Assembly: GCA_964503145.1 (NCBI GenBank)
Contig: CAZCYV010000015.1
Coordinates: 20,378-84,377, forward strand
Source: an uncultured Anaerolinea sp.
GTDB lineage: Bacteria > Chloroflexota > Anaerolineae > Anaerolineales > UBA4823
DNA length: 64,000 nucleotides
Direction of reading: 5' to 3'
Shown piece after piece: positions 1-64,000 of the stretch. The stretch's first letter is position 1; every line of letters starts with the position of its first letter. Made by a program: the position numbers and the translations under genes. The notes under the pieces are model-generated. The model saw nothing but the letters and a program-made list of their open reading frames with translations, was not told where the DNA came from and did not search any database.

Positions 1-192
1 GCTTCGCTGGAGATGCTGGAAGGGCTGACTCTACCCGGCGTGGCAGCGCTTCAGGATAAATAACCATTGATTGTGGGCGAGGGATGAAAGGTGCAACTCT
101 CATCCCTCGCTATCATCTGTCGTTTTCTGTCATTAAGGACCCTTTTGGGTCTGCAGGGCTTTTAGGGCTTGGAGCCGTAGCAGGAGCAGCAG

Positions 193-2133
193 ATGCCATT
201 CGTGGTTGGCGAAAATATCGGACCCTACAGGCTGATAGAACAGCGGGGACAGGGCGGGATGGCCACTGTATTCAAAGCTTACCACCCAGCGCTGGATCGC
301 TATGTTGCTATCAAGGTGTTGCATCCGGCATTTACCCAGCAAGCGAACTTCCTAGCGCGTTTTCGGCGTGAGGCGCAGGTGGTAGCGCGGCTGGAGCACC
401 CCAACATTGTGCCAGTTTATGATTACGCAGAATATGAGAATCGCCCCTATCTGGTGATGAAGTTCATTGAAGGCGAAACGCTCAAGCGCCGATTGGAGCG
501 CGGAGCGATAGAGTGGCAGGAGTTGCTCAAAATCGTCGAAAGCGTCGGCGCAGCATTGAGCTATGCCCACGCTCAGGGGGTGTTGCATCGCGATGTGAAA
601 CCTTCCAATGTGCTTCTGGCCAACGATGGGCGGATTTACCTGGCGGATTTCGGACTGGCGAGAATTGCAGAAGCAGGCGAGTCGACGATCTCTACCGATT
701 CAATGTTGGGCACACCACAATATATCTCTCCCGAGCAAGCATTGGGTCGTAAAGACCTGGACAGGCGGGTGGATATTTACTCTTTCGGCGTGGTGCTCTA
801 TGAACTTCTGGTGGGCAGAGTCCCGTTTAGCGCTGATACGCCATATTCTATCATTCATGACCACATCTATGCGCCATTACCTCTGCCTCGAAGCATCAAT
901 CCGAATCTGTCCGAGGCCGTGGAACGCGTTCTGCTCAAGGCGCTTGCCAAAGATCGCAATGATCGCTACGCGGATGTGGAGATGCTGCTGGCTGCCTGGC
1001 GCGAGGCGGTGAAGCCTGACATGGGTGAAGCAGCGCCTGAACTCGTGCAAGTAATCGGCCAACCATCTGAGTCTCCAGCCGAGTTAGTGCAGGTGATCTC
1101 CAGGCCAGCGGAGCTGTCGGCCAGCGTTGCACAGACTATTGTCCTGGACGAAGGGCAGGCGAATCCCCCGCCGGCCGCGCCATTAACAGGCCGAGACAAG
1201 GCTGGCGCGCCGGTTGTTTCGGGACACCCGAGAGGCGCTTTCGACCGATGGCGATGGGTATTCGTTGCTTTGCTTGCGTTGTTTTTGTTTGTCGCTGGCG
1301 CTATGGCGCTCTCGCCCGGCTTGCGTAACCGTGTCGCCTTGATCCAGAGCGCTTTGCCGCCGCCAGCCGCCCTGGTGGCGACCACCATGCCTCCATCCAC
1401 AACAGGTGCACTTCCCTCTGCAACTTTTGCCTCCCCGACAGCCACCTCCTGGCCGCCGACTTCTACCTCTCGGCCCCCAACTTCTACTCCTCGGCCCCCA
1501 ACTGCCGAATTGCGCCGCTCGCCCGACTTGATTCATCAGGCGATCCAACTTGTGACCCAGCACCCTAATGACCCAGATGCCCATCTCGAGCTGGCCCTGG
1601 CTTATATGGCGCAAGATAAACCGTTCGAGGCGCGGCAGGCTCTCGAGAAGGCGGTGCGCCTGGCTGGTAATGCACCTGAGTTTATGGTGCGCGCTGGCGA
1701 CCGTCTATTGGAGCGTCAGTCCTGGCTGGCGGCGGCTGGTATGTATGTGCTGGCAATCCAGCGCTTACCCTCGCCCGCGCCGCCGGAGTTGCAGAACCAC
1801 ATGTATCAATCCATGTACATGGCGGCCAGCCTCCCCGAGGCAGGCGACTTGCTCATCTTTTTACCTGAAGATCGATTGGCCCCGGGTATTGCAGAGTTAT
1901 GCCGCGGGCGACATGCGCTGTTTCAAGGGGAGCTGCCGGCAGCGCGCAGCATCGCGCGCCATCTTCGGGAAGAATTTCCCGACATGCGCGAAGTTGGCTT
2001 GCTCGAGGCCGAAATCGCCCTGAAGTCCGGCGAAGTGGATGCCGCCAGGAATCAGCTGAACAATCTATTGCGCGACCCCCAGCTATCCCCATGGGGGCGG
2101 CGAATAGCCCAATATTTACTGAATCAATCCTGA
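193..2133 (+). CDS. Hanks-type Ser/Thr protein kinase with a TM segment, Thr/Pro-rich linker and C-terminal TPR-like region
   Basis: N-terminus has GQGGMATVFKA (G-loop), VAIKVL (beta3 Lys), HRDVKPSNVLL (catalytic loop), DFG and SPEQ (APE-like). A hydrophobic stretch WRWVFVALLALFLFVAGAMAL follows. Next comes a PTSTSRPPTSTPRPP linker and helical repeats resembling TPR. Confidence 0.85.
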   Translation: MPFVVGENIGPYRLIEQRGQGGMATVFKAYHPALDRYVAIKVLHPAFTQQANFLARFRREAQVVARLEHPNIVPVYDYAEYENRPYLVMKFIEGETLKRRLERGAIEWQELLKIVESVGAALSYAHAQGVLHRDVKPSNVLLANDGRIYLADFGLARIAEAGESTISTDSMLGTPQYISPEQALGRKDLDRRVDIYSFGVVLYELLVGRVPFSADTPYSIIHDHIYAPLPLPRSINPNLSEAVERVLLKALAKDRNDRYADVEMLLAAWREAVKPDMGEAAPELVQVIGQPSESPAELVQVISRPAELSASVAQTIVLDEGQANPPPAAPLTGRDKAGAPVVSGHPRGAFDRWRWVFVALLALFLFVAGAMALSPGLRNRVALIQSALPPPAALVATTMPPSTTGALPSATFASPTATSWPPTSTSRPPTSTPRPPTAELRRSPDLIHQAIQLVTQHPNDPDAHLELALAYMAQDKPFEARQALEKAVRLAGNAPEFMVRAGDRLLERQSWLAAAGMYVLAIQRLPSPAPPELQNHMYQSMYMAASLPEAGDLLIFLPEDRLAPGIAELCRGRHALFQGELPAARSIARHLREEFPDMREVGLLEAEIALKSGEVDAARNQLNNLLRDPQLSPWGRRIAQYLLNQS

Positions 2134-2147
2134 CAAATGAGGACAAA

Positions 2148-2909
2148 ATGCGCAAACCATTCGTAGCAGGCAACTGGAAGATGTTCAAGACGGTGGCAGA
2201 GGCGCGTCACTTAGTATCAGAGCTGGTGCCGGGTTTGCAGGCCATCCAGGGGGTAGAGAAAGTGATCTGCCCGCCTTTCACGTCGCTGCTGGCAGTGGCG
2301 GCTCTGCTGGAAGGGACAGACATTGGCCTGGGCGCCCAGAACATGCATTGGGAGCTTTCCGGCGCGTTCACCGGCGAGATCTCGCCGACGATGCTGGCCG
2401 AGTTGTGCCATTACGTCATCCTGGGCCATTCAGAGCGGCGTACCTATTTCGGCGAGACCGACGAGATGGTCAACCGTAAGGTGCAGGCTGCGCTGGCTCA
2501 TGAACTGACCCCCATCGTGTGTGTGGGCGAAACGCTGGCCGAAAACGAGGCTGGGCGCACCGCAGAAGTGGTGGCGCGTCAGGTGCGGTTGGCTCTGGCG
2601 GATGTGAAGCTGTCGGCAGAGGGTGTCGCTCCCTTCGTTATTGCCTACGAGCCGGTTTGGGCAATCGGCACCGGGCGGGCAGCCACCGCCGAGGGCGCAG
2701 CGCAGGTGGTGCGCGAGGTGATCCGACCAACGGTTGCGGAGTTGTTTGGCGCAGCGACAGCACAAGCGGTGCGCGTGCTATACGGAGGTTCGGTGAACGC
2801 CAAGAACGCTGCCGAGTTCTTCGCCGAGCCTGAGATCGATGGGGCGCTGGTAGGCGGCGCCAGCCTGAAAGCGTCGGAATTCACGCAAATCGTGCAGGCC
2901 GCTGCCTGA
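2148..2909 (+). CDS. tpiA: Triosephosphate isomerase
   Basis: MRKPFVAGNWKMFKT start, ILGHSERR, VCVGE and AYEPVWAIGTG motifs. I trimmed the listed ORF (1899) to the ATG at 2148, 15 nt after the kinase stop. Confidence 0.95.
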   Translation: MRKPFVAGNWKMFKTVAEARHLVSELVPGLQAIQGVEKVICPPFTSLLAVAALLEGTDIGLGAQNMHWELSGAFTGEISPTMLAELCHYVILGHSERRTYFGETDEMVNRKVQAALAHELTPIVCVGETLAENEAGRTAEVVARQVRLALADVKLSAEGVAPFVIAYEPVWAIGTGRAATAEGAAQVVREVIRPTVAELFGAATAQAVRVLYGGSVNAKNAAEFFAEPEIDGALVGGASLKASEFTQIVQAAA

Positions 2910-2960
2910 AGTTTATGCGTGTAGGGACAGTTTTGGCCGCGCCCTGGCTGGAGGTGAAGG

Positions 2961-3722
2961 GTGCCCGGGGCGCTGCATAGCCTGGGGTGGCTCCTGCTCT
3001 CGCTGGGGCCACTTCTGTTTTTGCAGCGCCTGCTGCACCGCCAGGTGCAGACCTTATTTCTGTTGATCACCCGGCGCAGTGATCTTTCCATTGCCCTGTT
3101 CGCGTTGCTGTTCTTCCCCGGCGTACTGCTGCACGAAGGTAGCCATTACCTGGCGGCTAAGTTGCTGCGGGTGCGCACCGGGCGCTTTTCGATCATTCCA
3201 CGCCCCTTGCCCAACGGGCGATTACAGATGGGCTATGTCGAGACCGCCGCGTCGGATTGGGCGCGAGATACGCTGATCGGAGCCGCGCCGCTGATCACAG
3301 GCGGGTTGTTCGTGGCCTATGCCGGGTTGGCCCGATTGGGGCTTTTAGAGCTGTGGCAAATGTGGAAATCCAGCGGCTGGGAGGCGGCGTTAGCGATGCT
3401 CCCTCAGATCACGGCAGGATCCGATTTTTGGGTGTGGTTCTACCTGACGCTGGTGGTGAGTAGCACGATGCTGCCTTCAGCGTCTGATCGGCGCGCTTGG
3501 CTGCCGCTGGGACTGACCGTCCTGGCGCTGCTGGGCGCCAGTCTGTTAGCGGGGATAGGGCCGTGGCTGGAGCAACACCTGGCGCCGGTTTTAGAGGCGC
3601 TGTTTCTGTCGGCAGCGGTTGTGTTTGCCATTAGCGCAGGGGCGCATTTGTTGTTGGTGATGCCCTTATGGTTGATTACCAGGTCGTTGATGAGATGGTT
3701 GAAGTTGGAGATAATATCCTGA
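2961..3722 (+). CDS. Polytopic membrane protein with an HExxH motif (possible membrane metalloprotease)
   Basis: GTG start. Several hydrophobic helices. LLHEGSHYLAAKLL contains HEGSH (HExxH). I recognise no further family signature. Confidence 0.5.
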   Translation: MPGALHSLGWLLLSLGPLLFLQRLLHRQVQTLFLLITRRSDLSIALFALLFFPGVLLHEGSHYLAAKLLRVRTGRFSIIPRPLPNGRLQMGYVETAASDWARDTLIGAAPLITGGLFVAYAGLARLGLLELWQMWKSSGWEAALAMLPQITAGSDFWVWFYLTLVVSSTMLPSASDRRAWLPLGLTVLALLGASLLAGIGPWLEQHLAPVLEALFLSAAVVFAISAGAHLLLVMPLWLITRSLMRWLKLEIIS

Positions 3723-3833
3723 CGCGGACGGCTAATCCTCCTGACATACGAGGCTGTGAAAGGGGCTTTTACGCGGATTGCCGGCGGTGCCAGAAGGGCG
3801 CTCTACGGAGTCGCTCTCTCGACGAAAACAAGT

Positions 3834-4124
3834 TCAGTTCTCGATGAACTCCCCGCCGCTGACCTCGCGGCTGAGCAGCCGCCGGTTGGCGTCGTAGGTC
3901 AGTTCGACCTGGATGCGCTGGAAGCAGCGCCCTTCACCGATCAACACTTTGCGGCAAAAGTAGATGGCTCTGCCGCTCTCGTCGTACTCCAGGCTCAGGT
4001 CGTTGTACAGGTTCACCCGCGTGCGGATTATCTCGCCACAGCGGTGACAACGCACTTCGATCCAGTCCACCGGCGTGGCGGATTTGGATGCGAAAAAGCG
4101 GGTCAATTTCTCCAACAAGCTCAT
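3834..4124 (-). CDS. Small hypothetical protein (96 aa) with CxxC plus two further Cys
   Basis: Trimmed to the internal ATG at 4124 (MSLLEKLTRFF...). Contains VRCHRCGEII ... YFCRKV ... GRCFQ. No recognised family. Confidence 0.4.
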   Translation of the reverse strand: MSLLEKLTRFFASKSATPVDWIEVRCHRCGEIIRTRVNLYNDLSLEYDESGRAIYFCRKVLIGEGRCFQRIQVELTYDANRRLLSREVSGGEFIEN

Positions 4125-4216
4125 CGTAACGCCCTCCGGAAAAATTATAGCATCACCTGCGTCGCTTTCCGATACAGTTATCCGCTGAAATCCCCTCCGA
4201 CGCAGCGACGCCTTAT

Positions 4217-4225
4217 TGGTATAAT
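4217..4225 (+). promoter_or_regulatory. Candidate extended -10 promoter element TGgTATAAT
   Basis: Exact TGnTATAAT on the + strand, about 190 nt upstream of uvrA. No good -35. Assignment to uvrA is an inference. Confidence 0.3.
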
Positions 4226-4269
4226 CCTTCTTCGCGATTGAGGCTGAGCGACCCAACCTGAAACAAATG

Positions 4270-4278
4270 TGCTATAAT
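4270..4278 (+). promoter_or_regulatory. Candidate extended -10 promoter element TGcTATAAT
   Basis: Second exact TGnTATAAT, 135 nt upstream of the uvrA ATG. Confidence 0.35.
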
Positions 4279-4412
4279 CGCGCTCTGGTCTGTCTGCATC
4301 ATCGCTCACTCCAGACCAACCCAATGCTGATGCTAAACATGATACGCTGCCTGGGCGCCGCAAGCCAGCAGCCGATTATTATTAACCGTAAGAGTGATCA
4401 CGGATTGTACCT

Positions 4413-7349
4413 ATGTCTCAAAACGTTATTCGCGTCGTCGGAGCGCGCGAGCACAACCTGAAGAACATCACCGTCGAGATCCCGCGCGACAAATTTGTCG
4501 TCATCACCGGCCTCTCTGGCTCAGGCAAGTCCTCGCTGGCGTTCGACACCATCTTTGCCGAGGGCCAGCGGCGCTATGTCGAGTCGCTCTCGGCTTACGC
4601 TCGCCAGTTCCTGGGACAGATGGAGAAGCCCGATGTGGATTACATCGAAGGGCTCTCGCCAGCCGTCTCTATCGACCAGAAGGGCGCCTCGCACAACCCG
4701 CGTTCCACCGTAGGCACGGTGACTGAAATCTACGATTACCTGCGTTTGCTCTTTGCCCGCGCCGGTATTCCCCATTGCCCCGTCTGCGGCCGGGAAGTCG
4801 CTCGCCAGTCGGCTCAGGAGATCGTCGAAGAGATCGAGCGCTTGCCCGAAGGCTCCCGACTGCTCATCCTGTCCCCGCTGGTGCGCGGCCGCAAGGGCAC
4901 CCATCAGGCTGTGCTGGAGGAGATCCGCAAGGCCGGCTTCGTGCGCGCCCGCGTGGATGGCGTCGTCCACGAGCTGGAAGAGGATATCCAGATGGATCGC
5001 TACAAAATCCACACTATCGAGGCGGTAGTCGATCGCCTGGTGATCCGCCGCTACGAGGACGAAAGCGAGGCGAACGCTGCCCGTTCGCGCCTGACCGATT
5101 CGGTCGAGACTGCGCTCAAGTTTGGCGAGGGCTACCTGACTGTGCACATTCTGCCCTCCCCAACGGCTGTTGAAGCGAGAGGAGATGGAGGCGAGGGGAG
5201 CGAGGGCGAACCCCAGGGCCGTGACTTGTATTTCTCCGAACACCTGGCCTGCCCGGAGCACGGCTCGGTGCTGCCGGAGATCGAACCGCGCACTTTCTCC
5301 TTCAACACCCCGCACGGCGCCTGTCCCGATTGCCAGGGACTGGGCGGCAAGCTGGAGATCGACCCTGATCTGCTCATCCCCGACCGGGAGCTGTCGCTGA
5401 ACGAGGGCGCCATCGTTGCCAGCGAGTGGCGCGGCCCGCGCGAGGAGGGCGGTTATTACTGGCAGGCGCTGGAGGCGGTAGCTCGCCACTATCACATTGA
5501 TCTGGACGCGCCGGTCAAGGACATCCCACCGGAAAAGCTCGACCTGTTGCTTTACGGTACCCGCGGCCAGGAAGTCACGGTGCATTACCGAAACAAGGAT
5601 GGGCGTCAGTCCACCTTCCGCATGGCTTTCGAGGGGGTGATCGGCAACCTGCAGCGGCGCTACAACGAGACCGGCTCGGAATATATGCGCGAGCGCATCG
5701 CCGAGTTGATGAGCGAGCAGATTTGTCCCACCTGCAACGGGGCGCGCCTGCGCAAGGAAGCCCTGGCGGTGACCGTGGATGGTGTCAACATCGTCGAAGT
5801 CACCCAGTGGCCGGTGATCCGCACACTGGAATGGGCGCGGCGGCTGAGTGGACCCGACACCCCGCTCACCCCGCGTCAGCAGGCCATCTCCGAGCGCATC
5901 CTGAAGGAAATCCTGGCACGCCTGGGTTTCCTGGTCGATGTCGGCCTGGATTACCTGACCCTGCAGCGCTCAGCTTCGACCCTTTCGGGCGGCGAGGCGC
6001 AGCGCATCCGCCTGGCGACGCAGATCGGTTCGCGTCTGATGGGTGTGCTCTACGTGCTTGATGAGCCGTCGATTGGCCTGCACCCGCGCGATAACACTCG
6101 CCTGCTCAACACTTTGATGGGCCTGCGCGACCTGGGCAACACTGTCCTGGTGGTGGAGCACGACACCGAGACTATCCGCTCCGCCGACTGGATCGTGGAC
6201 TTAGGGCCGCTGGCAGGCGAACACGGGGGTAAGGTGGTCGCCGAAGGCACGGTGGAGGATATCCTCAATGCGCCTGAGTCGCTCACTGGCGCCTACCTCT
6301 CCGGCAAGCTACGCGTGCCGATCCCGAAGACGCGCCGCAGCGGCAACGGCAAGGTGCTGAGCATCCTGGGAGCGCGCGAGAACAACTTGAAGAACATCGA
6401 TGTGCACATCCCGCTGGGGCGGCTGGTGTGCATCACGGGCGTCTCTGGCTCGGGCAAGTCCACCTTGATGGTGGAGATCCTATACAAGGCACTGGCGCGC
6501 GCCCTGAACGGCGCCCACACTCAACCGGGACAGCATGATCGCATCCTGGGGCTGGAGCACCTGGATAAGATCATCAATATCGACCAGTCACCCATTGGGC
6601 GCACGCCGCGCTCGAACCCAGGCACCTACACCGGCCTTTTCGACCTGATCCGCAACCTGTTCGCTGAGCTGCCGGAGAGCAAGGTGCGCGGCTACAAACC
6701 GGGGCGCTTCTCGTTCAACGTGCACGGTGGGCGCTGCGAGGCCTGCCAGGGCCAGGGGCAATTGCGCATCGAGATGCAGTTCCTGCCGGATGTGTATGTG
6801 CCCTGTGACGTGTGCCACGGAGCGCGCTTCAACCGCGAGACTTTGCAGGTGCGCTTCAAGGACCTGAACATCGCCGATGTGCTCGACCTGACCGTGGACG
6901 CCGCGCTGGAGTTGTTTGGCGCTTTCCCGCCCATGGTCAGCCGTTTGCAGACGCTGCAGGACGTCGGGCTGGGCTACATCCGTATCGGGCAACCCGCGCC
7001 GACGCTCTCCGGCGGCGAGGCGCAGCGGGTCAAGCTGGCTAAGGAGCTTTCCCGCCGCGCTACCGGCCGCACGCTGTACGTGCTGGATGAGCCTTCGGTA
7101 GGCCTGCACGCCGCCGATGTGCACAAGCTGATCGAGGTCTTGCAGCGTCTGGTGGACGCGGGCAACAGCGTGCTGATCATCGAGCACAACCTGGACATCA
7201 TCAAGGTGGCGGATTACATCATCGACCTGGGTCCGGAGGGCGGCGACCGCGGCGGGGAGATCGTCGTCGAAGGCACTCCCGAAGAAGTGTGCGCTACAGA
7301 CCGTTCCTTCACCGGGCAGCACCTGCGGCCGTTCATCTGCGAGAGGTAG
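4413..7349 (+). CDS. uvrA: Excinuclease ABC subunit A
   Basis: 978 aa. Two ABC ATPase modules ([12 protein letters not shown] and [10 protein letters not shown] Walker A; LSGGEAQR signatures twice). Zinc-finger Cys pairs ([25 protein letters not shown]). Confidence 0.97.
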
Positions 7350-7350
7350 T

Positions 7351-7920
7351 TTGAGTGTTATAATTCCGTCGCCCATTGCAACACCGGGGTCGAGTCGCTC
7401 TATGCCCTATCACTGGTACGCCTTACGCTCCAAGTCCCGCAAGGAAGATGCGGTCGTGCGCCAGGTGCAATCCCTGGGTTTCGAGTTGTATTATCCATGC
7501 CTGCGGGTGCATCCGGTGAACCCGCGCTCGCGCAAGATCGTCCCCTATTTTCCGGGCTATCTGTTCGTCAGGGCAGATCTGGAACAGGTGGGGATTTCGG
7601 TGTTTCAATGGATGCCGCACACCATCGGCCTGGTCAGCTTTGGCGGTGAACCGGCGGTGGTCCCAGAGAATTTGATCACCGCGATTCAGGACCGAGTGGA
7701 TGAGATCAATGCCGCTGGCGGCGAGGTCTTCAACGGGTTGAAGCCAGGCGATGTGGTGTGGATCAGCAATGGGCCATTCGAGGGCTACGAGGCGATCTTC
7801 GACGCCCGCCTGCCGGGCAGCGAGCGCGTACGAGTGCTGCTGGAGTTTCTGGGCAATCGGCGTAAGGTGCCTGTGGAGTTGAACGTTTCACAAATCGTGC
7901 GTAAGAAGCGTAGGGGGTAG
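7351..7920 (+). CDS. NusG-family transcription antitermination paralog (NGN + KOW)
   Basis: WYALRSKSRKEDAV...YYP...PYFPGYLFV (NGN-like) and KPGDVVWISNGPFEGYEAIF (KOW). The listed start is TTG at 7351. An ATG at 7402 (MPYHWYAL) is an equally plausible start. Confidence 0.75.
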   Translation: MSVIIPSPIATPGSSRSMPYHWYALRSKSRKEDAVVRQVQSLGFELYYPCLRVHPVNPRSRKIVPYFPGYLFVRADLEQVGISVFQWMPHTIGLVSFGGEPAVVPENLITAIQDRVDEINAAGGEVFNGLKPGDVVWISNGPFEGYEAIFDARLPGSERVRVLLEFLGNRRKVPVELNVSQIVRKKRRG

Positions 7921-8002
7921 GTCGGCGTCGGTGGATGATGACACCTGACCTTTTCGCGATCCCGAAATAAACCCTGGCGATAGGAAAAGGAAATCGAAGA
8001 AG

Positions 8003-9070
8003 ATGAAAAAAGCACTAATTACCGGTATCACCGGGCAAGATGGCTCTTATCTGGCGGAGCTGCTGCTATCCAAAGGCTATGAGGTGCATGGGCTGATCCG
8101 CCGGGCGAGCACCTTCAACACGGGGCGCATCGACCATCTCTATCGCGACCCGCACAATGGCAACGAAGTGCGTCTGTACCTGCACTATGGGGATATGTCC
8201 AACACGGGTAACCTGGTGGACCTGATCTACAATATCCGCCCGGATGAGGTGTATCACCTGGCGGCGCAAAGCCATGTGCGGGTCAGCTTCGACCTGCCGG
8301 AGTACACCGGCGACATCACCGGCCTGGGCACGCTGCGCATCCTGGAGGCGATCCGCAAGAGCGGCAGCAAGGCGCGTTTCTACCAGGCTTCGTCCAGCGA
8401 GATGTATGGCAGCGCCAAGCCGCCGCAAAACGAGCAGACCCCCTTCGAGCCGCAAAGCCCGTACGCAGCGGCCAAGCTGTTTTCTTACTGGGTGACGCGC
8501 AACTACCGGCAGGGCTATGGCCTGTTTGCTAGCAATGGTATCTTGTTCAACCATGAATCGCCGCGCCGCGGCGAGACCTTTGTCACGCGCAAGATCACTC
8601 GCGCCGTGGCGCACATCCTGGCGGGGAAACAGAAGACGCTATATCTGGGGAATCTGGATGCCAAGCGAGACTGGGGCTACGCGCCGGATTACGTTGCGGC
8701 GATGTGGAAAATCCTGCAACACGACCGGCCTGACGATTTTGTGATCGGCACCGGCGAGGCGCACTCAGTGCGCGAATTCCTCGATGAAGCCTTCGGTTAC
8801 GTTGGGTTGGATTGGAAGGAATACGTCAAGATCGACGCGCGCTATTTTCGCCCGACCGAAGTGGACTTCTTGCAGGCGGATGCGACGCGCGCCAGAGAGA
8901 TCCTGGGTTGGGAGCCGCGGGTGCGCTTCCGGGATCTGGTGCGAGTGATGGTGGACGCCGATCTGGAGTTGCTTGGACTGGAATCGCCGGGCGAGGGGCG
9001 TAAAATCCTGGAAGCGCACCACGGCCCCTGGCACCGCTGGGAGGATCAAGTCGTTTCGATGGAGGGGTGA
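8003..9070 (+). CDS. gmd: GDP-mannose 4,6-dehydratase
   Basis: [22 protein letters not shown]..., SSEMYG, YAAAKL (YxxxK), [10 protein letters not shown]. Near full-length similarity to Gmd from memory. Confidence 0.95.
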
Positions 9071-10083
9071 GCGGGCTGAGGCGCTCTCTTCCTTCCCGCG
9101 CCTTGCGGCTGGGGCTGGCGCTGGCGATCAGCGGGCTGACGGTCTATCTGGCTTTGCGCCAGGTGGATCTGGTCCAGGTGGGGGAAGTGCTCGAACAGGC
9201 GGACTGGCGTTTCGCTATGCTGGGCGTCTTGAGTGGGACGCTGGGGTTGGGATTCAAGATCGGGCGCTGGCTGTTGTTGCTTCGAGAGCGACCAGACTCC
9301 CACCGGGCGGGCGACAACGGCTTTTGGCAGTGGAAGCCGGCTGCCGCTTCGTTTTTGTCTGCGCAGTTAATCAACAATTTTTACCCCTTGCGTGTGGGCG
9401 AGATCGGTCGGGTGGCGGTGGTGGGCCGAGCCGGCGCAGGCTATGCTTTCGTGGCGGGCACGATCGCTGTGGAGAAGGTGTTCGACCTGGCTGCCTTTGG
9501 CGCGCTGGTGGGGTTGCTGCTTGCCAACCTGGGCGTCAGCGACCTGTTTGGTGAAGCGGCGTATTGGCTGGCGGGCCTTGGGCTGGTTGCGCTGGTAGGG
9601 GCGCTTTGGGCGGCTGCGCAACAGGAGCGACTGGCAGGCCGAGCGCTGGCCTGGCTGCGCTGGCTGCCCGGTGAATGGGATGTCTGGTTGGCACGCCAGA
9701 TCCGTCAGGCGCTTACCGGACTGGGTGCATTGCGCCGCCCTGGCAGCCTGGCCGCTCTGGCGGCGCTGACGGCGTTGATCTGGGGGCTGGCGTGGTGGAC
9801 CAATCAGCTTGTGGCTCAGGCCCTGGGTCTGAGCCTGCCACCGAGCGCTGCGCTGTTGGTGCTGGTGGCTTTGCAAATTGGCATCTCGTTGCCGTCATTG
9901 CCAGGGCGCCTGGGCATCTTCGAGTATGTTTGTATCCTGGCGCTGCGAAGCTTTGGAATCGACCCGGAAATCGGGCTGAGTTACGGTATACTTCTTCACG
10001 TTGTGGTTTACCTGCCGATCATCTTTGCTGGGTTGCCGGCTGTGTGGTTGTGGCCGCTAGCCCAAGTCCAACCGACCAGATGA
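9067..10083 (+). CDS. Lysyl-phosphatidylglycerol-synthase-TM-region-like (UPF0104/flippase-like) membrane protein
   Basis: GTG start overlapping the gmd stop by 4 nt. About 8 hydrophobic helices. The N-terminal pattern [19 protein letters not shown]...LEQADW is typical of that family. Family call is from memory. Confidence 0.55.
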
Positions 10084-10121
10084 GATCGGTATGAGGTCTT
10101 TAGGAGATCGCTGAACGAAGC

Positions 10122-10607
10122 ATGCATTCCGTGTTATTCGTTTGTACGGCAAATATCTGTCGCTCGCCCATGGCCATGGGGCTCTTGCGCTCCAAAGTAG
10201 AAACGGAAGCGGACGAATGGCGGATCGACTCGGCGGGGATATGGGCGCAACGCGGGCTGCCTGCGGCGCAATATACGCGTGAGGTGTTGCGAGCGCGCGG
10301 CATTGATCTGGAGGACTATCGCTCCAAGCCGCTCTCGCGCGAGATGCTGGAGGATTTCAATCTGATCCTGGCCATGGAAAACAATCATCGCGAGGCGCTG
10401 CGCGCCGCTTTTCCCCAACATGCAGGAAAAATATTCCTGCTCAGCGAGATGATCGACCGATCTAACGATGTGGTCGATCCAGTGGGTGGACCGCTGGCCG
10501 ATTTCGAAGACACGGCGCGCGAGATCGAAACGATCCTGGAACAGGGTTATGAGCGAATCTACAGGCTGGCCGCGGACGACATCCCTGCCGAGCAATCCCA
10601 AATCTGA
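10122..10607 (+). CDS. Low-molecular-weight protein-tyrosine phosphatase
   Basis: VLFVCTANICRSPMA (CX5R(S) P-loop) and a DP motif near VVDPVGG. Confidence 0.85.
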   Translation: MHSVLFVCTANICRSPMAMGLLRSKVETEADEWRIDSAGIWAQRGLPAAQYTREVLRARGIDLEDYRSKPLSREMLEDFNLILAMENNHREALRAAFPQHAGKIFLLSEMIDRSNDVVDPVGGPLADFEDTAREIETILEQGYERIYRLAADDIPAEQSQI

Positions 10608-12501
10608 AGATCAAGAGCGCCGTGATTTCTACCTTCTTGGCTTGTTCCTGTCCTTGGCGCTAATTCACGGCCTGATTTACATCTTTCTCGTCCCCCCCTG
10701 GCAACACTACGATGAGCCGAACCATTTCGAAGTCGTCTGGCTGACGGCGCGCTTGAACCGCGTCCCGCTGCCGGGAGACCACAACCCCAAGCTGAGCCGC
10801 CAGGTTTTCCAGTCGATGCTGGAGAACAGCTTTTATGATCGTATGGCTGCCAGACCTTCGCTGCCTGCAGAGGGAGAAAAGGTAAGCATCCCAGGCTATC
10901 CACAGCTTGGTGAGCCGCCGATTTATTATCTGCTGGCCTCGCTGCCTTTGCGAGTAATCCCGCGCGCGGTCTCCATTGAAAAGCAACTCTACGCCGCCCG
11001 GCTGGTCTCGCTGGCGCTGTACCTTTTCACGGTGTTGGCGAGTTGGGGGGCGACGCGAACGGTCGCTCCGCCTGGTCATGCGCTGCGCTGGCTGGCACCG
11101 GCCACGCTGGTGCTGTTGCCGGCGTTCGTCGATCTGATGACGGCGGTGAACAACGATGTGGGGGCGGTGGCGGTCTTTTCGCTGTTCTTCTGGGGTAGCC
11201 TGAGGTTGTCGCTGCAGCGCTTTTCGCTGCCGAATCTGCTGTGGGTGCTGGTAGCAGCTGGGTTGGCATATTTCACGAAAAACACCGCCATGATCGCTCT
11301 GGCAGTGCTGCCGGTGGTTTTGCTATTCGCCGTTTTTCGCGGCCGCTGGCAGGCGCTGGCCTGGGGTATCCTGGGCCTGGGAGCGCTGATTGGGCTAGCG
11401 ATGAGTATCTCATGGCAAGATGCGGCAGGGTGGTATCGCGGGACTTCCCAAACGGGCGGATTGCGCGTAGCCGACGAACGTGCAGTCCATGGCGCTTACG
11501 TGCTGGCGCTTGACGCCCAGGCTGGCGTCATCCCTGACTGGTCGCCGCCGGTCTATCAGGTGCTCCCGCCGGAGCAGGCGCGGTCGTTGCATGCTCAGAC
11601 GGTCACACTGGGGGCATGGATGTGGGCCAGCCAGCCGATCACGGCGGACTTCCCAAGCCTGAGATCCGGCCAAGAGATGTTCACCCGACGGGTCGATCTG
11701 GACACGCAGCCGCAATTCTACGCCCTGCAGGTGGTACTGCCGCCGGGCAGCGATCGGTTGTGGGTCGATCTGAATCCCAGAGTGTCAGGGGATGCGCCCG
11801 TCGTCGTATATTACGATGGGCTGGCGTTGGCGGCGGGGGTGATGGATGTGGATCAGCCGCCGCAGTTCAGCGCGGCGGATGGAGCGCAGGGCGAATGGGG
11901 CGGTCAACCGTTCACGAACCTGTTGCGCAACCCTTCGCTAGAAGCGCCTGGGCCGCGCCTGGCCGCCTGGCTGGACGAGCCGCTCACCGCACTCCTACCG
12001 GATAACGCGCGTCCATCTCAGGTGCTGGCCTCACTGTGGGATTGGGGCGGCGCAGGGTATTTTTATGAGATTGTTTCTGGGCATCTTTTCCGCACCTTTT
12101 GGGCGCGCTTCGGCTGGGGGCATGTCCCGCTGGTCTGGGGATGGGTCTATAATTTATTGATGGGCCTGACTCTGGCGGGCGCGATAGGGGCCGTCTGGGG
12201 TGGCTGGAGGCTGCGGCGGACATTGCCCTGGCCAGCGGTCGCCATCGGAGGATTATCGTTACTGCTGGCCTGGTCTCTGACCCTGGTGCGCGGCGTCGTC
12301 TATTTGCCGTTGCCGGGCTATTACTATCCCACAGCACGCCACGCCTATCCGGCGATTCTACCGGCGGTCCTGGCGCTGAGTTTTGGCTGGTCACAATGGA
12401 TGCGCTGGGGCAGGTGGGTGACGTGGATTTATTGGGCCGGGTTGGTCTTCCTGAGCGTGCTTTCGATATTTAGCGTGGCGCAGTTCTATGGCCGGTTTTA
12501 G
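10549..12501 (+). CDS. Large polytopic membrane protein, GT-C/DUF2142-like (putative glycosyltransferase)
   Basis: First TM followed by PPWQHYDEPNHFEVVW (DExxH-like loop seen in GT-C/DUF2142 proteins), then more than 10 helices. Start is uncertain: the ATG at 10549 overlaps the phosphatase 3' end by 59 nt. Confidence 0.5.
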   Translation: MSESTGWPRTTSLPSNPKSEDQERRDFYLLGLFLSLALIHGLIYIFLVPPWQHYDEPNHFEVVWLTARLNRVPLPGDHNPKLSRQVFQSMLENSFYDRMAARPSLPAEGEKVSIPGYPQLGEPPIYYLLASLPLRVIPRAVSIEKQLYAARLVSLALYLFTVLASWGATRTVAPPGHALRWLAPATLVLLPAFVDLMTAVNNDVGAVAVFSLFFWGSLRLSLQRFSLPNLLWVLVAAGLAYFTKNTAMIALAVLPVVLLFAVFRGRWQALAWGILGLGALIGLAMSISWQDAAGWYRGTSQTGGLRVADERAVHGAYVLALDAQAGVIPDWSPPVYQVLPPEQARSLHAQTVTLGAWMWASQPITADFPSLRSGQEMFTRRVDLDTQPQFYALQVVLPPGSDRLWVDLNPRVSGDAPVVVYYDGLALAAGVMDVDQPPQFSAADGAQGEWGGQPFTNLLRNPSLEAPGPRLAAWLDEPLTALLPDNARPSQVLASLWDWGGAGYFYEIVSGHLFRTFWARFGWGHVPLVWGWVYNLLMGLTLAGAIGAVWGGWRLRRTLPWPAVAIGGLSLLLAWSLTLVRGVVYLPLPGYYYPTARHAYPAILPAVLALSFGWSQWMRWGRWVTWIYWAGLVFLSVLSIFSVAQFYGRF

Positions 12502-12632
12502 CGCTGCGGGATGGCGGCTTAATGTGCTGTGCCTGGCGAAGATCGTATCGCGCCGGGGAATTTCGAACAACGCTGGAAAAAGTTGTCCTGCTTCAGGTTA
12601 AACCTGCTAAAATGCAGCAGAAGGAGAGACTC

Positions 12633-14150
12633 ATGAGCCGTGACATTCGTTTAGCATCGCTGATCCTGTTGATGATCCTGCTGACTTCTTGCTCGCAGGG
12701 CAGGCCGCCAGCCAGTACACAGCAACCTGGCGTGACAGGCGCTCCTGAGACGCCAATTGCCGGCATGGCGCCAACCAGCGATAAGTTCCCAACGATGGAG
12801 GTGCATGCCGATGTCCCGCCAACCGTTCCTGCGGCTGCCAGGCCGACGGCTACCGGGCGTCCACCTGCTCAAGCTCAAGCGCCAACCGAGCCTATCCCGG
12901 GGATGGAACTGGAGTCGTTCATGGAAAAGCGCTACCTGCTGGCGATCGAGGCGGGCGCTTATTGGTTTCGCCGCAATGCCATCCTGTGGTCTGATGTGGA
13001 GCGCACCGAGGGAAAGCTCAATTGGAGCGTGGTGCTCAATCTGGAGAAAGAGCTGGCCTTTGCCTCGGCGCAGGGCGTGCAGATGATGGTGATCGTGCGC
13101 GGCGCGCCGGCGTGGGCGCAGAAGCTGCCGGGGGTGATTTGCGGTCCGATTCTGCCGGAGAAGCTGCCGGCATTCGCCAATTTCATGTTCGAAGTGGTCA
13201 AACGCTATAGCGCGCCGCCGTACAATGTGCGCTACTGGGAATTGGGCAATGAGCCGGATATTGACCCAAACCTGACCGCAAAGGACAGCCCTTTTGGCTG
13301 CTGGGGCGATGCAAACGATCCGTATTATGGCGGCGGCCAGTATGCAGAGATGCTCAAAGTGGTTTATCCAAAGATCAAGGAAGCTGATCCTGAAGCCCAG
13401 GTGTTGGTGGGAGGTTTGTTGTTAGATTGCGATCCGATCAATCCACCGGAGGGCAAGAATTGCACGCCTTCGCGCTACCTGGAAGGGATTCTCAAGAACG
13501 GCGGCGGGGATTACTTCGACGGCGTCAGCTTCCACGCCTATGATTACTACGTCGCGCCGCATTTTTATGGCAACGGCAATTGGAACAGCGGTATGGACAC
13601 CTATGGCCCAGTGTTGGTTCCCAAAGCGCGCTATTTGCGCAGTGTGCTCAACGCTAACGGTTACCCAGGGAAATTCCTGATAAACACCGAGTCGGGGTTG
13701 GTGTGTGGGCGAGATGGCAGCGAAGCAATATGCCAGACTGAAGAGTTCAACCAGACCAAGGCCAGCTATGTGGCCCAGGCCAACGTCAGCGCCCTGGCAG
13801 AGGGCCTGCGCGGCAATTTGTGGTACAGCCTGACAGGCTGGCGGGGCACGGCTCTGATCGACAGGAGTTCGAAGCCCTACCCGGCTTATGAAGCCTTCAA
13901 GTTCAGCGCCAACCAGATATCGAAGGCGCGCTACGTACGCGAGATCACCGATTTTCCCGGCGTGCGAGGCTACGAATTGGAGCGGAACGGCGTGCGCATT
14001 TGGTTCTTGACCTCGGCGGATGGTCAGGACCACACGATCACGCTGCCCAATCAGCCAGCAGCCATTCAGGATATGCTGGGTGAAAGTCTGCCGCCATCCA
14101 CCGAGGTGACGATCACGAATGCGCCGGTGTACATCGAGCTAAAACCTTAG
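12633..14150 (+). CDS. Secreted lipoprotein, clan GH-A-like glycoside hydrolase
   Basis: Trimmed to MSRDIRLASLILLMILLTSCSQG (lipobox LTSC). Contains a Pro/Thr/Ala linker, then YWELGNEPD, a clan GH-A acid/base-type motif. The exact GH family was not determined. Confidence 0.65.
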   Translation: MSRDIRLASLILLMILLTSCSQGRPPASTQQPGVTGAPETPIAGMAPTSDKFPTMEVHADVPPTVPAAARPTATGRPPAQAQAPTEPIPGMELESFMEKRYLLAIEAGAYWFRRNAILWSDVERTEGKLNWSVVLNLEKELAFASAQGVQMMVIVRGAPAWAQKLPGVICGPILPEKLPAFANFMFEVVKRYSAPPYNVRYWELGNEPDIDPNLTAKDSPFGCWGDANDPYYGGGQYAEMLKVVYPKIKEADPEAQVLVGGLLLDCDPINPPEGKNCTPSRYLEGILKNGGGDYFDGVSFHAYDYYVAPHFYGNGNWNSGMDTYGPVLVPKARYLRSVLNANGYPGKFLINTESGLVCGRDGSEAICQTEEFNQTKASYVAQANVSALAEGLRGNLWYSLTGWRGTALIDRSSKPYPAYEAFKFSANQISKARYVREITDFPGVRGYELERNGVRIWFLTSADGQDHTITLPNQPAAIQDMLGESLPPSTEVTITNAPVYIELKP

Positions 14151-16180
14151 CGGATTGCCTCCAGCAATGCCTTGATAGCGGCCTCGAGCACGGCGTCCAC
14201 CTCCCCCAGGGCGCTCTCAGTGGTCACCGGCACGGTGATATCCGGCACGACGCCGACGCCCTCGATTGCCAGCTCGCCGGAGGGGGTTTCGTAGCGCCCG
14301 GTCGGGAACTGCATGCTTAGGTCGCCAGGCAGTTTGTATTGGCCCTGCCCCACTTCGCCGTAAGCCCCGGCGGTGGGATAGTGCCCCACTATGATCGCCC
14401 GTTGGTCGTGCTGCATCGAGAAGGCGAAACCCTCGCAGGCGCTGATGCAATCAGGCCCTACCAGCACAGCAATTGGCCCAGGGTAGTAGGCGGGTGCTGG
14501 TTCGATGCGGCTGGGATATGGGCTGGCTTGGAATTGGGCGGTGTTCTCGTTGTAATATAGCGCGTTGAAAACCTGGAAGGTCTCCTCGAAGAAGTAGCCC
14601 GCGTAATTCTGGGCCATCCTTCCCGATCCGCCAGGATTCTGGCGCAGGTCGAGGATCAGGCCAGGGATTTCCTCATCGATCAGGCCTTGCAGGTAGCGAT
14701 CCCATAGCCGGGCCATCAGGTTTTCATCATCTCCAAAAGTGTTGATGCGGATATAGCCCAGGCCGGAATCGGGTAGGGTTCGCGCCTCGACCGGCAAGGC
14801 CAAGGGGTCGTCATCTGCATCAGGCAGACTGCGCAGTAATGAGTTGTACTCTGGCTGCGACTCGAGTCGGATTTCCCTTTCCTGGGCTTCGCCCGGGTTT
14901 TTGTGCACCACCTGAACGCTCGTCCCGGGTGGGACGCGGGTGAGAAACTTTACCTGGTTCACCCGCTGGGCATGGGGGGTGGAATACGGGCCAAAACCGG
15001 GCACCACCGATCGGATGGCTTCGCTCACCGCCTTGCCATTCCAGCGGATGATCTCTGCGCCGCGCAGCAGGCCAGCCTTTTGCGCCGCGCCGCCGGGCAG
15101 CACTTCCTGGACGATCACGCGACCGTCGCTCAATTCGACCAGGATCAAGCCAAATCCACCTCCGTAGTCTTCGTAGAACACCTGTTGGTTGAAGCCCAGG
15201 CCTACATGACCGTCGGGGATGGCGAAGGCAAAATCGCGCAGCAGCCGGTAAAAGTCCTCAGTGGAACGGACACTCTGCGCCTGCGGCATGAAGCGGGCTT
15301 TCAGCGCCGCCCAGTCCAGCCCTTTTTCTTTGGTGAAGGGATATTCGCGGGATGCTTTGTCGAACAGGGCTTCGAAAGCCTGGGCGTAGTCCAGGTCAGA
15401 AAAATCGTTCACTGCGCTGGCGCCTTCGATCAGGTCGATCACCGGGCGAGCTTCTTTATAGACGCGAAACGGCTGCTGGTTGAGATCGATCAGGTTGTAG
15501 CCTGCGGGGATAGGCGCAACCGGGTCGTCGGCAGTGAAGAGTTTGTCATCTGATCCGAAGCCGCTAGGGAAAGACTGCTGATCATCCGGCGCCCAAACCA
15601 CAAGCGTGCCGCCGGTGATTTCGTAATCTCTTTCCGGGTCGGTGATCGTGGAAGCGTAGGCGTTAGACCAGCCTTTTCCATCGCGCGGTTCCAGGAAAGG
15701 GTCTCGCCAGGTGTTCGACCAGTACGCGACGGCGAAAACCTGGACGCCGGTATCCTGCCTGCCATTATTGTCCAGGTCCAGGTAGGTGCCTTGGGGAATA
15801 GCGGGTAACGAGAGCGAGTAACTGAGCTTAAGATCGGGGCTGATCTCCACCGGTCCGATGAGCTGGGAGGCGCGCTTGAAGATGAATTCCCGGTCGCGAG
15901 CGGCGAAACCGGCCTGGTCTTCGAGCATAACGAAGGGTTCGGCGATGGTATCCAGGAAGAAGCGTGAGGTGTAGGGGATTTGGCCGCTGATGAAGACAGG
16001 CTCATCTGGATGCGCTTCGCCCGGAAGGATGCGCGTGGCCGGCAGCGGGGTGTAGGTAGGGGTGGGCTGAGCTTCTGGCGTCGGGGGGCTGCTGGGGGTA
16101 GAGACGTCTTCGCTTAGTTTGCAGGCTGCGACGGCCAGCGACAGGCTCAATATAACCAGAAAGTACCACAATCGGTTCAT
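14147..16180 (-). CDS. S41-family (C-terminal processing) peptidase lipoprotein with PDZ domain
   Basis: ATG at 16180 is preceded by AGGTGA. MNRLWYFLVILSLSLAVAACK lipobox. PDZ-like VIVQEVLPGGAAQKAGLLRGAEIIRWNGK. S41 signature LILDLRQNPGGSG. Confidence 0.85.
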   Translation of the reverse strand: MNRLWYFLVILSLSLAVAACKLSEDVSTPSSPPTPEAQPTPTYTPLPATRILPGEAHPDEPVFISGQIPYTSRFFLDTIAEPFVMLEDQAGFAARDREFIFKRASQLIGPVEISPDLKLSYSLSLPAIPQGTYLDLDNNGRQDTGVQVFAVAYWSNTWRDPFLEPRDGKGWSNAYASTITDPERDYEITGGTLVVWAPDDQQSFPSGFGSDDKLFTADDPVAPIPAGYNLIDLNQQPFRVYKEARPVIDLIEGASAVNDFSDLDYAQAFEALFDKASREYPFTKEKGLDWAALKARFMPQAQSVRSTEDFYRLLRDFAFAIPDGHVGLGFNQQVFYEDYGGGFGLILVELSDGRVIVQEVLPGGAAQKAGLLRGAEIIRWNGKAVSEAIRSVVPGFGPYSTPHAQRVNQVKFLTRVPPGTSVQVVHKNPGEAQEREIRLESQPEYNSLLRSLPDADDDPLALPVEARTLPDSGLGYIRINTFGDDENLMARLWDRYLQGLIDEEIPGLILDLRQNPGGSGRMAQNYAGYFFEETFQVFNALYYNENTAQFQASPYPSRIEPAPAYYPGPIAVLVGPDCISACEGFAFSMQHDQRAIIVGHYPTAGAYGEVGQGQYKLPGDLSMQFPTGRYETPSGELAIEGVGVVPDITVPVTTESALGEVDAVLEAAIKALLEAIR

Positions 16181-16194
16181 ACGCGGTTCACCTT

Positions 16195-16731
16195 TCACAA
16201 AGATTGGCTCAAACGATAAGCATCAATCGAACGCTGGATAAATCCGTCCACAATTTCGTCGATGCGCCATTGGACGATACTGTTGGCGATGCCGTTCAAC
16301 ACAGGTTCAGGCATGAAGCGGATGCCGAAGGGCACGGGCAGGTTGGCGCCAAGGCTAAACTGGTATTCGACCTGGGTGCTCTTGCCATTGGCCCGGAAAA
16401 TAGACTGGCTGGTGAAAGACCCCTGGCCGGTCAGGGAGTAGATGCCGACTTCGCTGGGCGTTGGCTGCATCCCAGGAATCGGCCGGGTGCGTAATACCCG
16501 CTGCTGGTGCTCCAATTCGACCTGGATATCGCAAAAAAGGCGCACGCGATAAATTCCCAACTCGGTGGTGCTATACATCACGCGATACTGGTCGGGCTGA
16601 TAGGTTTTGACGATGGTGATATGCGGCAGCATACTCAGTGTACGACGAATGTCGGCGTAATAGTCGAACGCGGCGTCGATCGGAGAGGGAAAGGTAAAAG
16701 AGCGATGAACGGAGCCGCTGATGGTGATCAT
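16195..16731 (-). CDS. Hypothetical protein, possibly SRPBCC/DUF1997-like
   Basis: Trimmed to MITISGSV. Size and a beta-rich pattern are all I can see. Family is a weak recollection. Confidence 0.45.
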   Translation of the reverse strand: MITISGSVHRSFTFPSPIDAAFDYYADIRRTLSMLPHITIVKTYQPDQYRVMYSTTELGIYRVRLFCDIQVELEHQQRVLRTRPIPGMQPTPSEVGIYSLTGQGSFTSQSIFRANGKSTQVEYQFSLGANLPVPFGIRFMPEPVLNGIANSIVQWRIDEIVDGFIQRSIDAYRLSQSL

Positions 16732-16803
16732 GACGAGGGGGAGATGCCAGCGTGTAGCTCGCTCTGGGAGGTGAAGCAATTGACGCGAGGTTGCAGGTCT
16801 GCG

Positions 16804-17364
16804 CTATTCTTTGTTGGTCAGGGTGATTTCTTCAATCTTATGGGTCAACTCTTCGATCTGAGCCTGCAGGCGGTCCAAGTCCTCTTGGGTGGGAAGCTGG
16901 CGTTGGCGCAGGTAATTCTCCAGGGTGGCTTCGTCCATGGCAGCCATGCGGTTGATCTGGCGAGCGCCTTGTTGGATCATCTTGTCGATCAGGTTGCGGG
17001 CCTCTTTTTCGGAAATTTCCCCCTGGTGGACCAGCGCCTGGATACGGTTCTTGATCTCTTCATCGATTTGATGCCAGAAGCTGGCAGGCGAAGCCAGGCT
17101 GCGTTGGAAGGCAGACAGGCGGTCGCTGCCGGCGCGAATCAGCCCGGTCAGAAACGAATTAGTCAGCAGACCACTTTGCTTCTTTTCCTGTTCCAGGATG
17201 ATCTGGGTGAGGGTGACGGCGGTTAGATCTTCGCCCGAGGCGTGATCGACTACCTGGATTTCGGCGCCCTGACGGATCAGGTCGGCGACGCCCTCCAGGG
17301 TGATATATTGCTTGGCTTCGGTGTTGTATAGTTTGCGATTGGGATAACGCTTAATAATGATCAT
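16804..17364 (-). CDS. phaR: PHA synthesis repressor PhaR-like DNA-binding protein
   Basis: MIIIKRYPNRKLYNTEAKQYITLEGVADLIRQGAEIQVVDHASGEDLTAVTLTQIILEQE matches the PHB/PHA accumulation regulator N-terminal DNA-binding domain. C-terminal coiled-coil. Confidence 0.8.
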   Translation of the reverse strand: MIIIKRYPNRKLYNTEAKQYITLEGVADLIRQGAEIQVVDHASGEDLTAVTLTQIILEQEKKQSGLLTNSFLTGLIRAGSDRLSAFQRSLASPASFWHQIDEEIKNRIQALVHQGEISEKEARNLIDKMIQQGARQINRMAAMDEATLENYLRQRQLPTQEDLDRLQAQIEELTHKIEEITLTNKE

Positions 17365-17526
17365 GACATTGTTCTCTACATGTTTCTGCCCGAACAGACC
17401 TTCAAAGCCTGAATTTGCCAGCTCGCGCCCTATTATACGCCATCTTTGGTTAAAAAGTATTCTCCCCTTCCTGGTGTACAGGGAAGGGGAGAAGCGCATA
17501 TACATTTAGAGCCGCGTACGTGGATC

Positions 17527-17904
17527 TTACTGGGCTTTCTTCAATTCATCGACCTTCTTGGAAAGGGCGACGATCTTCTCGCTGAGGGCGTCGATGTCAG
17601 CCTTGGAAGGCACGTTCATGCGCTCCAGGACGCTCTCGACACGCTTGGTGATCTCGTCCTCAGCCTTCTCGGCGTCTTTCTTGCGGCGATCCATAATTTC
17701 GCGCACCAGCTTGCGGCCATCTTTTTCGGCGATCTCGCCGCGCTCGATCAGCTTATCGACAAAATCTTCGATCTCTTCCTTGCCCAACGCGATCGCGCCG
17801 ATGCCAGCCAGCAGCACCTTGCGCACTGCCTCGAGCAGGGGGTTCTGCTCTTCTTTGCCATTGGTTTGTTCTACAACTTCGGTAGCCTTCGTCTTGGTAG
17901 CCAT
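17527..17904 (-). CDS. Phasin-like granule-associated protein
   Basis: The ATG at 17904 has a strong AAGGAGAT SD 6 nt upstream. Highly charged helical 125-aa protein. LLAGIGAIALGKEEIEDFVDKLIERGEIAEKDGRKLVREIMDR is typical of the phasin/PHA-regulator COG. Confidence 0.65.
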   Translation of the reverse strand: MATKTKATEVVEQTNGKEEQNPLLEAVRKVLLAGIGAIALGKEEIEDFVDKLIERGEIAEKDGRKLVREIMDRRKKDAEKAEDEITKRVESVLERMNVPSKADIDALSEKIVALSKKVDELKKAQ

Positions 17905-18125
17905 TGTCTTATCTCCTTTTTTCATCCTGTAGTATGGATTGATCACATCGTTTATGACGCGCTGCGTCGTAAGAGAGTATAACACACCGCGTCATGAAAG
18001 TCAAGAGTTTGAGGAAAGCCGGAATGGCTTTCCTTGACTGGACATCACTTCTCAACTATACTATTTCCACCAGGCAAAATCCCATTCCATGGCACAAAAT
18101 CTCGACCGGATGCGGAGGAAAAACA

Positions 18126-18557
18126 ATGGCAGTCTTCCGAGATGCAGAGCAATTTTACGCATGTGTGGGGGAATTGATGGATCGGGCCAAGAAAGATCCC
18201 CAAGTTGGACCGAAAATTGCAAAATCCGGGATCATCATCCAGTTTCGCTACACTGATCCTGAGGCGGTCACCACGGTCAACGCTAAGGACAAGCCAACAC
18301 AGCCCGGCGCTTTCTGCGATGTGTTGCACGGGCCATGTGACCTGAAGCCGGATGTGATCATGACAATGAAAGCCGACATCGCGCATGCATTCTGGCATGG
18401 GAAGGTCAACCTGGTCTCAGCGCTAGCAAAGAAGGACATTGTCGCCCAAGGGCCTATCCCCAAAATTCTGAAGCTGCTGCCGGCGGTGGAGCCGTTGTAC
18501 AAAGTTTATCCGGTGCTGTTGCGCGAGAAAGGGTATCCGGAGTTGGTATTGAAATAA
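18126..18557 (+). CDS. SCP2 sterol/lipid-carrier domain protein
   Basis: Trimmed to MAVFRDAEQFY. The pattern ...IIIQFRYTDPEAVTTVNAKD...ADIAHAFWHGKVNLVSALAKKDIVAQGP resembles the SCP2 fold C-terminal helix (G.l......g.i...G). Confidence 0.65.
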   Translation: MAVFRDAEQFYACVGELMDRAKKDPQVGPKIAKSGIIIQFRYTDPEAVTTVNAKDKPTQPGAFCDVLHGPCDLKPDVIMTMKADIAHAFWHGKVNLVSALAKKDIVAQGPIPKILKLLPAVEPLYKVYPVLLREKGYPELVLK

Positions 18558-18566
18558 ACGCTATGG

Positions 18567-20765
18567 ATGGTGATGAAGAGCGTCTTGGTTGTTCACCTGG
18601 GTTCCGGTGAAGAGAGCAGCTTGGTAGAGTTCCAGGGGCAGCAAATTGAAATCAGGCGACTTGGCTGTGCTGGCGACGCCGACTTGGCGCGCCGGTGGAT
18701 CATCGAGCACGACGGCAGAGTGGACGCGATCGGGCTGGAAGGACTGCCGGCGCGACTGCAACTGGGCAACGCGCGCCGGACACACGAGACTGGCGCGGCA
18801 CTAGCTTCCCTGGCGCAGATCACGCCGGTGGTTGATGGCAGCGGCGTGCGCGCCGGCCTGGAGCGTTGGGGCGTCACCCTGGCAGACCGCGCCCAACCGG
18901 GCATTTTCAGCCAGAAGCGCATCTTGCTGGTGCCTGGGTTGAACCACGAGGGGCTAGCGCAGGCATTGGGGCGACACAGTCGCGAGGTGCGCTACGCCGA
19001 CTTGGTGGTGTATTTTGCCATGCCGGATTTACCTGGGGTGGGCCGCCGGATGACGTTGGAACAAGTGGCTGGCCCGACTCTGGAACAACTCAAGGATGCG
19101 CCCTTCCGACGGATCTTCCCTCAACCAGGGCGTCCTGGGACTCCGCGGGCGGAGAAGCCTTTCAATTGGGCAGATGTATTGGCCGGGGACATTGGCGCCA
19201 TCCGCCGCTATGCTCCCTTGCGCCTGGCGCACAAGACGGTGGTGGTCAATTCGGCCAGCGAGGAAGACCTGGAAGACTTGCGCCAGCGAGGGGTTTCCAT
19301 CGCAGTAGTGATGATCCCGGATTTGAGAGGCGATGCTCATCGAAGAGGCTGGGGCGAGGCGACGATCGAGGCGATACTGGCCTCTTTGCGTCCTGATCCG
19401 CTGGCGGCGCCGAGCGAGGACACCTATCTCGACCTAATCGCCGATCTGGACTGGAAACCGGATATCCGCTACTTGCAGCCCGGTGAAGCGGGGATCAACC
19501 GTTTCGCCTTCGTGATCCATCCATTGGATGTGAGTTACATTCACAAGCACCGTTGGTTCCGTTGGACGCGGTATTTACCAGACGCGATCATCGAACCGGT
19601 GGCGGCCATGTTCCCGCCGATTTACCTTTCACGCATCACTGGCGGTCGTTCACCGACCACTGGCCAGCGCATCGAAGGTTATCTTTTTTCGCTTGGGGCG
19701 ACGCCGCGCCAGATGATGAGCCGCGGCGAGCGCTTTACCTATAAGCGCCTGAACCTGGCAGCCAGGATGGCCGAGCGGCGTGGGGCGCGCATCATGGGGT
19801 TAGGGGCATTCACCAGCGTGGTCGGCGATGCAGGGATCACCGTGGCGCATGAGGCGGATATCGCCATCACCAGCGGCAACAGCCTGACGGTCGCGGCGAC
19901 GCTGGAAGCTGCCAAGCAGGCGGTAATCAAGATGGGCGTCTCCGATCTCTCTCGCGGTAGAGCCATGGTGATCGGCGCAACCGGTTCGATTGGCTCGGTT
20001 TGCGCTCGGCTATTGGCCCAGGCGATCTATGACGTGGTGCTGATCTCCATTGAGCCTGAACGCCTGATTGATCTCAAGCGGCGCATCCTGGAGGAAACAC
20101 CCGGCGCGCACGTGACGATTGGCATCCGCGCGGATGAGATGGTCGGCGATTGCGACCTGATTGTGACCGCAACTTCGGCATTTGGCCAGCGGGTGCTGGA
20201 TATCACGCGTTGCAAACCGGGGGCGGTGATCTGCGATGTCGCTCGGCCGCCAGACATCAGCCCGGAAGAGGCTGCGCTGCGCCCGGATGTGTTGGTGATC
20301 GAGAGCGGCGAGGTGCTCATCCCTGGCGATATCGATTTCGGCTACGATATCGGCTTGCCCCCAAAGATTGCCTACGCCTGCCTGGCGGAGACGGCGCTGC
20401 TGGCAATGGAGGGGCGCTTCGAGGATTACACCTTAGGTCGAAACATCTCGCTAGAGCGCGTCAAAGAGATTTACCGTTTGTTCAAAAAACATCAGTTTCA
20501 ATTGGCGGGGTTGCGGTCGTTTGGGAAATATATTACCGATGAAGATGTAGAGGCGAAGCGGCGCCTGGCCGATGAGTTGCGCCGAGACCCCGAGCGGTTT
20601 GCGCAACTGAAGCTCGAGGCGGGTGAAAAGCTGGCCGCCATTCCGCCCATGGCGAAAGGGGTGCGCACGGGCGGCGCCGGTTGGCAAACCTGGATGGGGC
20701 TTGGACTGGCATTAGGCGCGTTGAGCTGGCTCTGGTATCGTCGGCGGGTCAACAAAACACAATAA
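18567..20765 (+). CDS. Acyl-ACP reductase (AAR)-family protein with ~300-aa N-terminal extension and C-terminal TM anchor
   Basis: Residues ~310-650 align by eye to cyanobacterial AAR. Matches are [50 protein letters not shown] (Rossmann) and [14 protein letters not shown] (AAR has FACFAEAML with the catalytic Cys). The C-terminus [19 protein letters not shown] is hydrophobic. Confidence 0.75.
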
Positions 20766-20795
20766 ACCAGTATTGCGGAGAGGAGTGGCCGGAAT

Positions 20796-21875
20796 ATGTC
20801 TGAAAAGCGAGTCATTTTAGTCACCGGGGTGGCGAGTTACTGGGGGGCGCAGGTCGCATCGCGCTTGATCGGCGACGCCTCATCGGAGAAGGATTATCAT
20901 GTGATCGGGCTGGATTCTCAACCGCCCGATGAAGCTTTGAAAGGGCTGGATTTTGTGCAGGCCGACATCCGCAACCCGCTGCTCGTCGAACTGCTGCGCT
21001 CGGAAAAAGTGCATACAGTGTGCCATCTGGTCTTCAGCGAGAGTGTGCGCGCTACCGAAGCCGCTTTCGATATCAACGTTATGGGGACGATGAAAGTGCT
21101 AGGCGCTTGCGCCGAAGCCGGGGTGCGCAAGGTGGTGTTGAAGAGCAGTATGACCGTCTATGGGGCCAATCCGAGCAATCCGGCGTTCATCACCGAACAG
21201 CAGCCTTTGCAAGCCAATCGCGCTTATGGAACGACGCGCAACCTGGTGGAGATCGAAGCTTTTTGCAACGGTTTTCGACGCCAGGTTCCGGAGATGGTGC
21301 TGACCATCCTGCGCTTTGCCAGCATCATTGGGCCGCAAGCCGACACACCGATGACGCGTTTCCTGAAGCGGCCGATGGCGCCGGTTTTGCTGGGCTTCGA
21401 TCCGCTGATGCAGGTGATCCATGAAAAGGATGTGGTTGAGGCGTTGGTGCATGCCATCCACAACGACGTGCCTGGTGTGTTCAATGTGGCTGCCGAGGGG
21501 GTCTTACCGCTCAGCCGCCTGATGGCGCTGGCGGCCAAGATCCCTGTGCCGGTGTTTCACCTTTTTGCTTACTGGGGTGCAGACCTGGCAGGAGCGGTGG
21601 GCGCATCGGTCGAGCGCCACTGGCCGATCGAAATGGATTATCTGAAATACCCATGGGTGGGCGACCTGGCCAAAATGCGCGAGGACCTGGGTTTCGTGCC
21701 GCGTTATACGGCAGAGGAAGCACTGCGAGAGTTCGCCGGCCAGCAACGCCTGCGCCGTTATATGCCCGAATCGGCAGCCCTGGCTTATGACGAGGAACGT
21801 TTACGAGACACCATCGAGCGCCGTAAGCGTGCGCGAGAGATCGGCGGCGACCCTGTGGAGGAGGTGGAAGCATGA
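20796..21875 (+). CDS. Extended-SDR NAD-dependent epimerase/dehydratase family protein
   Basis: ILVTGVASYWGAQVASRL (Rossmann) and a VLKSSMTVYG block. The putative catalytic tetrad position reads AYGTTR (YxxxR rather than YxxxK, by-eye alignment). Confidence 0.8.
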   Translation: MSEKRVILVTGVASYWGAQVASRLIGDASSEKDYHVIGLDSQPPDEALKGLDFVQADIRNPLLVELLRSEKVHTVCHLVFSESVRATEAAFDINVMGTMKVLGACAEAGVRKVVLKSSMTVYGANPSNPAFITEQQPLQANRAYGTTRNLVEIEAFCNGFRRQVPEMVLTILRFASIIGPQADTPMTRFLKRPMAPVLLGFDPLMQVIHEKDVVEALVHAIHNDVPGVFNVAAEGVLPLSRLMALAAKIPVPVFHLFAYWGADLAGAVGASVERHWPIEMDYLKYPWVGDLAKMREDLGFVPRYTAEEALREFAGQQRLRRYMPESAALAYDEERLRDTIERRKRAREIGGDPVEEVEA

Positions 21876-23074
21876 GCGACGAAACTCGCCCCGTGGAAGC
21901 ATTTGCAGAAGAGGAACCGTTGCCTGAAGTTTATACAACCGAGGAAGCTTCAGCGTCGCAAGCGCCTTCGGAGAGCATCCAAGAGCAGCCCGAAGAGGCC
22001 TCCGGCGAGGAATTGCGACGGCGCCTGATCGAGGAGCTGGATGCCCTGGTCGAGCGCTTGCAGGCGATTACACCGGGTTATGAGCCGCCCGCTTTTACGC
22101 CCCAGAGGTTGCTCGATTTGGTGAAAAAGAACCTGGGCCGCTTCTCACCCGAAATGGGGCTGGCAGTGTTGGAAAAGTTGCGCGCTTCAATCAGCCAGGA
22201 TCTGCTGGATGTGGATACCTGGAAGGGCATCTGGTACATGCTCAACTATTCGTTGGACTATCAGGCGGATCTGCTCAAGCGTCGCTTGCGGGGCGAATAC
22301 GAAACTGACGAGTGGGGCTTTGATCCCGAAATCCTGCAAGCCGTGACGCCCTTCCTGAATTTCATGTACCGCACTTATTGGCGAGTGGAAACAACAGGGA
22401 TGGAAAACATCCCCGATGAGGGTCGGGGGCTGCTGGTGTGCAACCATTCTGGCCAGCTTCCCTGGGATGGGGCAATGGTCGGCACGGCGGTCTATAACGA
22501 GCATCCCGCGCAGCGGCTGGTGCGCACCTTGTACGCCACCTGGTTCCCAACCCTGCCCTTTTTCTCGGCGCTGTTCACCAAGTTAGGCCAGGTGCTGGCC
22601 ACTGAGGAGAATGGCGTGCGCCTTCTGGAAAAGGATGAACTGGTAGCTGTCTTTCCGGAGGGCTACAAGGGGGTGGGCAAACTGTTCAAGGAGCGCTATC
22701 GGTTGGCGCGCTTTGGGCGGGGCGGCTTTGTGCGCATGGCGCTCAAGACCCGATCTCCAATGATCCCGGTCTCGATCGTCGGCGCTGAGGAGACCTACAT
22801 TTCCCTGGCGAAATCGGACTTCATCGCCCGGCTGATCGGGTTTCCTTACTTTCCTATCTCGATCACCTGGCCCTGGTTTGGCCCGTTGGGTTTTGTGCCT
22901 CTGCCGACCAAGTGGTACATCGATTTTGGCGAGCCGATCGATACCGACGGCTATGGGCCTGGAGCAGCGAACAATCTGATGCTGGTGTCGCAGCTCACGG
23001 ACCAGACGCGCAACGTGATCCAGGAGATGATCTATTCCAGACTGGCGAGCCGGCGGTCGATTTTCTTTGGGTAA
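21872..23074 (+). CDS. PlsC/LPLAT-type lysophospholipid acyltransferase with acidic N-terminal extension
   Basis: ATGA overlap with the upstream SDR gene. LLVCNHSGQLPWDG (variant of the NHx4D block), VFPEGYKG (FPEG block), PMIPVSIVGAEE (block IV). Confidence 0.8.
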   Translation: MSDETRPVEAFAEEEPLPEVYTTEEASASQAPSESIQEQPEEASGEELRRRLIEELDALVERLQAITPGYEPPAFTPQRLLDLVKKNLGRFSPEMGLAVLEKLRASISQDLLDVDTWKGIWYMLNYSLDYQADLLKRRLRGEYETDEWGFDPEILQAVTPFLNFMYRTYWRVETTGMENIPDEGRGLLVCNHSGQLPWDGAMVGTAVYNEHPAQRLVRTLYATWFPTLPFFSALFTKLGQVLATEENGVRLLEKDELVAVFPEGYKGVGKLFKERYRLARFGRGGFVRMALKTRSPMIPVSIVGAEETYISLAKSDFIARLIGFPYFPISITWPWFGPLGFVPLPTKWYIDFGEPIDTDGYGPGAANNLMLVSQLTDQTRNVIQEMIYSRLASRRSIFFG

Positions 23075-23121
23075 ATTACAGCCTCTTTCAGGATGCAAAT
23101 GCAATCTCTTACAGGTGACTG

Positions 23122-23532
23122 ATGACCGTGTATTCGGATGCCCATACGCTCAACAAGGCCTTACAAACTCTGTTTGCAAAGGTGGGGCAAGATCCGCGGG
23201 CAGCGCAGACGGTGTCGGATTCGCGGCTGATCTTGCGCCTGCGCATCACTGCCCCGGAGGCAGATGTGATCGTGAACGGTAGGAAGAGACCGCCCGAAAT
23301 TACTTATGGGGAGACGAGTCTGCGCCCCGATCTGGAGATCGAATTGAACGCCAGCGCATTGCATAGGATTTTGTTGGGGGAGTTAAGGCTTAGCAGCGCA
23401 ATAGCAGGGCGGCAGCTTGTGGTGCGCGGCCCGATCTTCAGGACCTTCGTTTTCGAAGAGATCTTTCACAGCGCCCAAAGGTTCTATCCGGGCGTACTGG
23501 CAGAAATGGGTTTGGACGGATCGGCCAAATGA
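23122..23532 (+). CDS. Second SCP2 lipid-carrier domain protein
   Basis: 136 aa. ...DLEIELNASALHRILLGELRLSSAIAGRQLVVRGP matches the SCP2 C-terminal pattern. Confidence 0.6.
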   Translation: MTVYSDAHTLNKALQTLFAKVGQDPRAAQTVSDSRLILRLRITAPEADVIVNGRKRPPEITYGETSLRPDLEIELNASALHRILLGELRLSSAIAGRQLVVRGPIFRTFVFEEIFHSAQRFYPGVLAEMGLDGSAK

Positions 23533-23548
23533 TCCACTCTGGCAAGAA

Positions 23549-23575
23549 GGGCCGCACTGCGGTCCTTTTTGTTTT
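23549..23575 (+). terminator. Rho-independent terminator candidate
   Basis: GGGCCGC-act-GCGGTCC hairpin (one G:U) followed by TTTTTGTTTT, 17 nt after the SCP2 stop. Confidence 0.5.
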
Positions 23576-23576
23576 G

Positions 23577-24836
23577 CTAAACTGCGCCTTTGTTGAGCCC
23601 TTCCAGCGCCAACTCTAACTCTGCCAGGGCGCGGTCAAGCTGACATAACGGGGTATTTCGCCGCCGGGCGCCGCAACGCGGCGTGTTGGCCTCCAGCACC
23701 CGCCGAATCACACTGGGGTCATAGTCGGAGTTGACGATCTCGGCCATTTCCTCGATGACCAGGCGTCGGCTTATGGGGATGCCATGGCGCGCCAGAATCG
23801 CCTTGTACATCGGGTAATCGGTCGCCAGATCGACTGTCACCGACTCGAAGCCATGGCGGGCGACGATCAGCCGGGCCGAGTAGCGCATAATGTTGTAGAA
23901 GAACATCTGATAGTCTTTGGGTTTCGGTTCGATCAGGATGATGTCCACTTCTGGGTGCGCCCTGCGGAGCTGCTTGACGTGATAGTTTAGCCCGGAATGG
24001 AGCATGATGCGGAACACCTGATTGGCTACCGACTGTACGCCTTTTTCGCTCAGGTATGCACTATCGGGGCCCAGCGAGGGGAGCATCCTTTTGTCCTGGT
24101 TGTCGAAGGGCACCAAAGGGTTGATACACACGACCAGAGTGGCGCCCTTCTCGATTGCCAGATCGATACTGGCGTTGCCACGCGTGCCGCCGTCGATATA
24201 TTCATTTTCACCGATGCGCACAGGCTTATAAACAATAGGCAGCGCCGAGGATGCAGCTACCGCTTGCGAGATGGGAGCATCCAGGTGCCCAGGTCCAAAG
24301 ATCGCCCGCTGCCCGCTGTCCAGGTCGGTAGCGATGATGTACAACTGTCGCTGTAGTTGGCTGAAATCGTTGGTGTAGCCTAGATCGCGTAACCCCTGGC
24401 GCACGAAGCGCTCCAGCCCGATTGGATCATAAAAGCCGGCTGGGAGAGCTTCGCTGAGCGACCAGAACAGGTCAAACAGGGTCATATCGCCGATGTGGCG
24501 CAGGTAATGCGACCAGGCATTCACCAGCTTGACCGGCAGCTTCATCCCCCATTTGAAATAGGATTGCCAGTTCAGGTTGAATAGATGCTTACGCTCGATT
24601 GTGCGTCCCACCGGATGAGAGCCATGGATTACCTGAAGCATCTCCTCTGGGCTGAGGCCATTGGCTATAAACGTCGCGACGAGCGAGCCGGCGCTGGTGC
24701 CGACATAGATATCAAAATCATTTACGGTTCGGTCGATCAGTAGATCGTCGATGGCGCGCAGGGCGCCGATTTCATACACCGCCCCGGTCAGACCTCCACC
24801 AGCCAGTACAAGCGCAGTCTTACCTTTCTTTGCCAT
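23577..24836 (-). CDS. Patatin-like phospholipase
   Basis: LVLAGGGLTGAVYEIGAL (oxyanion GGGxxG), YVGTSAGS (GxSxG), YIDGGTRGN (DGG catalytic Asp). Confidence 0.9.
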   Translation of the reverse strand: MAKKGKTALVLAGGGLTGAVYEIGALRAIDDLLIDRTVNDFDIYVGTSAGSLVATFIANGLSPEEMLQVIHGSHPVGRTIERKHLFNLNWQSYFKWGMKLPVKLVNAWSHYLRHIGDMTLFDLFWSLSEALPAGFYDPIGLERFVRQGLRDLGYTNDFSQLQRQLYIIATDLDSGQRAIFGPGHLDAPISQAVAASSALPIVYKPVRIGENEYIDGGTRGNASIDLAIEKGATLVVCINPLVPFDNQDKRMLPSLGPDSAYLSEKGVQSVANQVFRIMLHSGLNYHVKQLRRAHPEVDIILIEPKPKDYQMFFYNIMRYSARLIVARHGFESVTVDLATDYPMYKAILARHGIPISRRLVIEEMAEIVNSDYDPSVIRRVLEANTPRCGARRRNTPLCQLDRALAELELALEGLNKGAV

Positions 24837-24962
24837 ACCACCTCTTCGATGACTGAACTATAGCATTGACCGGGGATCGTGTCAATCCATCGATCGTGAA
24901 ACCATTCCACCTGTATTCGCGATGCCCGGTGCACACGATACCGCCATCAGCCAAAAGGGATT

Positions 24963-25370
24963 TCAAGACCAGCCCAACCATTTGCCAGCGAGAAATCCAA
25001 TGTAGCTGACCGTCACGCTCAAAACTACGCCCCAGATCATATCTACCACCGTCACGGCGACGGGCCAGTCCTTCACCGTCGCCAGATTGGTCAGGTCGTA
25101 AGTGGCATAGGTGATCAGGCCGAATAGGGCGGCGCGCAGCAAGGTGAGCTTGAGCGAGCCGGTCTGCAGACCAGGCAATATCACGAAGACCAGGATGCCC
25201 AGGATGAACAGCAGGTAGAAAATGATCGCTGCGGTCCAGTTGGGGCTGGGCGCCATCAAGAAGCCCAGGTTTCTGCGATAGAACGAGCGCGCCACTAGCC
25301 CAAGCCAGAGCATATCGATGGCAAGGAAGGCGCACAAGCTGACCAGATACAGTTTGAGGTAATTGGCCAT
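24963..25370 (-). CDS. Small 4-TM membrane protein (DUF2177-like)
   Basis: 135 aa, four hydrophobic helices. The N-terminus MANYLKLYLVSLCAFLAIDMLWLG resembles the DUF2177 family from memory. Confidence 0.55.
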   Translation of the reverse strand: MANYLKLYLVSLCAFLAIDMLWLGLVARSFYRRNLGFLMAPSPNWTAAIIFYLLFILGILVFVILPGLQTGSLKLTLLRAALFGLITYATYDLTNLATVKDWPVAVTVVDMIWGVVLSVTVSYIGFLAGKWLGWS

Positions 25371-25376
25371 GGTACC

Positions 25377-26258
25377 TTATCCTTCAGTGGCGACAAAGTG
25401 ATGGAATATTTCGCTATATTTTGCAAAGAGTGATAAATGCCCCTCGCTGGGGTAGAGTTGCAGCTTGCTGTTTGGAATGGCCTCTGCCATGTAGCGCCCC
25501 ATTGCAGGCGGCGCGTTGCGATCAGCTTCGCCGTGCCAGAGTTGGACACGCATCTTGATCTCCTGCGGCCGAAAACCCCAGGGCGAAACCATCAATTGCG
25601 TCTCATGCTGAGCGCCACGTGGCCCCTGGCGCAAGGCCTCCAGGAACATCCTTAGAAATCCTTGCTGAAACTCGGGTTGGGCTATGATCTGGCGATCTGG
25701 TTCTGGAAGCGCCGCCATCGCATTGGCGATCATCTTCTCCCTGACAAATCGCGCCAATAAACCCATCATGCGTAGACTCAGGCGAGAGAGCCAGGGTCTC
25801 TCGCGCGACAGGTCCATGAAGCGACGGCTATCCGGATGTATGACGTCTGCCAGACCGGGCCGATCGAACGGCGCTGTCCCACTGATGACTCCTACTTTGG
25901 TCAGGCGCTCGGGGATGATCAGAGCACAGACGGCGGCGTAAGGCCCGCCGCCCGAGTATCCCATTACGGCAAAAGTATCTAGTTGCAAATGGTCTGCCAG
26001 GGCGACTACGTCCCTGGGCCAGTCCAATATATGTCGGTTGGGCTGAAAAGTGGAACCTCCCATCCCGGGCCGGTCGGGCGCAATGATGCGAATGCCCAGT
26101 GCTTGAGCCATCGCCTGGCTGCCAAATAGCGACCACTCGAGCCGCGAACTGGGTGAGCCATGAAAGTAGAGAATCGGCTTACCTTCTGGCGGGCCGTGTT
26201 CGTCGAATGTAAGGGTGCGGTCGTCGGGTAAGGTTATACGCTGGGGCGGTTGGGGCAT
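25377..26258 (-). CDS. Alpha/beta-fold hydrolase
   Basis: ILYFHGSPSS, GYSGGGPYA (GxSxG nucleophile elbow), C-terminal EGHLS (His). Confidence 0.85.
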   Translation of the reverse strand: MPQPPQRITLPDDRTLTFDEHGPPEGKPILYFHGSPSSRLEWSLFGSQAMAQALGIRIIAPDRPGMGGSTFQPNRHILDWPRDVVALADHLQLDTFAVMGYSGGGPYAAVCALIIPERLTKVGVISGTAPFDRPGLADVIHPDSRRFMDLSRERPWLSRLSLRMMGLLARFVREKMIANAMAALPEPDRQIIAQPEFQQGFLRMFLEALRQGPRGAQHETQLMVSPWGFRPQEIKMRVQLWHGEADRNAPPAMGRYMAEAIPNSKLQLYPSEGHLSLFAKYSEIFHHFVATEG

Positions 26259-26318
26259 GTCACTTTTGTTCCTTCCAGTAAGGTTCGAAGCGAGTAATTC
26301 GGGGGCAACTGTGAATCA

Positions 26319-27590
26319 TCAATGTCCCAGAAGTCTCAAGATACTGGCGATGTTCACCAGAGCCTTTGGTACGAACGACGAAATCAAGACGTACTCTTGT
26401 TCCTTGCTTCCATCTGCGCTGCGTTCGGAGCAGTGGGCGTTGTTGCCAGTTGGTCCCAGCCCATCCAGCGTAGGGTAATATTTCCAGAGTAAATTGCCAT
26501 CGCTCAGACCACCGCGTTGCTCCGGAGTAGTGCGGTAGCCCAGAGAAGCCGCGCTGGCCGACCAGACCTCGTACAGGCGGTCGGTTTGCGGATTGCGCGG
26601 CCAGGGTGGGTTGCGCGAGAGCAACTTTACGGAGACGCGGCAGGGGAACCCGTCATAGCTGGAGACCTGCGAGCTGCCATCCAGGGCCAGCATGCGCTGC
26701 ATGCCCTGCTCGAAAACCAGAGGGTCGAAGGTGCGCATCTCTACCCGCGCCTCGGCGTAATGTGGGACGCGATTGACCACCGAGCCGCCCTGCGCCACGC
26801 CAACGTTGAAGGTTAAATTATTTTCGTAATCAGTGAATGAAGCTACATCCAGGATGGTCCTGGCAAGCTGTACGATGGCATTGGCCCCTTGTTTGTGATA
26901 GTTCCCGGCATGGGCGCTGCGCCCTTCGACGGAGATGCCGAATTCGGCGCGGCCTTTGCGCGCAGTGACGATGGGTAACGCCTCGGGATTGGGGGTGCCG
27001 CCTTCGAACACCAGGCAAGTCGCAGACGAGGAGCGCTGCAGGCGCTCCAGACACAGCTTCCCAAAATCTTCGGAGAGCGTTTCTTCAGAAGCATCCAGGC
27101 AAACCAGCCAGCGCACGCGCTGGAAGCTTTGGGGGGCAAAATCTCGCAACGCCTGCAGCACCATAAAGATCATCAGCGTCCCACCTTTGATGTCTATGGT
27201 GCCCGGCCCATAGGCGCGATCGCCTTCTACCCGCCAGATGAAATTGTTGTGTTGCTCTTCTTCGGGAGGAAATACCGTATCTAAATGGGAGATCATGGCG
27301 ATGGTTGGAGCCTGAGGATCTTTGATCACGCCTGATTGTAAGAACAGGTGCTTGCCGAAAGCCGGGTTCACCGACTGAACGTATTCAGGTCGAAAACCCA
27401 GCCCGGCGAAGATAGAGGCCGTGTATTCGGCAAGCCGATTGACCCCCGCAGCATTAGCGGTAAACGAATTTATCCCCACCATATGGCGCAGGATTTCGAG
27501 GTAATCAGGCAGGCGCTGGTTGAGATCATTCTGTATGTCTGCGAGCATAGCCGTCCTCCGTGATTTTTGGATGATGAGGTTGTTAGCCAT
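26319..27590 (-). CDS. M20-family metallopeptidase (carboxypeptidase G2-like)
   Basis: ISHLDTVFP, GPGTIDIKGG, DASEETLSE (Glu-Glu-type), SAHAGNYHKQGANA. The ATG at 27590 overlaps the upstream stop as TGATG. An alternative ATG is at 27548. Confidence 0.85.
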   Translation of the reverse strand: MANNLIIQKSRRTAMLADIQNDLNQRLPDYLEILRHMVGINSFTANAAGVNRLAEYTASIFAGLGFRPEYVQSVNPAFGKHLFLQSGVIKDPQAPTIAMISHLDTVFPPEEEQHNNFIWRVEGDRAYGPGTIDIKGGTLMIFMVLQALRDFAPQSFQRVRWLVCLDASEETLSEDFGKLCLERLQRSSSATCLVFEGGTPNPEALPIVTARKGRAEFGISVEGRSAHAGNYHKQGANAIVQLARTILDVASFTDYENNLTFNVGVAQGGSVVNRVPHYAEARVEMRTFDPLVFEQGMQRMLALDGSSQVSSYDGFPCRVSVKLLSRNPPWPRNPQTDRLYEVWSASAASLGYRTTPEQRGGLSDGNLLWKYYPTLDGLGPTGNNAHCSERSADGSKEQEYVLISSFVPKALVNIASILRLLGH

Positions 27591-29584
27591 CAGATGTAGC
27601 GGCTGGCAATCCGTCTGCCGATCGTCCAGTCCAACTCTAGAGATTGGTCCTTGAGTTGGACGGAGATCAATTCCGTTGGGAACTCCGCCTGGGCGTAGGG
27701 GCTGCCGTAGCGCGGGTAGTCCTCCAGGGGCACCTGTCGCCCGTCCTGAAGGAGCGGGCCATTCCAACCAAATTTGAGCACCCCTTGCGATGGCGAATGA
27801 TAGGTAACGCTTAGACCGGAGAAACGCACCTGTGCGTGAATGATGCGCTCGATGAACTCGGAGAATTTCCCGTCCGTCCCCCGACGTCCCAGTTCGCAGA
27901 TATAGATGTTATCCTTGCTGTCCACCAGGATCTCCCGTCCCTGATCTTCGCCGGGGAGATCATGCCAGCGATAGGGATTCTCGGAGAGCAAGGCCAGATA
28001 ACCATCTCCAAGGCGGGCGAAAATCCAGCCCTCGCGCTCGACCACTTCCTGAAACTGATCGCGGGGAATCCAGGCATGGGTGACCCACAAATCGTTGGGC
28101 GCATAAAAAGTCGGAAATCGGCTCAGATGATATACCGCGATCAGGACGTTCTTGATCTGCGCCACGCGTGGCAGGCATCCCGACCCCGTCCAGTAGTTGG
28201 GAGGCGGCCCGCTCGGGCGCGCCGGGTGGGTGGTGAAGCACACGGCGTCGGGTCCCAGCGTCGCTTGCCAGATGTGCTGCTGATCTCCGCCATAACCTTT
28301 GCGATAGTCTTGCGCCGAGCCAAGCATGTAATCGGGGGTGCGATAGGTGTACAGGTTGGCCTGTTCGCGGGTAGTGCGGCAGACGTCGTAGCGATAATGG
28401 CGCATGACCCAGGGTAAGAGCCGGGCGGCGCTTAAGAGCTTCAATAGACGTCGTCGCTGCTGGAGGGGCTTGAAAAAGGGATTCTCCCACCAGTGGAACT
28501 GGTCGAGCATCTTTAGGAATAGCCGGGCTGTACGCGGGTGTAGATAGGCCTCCAGCGTCAGGAGCTGCATCCCGTTTTCGAAGTCGTTCGGTTTCAGCCC
28601 CCACCATTCGGCCTGGTCGATGCAAATGCCGACGCGCTGACGCTGGAGCAACTCTGGCCGTTGGGTGTCGTTGGCGATATCGTAGATCACCTGCGGCATG
28701 CGGTAGCGCAAGCTCAGGGCAAAACTGGCGGCGCTCATGTTATCGCTGCCGGCAAAGATCCCCTTGCCAAACAGGAGCTTCTGCGTATCGGTGGTGCTCT
28801 CTTGCGCTGCCCACTTTTGCATCGGCTCGTAGCTGCGGCCGTGACTGCCGCCGAAGACCCCGGCAAAATTGTTCACCGCCATTTCGTACAGCAACAAGTC
28901 GATCAGGATGGCAGAGCGCCGTTGAATGTCTTCGTCTTTGCAAAAATCGACCAGGTTGAGCAGCGCAGTCAGGTCATCGTCGTAATAGACGTTCGAGAGC
29001 CACTCGCTGAAACCGGTGTAAAAGCGCAAATCCAACCAACGTTTGATGCGAGGGCCAAACCGCGTCATCATCTCTGCGCCGCTATAGCCGGAGTTCTCGA
29101 AAATTCGATCTGGGAAGAGCTGGCCAGCCAGATAACCTGCTGAAGCGAAAAGAACGTAATGGCTTTCGGTCCAGGAGCACATTTCGTCCTGGCCGGGCTC
29201 ATCTGGCCAGTACCTGAACCCCAGCAGCGATTTTTCGGCGCGAGAGAGCAAATCGGCGCTCAGGCGCAGGTGATGGCGGTATTGGTAGAACAGGCGCAGG
29301 AATGCGTGCAGGGCATAATCGGCGCAGTCGTAGCGGCCGTCGATGTAATCCAGCGCTGCGAAGAGGAGGCCCTCATGGGGCGTGGCTCCAGCAGCCAAAC
29401 GGGCTAATTCGATCCAAGGGGCTTTGGGGTTGGTTGGTGCCGGATTGCTCAGGACGAATTCGAAGAATGCGCGTCGGCGAGTTTCAAAATCGGCGGCGAA
29501 TGATTCGCTCGAATACGAATCCGGAGAAGGGCTAAAAGGGTAATCTGCGGGGGCAGGCGTAGCAGGGGCAATAAATGATTGCAT
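27590..29584 (-). CDS. 664-aa hypothetical protein, possibly heparinase II/III-like (alpha/alpha toroid + beta-sandwich)
   Basis: Long clean ORF with genome-typical codon bias. The helical N-terminal half and beta-rich C-terminal half with GYGGDQQHIWQATLG vaguely resemble the heparinase II/III GHGH.D block. Product is a weak inference. Confidence 0.65.
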   Translation of the reverse strand: MQSFIAPATPAPADYPFSPSPDSYSSESFAADFETRRRAFFEFVLSNPAPTNPKAPWIELARLAAGATPHEGLLFAALDYIDGRYDCADYALHAFLRLFYQYRHHLRLSADLLSRAEKSLLGFRYWPDEPGQDEMCSWTESHYVLFASAGYLAGQLFPDRIFENSGYSGAEMMTRFGPRIKRWLDLRFYTGFSEWLSNVYYDDDLTALLNLVDFCKDEDIQRRSAILIDLLLYEMAVNNFAGVFGGSHGRSYEPMQKWAAQESTTDTQKLLFGKGIFAGSDNMSAASFALSLRYRMPQVIYDIANDTQRPELLQRQRVGICIDQAEWWGLKPNDFENGMQLLTLEAYLHPRTARLFLKMLDQFHWWENPFFKPLQQRRRLLKLLSAARLLPWVMRHYRYDVCRTTREQANLYTYRTPDYMLGSAQDYRKGYGGDQQHIWQATLGPDAVCFTTHPARPSGPPPNYWTGSGCLPRVAQIKNVLIAVYHLSRFPTFYAPNDLWVTHAWIPRDQFQEVVEREGWIFARLGDGYLALLSENPYRWHDLPGEDQGREILVDSKDNIYICELGRRGTDGKFSEFIERIIHAQVRFSGLSVTYHSPSQGVLKFGWNGPLLQDGRQVPLEDYPRYGSPYAQAEFPTELISVQLKDQSLELDWTIGRRIASRYI

Positions 29585-29766
29585 AGGCGGGATTAATTTT
29601 ACCTAAAATATAGCCTTGTAACATCACGAAACCTGCATCCTTGCGTCTTAAGAGTGGACGAAATAACACTGCCGCTTACATCGAAAAACCCGGGTTGTGA
29701 GCACCGCTACCATGACCGAAAGGTGATGGCCGGTGGTTTGTCCTTTTATAGTAGATCGGCAGAATT

Positions 29767-31032
29767 ATGAACAGTATCAACTGGCAATTCATTTTCAATG
29801 CACTTATCCTGTCAGTTTTGCCTGTTGTGGTTGCTGGTGTTTGGATATTTGCTTCTCGCAGAGGCAACTCCAGCGGGCAATCTGCGTTGCTTCCAGCGGC
29901 TCATACCACGCTCATAGACCGTTTGGAGGCGGCAGCTTTCATCCTGGATCTGAATGGCAAAATCGCCGAGATCAATCTGGCGGCGGCAAAGCTTTGCGCC
30001 ATTGGCAAAGAGCAGGCCAAAGGTCAGACGCTTTCCTCCCTGCTTCCCTGGTGGGAGGAGGTCGAGCGAGGCTGTAATGGCTGCATCGAGCTGCAGAAAG
30101 ATGTCCAGGTGATGGTCTCGGGGCTGAAGCGGCAGTACAACGTACAAATCACCCCGATTTGGGATCAGCAGCAAAACCTGACCGGCAGGCTGGTCTTGAT
30201 CCGCTACCTCATGGCGGAAAAGATCACCGAGGGAGTGCTGTCTCTCACTTCTGTTCGGGCTGAATTCCTGGCCAAGGTCTCCCATGAGTTGCGCACGCCG
30301 CTGACCAGCATTCTAGGGATCAGCGAGATGCTGGACTATGGGGTCTATGGCCCGCTTTCGCGCGAGCAAAAGGAAGCCTTGCGCTTGATTTCGGATAGCT
30401 CACAGCAAATGGTGCGCCTGGTCAACGACTTGCTCGAGCAAACCCGACTGGAGCAAGGCGCGCTGCAACTGGACATCGCCGATTTCGTGATGGACGATCT
30501 GATCGACCGCCTGCGGGTGAACACGATTTATGCGGCGCGCGCCAAGGGCCTGAGCCTGGAATTCGAGATCGAGCCAGATGTGCCATCCATTGTGCGCGGC
30601 GATGCGTTGCGCTTGTACCAGATCTTGAGGAACCTGGTCGATAATGCGATCAAGTACACCAACCAGGGTCAGGTCAAGGTGCGGGTTTACTCCTGTGGGC
30701 GCAATCGCTGCGCATTCGAGGTCTCGGACACCGGGATTGGCATCCCCAAAGAACAACAGTCCCTGATTTACCAGCCTTTCCTTCGCATCTATCCGCAGCA
30801 TGGACAAAATGGAAATGGCAAAGGCAACGGGAATGGAAATGGCAACGGCCACAGCAACGGCAACGGATATCGACAGACAGATGGCTTTGGTTTAGGCCTG
30901 TCAATTGTCAAGCAATTGGTCACCTTGATGGGTGGGGAGATCGAACTGGATAGCGAAGTAAATCGGGGGAGCATATTCACGGTGAAGCTGCCGCTCGAAG
31001 CAGTCAGCGAAACTGTGCGCTCACTAAAATAA
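29767..31032 (+). CDS. Membrane sensor histidine kinase (TM + PAS + HisKA + HATPase_c)
   Basis: N-terminal TM, PAS-like segment, H-box SHELRTPLTSI, N-box NLVDNAIKYT, G1 VSDTGIGIP, G2 GFGLGLSIV. Confidence 0.9.
   Translation: MNSINWQFIFNALILSVLPVVVAGVWIFASRRGNSSGQSALLPAAHTTLIDRLEAAAFILDLNGKIAEINLAAAKLCAIGKEQAKGQTLSSLLPWWEEVERGCNGCIELQKDVQVMVSGLKRQYNVQITPIWDQQQNLTGRLVLIRYLMAEKITEGVLSLTSVRAEFLAKVSHELRTPLTSILGISEMLDYGVYGPLSREQKEALRLISDSSQQMVRLVNDLLEQTRLEQGALQLDIADFVMDDLIDRLRVNTIYAARAKGLSLEFEIEPDVPSIVRGDALRLYQILRNLVDNAIKYTNQGQVKVRVYSCGRNRCAFEVSDTGIGIPKEQQSLIYQPFLRIYPQHGQNGNGKGNGNGNGNGHSNGNGYRQTDGFGLGLSIVKQLVTLMGGEIELDSEVNRGSIFTVKLPLEAVSETVRSLK
30808..30867 (+). repeat. In-frame (AAY-GGN)n tract encoding NGNGKGNGNGNGNGHSNGNG inside the kinase ATP-lid
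   Basis: Read directly: aat gga aat ggc aaa ggc aac ggg aat gga aat ggc aac ggc cac agc aac ggc aac gga. Confidence 0.9.
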
Positions 31033-31052
31033 CCTTTACTTGATCGGCAGCG

Positions 31053-31087
31053 CACTCCCCTGCTTGAATTATCCAAGCAGGGGAGTG
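31053..31087. terminator. Bidirectional hairpin terminator between convergent genes
   Basis: Perfect 14-bp stem CACTCCCCTGCTTG / CAAGCAGGGGAGTG with a 7-nt loop, between the HK stop (31032) and the TPR gene stop (31093). Confidence 0.6.
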
Positions 31088-31092
31088 ATGAT

Positions 31093-32850
31093 TTAAGGGG
31101 TGGGTGTGACCGTAGAGCTATCTACGTCCATGATGAGCACCCAGCCAATGACCGACTTGTCCGGTCCTTGATATTCCACCAGGACGCACTCTCGATTGAA
31201 CTGATCGAATCGGCGCTCGGAGGGCAAGAAGCGCAGCAGGCCGCCTTGCGGGATGCGACTGATGGCGTTGAAGCCTTCGTAGCAGCCGCTGCGCGCCCAA
31301 ACCTCCCGCAGAGTAACGCCTGCAATCGGGGTGGGTGTTGGCAGAGGCGTGTGGGTGGCGGTTGGGGTCAGCGTAGCAGTTGGGGTAGGGGTCAATGATG
31401 GTGTGACCGTGGGGGTGGGGGTGAAAGTCGCCGTGGCTGTCGGCGTGAGCGAAAGCAAGTAGCTTTGGAAACGACCGTAGGCGAAATAGCCTGCGCCCAG
31501 GAGCGCCAGAAGCAGCAGGACGGCCCCTCCAACCTTGATCGCGCCGCGCAGAAAATGGTATCTGGCCAGCGAGCGATTGAGGCGAACTACTCCGGGATCG
31601 TTGGGGTAATGCTGGCGCACCTCGAGGCTGATCCGATCTGCCTGGGCCGGCCAACTGCGGTTGTTCTCGTAGGAGGCGGTCGCCTGGGCAAGTTCATCCT
31701 GATAGCGGGCAACGTTGCGCATCAATCGATCCACTTCGTTTTGCAAGTGATCCAGATCCTCGTCCAGGCCGGCCAGGTTGCGGATCTGGTCGAGTTGGGC
31801 GCGCGCCTGACGGGCCAGATACATGGCTTCGTCAAGGGTCGTGGCACGCTCCACCTGGGCCTTCAGTGCCCGCGCCTGTTCCTGAAGCGGGGCGACGGCG
31901 CGCGGCATGACCGACTCCAGGCGCGCCCGCAAGCGCACGATGGCTGGGTTTTCTCCATATTCCGCAGTGAGCAAGTCCAGGTCAGCCTTAGCTTGGGTCA
32001 CCACTTTTGGTTCGATGTTGGGTGAACTGAGCGCCTCGTTGATGCTACGGGTGATCTCTTTGACCCGGCGCAGCGCCTGGGCGCGGTCGGTGTACTTGGG
32101 CAAACCGGTGGCGCGGGCGGCGGTCTCAACGCGCTCGATGGCCTCGTCGATCTTACCTTGCTCGAAAAACTGCATCCCCTCGTTGTAAGTGTTTTCGGCG
32201 TCGATGTTTTCCTGGAGTTTCTGTTCGAATTCCAGGCCCTCCTGCCAGCGCTGGATTCCCAGCTCGCGCATCACACTCTGCGCCCGAGAGAGCAGGGCCA
32301 AAGCGTCTGCATAGCGCCCAACCCGTGCGGCGGACTGCGCTTTACCAAACGCAGAGGCTGCCTCTGCGGGCAGCGCCACCGGCGGAATATAGCCGGTGCG
32401 CAAATAGTTCTCCGATTCGGCGCGGTGCTGTCGCGCCCGCTCCCAGCCAGGCTCGAGCTGGAGGACGCGATCGAACAGCTTGATGGCTTCGGCATACCGT
32501 CCGCTATAAAAGAGCTTCTCTGCGTCTTCCATCTGCTGGTCGGCCAGCGGATCGCGTGGGCGGGCGGCCGCGCGCATCGCTTCTGCAGCCGACCCTTCGA
32601 TTCCGGCGGCGGGCGGTTGACCGCTGGCTGCTTCTGCCTGGGAGGCGTCGCTTTCTTCGATCTGGCGCAGGCGATTCTTCAGATCACGGCGCAGGTCTTG
32701 CGCCTGGTTACGTTGCTCGGCGCTCAGATCCTGAAATTCGGCGGAAGCGATGAATTCTTCCACCTCCAGCAAGGCCTTGCGCAATTCGACCACAGGGGGA
32801 TTTTCCTGGTCGAGCAAGGCAGCAATTTCACTTTGAAGGTTTTCGATCAT
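31093..32850 (-). CDS. TPR-repeat protein with C-terminal TM, Thr/Pro linker and SH3b-like domain
   Basis: TPR-like units (AEKLFYSGRYAEAIKLFDRVLQLEP, GRYADALALLSRAQ, FFEQGKIDEAIERVE). TM segment GGAVLLLLALLGAGYFAY. PTATATFTPTPTVTPSLTPTPTATLTPTATHTPLPTPTP linker. Small beta-rich C-terminal domain. Confidence 0.75.
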   Translation of the reverse strand: MIENLQSEIAALLDQENPPVVELRKALLEVEEFIASAEFQDLSAEQRNQAQDLRRDLKNRLRQIEESDASQAEAASGQPPAAGIEGSAAEAMRAAARPRDPLADQQMEDAEKLFYSGRYAEAIKLFDRVLQLEPGWERARQHRAESENYLRTGYIPPVALPAEAASAFGKAQSAARVGRYADALALLSRAQSVMRELGIQRWQEGLEFEQKLQENIDAENTYNEGMQFFEQGKIDEAIERVETAARATGLPKYTDRAQALRRVKEITRSINEALSSPNIEPKVVTQAKADLDLLTAEYGENPAIVRLRARLESVMPRAVAPLQEQARALKAQVERATTLDEAMYLARQARAQLDQIRNLAGLDEDLDHLQNEVDRLMRNVARYQDELAQATASYENNRSWPAQADRISLEVRQHYPNDPGVVRLNRSLARYHFLRGAIKVGGAVLLLLALLGAGYFAYGRFQSYLLSLTPTATATFTPTPTVTPSLTPTPTATLTPTATHTPLPTPTPIAGVTLREVWARSGCYEGFNAISRIPQGGLLRFLPSERRFDQFNRECVLVEYQGPDKSVIGWVLIMDVDSSTVTPTP

Positions 32851-32899
32851 GTAAAAAGCCGATCCCTTTCGAAAGCTGTATTTCGGATTGAGCGCTACA

Positions 32900-35884
32900 T
32901 CAACTCACCAATTCCAGCAGCTTCAGGTAAATCGTGTGAAGATCTTCGCGCAATTGCCTGGCGCTGGAATAACTGCCAGCCAGCACGGTCTCCAGCATAT
33001 CCTTTACATCCTTGGGCAAGCGGCGGTCGTCATAGGTCCAGTTGACCGCATAGCTACGGGCAGCGGCTTCGATTTCGTCCGGGCGATTTGGGCCAAGCGG
33101 CAGCGCGCCAGGAGCCGGGCGACCGGTGAGGATGTAATGCAGGGCGCGTGCCCCGAATTGCACCAAGTCGAATTGAATCTCATTCGGCGAAAGTCCTTCC
33201 GGGTAGCGCCTGGCGACATTCCAATCCAGCATGAATATCCCATTATATTCATTTTGCCAGTAGTAATGCAGGATTTTGTGGTCACGATAGACGATGTTCC
33301 TACCGTGGGCTACTTCCAGGATGTCGCAAATCTGGATCGCCATGATCAGTCCGTCCAGGATGGGCAGAAAGCGCCCACGGGTGTGGCCGGTGTCGCATAG
33401 CAGCAGCAAGTTATCGCTTTGCTTTTGCGGCTCGATTGCCAGGTAGGGGATCCATCCTTGCGAAGCCTTTTTTTCGATATCGGCCAGGAAGTTGTGGACG
33501 GAATCCAGGCCGTAGCGGATGACCTTGCCGGTTAGCGCTTCAGCAGAGGCGGTGCGATCTTCTGAAGGTAGAGAAGGCTGATCCAACTGGATGAATCCGC
33601 ATTCTAACAAGGGCACCACGCCGGTCACATCGCGCAGCAGGCTGAGGATGCGCGTTTCCTCTACGAACAGCGGTAAGGCATATTCGAGGCGATCGGGGCG
33701 CATCAGCTTCATAGCGGCATGGCGCGGCGGTCCAGAGATGGCAGCCAGTTGACCCAGGAAAACCCGCGCTGAAGAGCCACGCGCCTCGTGGACCCAGGCG
33801 TCGAGCGCCGCTCCTAGTTTCACGCCAGCATCGCTACCAAGCGCTGCTTCCTTGACCCCAAACAGGAGTGGGCGCGACTCTGTTGGTAAGGCGATGCGCT
33901 CGATGGAGATGGTTTTGTTTGGAGAAACGAGCACCGGATGGCGTGGCTCCAGTTCGATCAACCAACCCAGCGCGTCGCGAACTTCGGGATGCGCTACCAG
34001 CACATCTGTTGGATCAGCGCCGCGGCGGAGTTGTCTGAATGCTTCCAGCAAGGAGTCCAGCCATTCTGCCGGCGCCACCTGGTTGCGCAAGTCGCGCCCA
34101 ATCAACTCGTGGTGGGTAATCCAGTCCTGCAGTGGTTCATCACCGGTGTGTCCTTGTCGGACTTGCGCCAGCCATGAAGGAGTGTTCGCGATCGCCTGGT
34201 CGGCTTTCAGCAGGCGGCTGCGATCGGGATCCCAGAGCAGGATCCGCCGCAAGGCTCGGCGAGCGGTGTCGAAGTCTTTTTGCTCCCAGGCATCCAGCGC
34301 AATTCGAACCTGGGCGCGCGGCTGGTCGAGCGCCTGGATCAAAGACTGCGCCACATCTGGCAAGAGTTGCTGGATCCGCTCCATGTAGTGCTGAATGTCT
34401 TGATAGTCTATTCCAGAAGCCGGTGGATCAGGCTCGAGTTGTGTCCAGCGGGGCAAGGCTTCTTGTTTGAGTTCTCCCGCCAGGCTCTGGTAGGGCTCGG
34501 GATCAGTGGATTGCAAGGCCTGCGCCTGCAGGGCGTGGATCAGCCGGTTGAGCGCTACCAGCGGACGCAGGGAGTCGCTCCCTGTCTCTTGCTGGCGAAT
34601 CTTGCTGCTCAGTTCGTCCCACCAGGGGGGTTCGGGCTGATTCAGGGCGGTCGAACGCAACTCCCAAAGCGCCGAGGCCCAATCTCCCATCAAGCCGTAA
34701 AGCAATGCATTGCGCGAGACATTGCCATCTTGGGCTCCCTTTGTCATCAGGTACACCAGGCGACAATGGTCGGCGTTCAGGAACGGCGTTTGTTTAGCCA
34801 AATCGCACAAGCGAATTACACCAGAAAGATCGTCTTGCTGGATCAGATTCTGCCCAAAACGCTGAAAGAAGCGCTCCGCGCTCTGATAATCGGGAACTTC
34901 ACCCAGGTCGAAAATCTGGTGATGCAACTGCGTCAACCGTTCCATCTGCTCGAAGTCTGGAGCAATGCTTTCCAGAATATCTGCTTCCTCGCGCTTTGCT
35001 CGGGAGAGCGCCTGGATTTCCAATTCCAGGGCCGCCTCCAGCCGTTCTTTCAAGGGCAAGATATTCGAGGCGTACACGCTGGCTGGGGAAGTCTCCTGGG
35101 ACCATTCCAGGCGTCGATAAAGCGCGGGGGCGTAATCCTGCAGGAAGCGCCCCATTTCTTGCAGAAACTGCTGATAGTCGCCAGTGCGAGAATACAGACG
35201 GTCTTTGGTGATCCCATCTGCTGCGACGAATTGGGCGTTTCCCCAGTCGATGATCGTGAAGCTGGACTCGCCGGGATTCCAGAAGATATGCTCCGGTTTG
35301 ACATCGTTCCAGAGAATGCCGTAGGCTTTTTCAGTGAAAGTCTCTATTTCGAGTGTGTGAATGGCCTCCAAGAATTCCAGCAGACCCTTCATGGCGCGCA
35401 ATAAGACCAGTTCGGGCAATTTGCCAGACGCAGCCAGATGCTCCAGGAAGGAGCGTTCCATCAGCGAATGATGGAGCGAAGCGGCTGGGCCGAAAGTCGG
35501 TCTGATGTCGCTTTTGCCAAAACGGGCGACCTGAGCCAGAGTAGTCAGGCTCAGGCCTGGGGCGGGCGTGATGACGATGAAGAAACGCTCCGAAAACTCT
35601 GTGCCGCTTTCACTGCGGTCGAGCAAAATAGGGGCGTGCAACCCCAGCCTGGTTGTGTCCAGACGTTCCAGCAGGCGCAAAACGCGCCCTTCTTGTTCGA
35701 TTTGAGTGGCCTGGCGGATGATGTCGCTTGGGAATGCGTTGCGCCGCGGCCGCTTCAAGATCGCAATGCGGTGCTCTATCAGGGATTCGACGCGGTAAAC
35801 TTCACCAGCATCTCCTTCGCCCAGTTTTTCCAGTAAATTCCAGGCGCGTTGCTGCCCGGCTGCGGTTTCCAGTGGGAGATTCAC
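32900..35884 (-). CDS. 994-aa protein with two atypical protein-kinase-like domains separated by a helical region
   Basis: N-terminal domain: LGEGDAGEVYRV, AILKRP, WNDVKPEHIF, IIDWGNAQF. C-terminal domain: AAMKLMRP, IVYRDHKILHYYW, FMLDWNVARRY. Both keep the catalytic-loop Asp/Lys and the DFG-position Asp. Both carry His where Asn is expected and Trp where Phe is expected. Confidence 0.75.
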   Translation of the reverse strand: MNLPLETAAGQQRAWNLLEKLGEGDAGEVYRVESLIEHRIAILKRPRRNAFPSDIIRQATQIEQEGRVLRLLERLDTTRLGLHAPILLDRSESGTEFSERFFIVITPAPGLSLTTLAQVARFGKSDIRPTFGPAASLHHSLMERSFLEHLAASGKLPELVLLRAMKGLLEFLEAIHTLEIETFTEKAYGILWNDVKPEHIFWNPGESSFTIIDWGNAQFVAADGITKDRLYSRTGDYQQFLQEMGRFLQDYAPALYRRLEWSQETSPASVYASNILPLKERLEAALELEIQALSRAKREEADILESIAPDFEQMERLTQLHHQIFDLGEVPDYQSAERFFQRFGQNLIQQDDLSGVIRLCDLAKQTPFLNADHCRLVYLMTKGAQDGNVSRNALLYGLMGDWASALWELRSTALNQPEPPWWDELSSKIRQQETGSDSLRPLVALNRLIHALQAQALQSTDPEPYQSLAGELKQEALPRWTQLEPDPPASGIDYQDIQHYMERIQQLLPDVAQSLIQALDQPRAQVRIALDAWEQKDFDTARRALRRILLWDPDRSRLLKADQAIANTPSWLAQVRQGHTGDEPLQDWITHHELIGRDLRNQVAPAEWLDSLLEAFRQLRRGADPTDVLVAHPEVRDALGWLIELEPRHPVLVSPNKTISIERIALPTESRPLLFGVKEAALGSDAGVKLGAALDAWVHEARGSSARVFLGQLAAISGPPRHAAMKLMRPDRLEYALPLFVEETRILSLLRDVTGVVPLLECGFIQLDQPSLPSEDRTASAEALTGKVIRYGLDSVHNFLADIEKKASQGWIPYLAIEPQKQSDNLLLLCDTGHTRGRFLPILDGLIMAIQICDILEVAHGRNIVYRDHKILHYYWQNEYNGIFMLDWNVARRYPEGLSPNEIQFDLVQFGARALHYILTGRPAPGALPLGPNRPDEIEAAARSYAVNWTYDDRRLPKDVKDMLETVLAGSYSSARQLREDLHTIYLKLLELVS

Positions 35885-35899
35885 GAGGGCTATTTTATC

Positions 35900-36772
35900 T
35901 TAATAGTTGGTGATCACATCGATCAAGCCACGCTCGCGTGCTTTTTCCTCGCACCAGCGGAAGGTGAAGCGCGCCAGCAGGGCGAAGACGGCGCTCAAAC
36001 CAAGCAAGATGCCCAGAAGCTCCGGATTCGAAAGGCGACTCAAGGTGGGAAAAGCCTGGGCGACCTGCCCTACCAGGGCGCGCCGCATCAGCTCCAGCCA
36101 ATAGGTGATTGGCATTAAGAAGCCGATCCAGCGCAGCCAGGCCGGCAGAACTTCGAGCGGGAAAATGGCGCCGCTGAAAAGGTAGAGCGCGCCGGCGACT
36201 GCTTCGCCAATCCCCCACATGTGATGAACCAGTAACAGCATCGTCCCCGCCAGGATCAGGCCGATCAAGGCCATCATGTTTACCCCCAACGCCAGGCTGA
36301 CCAGCAACAGGGGCCAGTCGATGGCCTGGAATTGCAGTTGAACGTCGAGGAAAGCCACGCCGAAGAAGAGGGTGATGGCGACCGCGATAGCGCCGATCAG
36401 GAAATTGGCAACGCCGCGACCTAGCAGATAGGTCGGATAGTGGATCGGTGAGGCATAGATGTACTTTAAGGTCTTGTAATGCTCCCGGTCATCAATGACC
36501 GACCAGGCCAGCCCGTTCAAGATGCGCCCAACGATGATGTAGCAGGCATTCCCAACGTAAATGTAGGTAAAGAGGGCGCTCGTAAAGTCGCCTTGGGTGA
36601 TGACGCCGTACATCACTACCAGGATCAGCGCGCTGGCAAGAGGTTTGACCAGCGAATAGATCGCGAACAGGAAGGGGTCGGTCCAGTTCGATTCGATTTG
36701 CCAGCCCAGCCAGGTGGAAATGGCAAATGAGCGCCAGAAGATGCGGTAACGTTGCCTCAGCTTCTCCAACAT
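35900..36772 (-). CDS. ABC-2 type transporter permease
   Basis: 290 aa, 6 helices, typical ABC-2 layout. 15 nt upstream of the kinase-like gene. Confidence 0.8.
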   Translation of the reverse strand: MLEKLRQRYRIFWRSFAISTWLGWQIESNWTDPFLFAIYSLVKPLASALILVVMYGVITQGDFTSALFTYIYVGNACYIIVGRILNGLAWSVIDDREHYKTLKYIYASPIHYPTYLLGRGVANFLIGAIAVAITLFFGVAFLDVQLQFQAIDWPLLLVSLALGVNMMALIGLILAGTMLLLVHHMWGIGEAVAGALYLFSGAIFPLEVLPAWLRWIGFLMPITYWLELMRRALVGQVAQAFPTLSRLSNPELLGILLGLSAVFALLARFTFRWCEEKARERGLIDVITNY

Positions 36773-36778
36773 ACAGCA

Positions 36779-37627
36779 TTACCTGCGGCTTTCCGTCAGT
36801 CGGCCCTCTTGTATGGCCAGCTTTTCCATATAGGCCAGTAAGTAATAAGCGCCGATCAGGAATAGCACACACAAGATGATCAGCAGGAGGATCTCTATTC
36901 CGACGTTCAGGAAACCCAACGCCGGGCCAGATGGGAAGATGAGTTGACGCATGGCATCCATGCCCAGCGTGAGCGGGATGATGGAGGCTCCTACTGCGAC
37001 CCAAAAGCCCAGATTCTTGACCGGGAAGTAGAAGCCAGAGAGCAGGTAAACCGGTTCTTGGGCCAGGTTTGCCAGGTGCCAGGCCTCCCGGCTTAGCAAC
37101 AGAAAGGCCGAAGCGGACATCATCCCCATGCCGTAGAGCGCCACCATTGCCAGAACAAAGACGGCAAAGAGCTGAACGAAACTGGCGACCTGATACTGTA
37201 CGCCGAACAGCCAGCTTCCAATGCCGATGATCACCAGGGCGCGCAAGGTAGAAGCGACCAGACCGCCCAGCGCCATGCCCAACAGGATGGCCATCATCGA
37301 GCCAGGCGCCATGATATACAACGCTAAGTTCCCCTGCTCCTTCTCCCAATAGAGCTGGCTGGACATAGACCACAAGACGTTCAACCAGAAGGCGGTCATT
37401 GCGCCTCCCAGCACCACGAAGCCAACGTATTCTTCGGGCGCGCCGATGGCGCGGTAAATGAATACATACGCTGCGACCGAGAGCAGGGGTAGAAAGATTT
37501 CGAAGAACATCCACGACTTCTCGCGCTGCTGACCGATGACCCGCGGGTAGGCGCGGGCTACGACGGTCTGCAGGAAAAGCCGCCAACCGGTGTTCTTGGG
37601 GACGCGCAGGGCGGGAGAGTCAAGCAT
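36779..37627 (-). CDS. ABC-2 type transporter permease (second subunit)
   Basis: Trimmed to the ATG at 37627 (MLDSPALRV...), 16 nt after the ATPase stop. 6 helices. Confidence 0.8.
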   Translation of the reverse strand: MLDSPALRVPKNTGWRLFLQTVVARAYPRVIGQQREKSWMFFEIFLPLLSVAAYVFIYRAIGAPEEYVGFVVLGGAMTAFWLNVLWSMSSQLYWEKEQGNLALYIMAPGSMMAILLGMALGGLVASTLRALVIIGIGSWLFGVQYQVASFVQLFAVFVLAMVALYGMGMMSASAFLLLSREAWHLANLAQEPVYLLSGFYFPVKNLGFWVAVGASIIPLTLGMDAMRQLIFPSGPALGFLNVGIEILLLIILCVLFLIGAYYLLAYMEKLAIQEGRLTESRR

Positions 37628-37643
37628 CGGCAGGGGTCCTGTT

Positions 37644-38654
37644 CTAGCCTTCTGTTTCGGCGCGCTCGACTTCTGCCATGCTGCGGCCGACCAGCTCGAC
37701 AAATACGTCCTCCAGCGTCGGTTCGCGCTTTTGGAGATTGAGCAGGTGAATGTTGGCGCGCGTCAGCATACTGACGACGTTGGGAAGTACATCGTCGGCG
37801 GCCAAGATCATCTCGATGGCGTCAAAGCCGTCGTGTGGGGTTCGGATGACTTTGCGCACGCCCGGCAACGCGTTGAGCGCCTCGATGGAGACGCCGTTCA
37901 GCGCATTGACCTCGATACGGTAGATGGCATCCTTTTGGAGCGCCCGCTTGAGGTTGGCCGGCGAATCGCAGGCCAGAACCCGGCCTTTGTTGATAATCGC
38001 CACCCGGTCGCACAACTCGTCGGCCTCTACCATGTAATGAGTGGTGAGCAGCAGGGTGCGGCTGGGATCTCTGTCCACCCAGGCGCGGATGAACTGGCGC
38101 ACTTCACGCGATGCGCCAACGTCCAGCCCAAGCGTTGGCTCGTCGAGAAATAATACATCTGGGTCGGTCAGGAAGCCGCGCACGATGTTCATCTTCTGGC
38201 GCAGACCGGTCGAAAGATCGGACGATTTAGTGTTCATGCGATCCGCCAGGCCCACGATCTCCAAAAGCTCTTTGATGCGTTGGTTGGCTATCTTGGTTGG
38301 AATGCCGTAAAACTGGGCGAACATCCACAGGTTTTCGCGCACCGTGAGCAGCCCATAGCCGGATGATTCGCCGCCGGAAACCATGTTGATGCGCTGGCGT
38401 ACCTGGCTGGCCTGGCGAACGACGTCGAACCCGGCAACCATTGCCTGACCCTGGCTCGGCGCTAACAAGGTGGTCAGGATTTTGATCATCGTGGTCTTCC
38501 CAGCGCCATTGGGACCGAGCAAGCCAAACAACTCGCCGGGGTGCACTTCGAGATTGACCTGTTGCAAGGCGGTGAGCGACTTCGGCTCGGATTTTTTGCC
38601 GCCGCGTATTTTGTAGATGCGCCACAAATCGGTGGCTTTGATGGCAAAATTCAT
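37644..38654 (-). CDS. ABC transporter ATP-binding protein (DrrA/NodI-like)
   Basis: GLLGPNGAGKTT (Walker A), LSTGLRQK (signature), LFLDEPTLGLD (Walker B), plus a C-terminal extra domain. Confidence 0.93.
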   Translation of the reverse strand: MNFAIKATDLWRIYKIRGGKKSEPKSLTALQQVNLEVHPGELFGLLGPNGAGKTTMIKILTTLLAPSQGQAMVAGFDVVRQASQVRQRINMVSGGESSGYGLLTVRENLWMFAQFYGIPTKIANQRIKELLEIVGLADRMNTKSSDLSTGLRQKMNIVRGFLTDPDVLFLDEPTLGLDVGASREVRQFIRAWVDRDPSRTLLLTTHYMVEADELCDRVAIINKGRVLACDSPANLKRALQKDAIYRIEVNALNGVSIEALNALPGVRKVIRTPHDGFDAIEMILAADDVLPNVVSMLTRANIHLLNLQKREPTLEDVFVELVGRSMAEVERAETEG

Positions 38655-38785
38655 GGCTTGATCGACAAAAATATCAAGATTGTTGGCTGAGTGTAGGGTA
38701 ATCGTAGGTTAATCGTCGAGTAAGAAATCGAGGTCTCTGGTATAGTAGGAATCGAAGGGCGATTTCTCTTCTTCTCCTCCTTAGA

Positions 38786-38814
38786 GAGAGCCGGGGGCGG
38801 CGAACCCGGCTCTC
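38786..38814 (-). terminator. Stem-loop downstream of tag (possible terminator, no U-tract)
   Basis: Perfect 10-bp stem GAGAGCCGGG / CCCGGCTCTC with a 9-nt loop, 26 nt after the tag stop. It lacks a T-run on either strand. Confidence 0.35.
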
Positions 38815-38839
38815 GGTGATTCTAAGGCCAGAGTGGGAA

Positions 38840-39403
38840 TTATATCTGGTGGTAACGAAAACAATCGACGGTGTGATCGTTTACCATGCCGGTTGCCTGC
38901 ATGTGGGCGTAGCAGATGGTCGAGCCAACAAAGCGAAAGCCGCGTCGCAGCAAGTCTTTGCTCATGGCGTCGGATTCGGCGGTGCGAGCGGGTATCTCTG
39001 CCACGCTGGTCCAGGCGTTCTTGCGCGTTTTGCCGTCGGTAAAACGCCAGATGTAGGCGTCGAAGCTGCCAAATTCTTCGACGACTTTGAGAAAAGCGCG
39101 CGCGTTGGTGACCGTAGCCTGGACTTTGAGACGGTTACGAATGATGCCAGGGTTAGCGAGCAGCTCGGCGATTTTATTCTCGTCATAGGCGGCGATCTTG
39201 TGTGGATCAAAACCATCGAATGCCTGGCGAAAGTTTTCGCGTTTGTAGAGGATGGTGCGCCAGCTCAAACCGGCCTGAAAACCTTCCAGGATGAGAAACT
39301 CCCATAGTTTGTAGTCATCATGGATGGGGACGCCCCATTCCAGATCATGGTAATCCACGTACAGCGGGTCGTTAAGCGGGACCCAGGCGCAGCGTTGAAG
39401 CAT
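38840..39403 (-). CDS. tag: DNA-3-methyladenine glycosylase I
   Basis: RCAWVPLNDPLYVDYHDLEWGVPIHDD..LFEFLILEGFQAGLSW...CYAHMQATGMVNDH is colinear with Tag, including Zn-ligand Cys/His positions. Confidence 0.92.
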   Translation of the reverse strand: MLQRCAWVPLNDPLYVDYHDLEWGVPIHDDYKLWEFLILEGFQAGLSWRTILYKRENFRQAFDGFDPHKIAAYDENKIAELLANPGIIRNRLKVQATVTNARAFLKVVEEFGSFDAYIWRFTDGKTRKNAWTSVAEIPARTAESDAMSKDLLRRGFRFVGSTICYAHMQATGMVNDHTVDCFRYHQI

Positions 39404-39777
39404 CAGGGTTTGTCCTTTCCTGGACCACTCCAGCCAAAAAGGTTAAGGTCGATCCGCTCACGGTTATCGAAGACCACGCCTTCGGCCTCTAACAGCTGCC
39501 GCTGGTGGGTTTCGCTGCCGCCGCGCAGGCTTATCTTTCCCTGGGCGTTGACCACACGTTGCCAGGGGACGCCTTCGGGGCAAGCGGCCATGGCGCCACC
39601 CACCCAGCGCGCGCCGAAAGCGCGATAATCCTGCTCAGAGACGCCAGGAGGCGCGCCGACCCAGGAGGCTATCTGGCCATAGGTAGCGACTTTGCCGGCG
39701 GGGATTTGCCGGGTGATTTCCCAAACCCGCGCCCGGAATTCATGCGGGTTGGGAGGAGAAGTAAAACCGGGAGACAT
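39403..39777 (-). CDS. Alkyltransferase-like protein (MGMT-fold DNA-binding domain, active-site Cys replaced by Trp)
   Basis: IPAGKVATYGQIA... and GVPWQRVVNAQGKIS, where MGMT/Ogt has PCHRVV. Its stop overlaps the tag start as TGATG. Confidence 0.8.
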   Translation of the reverse strand: MSPGFTSPPNPHEFRARVWEITRQIPAGKVATYGQIASWVGAPPGVSEQDYRAFGARWVGGAMAACPEGVPWQRVVNAQGKISLRGGSETHQRQLLEAEGVVFDNRERIDLNLFGWSGPGKDKP

Positions 39778-39814
39778 CTATACTCTCTCCTGTAATAGGT
39801 GACCATCATATGCA

Positions 39815-39843
39815 ACTATAACACGAACGTATGTTCGGCGCAA
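39815..39843 (-). promoter_or_regulatory. Sigma-70-type promoter with embedded LexA (Cheo/SOS) box
   Basis: The minus strand reads TTGCGC-cgaacatacgttcgtgt-TATAGT (17-nt spacer). The spacer contains the perfect palindrome CGAACGTATGTTCG (39824..39837) = CGAAC-N4-GTTCG. It lies 38 nt upstream of the ATL gene ATG, which has a GGAGAG SD. Confidence 0.6.
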
Positions 39844-39996
39844 GGATCGAATAGGCGCTTGGGTAAGGTGCACGCATCTAATTCTCCTTCAGACAAAAAT
39901 GGGCGGCATGGCTTATCCTCAGCGCTCACAAGGTTCTGGCCGGTCTGCCCCAGATGGAAAATTAAGATGCGTTTGCCTCAGAACAATCCATCTGAT

Positions 39997-40024
39997 AAAA
40001 AAACCCCGCCGGCGGGGTTTTTTC
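39997..40024. terminator. Bidirectional rho-independent terminator
   Basis: AAAAAAA-CCCCGCC/GGCGGGG-TTTTTTT, immediately 3' of the minus-strand tRNA. Confidence 0.7.
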
Positions 40025-40027
40025 AGG

Positions 40028-40100
40028 TGGACCTGAGGGGATTCGAACCCCTGACCTCCTCAGTGCGATTGAGGCGCGCTCCCAACTGCGCTACAGGCCC
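40028..40100 (-). tRNA. tRNA-Ala (anticodon CGC)
   Basis: Reverse complement is GGGCCTG TA GCGC AGTTGGGA GCGC G CCTCA ATCGCAC TGAGG AGGTC AGGGG TTCGAAT CCCCT CAGGTCC A. It forms a cloverleaf with the G3:U70 Ala identity pair. CC (not CCA) follows in the genome. Confidence 0.93.
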
Positions 40101-40117
40101 TCTCCAAGAGCGGATGA

Positions 40118-40146
40118 ATTGTATCCCTCACTCACAGGAATGTCAA
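40118..40146 (-). promoter_or_regulatory. Promoter of tRNA-Ala(CGC)
   Basis: The minus strand reads TTGACA-17 nt-TACAAT, ending 17 nt before the tRNA 5' end. Confidence 0.6.
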
Positions 40147-40187
40147 GCAATCGGCCGCACCCGCCGTGCCACGTTCGGCTACGTGGA

Positions 40188-40877
40188 TCAGTGCCCCATT
40201 GGCAACACCTGCCTGCACTGTGGGTAATTCGGACAACCATAAAACTGCTTGCCCTGATGCTCGCCGCTCTTTACAGTGCGTATCACCATTGGCACACCAC
40301 ACTTAGGACACAAGGGCGCCAATGACGAAGATGCAGGTCGAGATGATCTAGCTGGCTGGGGCGCAGATGCCGGCATGTCTATATACTGCACTAATCGCTC
40401 CGCGATCTCGTTGGGATTATAGCCTGATCGGGCCGAAAATCGCACCAATGGCAATCCAGCCGCTTCGAACACCTGATCTATGAACTCATCCCGCATCTGT
40501 CGATCCGGGCGCGAATGGCTGCTATCGTCCAGTTCGACCCCGACCAACGGGCGCATTGTGCCGGGCTGGCACACCAGAAAATCAACGTGTTTTTGAGCGA
40601 TCCGTCCACGGTAAGACGCGTTTTCATTGGGGCGGACAACAAAGAATACATCGATCAAATTCACTTTTGGACAGACAATCGCCCGATTGCCGATCGCCGT
40701 GTTCAGGACTTGATAAAAAGATCTTTCAGCAGGTGATAAGAAATCATCACGCACCCGATAGGGGAGTTGATCGACTCGGCTCTGCTGAAATGTTGTTCCA
40801 CCAGGTGCCCCAAGTTTAATACCAAACCAACTTAACACTGTGGCAAGGCAGCCCGGGTTTTGTTCGCTAGATTTCAT
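40188..40877 (-). CDS. DUF2726 (endonuclease-like) domain protein with C-terminal topoisomerase-type C4 zinc finger
   Basis: FLSPAERSFYQVL...VNLIDVF...KHVDFLVC...GVELDDSSH (DUF2726-like core). The C-terminus is CPKCGVPMVIRTVKSGEHQGKQFYGCPNYPQC. Confidence 0.7.
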   Translation of the reverse strand: MKSSEQNPGCLATVLSWFGIKLGAPGGTTFQQSRVDQLPYRVRDDFLSPAERSFYQVLNTAIGNRAIVCPKVNLIDVFFVVRPNENASYRGRIAQKHVDFLVCQPGTMRPLVGVELDDSSHSRPDRQMRDEFIDQVFEAAGLPLVRFSARSGYNPNEIAERLVQYIDMPASAPQPARSSRPASSSLAPLCPKCGVPMVIRTVKSGEHQGKQFYGCPNYPQCRQVLPMGH

Positions 40878-41568
40878 CAGTGACTCTCCATGGGCAGATC
40901 AGTTTGCCGGTTGCCAGCGCCTCCTGTTCCACGGTCTGCGCCAGCCGCTGACGCTCCGCCTGCGCCGTCTCCAGAAGCTGCAGTGTGTAACGCCAGACAT
41001 TCTCGCGCCAGCGCGCCAGCAGCGCCGAGATCAGCTTCTCGTCCAGCGGGCCGCACAGCCGATCGATCAGATCCATCACCGGCATCGCCGGCTCCAGCAC
41101 CTGATCCTGCACCGCGTCCACCGTGCGGGCGATGATCTCGTTCACCCGGCGGTAATCGGCGTAGCGAGCAGCGCGCCGCTCTGGAGGGAGATCGCGCCAT
41201 TCCGGCTGCAGCATATCCGCCGTCGAAAACACCAGATCGTAATTGATGTGGGCGTTGACGCCGATGAGCAGCTTCTGCAGCGCAGTGCTGCGCGGGTCGC
41301 CGGCCAGCCGGTGAGCCTGCTGCCAGACGCGCGGCGCCGAAGCAGGATCCCGATCGTAAGCCTCCAGGGCGACGAAATAATAGGTGGCGAAATGGTCCAC
41401 CAGACCATCCACCCACAGGGGATCGAAAAATTCACCCTGACGGGCGGCAGCGCGCATGTTGCAGGTCATCAGGTAGTAGCAATCCAGGAAGATGGCGCGC
41501 GGGTCGGCGGCGGGTTTCCATTGCTGGAGCAGGGATTGCATGCGTTGCAGGGTGGTATCGTGGGTCAT
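40867..41568 (-). CDS. Hypothetical helical protein (DUF5995-like)
   Basis: ATG at 41568 (MTHDTTLQRM...). The listed ORF starts at a TTG at 41580. FLDCYYLMTCNMRAA...HFATYYFVALEAY fits my recollection of DUF5995. Weak. Confidence 0.55.
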   Translation of the reverse strand: MTHDTTLQRMQSLLQQWKPAADPRAIFLDCYYLMTCNMRAAARQGEFFDPLWVDGLVDHFATYYFVALEAYDRDPASAPRVWQQAHRLAGDPRSTALQKLLIGVNAHINYDLVFSTADMLQPEWRDLPPERRAARYADYRRVNEIIARTVDAVQDQVLEPAMPVMDLIDRLCGPLDEKLISALLARWRENVWRYTLQLLETAQAERQRLAQTVEQEALATGKLICPWRVTDEI

Positions 41569-41576
41569 ATGACAGC

Positions 41577-44500
41577 TCAATCTTTGCTCAGGGCATAGAA
41601 ATACAGCCCTGGCAGGATGGGGTTGCTGTACCAGCCGCGCACCCAGCGCTGCTGATAGCGCCGTCCCAGCGACTGGTACATCAGGATTACTGGCGCCTGC
41701 TCGTAGAACAAGCGGTTGAACTCGGCGTAGACCTGTGTCCGCCGCGCCGGGTCTTGCTCGGCTACGCCGCGGTCGATGATCTCTTTAAAGCGCCGGGTGA
41801 GGTCTGCTGGCAAGTTGAGTTGGCTGCCGAAATTGACCAGGGTATAGGGGACAACCCAGTTATGCGGGTCATGGATGTCCTCGATCCAACTGCCGGTGTA
41901 AATCGGCAGGCGGTCTTCGGCGTAGCGATTCCAATAGTCGTCGCTTTCCAGCGCCGCCGCCTCGACTTTGAACTTCGGGTTCAGCCGGGTCAGTTCGCGC
42001 TGGAAGATCTCGGCGATCTTCTGGCGGGGCAGGCTCCCCTGGGGATAAGGCAGTTTGAGGGCGAAGCCAACGTCCCAGACGCTCGGCCCGCCAAAGCTGG
42101 CCTGGCGAAATTCATCCTGGCAGCGCGCCGGGTCATACTCGTAATGCGGCGCGTCAGCCTCATAGCCGATCATCCCCGGCAACATCACTGTGAACGAACG
42201 CTCCCCCTCGCCTAACATGACCTCCTGCAGGTAACTCTCATAATAGAAGCAGAACTGGAACGCCCGGCGCACGTGAATATTGGAGAAGAACTCTGGCGGG
42301 ACGCCCTTACCGTCCAGTTTGGCGCTGCCGATCAGGTCGTTGCCATCGCGGGCGTTGATCTGCCAGTTCATGAAGATGTCGTAGTCGCGGCTGGCGACGG
42401 GAAAGCCTCGGATTACCTCCAGCGGCCCCAGCAGGTTGCTGCTAAACTGGCATTGTTGATCACTGAGCTGGCAGACCGCGCTGGTCAGGCGGTCCAACTC
42501 AGGCCATTCGGTGTTGTTGGCAGTATGGATCGAGTCGGTCTCGCCGTTGCGCAATGCCGCCAGGCGGGCGTCGAACTCCCGCTGATAGCGAATGACCACC
42601 GTCTTCAGCGCTGGAGCGCCCACTGGCCCGTCAGGCCAGGCAGGTTCGCGGCGCCAGTAACTCTCGTTGGCCTTCAGCACGATCTGTTCCCCCGGCGTCC
42701 AGTTTTCCAGGCGATAGGGGCCGGTGCCCATCGCCCCGGCACCCAGCGGGGTCTTGTTTAAATCCGCGGCGCTGCGTCCGTAATAGTTCTGCCAGGTAGC
42801 GCAGTCGCCATCCCAGCCGCCGTTGGCGATTGTCCAGGCCTTGGAGCGGATGCTGCCCCAGCCATTCGCCAGAGTGACCAGAAATGGCGCCCAGGGTTGC
42901 GCCAGACGGAAGATCACCACCCCGCTGGCGGGATCGGCGTAGATGGCCTGCTGCAGCCGCTGGCACACCTGCAGTAGCCGCCCGGGATCGGCTTTCTTCA
43001 GCCCGGCGGGGTCGTCTATCAGCGCCGGATCGATCAGCGCCGCCACGTCGTATACCCCCACCCCAAAGATCGGCTCGGTCAGCAGCCACATCGGCGAATG
43101 CGATCCGCCCTGCAGGATGTTGCGCTGGAAGGTGTAAACCACGTCCTGAGGAGTCAACGGGCTGCCGTCGTGGAAAGTCACCCCGGGGCGGATCTTGAAG
43201 GTGTAGGTCAGACCATCTGCCGAGATGCCGCCGTTCTCGCGGCTGGGCACTTCCAACGCAAGCTGAGGCACGAGCCGGTTGGGATCATCCCGATAAAAGA
43301 AGACCAGGGTATCGTAAACGTTTTGGATGATCTGTAGCCCCGAAACCTCATAATCCAGCGCCGGGTCCAGTGTGTCTGGCTCGCCGGTATTGATATGCAC
43401 GTAGGTATGCGGGTCTTTGGAATGCACCACCGGTAACGTCGGGATGGGGGTGTTCGTTGGCGGGGCAGGCGGCAGCTGTGTGGAAACAGCGGGCGTCTCG
43501 CTGATTTGCAGACCCAGCGACTGCGGGGTGGTCGCCGCCGGCGGGGTCGGCGTCCCGTCCCCGCGCAGGCCGAGCAACGCCAGCGTCCCGCCCCCCAGGG
43601 TGAGACACAGGATCGCCAGCACCGCTACGCCTCCCAATCCGATCCATAGCCAGGGCGGGCGACGGGCGGCAGCTTTCGGAGCGGTTACAGGCCGGGAGAC
43701 TGGCGGCGCGACCTCCCTCACCGCTGCTGCCGAAATCGCCGCCGGACTGGGCGAAACCAGCACCGGCGCGGCCGCCGAAGGCAGGCACGCCTGCAGCGCA
43801 TCTTTGAACTCGGCCACGCTCTGAAAGCGCTGCGCCGGGTCAAGCGCCAGGGCTTTCTCGATGGCTAGCCCCAGGCGCGGCGGCAGGCGCGGGTTGAGCT
43901 GCCCTGGCGGCTTCAACTGCTCGCCTGCGGCGCGCTGCACGCTCTCCAATGGCTCTTTCCGGGTGACCAACTTGTACAGGGTGGCTCCCAGGGCATAGAT
44001 GTCGGAGCGAGCGTCGGTGCGCCCCAGCCCGTACTGCTCCGGCGGCGCGTAGCCCGGGGTGAGCGCCCGCGCCCCCAGGGTGGTCTTCAGCGTCGGGTCG
44101 GCCATCTTCACCAGGCCGAAATCCACCAGCATCGCTTTGCCTTCGGGGGTGATGCGGATGTTGGAAGGCTTGATATCGCGGTGCAGCACGGGCGGCTGGC
44201 GGTTATGCATATAGATCAGCGCATCGGCTACCTGCAGCATCCACCCCAGGCACTGCTCCAGCGGCAGCGCCTCGCTCCGGCGCAGCAGCGAAGCCAGGTC
44301 TTCCCCCTCCACGAAGTCCATCACCAGGTACTGCCCCTGGTCGGGGATCGAGAAATGGTCTGTCACCCGCGGCAGGTTGGGGTGCGAAAGGTTCGCCAGC
44401 ACCGTCGCCTCGCGGGCGAACTGGCGCCGCGCCTCGGCGGAGGTGTTCAGGTTCTCTTTGACCGCGCAGGGGCGCTGAAGGTTGATGTCCCAGGCTTTGT

Positions 44501-44723
44501 ACACCGCGCCAAAGCCGCCCCGCCCCAGCTCGCGCTCGATGCGGTAGCGCCCCAACAGCGTCTTGCCTGCCTGGGTGACAGCGGCGGCAGGCTGCTCGTC
44601 ATCATTCAGGGCTTGCGGCCCGTTGCGGGGGGCGCTGCCCAGCAGTGGATAGCCACACTCGTTGCAGAAACGAGCGTCGCTGCGGTTCGGCGCGTGACAT
44701 TCGGGGCACAGGATCTCGCTCAT
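41577..44723 (-). CDS. Ser/Thr protein kinase with N-terminal zinc ribbon, TM, and extracellular family-5 solute-binding domain
   Basis: ATG at 44723. CPECHAPNRSDARFCNECG. Kinase motifs GRGGFGAVYKA, AVKE, HRDIKPSNI, DFG, PPEQ. TM segment WLWIGLGGVAVLAILCLTLGGG. SBP_bac_5-like block DTLDPALDYEVSGLQIIQNVYDTLVFF...DGLTYTFKIRPGVTFHDGSPLTPQDVVYTFQR. Confidence 0.85.
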   Translation of the reverse strand: MSEILCPECHAPNRSDARFCNECGYPLLGSAPRNGPQALNDDEQPAAAVTQAGKTLLGRYRIERELGRGGFGAVYKAWDINLQRPCAVKENLNTSAEARRQFAREATVLANLSHPNLPRVTDHFSIPDQGQYLVMDFVEGEDLASLLRRSEALPLEQCLGWMLQVADALIYMHNRQPPVLHRDIKPSNIRITPEGKAMLVDFGLVKMADPTLKTTLGARALTPGYAPPEQYGLGRTDARSDIYALGATLYKLVTRKEPLESVQRAAGEQLKPPGQLNPRLPPRLGLAIEKALALDPAQRFQSVAEFKDALQACLPSAAAPVLVSPSPAAISAAAVREVAPPVSRPVTAPKAAARRPPWLWIGLGGVAVLAILCLTLGGGTLALLGLRGDGTPTPPAATTPQSLGLQISETPAVSTQLPPAPPTNTPIPTLPVVHSKDPHTYVHINTGEPDTLDPALDYEVSGLQIIQNVYDTLVFFYRDDPNRLVPQLALEVPSRENGGISADGLTYTFKIRPGVTFHDGSPLTPQDVVYTFQRNILQGGSHSPMWLLTEPIFGVGVYDVAALIDPALIDDPAGLKKADPGRLLQVCQRLQQAIYADPASGVVIFRLAQPWAPFLVTLANGWGSIRSKAWTIANGGWDGDCATWQNYYGRSAADLNKTPLGAGAMGTGPYRLENWTPGEQIVLKANESYWRREPAWPDGPVGAPALKTVVIRYQREFDARLAALRNGETDSIHTANNTEWPELDRLTSAVCQLSDQQCQFSSNLLGPLEVIRGFPVASRDYDIFMNWQINARDGNDLIGSAKLDGKGVPPEFFSNIHVRRAFQFCFYYESYLQEVMLGEGERSFTVMLPGMIGYEADAPHYEYDPARCQDEFRQASFGGPSVWDVGFALKLPYPQGSLPRQKIAEIFQRELTRLNPKFKVEAAALESDDYWNRYAEDRLPIYTGSWIEDIHDPHNWVVPYTLVNFGSQLNLPADLTRRFKEIIDRGVAEQDPARRTQVYAEFNRLFYEQAPVILMYQSLGRRYQQRWVRGWYSNPILPGLYFYALSKD

Positions 44724-44764
44724 CCGGTTTCTTCCGAGTCGCCCTCCAACCGCGCGTCTGCGCC

Positions 44765-45424
44765 TCAATTCGTCGAGAAAGGCAGGTCGCCGTCCCGCCC
44801 CTCCCGCGAAAGGAAGGCTTCGAGCAAGGCCTGCTCACGGCGGTAAATCTCCAGCACGCGCGCCACCATCTCCTCGGCGTGCACCAATTGCAACAGTTGC
44901 TGCTTCTGGTCGGCGCTGATCTGCAGCACCGACGCTGCCAGATAAGCCAGCTCCAGCGGATCTTCGGGCAGGCGAGACTCATCCAGCGACTTGCCCATGG
45001 CCGTCAACTGGGTCTGCATCAGCCGGATTACCTGGCGGCGCAATTCGCTGCCCTGGCGCGCCAGTTCAGCGCGGTCGCTGACCTCGATGGGGAACGGCTG
45101 CACCTGGCCGACCAGGTAGGGGAAAGCCCGGCTGTCCAAAGACAGGATGCGGAAGCGCTCCTGGCCGATGGCGACGATGTTCATTCGCCCCTCTTCCAGC
45201 GGCTGGACGTTGATGATCGCCGCGGTGCAGCCCACGGTATGCGGCTCGGCCAGCGGCCCCAGCGCCTCGGCCCCGCGGCGGATGAGCACCACGCCGAACG
45301 GCCAGCGCTCATTCAAACACATGCCGATCATGCGCTTGTAGCGCTCCTCGAAAATGTGTAAGTGGATCGGCGCGCCGGGGAAGAGCACGGTGTTGAGCGG
45401 GAATAATGGCAATTCTGTCAGCAT
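44765..45424 (-). CDS. LON substrate-binding (LonN) domain-only protein
   Basis: ATG at 45424. LPLFPLNTVLFPGAPIHLHIFEERYKRMI is the canonical Lon N-terminal motif. No AAA+ or protease part. Confidence 0.8.
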   Translation of the reverse strand: MLTELPLFPLNTVLFPGAPIHLHIFEERYKRMIGMCLNERWPFGVVLIRRGAEALGPLAEPHTVGCTAAIINVQPLEEGRMNIVAIGQERFRILSLDSRAFPYLVGQVQPFPIEVSDRAELARQGSELRRQVIRLMQTQLTAMGKSLDESRLPEDPLELAYLAASVLQISADQKQQLLQLVHAEEMVARVLEIYRREQALLEAFLSREGRDGDLPFSTN

Positions 45425-45648
45425 GATATGCTTAATTCTAGCATAAACACGCCGCCTTGGGCATCCAATCATGCCCCCAACGGTTAAACTTCACACGTAA
45501 GGCACTCCAGGCTGATCGCCTTCAACGGCGTGGCGTAAAGAAGCTTATCCTGATCGCTATGCCACTTTTACGGAACAAAATGCGCATTTGGGTTAAAATT
45601 AGGGTGAGCAGATCCATACCCACATCCACCTCGAGCGGAGGATCAGGA

Positions 45649-46776
45649 ATGAACGACTCTCCCCTGCTATACGCCACCCGCCACGCCCGCCTGGCCGAAG
45701 CGCTGAACCAGAACCAACTGGACGCGCTGGCGCTCAACCCCGGGCCCACGCTGACGTACCTGACCGGCCTGCGCTTCCACCTGATGGAGCGCCCGGTGAC
45801 GGCGCTGTTCAGCCTCGGGAGGCCGCCCACCCTGGTCCTGCCGGAACTCGAGACGGCCAAATTGGACGATCTGCCCTTCATCATCCAGGCCTTTCCCTAC
45901 GGCGAAGACCCGGCCAGATGGCCGGCGGTCTTCGAGCAGGCGGCGCAGGCGGCTGGCTTCAACGGGCGCAAAGTGGGAGTCGAGCCGACGCGCATGCGCC
46001 TGCTGGAGTATCAGTACCTGAAGCGCGCCGCTCCCCAGACGCGCTTCGTCCACGCTGACGAAGCCCTGGCGCAGTTGCGCATCCGCAAAGATGCAGGCGA
46101 GATCGCCGCCATGCGCAAAGCCGTGGATATCGCCCAGCGCGCCTTGCAGGCCACCTTGCCCTTCATTCGCCCTGGGGTAACTGAAAAGCAGATCGCTGCA
46201 GAGTTGACCATCCAGCTTCTGCGCGCCGGCTCCGAGCCGGAATTCCCCTTCTCGCCAATCGTTTCGGGCGGACCCAACAGCGCCAACCCCCACGCTGTCC
46301 CCACCGAGCGCCCACTGCGGCCCGGCGATCTGCTGGTGATCGACTGGGGCGCCATCTACGAGGGTTACGTCTCCGACCTGACCCGCACCTTCGCCATCGG
46401 CCAGGTGGACGGCGAACTGGCGCACATCGCCCATGTCGTTGCCCAGGCCAACCAGGCCGGGCGCGAGGCCGCCGGGCCTGAAGTGGCCGCCGAAGAGGTC
46501 GATCGGGCAGCGCGGCGGGTCATCGCTCAGGCCGGCTACGGCCCCTGCTTCATCCACCGCACCGGCCACGGCCTGGGCATGGAGGGCCACGAGCCGCCCT
46601 ACATCCGCGAAGGCAACGCTCAGCTGCTGCAGCCGGGCATGACCTTCACCGTGGAGCCAGGCATCTACCTGCCCGGGCGGGGCGGCGTGCGCATCGAAGA
46701 TGATGTCGTTATCACCGCCGAGGGCGCTGAAAGCCTGAGCGACCTGCCGCGTGAATTGATCATCCTGCCCGCCTGA
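45649..46776 (+). CDS. M24B Xaa-Pro aminopeptidase/dipeptidase
   Basis: ATG at 45649 after GGAGGA. Metal ligand blocks DWGAIYEGYVSDLTRT, HRTGHGLGMEGHE, FTVEPGIY, IEDDV. Confidence 0.9.
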   Translation: MNDSPLLYATRHARLAEALNQNQLDALALNPGPTLTYLTGLRFHLMERPVTALFSLGRPPTLVLPELETAKLDDLPFIIQAFPYGEDPARWPAVFEQAAQAAGFNGRKVGVEPTRMRLLEYQYLKRAAPQTRFVHADEALAQLRIRKDAGEIAAMRKAVDIAQRALQATLPFIRPGVTEKQIAAELTIQLLRAGSEPEFPFSPIVSGGPNSANPHAVPTERPLRPGDLLVIDWGAIYEGYVSDLTRTFAIGQVDGELAHIAHVVAQANQAGREAAGPEVAAEEVDRAARRVIAQAGYGPCFIHRTGHGLGMEGHEPPYIREGNAQLLQPGMTFTVEPGIYLPGRGGVRIEDDVVITAEGAESLSDLPRELIILPA

Positions 46777-46794
46777 GACGACCCCGACATTGGC

Positions 46795-46899
46795 ATGAGC
46801 CTGCTGCTGCTCATCCTGTGCTGCCTGGGGAGCCTGCTGGCGCTGGCGGTTGCCGTCCTCGCCATCTGGGTGTTCCACGGGCGCAATTCCGATTCGTGA
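46795..46899 (+). CDS. Unlisted 34-aa hydrophobic micro-ORF (MSLLLLILCCLGSLLALAVAVLAIWVFHGRNSDS)
   Basis: ATG..TGA read directly. It is below the ORF-track length cutoff. About 90% G/C at third positions, like neighbouring genes. One clear TM helix followed by a basic/polar tail. Confidence 0.4.
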   Translation: MSLLLLILCCLGSLLALAVAVLAIWVFHGRNSDS

Positions 46900-46908
46900 G
46901 GCCTCCCG

Positions 46909-47691
46909 ATGAACCCACCCTTCCTGATCCCCACCGCTGAACCGTTCTTCTTCCCCGGCGACGAGATCGGCTGCCTGCTCGTCCACGGATTCACCGGCAC
47001 ACCCAAAGAAATGCGTTGGCTGGGCGAGTACCTGGCGCAGCGCGGGCGCACTGTGTTGGGGATTCGCCTGATGGGGCACGCCACCCGCCCCGAGGATATG
47101 CTGCGCGCCCGCTGGCAGGACTGGCTGGCAAATGTGGAGGACGGCTGGCACCTCCTTTCTAACTGCACCAGGCGCATCTTCGTCATCGGCCTGTCGATGG
47201 GCGGGATGCTGGCGCTGCGTTTCGCCGCCGGATTCCCGGTCGCCGGGGTCGTCGCCATGTCCACCCTAAATCACCTGCCACCCGATTGGCGGCTGCCGTA
47301 TATCGAATGGCTGAGCCTGGTGCAGCCTAAAGTTGCCAAAGCGCCTTCGGACTGGCATGACCGTCAGGCGGAGAGCGTCCATGTATCCTACCCAGACTAC
47401 TCCACCCGCGCCATCGGTGAGCTGCGCGATCTGCTGGCGGAGATGCGCGCCGCCCTGCCCCAGGTGACCGCCCCGACCCTGCTGATCTATTCGCGGGAAG
47501 ACAGCGCCGTACGGCCGCAGGATGGACACGCTGAGCAGATCTACGCCGCCCTGGGCAGCGCCGACAAGCGCCTGGTGTGGGTCGAAGGCAGCGGCCATGT
47601 GATCACCCGCGACGCGGCGCGAGGAGAAGTCTTCCAGCATATATCCAGTTTTGTGGACGAAGTCGCCAATACTCCCCCGGAGGCTGCGTGA
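46909..47691 (+). CDS. Alpha/beta hydrolase (carboxylesterase/monoacylglycerol-lipase-like)
   Basis: CLLVHGFTGTP, GLSMGG (GxSxG), C-terminal SGHVIT (His). Confidence 0.8.
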   Translation: MNPPFLIPTAEPFFFPGDEIGCLLVHGFTGTPKEMRWLGEYLAQRGRTVLGIRLMGHATRPEDMLRARWQDWLANVEDGWHLLSNCTRRIFVIGLSMGGMLALRFAAGFPVAGVVAMSTLNHLPPDWRLPYIEWLSLVQPKVAKAPSDWHDRQAESVHVSYPDYSTRAIGELRDLLAEMRAALPQVTAPTLLIYSREDSAVRPQDGHAEQIYAALGSADKRLVWVEGSGHVITRDAARGEVFQHISSFVDEVANTPPEAA

Positions 47692-48860
47692 GCCGAGACC
47701 TGATCCTGGTCGCCATCTCCCTGATCACCTGGGGAATGGGTGAGGGGATGTTCTACTTCTTCCAGCCGCTCTACCTGGAAAAGCTGGGCGCTAATCCGGT
47801 GGAGATCGGCGGCATCCTGGGGATCACCGGCCTGGCGATGATGCTTTCCTTCCTGCCCGCCGGGTTGCTCTCCGACCGCATCGGCCGCCGCCCGCTGATC
47901 CGCCTGGCGTGGATCATGGGCACGGTCGCTACGCTGATGATGGCCTTTGCGCCCTCGCTGGCTCTGTTTGTGCCCGGCATCGTGCTGTATGGCGCTACCG
48001 GCTTCGTCACCGTGCCGCTCAACAGCTACACCACTGCCGCTCGCGGCCGCCTGAGCGTGGGGCGCGCCATCACCTTGATCACGGCCTCCTTCAGCTTCGG
48101 CACCATCCTGGGGCCGCTGGTGGGCGGCTGGATGGGCGAGCGATACGGCCTGGAGATGAACTTCCGCATCGCGGCAGGTTTCTTCATCGTCTCCACTCTG
48201 ATCATCTTCTTCATCCGGCCGCAGCCGGTGGTCGCCTCCGCCTCGGCTGGGCGTCTCGACGGGGTGCGCGGCCTGCTGCATCGGCGCTACTTGAGTTATC
48301 TGGCGCTGGTGCTGTTCATCATGCTAGGGATGTACCTGCCGCAGCCGCTCACTCCCAACTTCCTGCAGAGCTACCGTCATGTCAACCTGACGCAGATTGG
48401 GCAGTTGCTCTCGGCGCGCGGCGCCGGAGTGGTGCTGCTGAACCTGCTGCTAGGGCAGATGAACGCCCGCCTGGGGTTGCTGATCTCTCAGGGTTTGATG
48501 GCGTTTTTCAGCCTGCTCATCTGGTTGGGGAGCGGCTTCCCCACCTATCTGCTGGCCTATCTGCTGATGGGCAGCTTTGTCACCGCCCGCGGGCTGACGC
48601 TGGCTCAGGGGCGCTCGCTGGTGCAGGCGGCGAACATGGGCGCTGGCTACGGCCTGGTGGAGACGGTGATGGCGCTGGCCACTGTACTCGGCCCGCCGCT
48701 AGCGGGCTATCTGTATTCGCTCCAACCGGAATGGGTGTACCAGGTCAGCCTGGCGCTGCTCCTGGCCGGCCTGGTGTTGAACCTGGGCTTCTCGCCGGTG
48801 CGCCGCGCCGATGTGCAAGCCTTCGAAGAAAGGGAAAAAGCGCAATGGACGCAAACCTGA
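47688..48860 (+). CDS. MFS transporter
   Basis: GTG start overlapping the esterase stop (GTGA). 12 helices. LSDRIGRRPLI (MFS motif A). Confidence 0.85.
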   Translation: MSRDLILVAISLITWGMGEGMFYFFQPLYLEKLGANPVEIGGILGITGLAMMLSFLPAGLLSDRIGRRPLIRLAWIMGTVATLMMAFAPSLALFVPGIVLYGATGFVTVPLNSYTTAARGRLSVGRAITLITASFSFGTILGPLVGGWMGERYGLEMNFRIAAGFFIVSTLIIFFIRPQPVVASASAGRLDGVRGLLHRRYLSYLALVLFIMLGMYLPQPLTPNFLQSYRHVNLTQIGQLLSARGAGVVLLNLLLGQMNARLGLLISQGLMAFFSLLIWLGSGFPTYLLAYLLMGSFVTARGLTLAQGRSLVQAANMGAGYGLVETVMALATVLGPPLAGYLYSLQPEWVYQVSLALLLAGLVLNLGFSPVRRADVQAFEEREKAQWTQT

Positions 48861-49807
48861 TCGTTCAAAGCCTGGGCGCATGGTTGCTTGCTCCGATGCA
48901 GTTTTTCTCCTTCCTGGGTACCGAACAGTTCTACCTGTTCGTCGCCCCGGCGCTCTTGTGGTGCCTGGACGCCGGGCTGGGGCTGCGCCTGGGGCTGGGG
49001 CTGACGCTCTCCAGCGCGTTGAACTCGGCGCTCAAGCTGGCTTTCCACTCGCCGCGCCCTTACTGGCTGGATGCGCGCGTCCAAGCGCTGGCCGCCGAGA
49101 CCTCTTTCGGCATTCCCTCCGGCCATGCCCAGAACGCCGTGACCGTGTGGGGGCTGCTGGCCGCCAGCCTGCGCAGAACCTGGGCGTGGATCGCTGCCCT
49201 GGCGCTGATGCTGCTGATCGGCTTCTCGCGCATCTATTTGGGGGTGCATTTTCTGGGTGATGTGGTGGTCGGCTGGCTGGTGGGGGCGCTGATCCTGTGG
49301 GCCTTCTTGAACCTGGAGGGGCCGACGCTCTCCTGGCTGGCGCGCCGCTCCGTCGCCCAGCAGGCGCTGGCGGCGCTGGCGGTCTCGATGCTGCTGGTGC
49401 TGTTGGGGGCGCTGGCGCGGCTGGCGCTGGAGGGCTGGACCGTCCCCGGTCTATGGGAGAAGCTTGCGGCGCGCGCCCCTGACGCTGAACCGCTCGACCC
49501 GCTGTCGCTTTCCGGGCTGGTCTCGCAAGCAGGGGTCTTCTTCGGCCTGGCGCTGGGCGGCATCTTGCTCAAGCGCCGCGGCTGGTTCGACGCCCGCGGC
49601 CCGGCCGCGCAGCGCGCCCTGCGCTACCTGATCGGCGTGGCGGGCGTGCTGGCGATCTATACCCTGCTCGGGGCGATCTTTCCCCGCGGCGAGAGCCTGC
49701 TGCCCTACCTGCTGCGCTACCTGCGCTACTTTCTGATCGGGCTGTGGGTGGCTTTCCTGGCGCCCTGGCTGTTCGTCCGCCTGAACCTGGCGCGCCCGAC
49801 AGAATAA
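48845..49807 (+). CDS. PAP2-family lipid phosphate phosphatase with extra C-terminal TM helices
   Basis: ATG at 48845 (overlaps the MFS 3' end by 16 nt). KLAFHSPRP, PSGHAQ, SRIYLGVHFLGDV = PAP2 motifs C1-C3. The 632-aa listed ORF is an upstream read-through of this frame. Confidence 0.85.
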   Translation: MDANLIVQSLGAWLLAPMQFFSFLGTEQFYLFVAPALLWCLDAGLGLRLGLGLTLSSALNSALKLAFHSPRPYWLDARVQALAAETSFGIPSGHAQNAVTVWGLLAASLRRTWAWIAALALMLLIGFSRIYLGVHFLGDVVVGWLVGALILWAFLNLEGPTLSWLARRSVAQQALAALAVSMLLVLLGALARLALEGWTVPGLWEKLAARAPDAEPLDPLSLSGLVSQAGVFFGLALGGILLKRRGWFDARGPAAQRALRYLIGVAGVLAIYTLLGAIFPRGESLLPYLLRYLRYFLIGLWVAFLAPWLFVRLNLARPTE

Positions 49808-49884
49808 GCTTCGGAAGGTATCATAAGATGATTTGTCTGGGGAAAAATTAGATGCGTTTGTCCTGGAATTTCATATCCTGGACG

Positions 49885-49913
49885 TTGACGGATACGCCGT
49901 TTGCGGGTAGAAT
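49885..49913 (+). promoter_or_regulatory. Promoter of tRNA-Ala(GGC)
   Basis: TTGACG-17 nt-TAGAAT, ending 23 nt before the tRNA 5' end. Confidence 0.6.
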
Positions 49914-49936
49914 AAGTCACTGTCACGGAAGCCTCT

Positions 49937-50009
49937 GGGCCCATAGCGCAGTTGGGAGCGCGTCTCAATGGCATTGAGAAGGCCGTGGGTTCGAATCCCA
50001 CTGGGTCCA
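49937..50009 (+). tRNA. tRNA-Ala (anticodon GGC)
   Basis: GGGCCCA TA GCGC AGTTGGGA GCGC G TCTCA ATGGCAT TGAGA AGGCC GTGGG TTCGAAT CCCAC TGGGTCC A. G3:U70 present. No encoded CCA. Confidence 0.93.
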
Positions 50010-50104
50010 CTCGAGCGGTCGTTCGCAGTTGGCGGTTAGCCATCAGCGGCCGGGTGAACCGGTGAAAAGCTGAGTGCTGACCGCTCAATATATTCAAGGC
50101 CACC

Positions 50105-50398
50105 GCAGGAGTAGTAGGCCATCTGCCAGCGAGTCGGGAGAGCGAGGTGGAAGCCCGGCGAGGCGCCCGCAGAGCGCCATAAAGGCTGAACTCGCCTGCT
50201 GCCCGGCAGTCATCCGGGCTGGCCTCGGCGGTGAATCTGAGCCATCAGCCTAGCCGACGGCGGGTTTCGCCCGTTAGCGCGAGACAAAGCGGCCCGGGGA
50301 GCGCAGTGGCAGACTCTGCCCTTGAATTCCGGCTCCCCTGGCAAGCAGGGTGGTACCGCGGAGGTTGCCTTCGTCCCTGGTGGGACGAAGGATTTTTT
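50105..50398 (+). promoter_or_regulatory. T-box riboswitch leader, specifier CUC (Leu), with intrinsic terminator
   Basis: Stem I base is GCAGG(50105)/CCTGC(50199). The specifier loop has AGUAGUA on the 5' side and GAA-CUC-G on the 3' side (CUC = 50191..50193). Also present: AGAGA box (GGGAGAGCG), distal GGTGGAAGC, F-box CCGTTA (50271..50276) and the T-box sequence AGGGTGGTACCGCG (50347..50360). The terminator is CCTTCGTCCC-tggt-GGGACGAAGG + TTTTTT (50368..50398). Confidence 0.88.
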
Positions 50399-50418
50399 AT
50401 TATTTTTTGGAGGAGAAG

Positions 50419-51342
50419 ATGCCGCTGCCAAAATCTGATTGGATCTGGTACAACGGGGAATTCGTCCCCTGGGATCAGGCGACGGTGCATGTCAGCGCCC
50501 ATGTGCTGCACTATGGCTCCAGCGTGTTCGAGGGCATTCGCGCCTACAGCACGCCCTCTGGATCGGCGGTGCTGGGGCTGGACGCCCACGTGCGCCGGCT
50601 GTTCGAGTCCTGCCGCCTGACCCGCTTGGCCATGCCCTATACGCCAGAGCAAATCCGCTCTGCCATCCTGGAGTTGATCCGCCGCAACGGGCATGCGCAG
50701 TGTTACATCCGCCCGCTGGTGTTTCGTGGCTCGGATTCGTTCAGCCTGGACGCTCGCACCTGCCCGACAGAGGCGGCGATCATGACTATCGAGATGGGGC
50801 GTTACCTGGGCAACGAGGCGCTGGAGAACGGCGTGGACGTGATGGTCAGCTCGTGGCGACGCATTGCCCCGAACACCTCGCCGGTCTTTTCCAAGACGGG
50901 CGGCAATTACGTCAACTCGCAGTTCATCGCCATGGAGGCCAAGGATTACGGCTTCGTCGAGGGCATCGCCCTGGACGTGCATGGCTTCCTCAGCGAGGGC
51001 AGCGGCGAGAACATCTTCGCCGTGTATCGCGGGGTGATTTACACCCCGTCGTTCGGCTCGTCCATCTTGATGGGCATCACCCGCGATATCGTCATTACCC
51101 TGGCTAAAGAGCTGGGCTACGAAGTGCGCGAGGCGATGTTGCCGCGCGATCTGCTTTACGTGGCCGACGAGGTCTTCTTCACCGGCACGGCGGCGGAGAT
51201 CACCCCGGTGCGCTCGGTGGATCACGTGCCAGTGGGCGAGGGCAAGCGCGGGCCGATCACCCGGCGCCTGCAGGACGAGTTCTTCGCCATCGTCAGCGGC
51301 CAGGCGCCAGATCGGCACGGCTGGCTGACGATGGTCAGGTAG
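50419..51342 (+). CDS. ilvE: Branched-chain amino acid aminotransferase (class IV)
   Basis: ATG at 50419 after GGAGGAG. WIWYNGEFVPWDQATVHVSAHVLHYGSSVFEGIRAY is colinear with E. coli IlvE. SEGSGENIF and FFTGTAAEITPV blocks. Confidence 0.93.
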   Translation: MPLPKSDWIWYNGEFVPWDQATVHVSAHVLHYGSSVFEGIRAYSTPSGSAVLGLDAHVRRLFESCRLTRLAMPYTPEQIRSAILELIRRNGHAQCYIRPLVFRGSDSFSLDARTCPTEAAIMTIEMGRYLGNEALENGVDVMVSSWRRIAPNTSPVFSKTGGNYVNSQFIAMEAKDYGFVEGIALDVHGFLSEGSGENIFAVYRGVIYTPSFGSSILMGITRDIVITLAKELGYEVREAMLPRDLLYVADEVFFTGTAAEITPVRSVDHVPVGEGKRGPITRRLQDEFFAIVSGQAPDRHGWLTMVR

Positions 51343-51354
51343 AGGATCGAGACG

Positions 51355-52173
51355 ATGGGCGTCGCGCTGGCGGTCACCTGGAATCCACGCGGCGAGTTGC
51401 CGCGCTTTGAGCGCCTGCTGCCGCAACTGCAGCAGGTGTATCAGGGGCTGGCGATCTCCTTCCCGCCCGACGTAGAGCCGACGACGGCGCAGGTGTTCAC
51501 CCAGGGCAAATACGCCGCCGGGCTGGAAATCCAGACGGCGGTCAACCAGGATTGGAGCTGGGGGCGGTACGTGGCGCTGCGCTTGGGGGCGCAGTTCCAG
51601 GCTGATTTCGTCCACTACGCCGACATGGACCGCCTGCTGCGCTGGGTGGAGACCCGCCCACAGGAATGGCGGCAAGCGGTGCAGGCGATCCAGGCGACGG
51701 ACTGCCTGGTGCTAGGGCGTTCGGCGGCGGCTTATCGCACCCATCCCCAATCGCTGATCCTGACCGAGCAGATCAGCAACCGGGTGGTATCGCACTTCCT
51801 GGGGCGGGCGATGGACGTCAGCGCCGGTTCGAAGGGTTTCAGTGGGGCGGCGGCGGAGTACCTGGCGGCGAATACCCAGCCCGGGCGGGCGCTGGGCACA
51901 GACGCCGAATGGCCGATCCTGCTGCAGCGGGCAGGGTTTCGGGTGGACTACCTGGAGGTGGACGGGCTGGATTGGGAATCGGCCGACCGCTATCAGGAGC
52001 AGGCGGCGGGGGCGGAGGCGCAGCGGCGGGCGGCGGAGCAGGTGGATGCCGACCCACGCGCCTGGGAGTGGCGCGTGCGTGTAGCCAACGAGATTGTCGA
52101 GGCGGCGTTCGAGGCGGCGGCCCGGAAACTGATCCCGGCGGTGGCCGGTGTAAGCGAGGTTCACCATGAATAG
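51355..52173 (+). CDS. Hypothetical protein (272 aa)
   Basis: Clean ORF 12 nt after ilvE, overlapping the next gene by 8 nt. No motif I recognise. Confidence 0.55.
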   Translation: MGVALAVTWNPRGELPRFERLLPQLQQVYQGLAISFPPDVEPTTAQVFTQGKYAAGLEIQTAVNQDWSWGRYVALRLGAQFQADFVHYADMDRLLRWVETRPQEWRQAVQAIQATDCLVLGRSAAAYRTHPQSLILTEQISNRVVSHFLGRAMDVSAGSKGFSGAAAEYLAANTQPGRALGTDAEWPILLQRAGFRVDYLEVDGLDWESADRYQEQAAGAEAQRRAAEQVDADPRAWEWRVRVANEIVEAAFEAAARKLIPAVAGVSEVHHE

Positions 52174-52927
52174 CGCGCAAGGTTGGCAGGACGAAGACGG
52201 CTATGCCAGCGTCTTCGAAGTGGACGACTATCTGTACTTCTACGGCGAGATGCTCACCGATGAAGTCACCGAGCGGCAGGTGGCGGCGCTGACGCAGTTG
52301 CTTGGGCTGGATCGCCCCATGCGCATCCTCGACCTGGGCTGTGGTCACGGGCGGCACGCCAACCGCCTGGCGGCGCTGGGACACCAGGTGACCGGTTACG
52401 ATCGTTCGGTGGGCTTTCTGGACCTTGCCCGGCGCGACGCTGCAGCGCGCGGCGTGAGCGTGGATTACCGCCAGGGCGACATGCGTCAGCTCGATTTCGA
52501 CCAGGCCTTCGACTGTGTCTTGATGCTGTTCACCGTCTTCGGTTATTTCGACGATGACGAAAATCTGCTGGTGCTGCGCAAGGTCGCCCGCGCCCTCAGA
52601 CCCGGCGGTCGGCTGCTGTTCGATATCCTCAATCGGGATGTCTTTCTGGTTGGTTTTCGACCCGATTTCGTCACCGAAAAGCAGGGCAACCTGATGATCG
52701 ACCGCAACCGCTTCGATATGCTCAGCGGCAGGCTGTACAACCAGCGCATCGTCATCCGCGAAGGTGCGCGGCGCGACAAGCCTTTCTTTGTGCGCCTGTA
52801 CAATGCCACCGAGATGCGCGACCTGCTGCGCCAAGCGGGCCTGGAATTGGAGCAGGTTTACGGCGGTTGGGAAGGTCAGCCGTTGAGCACAGAATCGAGA
52901 AGAATGATTATAATCGCTCGGAAGTAG
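52166..52927 (+). CDS. Class I SAM-dependent methyltransferase
   Basis: ILDLGCGHGRHANRLA (motif I), LRPGGRLLFD (post-II). Confidence 0.85.
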   Translation: MNSAQGWQDEDGYASVFEVDDYLYFYGEMLTDEVTERQVAALTQLLGLDRPMRILDLGCGHGRHANRLAALGHQVTGYDRSVGFLDLARRDAAARGVSVDYRQGDMRQLDFDQAFDCVLMLFTVFGYFDDDENLLVLRKVARALRPGGRLLFDILNRDVFLVGFRPDFVTEKQGNLMIDRNRFDMLSGRLYNQRIVIREGARRDKPFFVRLYNATEMRDLLRQAGLELEQVYGGWEGQPLSTESRRMIIIARK

Positions 52928-52969
52928 CGAGTTTGGCGTTTGCCGCCAGAACTTGACAAGGAGATTTAG

Positions 52970-55737
<2,768 letters not shown>

Positions 55738-55741
<4 letters not shown>

Positions 55742-56193
55742 CTGGCGGCGCGCTTTTGCCCGGCCATCTGCCACCACAACAGTCCACCCACGGCGCCCAG
55801 ACCGGCCATCAGGGCCAGGTCCAGCAAGCCGACACAGCAGGCGCTGCCGAACACGCCGAGGTAGTAAGCGGCGCTGAAGTCGCCGCCGCTGGGGGCGCGA
55901 AACCCCCACTGGCGCAACAGCTGCTGCGCCAGTTCCGGGCCGACCAGCGCCGCGTTGATCCCGGCGCCGATGAACTGACCCAGGATCGCCCCGATGCCGC
56001 CGAGCGCGCCCGCCAGCGCCCCAACTCTGGCGGAGGCGCCGGGAGCGAGCGGCTTATCGAAGACGCCCGCCAGCCCACCCGCTGCCAGCCCGAGAAAGAT
56101 CGCTACGCACGGCACGCACAGCGGGCTGAGCAGGGTGATCCCCGCGCTCAGGATCAAGGCAGTGATTCCGACGATCAAGCTGGATTTCAACAT
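55738..56193 (-). CDS. Small Gly/Ala-rich membrane protein (151 aa)
   Basis: ATG at 56193 with a GGAAGGAGG SD. Four hydrophobic helices (MLKSSLIVGITALILSAGITLL...). The upstream part of the listed ORF overlaps the hydrolase gene out of frame. Confidence 0.55.
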
Positions 56194-56213
56194 CGCAGGC
56201 CTCCTTCCTGTGG

Positions 56214-57914
56214 CTATTCTTCCTTGACAATCGGCAACTCCAGGTAACTTGGGCGCTCTGAGTCGTGGTACAGGGTTACATGGGCGGTGCGCGCATCCTG
56301 GCCTGATTCGGCAGCGACGACGCCTCCGCTGTTGTAGTTCTTCTGGATATAGATCGAGTTTGGCGAGACGATCAGCAGCCGCAGACGACTGCCTTTGGCC
56401 ACCTGGCGGGAGAAGAAGGTGAAACCGTCGAATTGGTAGCGCTCGATCTCGCCGGGGGTGACCAGCTTTTCTTCCCGCAGCGACTGGCGATAGCGCGCCC
56501 GCAGCATGTCCTGGGTGAGGTGGATGCACGAGCCATCCAGCAGGATTTCGCTAAGGGTGACCTGGAAATCGGTGTCCGGCACATCCAGGGCGATCCAGGC
56601 GACGAACCGGACATAGCCGGTGATTTCGACGTCCTGCTCGAACGGCTCGCTGTGGTACACCAGCCCGTTGCCGAAGAGGTTCAAGGCGTAGCGCTGATCG
56701 GTGAAGCGGTCTTTGATCTCCTGGCGCTCCAATTCGGCTAGGCGGGTGTCCAGCGGATCGTAGATGTAAGCATCTGGCTGGCTTTTGGCAGGCGGCGCGT
56801 CTTGCAGGAAGCCGGAGTGGAAGACGTCATTGGCGTTGCCATGGGCGGAATTGAGGTACAGGCGGCGCGTCTCGTCCGAGATGGCCTCCAGGCTGTCGGC
56901 GTATTTCCACTCTTCCGCCCCGGCCAGGTAGTAGGCCACCCGTTTTTTCAGGAATTCGGGTTTGGGGCCGCCCTGCATCGTCCAGGCGTACCATTCGGCG
57001 TGCAGCTTGTTCAGGTCGAGCAAACAGGCCTCGCCGAACTTCAGCCCGCCGAATTCACGATTGGGAGTGCGCGTCCCGGCGTGATCCCAGGGGCCGATGA
57101 TCAGATAGTGCTGCTCGCGCGCCGGGGAGGCCGAACGCATATGCTGATGGTAGTAATGCATCGCCCCAGGCTGATCGTCGTCGTAGTGCCCGGTGATGGA
57201 CAGGATGGGGATAGCGATGCGGTCGTATTCCTGCGGAGTGAGCGCCATCGTATCCCAATAGGCGTCGGGGGTGGGGTGCTGCAGCCAGGTCTGGAAATGG
57301 GTGGTGGTGTTGCCGACGACCTGATCGAGTTGATTGAAGGGGCGGTGGCTAAGGTACAGTTCGCGGTACTTCTCGATCCAGAAGGACTCCTCGGCGAACA
57401 GATTGGCGTTGCCGGTCACGCCGCTGACCAGCGTCTGCCATTGCATCTCATAGGCGTACAGGATGTTCTTGAAGAAAGGGAAGTCCACCGCGGCATGCGC
57501 CGCGGCTGCGGGGACGATAGTCTTCAGGTGCGGCGGGAACTCTTTGAGCGCCATCCACTGGTCGAAGCCGGCGTAGGAGCCGCCCCACATCGCCACCGAG
57601 CCATCGCACCACGGCTGGGCCGCCAGCCACTCGACGATGTCATGGGCGTCGCGGCCTTCGTTGACGAACGGCTCGAACTTGCCCTGTGAGTTGCCACGCC
57701 CGCGGCAATCCACCAGGGCGAAGGCGAAGCCGTGATTGGCGAAGTAGTAGGCGCGGGCATGGTAGGAATCGGCGATGTAGGGGGTGAGGGTGAAGATGAC
57801 CGGGGTTGGGGCGGCGTCTTTGGGCCTGTAGAGCGTGGCGTTGAGCAGGACGCCGTCGCGCATTGGGATTTTCAGGCCCCAGGTGAAGTCGATGTTTTGG
57901 GAGGGTTCAGACAT
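56214..57914 (-). CDS. CocE/NonD-family (S15, X-Pro dipeptidyl-peptidase-like) hydrolase
   Basis: IPMRDGVLLNATLYRP..., RGRGNSQG, WGGSYAG (GxSxG-type), with a C-terminal beta-sandwich region. Confidence 0.85.
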   Translation of the reverse strand: MSEPSQNIDFTWGLKIPMRDGVLLNATLYRPKDAAPTPVIFTLTPYIADSYHARAYYFANHGFAFALVDCRGRGNSQGKFEPFVNEGRDAHDIVEWLAAQPWCDGSVAMWGGSYAGFDQWMALKEFPPHLKTIVPAAAAHAAVDFPFFKNILYAYEMQWQTLVSGVTGNANLFAEESFWIEKYRELYLSHRPFNQLDQVVGNTTTHFQTWLQHPTPDAYWDTMALTPQEYDRIAIPILSITGHYDDDQPGAMHYYHQHMRSASPAREQHYLIIGPWDHAGTRTPNREFGGLKFGEACLLDLNKLHAEWYAWTMQGGPKPEFLKKRVAYYLAGAEEWKYADSLEAISDETRRLYLNSAHGNANDVFHSGFLQDAPPAKSQPDAYIYDPLDTRLAELERQEIKDRFTDQRYALNLFGNGLVYHSEPFEQDVEITGYVRFVAWIALDVPDTDFQVTLSEILLDGSCIHLTQDMLRARYRQSLREEKLVTPGEIERYQFDGFTFFSRQVAKGSRLRLLIVSPNSIYIQKNYNSGGVVAAESGQDARTAHVTLYHDSERPSYLELPIVKEE

Positions 57915-58137
57915 TTTTGTAATCCCTGATGGCGATCTGGTAGGTGAAACGGCTTAGAATCCAGGCGTCCGAGGCGGTGAAGCTGGAAGGATGATCATCT
58001 GGAGCACCACAGGAAACCTTATCATCAGATCGCAACACCGGTTTCGGCAATGAAAACTTCCAAAGCGGCCGCTTGATCTTCGAAAACTTCCGCTCCGAAG
58101 GTTTCGATGTGGGATTCAATGGGCAATTTGCCATCGT

Positions 58138-58878
58138 TTAGCGCTTCTTCCTCCCTGCGGCGTAGAACGTAGGCACGAAGAGCACGCGTGCGCCGCTCGC
58201 CCAGGCCTGGGCGTCGCTCTGCCGCAGACGCGCCAGTTCCTCGGGGGGGAGCGCCCCACCCAGGTCGGCCTGCAGCACCTGCCACTCCTGGGCCAGGTCC
58301 TCCGGCGCAGGCGCAGCGCGCCACTGCCCGCCCAGCACGCCGGTCTCGACTTCCTGCAACCCGGCGGCGTGGAACAGGGCGGCCAGGCGGCGGCCGAGGC
58401 GCGTCTCGGCGCCCTGGCGACGCAGGGCGGCCTCTTGCAGCGCGCCGAGCTGGATCAGTTCGTCGGGGTAGTCGATGCGCCCGCCGTAGTCTGGCTCGGC
58501 CAGGGCCAGCAGCCAGCCGCCAGGGCGAAGAATGCGGCGCATCTCAGCCAGGACGCGGGCGGGGTCGACCACCCATAGCAGCAGAAAATGGCAGCAGACG
58601 ATGTCGAAGCTGGCCTCGGCGTAGGGCAGAAAATGGGCGTCGCCCTGGACAAGCGCCGCGGCAGGTGTGTTGCGCTTTGCCTGGAGCAAAAATGCATCCT
58701 CCAGGTCCAGGCCATGCACCTGGCAGCCGCTCTCGGCCAGCGTGGAGAGCACCGCGCCGGTGCCGCAGCCCACCTCGAGCAGGCGCATGCTGGAGGAAAG
58801 CCCGGCGCGCTGCAACAGATAGCGCCGGATTTGCTCCGTCCAGCGCGCCTGCTGGGTGAAGCGGGCGTGCCAGTTCAT
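58138..58878 (-). CDS. Class I SAM-dependent methyltransferase
   Basis: LLEVGCGTGAVLSTLA (motif I), LRPGGWLLAL. 18 nt downstream of the pseudo-rSAM gene. Confidence 0.85.
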   Translation of the reverse strand: MNWHARFTQQARWTEQIRRYLLQRAGLSSSMRLLEVGCGTGAVLSTLAESGCQVHGLDLEDAFLLQAKRNTPAAALVQGDAHFLPYAEASFDIVCCHFLLLWVVDPARVLAEMRRILRPGGWLLALAEPDYGGRIDYPDELIQLGALQEAALRRQGAETRLGRRLAALFHAAGLQEVETGVLGGQWRAAPAPEDLAQEWQVLQADLGGALPPEELARLRQSDAQAWASGARVLFVPTFYAAGRKKR

Positions 58879-58896
58879 TGTGGCCTCAGCAGCCAG

Positions 58897-60045
58897 CTAC
58901 CCTTTTCCCCAAATCTTTTCCCAGGGATCGTGCAGCAGGTTGCCCAACACGCGGGGATCGCCCTGCGTCGGGCGCACATCGCCGTCCGGTTCGACATAGA
59001 GCCAGGCGCGCCCGGCGCCCTCCATCTGGGCGTCGCTGGCCTCCAGCGCCACCGGGTGCAGCGCCGAATAGGGCACCGGCAGGTTCCACACCAGCTCCAT
59101 CTGCAGCAGGGCGGCGCGGTCGCGGGCGGAGGCCAGCGCCTCTGCCAGCGCCGGGTCGGAGGCGCTGAGCGAAATGCGCCGCACGCCCAGCCCTGCCAGG
59201 CGCTCCAGCAGGCCCGCCGCCGCAGAGTGATTCTCCGGCGTCACGGTCAGGTGCACCGCCACCGAAAGGTCTTCCACCATGGCGTTGCCCACCGCCTGCC
59301 AGGACTGCTCATTCTCCGGCTGAAGCACCAGCAGCAGGTGATCCAGCCCGGCTTGCAGCAGGCGGCCGAGGTAAAGTTCGTCCGCCAGGCGCAGGCCGTT
59401 GGTGAGCAGGCCGGTCACCTGTCCCAGGCGCTCGGCGTGAGCGATCAGCTCAGGCAGGTCGTCGCGTAGGGTAGGCTCACCGCCGGTGAAGATGATGTGG
59501 GGCACCCCAGCCGCCCAGGCCTTATCCAGGATCGTCTGCCACTCTGTGGCGTTCAGCTCGCGGGCGACGCGCTCGATGGGGGCCGAATCGGGTGCTTCGT
59601 CATCGGGCAGGCGGTAGGTCAGGGCACAGTCCAGGCGGTAGGGCGCCGAGATTTCGCCGGAAAAGGGCTTTTGGCGCTCGAAATCCAGATAGGTCACCGG
59701 ATCCAGGTCGGGAGTGTTGATCAGGATCTGAATGCGCTCGGCCAGGTCGAGGTAATCCTGGCGGGCCTGCGCCGGGTCAACCTGATAGCGCGCCGCCATC
59801 AGGCGGGCTGCCTCTTCGACCGGGGTGTTGTGGATGAAGTAGTAAGCGTATTCGGCGGCGGTCTGGTTCAGGTGTAGCACGGTGGCGGCGTTGACGATCA
59901 GCACGCCCCCGCCGTGCGCCTCCATGCGCAGGTGCAGGCGGTAGTTACGCGGGTCATCCGGCGGCGACTGATAGTGGTACAGCCCCGCAGGCAGGGGGCG
60001 AATGGGGGTGAACAGGCGACGGAAGGGTTTGAGCAGAGCGGTCAT
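58897..60045 (-). CDS. Degenerate radical-SAM paralog (pseudo-rSAM) with N-terminal PqqD/RRE-like domain
   Basis: ATG at 60045 overlaps the upstream stop as ATGA. It is colinear with the 60042..61406 product (PYRLD.ALTYR, PHI.FTGGEPTLR.DLPELIA.AE, LLTNG). The CX3CX2C position reads LPDDEAPD (59587..59610). The protein ends (...LLHDPWEKIWGKG) before the SPASM Cys block. Confidence 0.75.
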   Translation of the reverse strand: MTALLKPFRRLFTPIRPLPAGLYHYQSPPDDPRNYRLHLRMEAHGGGVLIVNAATVLHLNQTAAEYAYYFIHNTPVEEAARLMAARYQVDPAQARQDYLDLAERIQILINTPDLDPVTYLDFERQKPFSGEISAPYRLDCALTYRLPDDEAPDSAPIERVARELNATEWQTILDKAWAAGVPHIIFTGGEPTLRDDLPELIAHAERLGQVTGLLTNGLRLADELYLGRLLQAGLDHLLLVLQPENEQSWQAVGNAMVEDLSVAVHLTVTPENHSAAAGLLERLAGLGVRRISLSASDPALAEALASARDRAALLQMELVWNLPVPYSALHPVALEASDAQMEGAGRAWLYVEPDGDVRPTQGDPRVLGNLLHDPWEKIWGKG

Positions 60046-61406
60046 ACGGGCCTCGGTTTGCGGTTTGCCTGATGATAGAGGGGGCATCCGCCGCCGCATT
60101 CGGCAAGCAGGGCGCAGGCATGGCATTTGTCCATCACCATCTGACGCTCGCGCAGGCGGATGGCAAGCTCGTGGTTCCAGATCGACTCCCAGGGGTCGGT
60201 CAACAAGTTGCCCAGGGGCTGGTAATAGGACTGGCAGGGCAGCACAGCGCCATCCGGCTCGACGCACATGTTGTATAGCGCCGCGGTGCAGCCCTTGACG
60301 CCCAATTCGAGCGCCATGGGGTCGAAGTTGCAATATTGGGTGGGGGTGTACCAGATCAGGCGCTGATGGTAGGCGTCGGTGGAGGCGCGCGCCAGCTCCA
60401 GCAGTGGGGCCAGCTCCGCCTCGTCCAGGCCGCTATCTACCGTGGCGCCCCTGCCGGAGTAGATCAGCGCGTTCAGGCCGAGCGTAGGCACGCCCAGCTT
60501 GCCCAGGAAATCCAGCGTCTCGGCCAGGGTGGGGGCGTTCCAGCGCAGCATGGTGGTGTTGGTCATCACGTACAGCGGGCTGTCCAGGGCGTTCTTGACG
60601 CCGGCGACGGTTTGCGCCCAGGCGCCGCGCGCGCCCACCATCTGGTCGTGAATTGCCGGATCGTGCGATTCGAGAGTAATCTGCACGTGATCCAGGCCAG
60701 AACGCACCAGCAGGCGCAGGTAATCGGGGTCCTTCAAGCGGCGGCCGTTGGTGTTCAGGCCGGTGATCTGACCTTTGGCTTCGGCATAGGCGATCAATTC
60801 GGGCAGGTCGGCGCGCAGGGTAGGCTCGCCGCCGGTAAAGACGATATGGGGGATGCCGATTTCCCAGGCGCGGTCGATGATCGCCTTCCAGCGGGCGGTG
60901 TCCAGTTCGGCGAAATCGCGCGGGCGGGCGTTGTAGCAGTGGGCGCAGTCGTTGTTGCAGCGGTAGGTGAGCGCCAGGTCGAGGCGGTAAGGGGCGGAGG
61001 GGCGGGCGGAGAAGGGGGCAATAACCTCCAGGTCCAGGTCGTGCAGGGCGCAGGCGCCGTCTGGACGGGCGAGTTCGGCAATCTGCGTCTGGATTTGCGC
61101 ATAGTCATTGAGCACCTGCTGGCGGGAGACGCGGTAACGACGGCGGATGACCTGCGCCGCCTGAGCTGCGGGGGTCTCGTCCAGCGCCAGGCGGGCCATC
61201 AGCGCCGCGGTGGGATTCAGGTGCATCACCCGGCTGGCGTTGACCAATAACTGCCCGCTGCCATCAGCGTCGATGCGCAGGTGCAGGCGGGCGCGCTCTC
61301 CCGGCGCCTGGCGCTCATAGTGGTGAAGCTGGTGGAAAGCGGGGCGTTCCGCCTCTTCGGGGGCTTTCAGCCATCTGGCGCTCAGCTTCTGCAGGAAGTT
61401 GGTCAT
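60042..61406 (-). CDS. Radical SAM/SPASM enzyme with N-terminal PqqD/RRE-like peptide-recognition domain
   Basis: CNNDCAHC (60936..60959) = CX3CX2C. FTGGEPTL. The C-terminus has ...C..PDGAVLPC... and CHACALLAECGGGC (60084..60125) = CX2CX5CX3C. Residues ~38-112 (LHLRIDADGSGQLLVNASRVMHLNPTAALMARLALDETPAAQAAQVIRRRYRVSRQQVLNDYAQIQTQIAEL) look like PqqD. Confidence 0.88.
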   Translation of the reverse strand: MTNFLQKLSARWLKAPEEAERPAFHQLHHYERQAPGERARLHLRIDADGSGQLLVNASRVMHLNPTAALMARLALDETPAAQAAQVIRRRYRVSRQQVLNDYAQIQTQIAELARPDGACALHDLDLEVIAPFSARPSAPYRLDLALTYRCNNDCAHCYNARPRDFAELDTARWKAIIDRAWEIGIPHIVFTGGEPTLRADLPELIAYAEAKGQITGLNTNGRRLKDPDYLRLLVRSGLDHVQITLESHDPAIHDQMVGARGAWAQTVAGVKNALDSPLYVMTNTTMLRWNAPTLAETLDFLGKLGVPTLGLNALIYSGRGATVDSGLDEAELAPLLELARASTDAYHQRLIWYTPTQYCNFDPMALELGVKGCTAALYNMCVEPDGAVLPCQSYYQPLGNLLTDPWESIWNHELAIRLRERQMVMDKCHACALLAECGGGCPLYHQANRKPRPV

Positions 61407-61460
61407 CTTGACCTCCCTAACCGGCGCAATGCAAAGCGCATCGCGCCTGACGCAAATCGC

Positions 61461-63131
61461 TCAACGTCCACCTCCGGCGCAGGCGCAGGCGCAGCCCGCA
61501 CAGGCGCAGGCACAGGCGCAACCGCCCCCGCTGCGGCCGCCGCCAGAGCGGCTGGGCGGCGGGAGGGGGTTGGTGCGGTTGGTGATTGAGCTGGTGAACT
61601 CGCTCAGGTTGCCCACCACGCTGCTGGAGAAGTTCTGCACTCCGCCCACCACCGAAGCGGCGAAGGCCGAGCCGGGCAGGGAGGGCAGGGAGAAGCTCCC
61701 ACCGCCGGCGCTGGGGCCGCTGGTCGAGGGGGCGCTGATGGTGGAAGGCCGCGGCCCAGCCGAGGGCCGGAAGGTCGGGTCGTAGCGCCCCCACCAGGTG
61801 GGGACGAAGACCGGGCCGGTAAACACCCGCCGTGTGCGCTCGTCGTAATCCTTGTCCAGCATGGTCCATTCCATGTACTTGTCGAAGGTTTCGCTCTTGA
61901 CCTCGGGGGTTTGGGCGGCCTCGACTTGCGCCCAGGCGCGCTCCATGATGTCTTTGTAATAGGCGATGGTCTCTTTGCGGCTGAAGCCTTTCATCTTGGC
62001 CGAAAGGCTCTTGACCAGGTCCACCATCATCTCCTGCAGTTCCTTCTTGCGCCCGGCGCCTTTGGCCTTGAAGGCGTTCAGGAACGCCTTCTCGTAATCA
62101 TACAGTCCCTCGGGCAGCGGGCTGGCGACTTCGATTTCGAGGGGATCTTGCTTGACCACCCGCGCGGCGCCTTTCTTGATCACCCCGAACAAGATCATGG
62201 TGAGCACTTTATCCAGCGGCTGTTCCATCAGCACCGCCGCCTCCACCGCGGTCAGGCCGCGCTTGATGCCCAGGCCTTCGATGGCGATCTTGGGCGGCAG
62301 GTATTGCAGCTTGCGGCGGTTGTTGGAGTAGATGGAAAGAGCGCTGCTGCCGCCGATCAGACCGATCACCCCGAAGCAGCACAGGAAGCCGAACAGGTCA
62401 TCCGGATCGATGCCGGTGGTTTCGGCAAAGCTGGGCGCGACGACTGTGCCTGCAGGCACATATTGGGCGGGGAAGGAGGCGCCGAATTCGTACTGGCGGT
62501 AGCCTTCGGCCTGGGGATTGTTCCAGGTGTAGGTGATGCGTCCCTCGCCGTCCAGGCCGGTCATCGGCTCGGCCGGGAAACCGGGCGGCGCGCTGTGCCA
62601 GCGCGGCTCTTCGGGCTTGACCCCTGGCGGCAGATGGAAGGTGACGGTCATGTTGGTCGTGCCTTGCATGAACTGCTTGCCGAACCAGGTGGGCGAGAAG
62701 ACGAAGCTGGCGTAGTTGGGATCTTTGGAGTCGGTGCGCAGCCAGGAGCCGGCGTTGGGCACGAAGACGAACACTCGGCCAGTCTGGCCGGGGCGGATGG
62801 CCTGCGCGCCCATGACGATGGCAAAGCCGCTGCCCGAGCCCTGATATTCGGAGCGCGAGACGGGGACTTTGACCCCGTTCGCCTCTGCGATGATGCCGCT
62901 GGTCTGGAAGCTGCTGTTGGGCATGCCGACGTCGATGTAGTCGATCGGCGAGGCGCCCGGGGCGTTGGTGAAGACGAAGTTGTACAGGATCGAGGCGCTG
63001 CCGTCTTCGTTGACGAAGACATCTACCCGCAGTTCATCCAGCGAGAAGAGGTAGTTCTGCGCCAGGGCGCTGACCGGGATCAGCGCCAGGAGCAGGATGA
63101 GCACCCCACAGGCCCAACGTGCGCGTTTCAT
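61461..63131 (-). CDS. DUF2207-like membrane protein ending in a (Cys-Ala)n tail
   Basis: ATG at 63131 (GGAGG 5 nt upstream). Signal peptide MKRARWACGVLILLLALIPVSALA. DUF2207-like ectodomain (YLFSLDELRVDVFVNEDGSASILYNFVFTN). One TM segment (FGFLCCFGVIGLIGGSSALSIY) followed by NNRRK. GLTAVEAAVLM motif. Gly/Ser/Pro-rich C-terminal region ending GGGCACACACAGCACACAGGGR. Confidence 0.8.
   Translation of the reverse strand: MKRARWACGVLILLLALIPVSALAQNYLFSLDELRVDVFVNEDGSASILYNFVFTNAPGASPIDYIDVGMPNSSFQTSGIIAEANGVKVPVSRSEYQGSGSGFAIVMGAQAIRPGQTGRVFVFVPNAGSWLRTDSKDPNYASFVFSPTWFGKQFMQGTTNMTVTFHLPPGVKPEEPRWHSAPPGFPAEPMTGLDGEGRITYTWNNPQAEGYRQYEFGASFPAQYVPAGTVVAPSFAETTGIDPDDLFGFLCCFGVIGLIGGSSALSIYSNNRRKLQYLPPKIAIEGLGIKRGLTAVEAAVLMEQPLDKVLTMILFGVIKKGAARVVKQDPLEIEVASPLPEGLYDYEKAFLNAFKAKGAGRKKELQEMMVDLVKSLSAKMKGFSRKETIAYYKDIMERAWAQVEAAQTPEVKSETFDKYMEWTMLDKDYDERTRRVFTGPVFVPTWWGRYDPTFRPSAGPRPSTISAPSTSGPSAGGGSFSLPSLPGSAFAASVVGGVQNFSSSVVGNLSEFTSSITNRTNPLPPPSRSGGGRSGGGCACACACAGCACACAGGGR
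61476..61520 (-). repeat. Imperfect (TGY-GCC)n hexanucleotide repeat encoding CACACACAGCACACA
   Basis: Read codon by codon on the minus strand: TGC GCC TGT GCC TGC GCC TGT GCG GGC TGC GCC TGC GCC TGC GCC. Confidence 0.95.
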
Positions 63132-63198
63132 TTTTGCCTCCATCTTTTTTGTTTTGAGCGGCGAATGACCCGATGAAGCTCGGTTTAAAACCACCGTT

Positions 63199-63552
63199 TT
63201 ACCATTTGGGCTCTTCTTTGAGCTGATAGCTGGTGTGACAGTAAGGGCAGGTGACCACCGGCGCGCCGGCGACCATTTGGACGTTTTCGGGCTTGAGCAC
63301 CCCACCGCAGGATTCGCATTTGAAGGTGTCCATGCTTACATTCGATGGCAAATCGACCTTGACAGTGACGTTGGTGACGCCGGCGGCAGGCTTTTGCCGG
63401 CCGGCCAGCCAGATCAGCCCCAGCCCGATGCCCGCGCTGATCACCCCGACGATGATCCAACCGTCGGGCGCGCTGGGATCGAACGCGCCCCAGATGAACA
63501 GCACGCCGAAAAAGATCAGGATGGCGGCGATAATGTAAAGGATAATTTTCAT
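63199..63552 (-). CDS. Small membrane protein (2 TM) with C-terminal CxxC...CxxC zinc-ribbon
   Basis: MKIILYIIAAILIFFGVLFIWG and WIIVGVISAGIGLGLIWLAG helices. KCESCGG...TCPYCHTSY. Confidence 0.65.
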   Translation of the reverse strand: MKIILYIIAAILIFFGVLFIWGAFDPSAPDGWIIVGVISAGIGLGLIWLAGRQKPAAGVTNVTVKVDLPSNVSMDTFKCESCGGVLKPENVQMVAGAPVVTCPYCHTSYQLKEEPKW

Positions 63553-63849
63553 CGGTTCCTCTCTCTCAGCAACTCACCCTGGCCCAGGCTGCCAGACCTC
63601 GATCATTACACACGGTGCTGCAATTGGATTTAGTTTAATCGCAATTTGGGCGCAGTTCAACTGATTTTCATCCTGATTTTGTCATGTATCCGACCCCACT
63701 CATTCGAAGCGTGAGATCATGCCGGCGCCCGCCGTTCCCATTGGGGGCGGCCCGTATGAATCTCTATACGTTTTATAGTCTTGCGGGTTGCGAGAGTGGT
63801 AAAATCAAGGCGAACATTTCAAACGAATTCAAAATATGGAGGGCCGAAC

Positions 63850-64000
63850 ATGAAGGGCAACGAAAAGGTCATTGCGTTGTTGAACGATCTGCTAGCGGAC
63901 GAGCTTACGGCAATCAATCAGTATATTGTCCACTCGGAGATGTGCCACGATTGGGGTTACGACAAGCTGCACGAAGCCGACGAGAAGCGGGCAATCACCG
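63850..64000 (+). CDS. bfr: Bacterioferritin (5' part, runs off the window)
   Basis: The ATG at 63850 follows GGAGGG. MKGNEKVIALLNDLLADELTAINQYIVHSEMCHDWGY is colinear with Bfr (MKGDxKVIxxLNxxLxxELxAINQY). Confidence 0.85.
   Translation, partial: MKGNEKVIALLNDLLADELTAINQYIVHSEMCHDWGYDKLHEADEKRAIT

Follow-up and report, generated by a model that had tools for sequence, protein, structure and literature searches.

What is a strictly alternating run of cysteine and alanine doing at the very end of a membrane protein, next to the gene for a radical SAM enzyme? The question is raised by a minus-strand gene at 61461..63143 of the window, by which we mean the whole 64,000-nucleotide stretch of DNA analysed here, from an uncultured Anaerolinea sp. 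The gene is an intact open reading frame. Read from the ATG at 63143 its product has 560 aa (556 aa with the start at 63131 that is used in databases), and its C-terminus reads ...GGGCACACACAGCACACAGGGR. Minus-strand translation of 61461-61700 ends in ...NPLPPPSRSGGGRSGGGCACACACAGCACACAGGGR. The core tail itself, CACACACA-G-CACACA-GGGR, lies at 61464..61520 on the minus strand, before the stop codon at 61461..61463; its 19 residues, (CA)4G(CA)3GGGR, contain 7 Cys, one per 2 residues, in blocks of 4 and 3 with a single Gly between them. The tract is bracketed by GGG on both sides at the extreme C-terminus, with a Pro/Ser/Gly-rich stretch before it. Our translation agrees in each of these particulars with the initial annotation, which had picked out the seven alternating Cys, the Gly triplets, the preceding stretch and the C-terminal position.

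The Cys-Ala tract is far beyond chance expectation. In six-frame translations of the window and 86 loci, runs of at least three Cys-small units were confined to these tails, bar two 3-unit chance matches. No stand-alone peptide or unrelated protein with the tail motif was found within the fetched loci. The initial annotation had allowed that orthologues might lack the tract, or that the true stop might lie upstream. We find neither. The tail is present in 120 of the 120 closest homologues. Of 150 representatives taken from an exhaustive search, 111 carry it, at identities that reach as low as about 33%, and nearly all of the remaining 39 are fragments or frameshifts. Every homologue terminates at the same place, which rules out a sequencing error as the source of the stop. 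In the exhaustive search the family amounts to at least 875 representative clusters at 50% identity, with members in Chloroflexota, Planctomycetota, Acidobacteriota, Bathyarchaeia, Methanomassiliicoccales and Heimdallarchaeota.

The tail is conserved at the protein level. An identical 17-mer, CACACAGCACACAGGGR, is encoded by 50 distinct DNA sequences, which use both Cys codons, all four Ala and all four Gly codons, and six Arg codons. With so many DNA versions giving one peptide, all 17 residues are under very strong purifying selection at the protein level, the alanines as strictly as the cysteines. Across hundreds of bacterial and archaeal lineages the tail is invariant, always in frame and always C-terminal. 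The total is 7 Cys in 164 of 230 tails. Variants take the forms (CA)3-5G(CA)3, (CA)2-3G(CA)4, an uninterrupted (CA)5-6 and a 10-Cys Bathyarchaeia type, and in archaeal forms the Ala is exchanged for Val or Ile only.

The protein that bears this tail consists of a signal peptide, a beta-sandwich ectodomain (residues 33-225), a single transmembrane (TM) helix at about 249-273 and a cytoplasmic winged-helix and helical domain (299-440), followed by an amphipathic segment, a linker and the tail. The layout resembles a type I membrane protein, with the ectodomain outside, one TM helix and some 285 residues inside; hydropathy and the positive-inside rule predict a cytoplasmic tail, in the compartment in which radical SAM enzymes work. 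The amphipathic segment, LPG-xxFAxxxVxxxxxFSxxxVxxxxxFTxxVTxxTNP (61566..61682 on the minus strand, residues 488-526), is conserved, its pattern being kept family-wide and P526 being at least 90% conserved. It forms helices at 491-510 and 513-524 in the AF2 model (pLDDT 83-90) and is not a TM segment (KD19 maximum 0.98). Residues 488-526 are a candidate leader-like recognition sequence for the RRE of the neighbouring enzyme described below. Comparison of homologues then places a Pro-rich break and a variable Gly/Ser/Arg linker (LPPPSRSGGGRSGGG; 61521..61565, minus strand), which differs among them in both length and sequence while the tail is constant. The core tail is disordered in the AF2 model, with pLDDT of 32-47.

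The initial annotation had called the protein DUF2207-like, a description that is only weakly true. In Pfam, NCBIfam and PADLOC scans the window protein gave nothing above threshold. It had no Pfam match to DUF2207 (PF09972 or PF20990) even at E<=10, and against TIGR04222 it scored 11.7 bits (E=0.15, residues 297-383) where the cut-off is 43 bits. Among 45 family members, 9 weakly match TIGR04222 (best E 4.8e-6) and 7 weakly match DUF2207_C (PF20990; best E 1.2e-4). By these profile scores the relationship to TIGR04222/DUF2207_C is remote and sub-threshold. A PDB sequence search with the tail-family profile returned no match, and Foldseek with the AF2 model gave no functional lead, returning only generic beta-sandwich ectodomains such as ribophorin I/OST1 and the M1 aminopeptidase N-domain (TM ~0.23).

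Is there an enzyme that might act on the tail? The gene 54 nt downstream of the tail gene (60042..61406, minus strand) encodes a radical SAM/SPASM enzyme of 454 aa with an N-terminal PqqD-like RRE. Pfam recognizes Radical_SAM (2.8e-27), SPASM PF13186 (5e-9) and, at residues 55-105, PqqD PF05402 (24.2 bits against a cut-off of 23.4); a PqqD-like domain is also precomputed in many of the enzyme's homologues, under the NCBI name 'PqqD family peptide modification chaperone'. The CxxxCxxC motif (C150, C154 and C157) is conserved in 70 of 70 sequences, and the seven SPASM cysteines (C359, C373, C391, C428, C431, C437 and C441) in 68-70 of 70. As judged from its motifs, then, the enzyme has the full architecture of a RiPP maturase: RRE, CxxxCxxC and 7-Cys SPASM. 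The nearest PDB sequences are PqqE, the best, and SkfB, and the nearest folds are SkfB, SuiB, PqqE and CteB, over 400-450 aligned columns; SuiB and CteB, matched over their full length, carry an RRE. Further matches by fold are anSME and the epimerase EpeE. Compared with the NCBIfam equivalogs for NirJ2, PqqE, AhbC/D, MftC, anSME and the SCIFF maturase, the enzyme reaches no cut-off (PqqE 121 against 381, MftC 97 against 265, NirJ2 130 against 500). Because all of these scores fall far below the cut-offs, homology gives no specific reaction.

The two genes belong to a conserved cassette made up of a small zinc-ribbon membrane protein, the tail protein, the RRE radical SAM/SPASM enzyme, usually a cluster-less paralogue of that enzyme, and a methyltransferase. 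From Anaerolineae to Bathyarchaeia and Heimdallarchaeota, the radical SAM gene adjoins the tail gene in 73 of 80 genome loci, a set biased towards tail-bearers because the tail pattern served as the seed for scanning genomes; among loci with at least 3.5 kb on each side, the count is 47 of 51. In loci seeded from the radical SAM side, the tail protein lies directly upstream in all. The scan pattern, CACACAGG or CACACAC[AV], has more than 500 other GTDB matches in proteins that are not relatives. The whole cassette is carried by a cultured organism, Ornatilinea apprima P3M-1.

Tail and enzyme also vary together, the tail variants tracking radical SAM clades. Two Chloroflexi loci (L049 and L051) have a planctomycete-type cassette and a Nitrospirales locus (L083) is of the Bathyarchaeia type; in all three the tail variant follows the radical SAM clade. 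A few loci count against the idea that the tail is the enzyme's substrate. In three of them (L041, L067 and L084) the tail protein is encoded but a radical SAM gene is missing over the surrounding 6-7 kb, and in a fourth (L020) only the pseudo-paralogue is present. No alternative maturase stands beside the tail genes of those three, where the neighbours are unrelated genes for an M32 peptidase, a GT87/PMT-like protein, GMP synthase, a PAS protein and a MatE transporter.

The remaining cassette members lie on the same strand. The paralogue (58897..60021, 374 aa) is radical-SAM-like with a weak PqqD-like N-terminus, but has no Fe-S motif and only one Cys, making it a 'pseudo-radical-SAM'. CxxxCxxC is missing from every Chloroflexota orthologue, each with 1-5 Cys (11 in one stop-to-stop ORF); planctomycete-type cassettes have a different second paralogue that retains only the SPASM CxxCx5Cx3C motif. 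A class I SAM-dependent methyltransferase of 246 aa (58138..58878; Methyltransf_11, 7.1e-26) has the DVU_1556 family as its best NCBIfam match, at 87 bits and below the cut-off of 155; it is found in 40 of 80 loci, where inserted genes sometimes separate it from the others. The gene at 63199..63552, upstream of that for the tail protein, encodes a membrane protein of 117 aa that has two TM helices and, on the cytoplasmic side, a CxxC...CxxC zinc ribbon. This gene occurs in both bacteria and archaea, in 65 of 80 loci in all, and the invariant residues of its product are C79, C82, C102, C105, E113, P115, K116 and W117, the C-terminus being an invariant EEPKW-COOH. The inspected loci show no protease and no exporter or transporter in the conserved cassette.

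From these observations we infer that the (Cys-Ala)n-GGGR tail is, on balance, probably the protein-borne, RiPP-like core peptide of a radical SAM maturation cassette. The initial annotation had suggested a modification substrate as one possibility, and adjacency of an RRE radical SAM/SPASM enzyme in 73 of 80 loci, together with co-variation of tail variant and enzyme clade, makes this the best supported reading, as a comparative argument. In the mechanism we propose, the RRE of the adjacent enzyme would bind the conserved amphipathic segment (FTxxVTxxTNP), with the cluster-less paralogue of Chloroflexota probably serving as a non-catalytic binding partner, and the flexible Gly/Ser linker would deliver the Cys-Ala tract to the active site. 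There the enzyme would modify the tract. By analogy, thioether cross-links are the most likely chemistry: intramolecular bonds from Cys sulfur to carbon, of sactionine or ranthionine type, involving Cys and neighbouring aliphatic residues. The methyltransferase might contribute further methylation. The product would not be exported but would remain attached to its carrier, forming a rigid appendage that is rich in sulfur and probably metal- or redox-active. It counts against the reading that the cassette has no protease or exporter, so that the system is not a classical RiPP pathway. A bolder version, which we put forward tentatively and think doubtful as it stands, is that the radical SAM enzyme turns the tract into a novel protein-tethered sulfur-rich structure (such as a thioether ladder or a defined metal-thiolate or Fe-S 'wire') that would be the working cofactor of a transmembrane device, comprising ectodomain, TM helix, cytoplasmic domain and zinc-ribbon partner, common to anaerobic bacteria and archaea, including Asgard.

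The alternative that survives best, also raised by the initial annotation and possible although rather unlikely, is that the tail goes unmodified and binds metal or an Fe-S cluster. It would then be a metallothionein-like C-X-C array on an amphipathic strand, acting as a sensor, metal buffer or cluster carrier, while the neighbouring radical SAM enzyme either has another substrate or exchanges a cluster or electrons via the tail. C-X-C repeats are classical thiolate-cluster ligands, and the Cys blocks of 4 and 3, with their usual total of seven, could ligate a cluster. The alternation of Cys with aliphatic residues would fit an amphipathic, metal-binding beta-strand that carries no covalent modification as well, and the restriction of archaeal exchanges to Val and Ile fits one hydrophobic face of such a strand. 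On the other hand, the X positions of metallothioneins vary freely, whereas here they stay fixed although synonymous change is saturated, and the partner enzyme has an RRE, a domain that binds peptides and is typical of maturases. SUF, NifU and cysteine desulfurase genes do adjoin the cassette in several Anaerolineae, but this SUF neighbourhood is not conserved, being missing from the window and from two other loci (L004 and L005), and apart from the zinc-ribbon protein and a methyltransferase no other protein is co-conserved.

A second alternative keeps the tail as the radical SAM substrate but changes the reaction: epimerization of every other residue, yielding a peptide in which L and D forms alternate, conversion of Cys to formylglycine or dehydroalanine, or release of a small cofactor. 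There is precedent for each kind of outcome, PoyD and YydG being epimerases, anSME converting Cys to formylglycine, and PQQ and mycofactocin being released small cofactors. The strict two-residue period would suit an epimerase acting on every second residue, anSME and EpeE are among the fold matches, and an invariant core is typical of the cofactor precursors PqqA and MftA. The tail lacks the sulfatase motif C-x-[PA]-x-R, however, the cassette lacks a protease for release, and it would be odd for a diffusible cofactor to be made from a membrane protein of 560 aa. The reaction types are not separated by the matches in sequence or in fold. We consider such chemistry unlikely.

It is very improbable that the protein is an ordinary member of the TIGR04222/MNIO type, in which a DUF692 enzyme would turn Cys into thiooxazole on a periplasmic tail. 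The idea draws on the weak likeness to TIGR04222 and DUF2207_C and on the proposal that TIGR04222 tails are MNIO substrates (PMC12452194), but the score of the window protein is well short of the cut-off and its tail is predicted to be cytoplasmic. Moreover, there is no MNIO gene (DUF692/MbnB_TglH_ChrH) in the window cassette, in L001-L005 or L087-L090, or next to those tail genes that have no radical SAM gene nearby. Finally, although GC-rich DNA can yield Ala/Cys/Gly-rich frames and some database homologues have frameshifted ends (LRLCLCL...), we reject the notion that the tract is a DNA repeat or low-complexity sequence without function, or that it stems from faulty annotation or a frameshift; we give this next to no credence, since the same peptide arises from 50 synonymous DNA versions and is kept by homologues in two domains of life, in frame and always C-terminal.

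If the tail is indeed a maturation substrate, it represents a large, uncharacterized post-translational modification system, on the scale of the clusters counted above. The carrier would be a membrane protein and not a secreted peptide, and radical SAM/SPASM 'RiPP' chemistry would be extended to the maturation of membrane proteins in situ. With 17 residues identical across phyla, the tail is among the most strictly conserved short peptides to be found. The Cys-Ala repeat is also a simple and tractable substrate for reaction discovery, and O. apprima P3M-1 makes direct testing possible.

A literature search found no published account of a Cys-Ala tail and radical SAM system. In enzyme architecture it is like the sactipeptide and ranthipeptide maturases AlbA, SkfB, CteB/SCIFF and PapB, which are RRE radical SAM/SPASM enzymes that form Cys thioether cross-links. 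It shares with those systems the RRE, CxxxCxxC and 7-Cys SPASM and a Cys-rich substrate encoded immediately upstream, and SkfB and CteB are among the nearest structures. Here, however, the putative substrate is a tail borne by a membrane protein of 560 aa, with no leader protease and no exporter. The core is invariant where theirs is hypervariable, the thioethers are proposed by analogy, and there are extra partners in the cluster-less paralogue, the zinc-ribbon membrane protein and the methyltransferase. The contrast with a classical RiPP cluster, in which a short precursor with a cleavable leader is accompanied by a protease or exporter, lies in the carrier, a membrane protein of 556-560 aa, in the lack of any stand-alone peptide with the motif in the loci, and in a cassette with neither protease nor transporter.

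A protein that retains its thioethers has a precedent in the QHNDH gamma subunit, in which QhpD installs multiple Cys thioethers. Like QhpD, PqqE/PqqD and MftC/MftB, the present system combines a highly conserved target with a SPASM enzyme and a PqqD-type RRE; unlike them, its target is a dipeptide repeat and its cassette has no dehydrogenase or cofactor-using partner. Metallothioneins share the repeated Cys-X-Cys and the high density of Cys in a disordered segment, but here the tract is membrane-tethered, X is an invariant Ala and the gene is linked to a radical SAM maturase; the tail protein has no match among the metallothionein families of Pfam and NCBIfam. DUF2207 proteins (PF09972/PF20990) resemble it in having a signal peptide, beta-sandwich ectodomain, TM helix, cytoplasmic region and Gly-rich tail, and differ from it in that here a single TM helix follows the ectodomain, the Cys-Ala tail is specific and a radical SAM gene is linked.

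The closest known analogue is the TIGR04222/MNIO pairing, in which Cys-bearing tails of TIGR04222 membrane proteins were proposed in 2025, on bioinformatic grounds, as protein substrates of MNIO (DUF692) enzymes (PMC12452194). Both systems have a membrane protein with a low-complexity, Cys-containing C-terminal tail, linked to a RiPP-type modifying enzyme, and the two share remote sequence similarity in the TM-proximal domain. They part in the enzyme, here an RRE radical SAM/SPASM protein and not an MNIO; in the tail, here a fixed, periodic Cys-Ala sequence invariant across phyla and predicted to be cytoplasmic, there a variable and periplasmic Ser/Gly/Cys region; and in their hosts, here mainly anaerobic Chloroflexota, Planctomycetota and archaea, there Actinomycetota. 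If our reading is correct, the Cys-Ala tail and its enzyme would be the radical SAM counterpart to this recently proposed pairing.

Translation of the minus strand across window positions 61461-61700 gives ...SITNRTNPLPPPSRSGGGRSGGGCACACACAGCACACAGGGR*, in which the tract (CA)4-G-(CA)3-GGGR (61464..61520) forms the end of an intact ORF closed by a stop codon at 61461..61463. This bears out the initial annotation, which had described seven cysteines at every second position, with glycine triplets on either side, at the extreme C-terminus and preceded by a Pro/Ser/Gly-rich stretch. The gene likely starts at the ATG at 63143, giving 560 aa; its identical database counterpart, P0001, begins at 63131 and has 556 aa.

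Each of the 120 best homologues (57-100% identity), most of them from Anaerolineae/Chloroflexota metagenomes, ends in CACACAGCACACAGGGR, and the Gly/Ser linker ahead of the tail varies freely among them. Unbiased evidence for conservation comes from an exhaustive HMMER search of the tail protein against 1.84 billion representatives, which returned 875 clusters at E<=1e-3 and 309 at E<=1e-30; the tail is kept, down to about 33% identity, in 111 of the 150 clusters listed of the 875. The remaining 39 are fragments or frameshifted calls, except for P0239 (5650-6654 in locus L091), a truncated paralogue that has no ectodomain, carries an acidic, Cys-free tail of GGHD/GGFD type and immediately precedes a canonical member. 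The initial annotation had raised the concerns that orthologues might lack the tract and that the true stop might lie upstream; these counts, and the ending shared by all 120 best homologues, answer both. The identical 17-mer is encoded by 50 distinct DNA sequences across 53 loci, which use both Cys, all four Ala and Gly, and six Arg codons, implying selection at the peptide level, with Ala and Gly held as strictly as Cys. When the window and 86 loci were translated in six frames, (Cys-small) runs of at least three units were confined to these tails, two trivial hits aside. Together these comparisons show a tail under extreme selection. More than 600 GTDB stretches encode CACACAGG or CACACAC[AV]; 81 are confirmed relatives of the tail protein, and the others may be due to chance or simple repeats, or may be distant relatives or other tail carriers.

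The window's tail protein (minus strand, 61461..63143) has no Pfam, NCBIfam or PDB sequence match. An AF2 model (mean pLDDT 85.9), read with hydropathy, places a signal peptide at the N-terminus, then a beta-sandwich ectodomain (residues 33-225), a single long TM helix (about 249-273, positioned by hydropathy), a winged-helix plus helical domain in the cytoplasm (299-440), a pair of helices (491-524) and a disordered C-terminal tail. The ectodomain shows only generic fold likeness, to ribophorin I/OST1 and the N-domain of M1 aminopeptidases. Besides the signal peptide, hydropathy finds a single TM segment and nothing else, region 483-510 peaking at just 0.98 on the KD scale. Because this one segment is preceded by DPDD and followed by NNRRK, the C-terminal ~285 residues, tail included, are predicted to lie in the cytoplasm. 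The earlier label "DUF2207-like" holds only as a remote, weak similarity in some members, with TIGR04222 matched by 9/45 (best 4.8e-6) and DUF2207_C by 7/45 (best 1.2e-4), whereas the window protein itself reaches only E=0.15 against TIGR04222. In some relatives the similarity covers just the half with the TM helix, cytoplasmic part and tail, and the ectodomain differs or ~210 further residues stand at the N-terminus.

The neighbouring genes lie on the same minus strand. Upstream is a 117-aa zinc-ribbon protein with two TM helices (63199..63552); downstream, a radical SAM/SPASM enzyme that carries a PqqD-like RRE (60042..61406) is followed by a radical-SAM-like paralogue (58897..60021), which has one Cys and lacks any cluster motif, and by a class I methyltransferase (58138..58878). 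This five-gene set is repeated on homologue contigs with differing flanks. Scanning GTDB species genomes with the tail pattern as seed, which biases the set towards tail-bearers, gave 80 loci. Bacterial loci came from Anaerolineae (including the cultured Ornatilinea apprima P3M-1), Acidobacteriota, Aminicenantes, Hydrogenedentes, Sabulitectum, Planctomycetota, Polyangiaceae and Nitrospirales, and archaeal ones from Methanomassiliicoccales, Thermoplasmatota, Bathyarchaeia, Thermoproteota, Nanoarchaeia, Heimdall- and Hodarchaeota. A radical SAM gene adjoins the tail gene in 73/80 (47 of the 51 flanked by at least 3.5 kb on each side), with matches of E 1e-100 to 1e-208, stronger than the tail protein's own; no alternative maturase was found at the few loci without it. 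The zinc-ribbon gene is present in 65/80, and the methyltransferase and second radical-SAM-like genes in 40/80 each. When loci were seeded on the radical SAM enzyme instead, the tail protein stood directly upstream in all, with two in tandem in one.

Several features accompany the cassette. Across 69 aligned sequences from bacteria and archaea (L007-L086) the zinc-ribbon protein has four invariant ribbon Cys and an invariant E-E-P-K-W-COOH end, the cassette's second strictly conserved C-terminal motif, which may be a docking peptide. Tail proteins are duplicated in tandem, each with its own Cys-Ala tail, in L051 (6950-8737 and 8788-10737) and L089 (1518-3155 and 3236-4957). In several Anaerolineae, Rieske, NifU, cysteine desulfurase and SufBD genes follow the cassette (L001-L003, 13086-17677; L087/L088, 8392-11395) and a DsbA/thioredoxin-like gene precedes it; this neighbourhood is absent from the window and L005. 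A CocE/NonD hydrolase (56214..57914) follows the cassette in the window, whose sole Rfam or ARAGORN matches are two ordinary tRNA-Ala genes (40026..40100, minus, and 49937..50010, plus; anticodons CGC and GGC).

In the radical SAM enzyme, C150/C154/C157 are present in 70/70 sequences and the seven SPASM Cys in 68-70/70. By sequence it comes closest in the PDB to PqqE and SkfB, and its AF2 model aligns over 400-450 columns with SkfB, SuiB, PqqE and CteB, all peptide maturases; SuiB and CteB share its RRE-rSAM-SPASM layout. All scores against NCBIfam equivalogs fell far under the cut-offs, implying a distinct family whose reaction is not readable from homology. Every orthologue of the Chloroflexota paralogue is without CxxxCxxC and nearly all Cys, and the planctomycete-type cassette has a different second protein, also without CxxxCxxC, that keeps SPASM CxxCx5Cx3C (L049, L051, L056, L059, L070, L079). 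With two such kinds, non-catalytic partners seem to be a recurring feature.

The tails follow a grammar: blocks of 3-4 (Cys-aliphatic) units, a single-residue spacer between them, and GGG plus 1-2 residues last. The spacer is mostly G or S, the first one in archaeal forms being A, H or Q; only Val or Ile replaces Ala, and the modal Cys number is seven (164/230 tails). Most Chloroflexota, with Aminicenantes and Sabulitectum, have (CA)3-5 G (CA)3 GGGR; the planctomycete-type cassette, ordered ZnR-rSAM-rSAM2-tail-MT, has (CA)2-3 G (CA)4 GGGR; Methanomassiliicoccales and some Heimdallarchaeota have uninterrupted (CA)5-6 GGGR; and Bathyarchaeia and Thermoproteota have the 10-Cys form C[VI]CACA-x-CACACACV-S-CACACA-GGGxx. 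In a neighbour-joining tree, radical SAM proteins cluster by tail type. Two Chloroflexi loci, L049 and L051, depart from taxonomy in having the enzyme, tail and gene order of the planctomycete type, and so does L083, a Nitrospirales MAG contig that falls within the Bathyarchaeia clade and has a Bathyarchaeia-type tail. L075 (Chloroflexota) has a planctomycete-type tail. Such mismatches reflect whole-module horizontal transfer or mis-binned contigs; the sequences indicate that enzyme and tail are one module in inheritance and exchange.

The simplest reading makes the tail a protein-borne core peptide, and we consider it somewhat probable that it is the radical SAM enzyme's substrate. The amphipathic segment LPGxxFA...FTxxVTxxTNP, conserved in the family, would act as leader, bound by the RRE and perhaps also by the paralogue; the variable Gly/Ser linker would provide reach, and the small-residue tract would enter the active site. 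Thioether cross-linking would be the most likely chemistry, favoured on analogy to the closest enzyme types and because Cys is the target-rich residue, although we hold it less firmly than the substrate relationship itself. By our reckoning, the one-residue spacer would shift the Cys/Ala register and set Cys opposite Ala in a hairpin. The methyltransferase would add a methyl group, by S- or O-methylation. The cassette contains no protease or exporter, which argues that the product remains on the membrane protein. The main rival, that the tail is an unmodified amphipathic strand binding metal or Fe-S, we regard as unlikely; next come other radical SAM chemistries on the tail, such as epimerisation or formylglycine formation. 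Chance or artefact as the tract's origin is ruled out by its conservation in homologues and its 50 DNA versions.

The tail is a genuine feature, very strongly conserved and apparently undescribed; we found no publication that deals with the motif or the cassette. The cassette falls outside the classical RiPP clusters and its radical SAM enzyme outside every named equivalog. TIGR04222 membrane proteins with Ser/Gly-rich, Cys-bearing tails have been proposed as protein substrates of MNIO enzymes (PMC12452194). That proposal is the closest published idea, but the cassette differs in enzyme class, no MNIO gene being present in the inspected loci, in its fixed and periodic tail, in the tail's predicted cytoplasmic location and in taxonomic range. 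The working of the cassette may be likened to sacti/ranthipeptide or QhpD-type maturation. If this reading is true, it represents radical SAM/SPASM peptide maturation carried out on the tail of a membrane protein, with a chemistry and physiological role that are directly testable.
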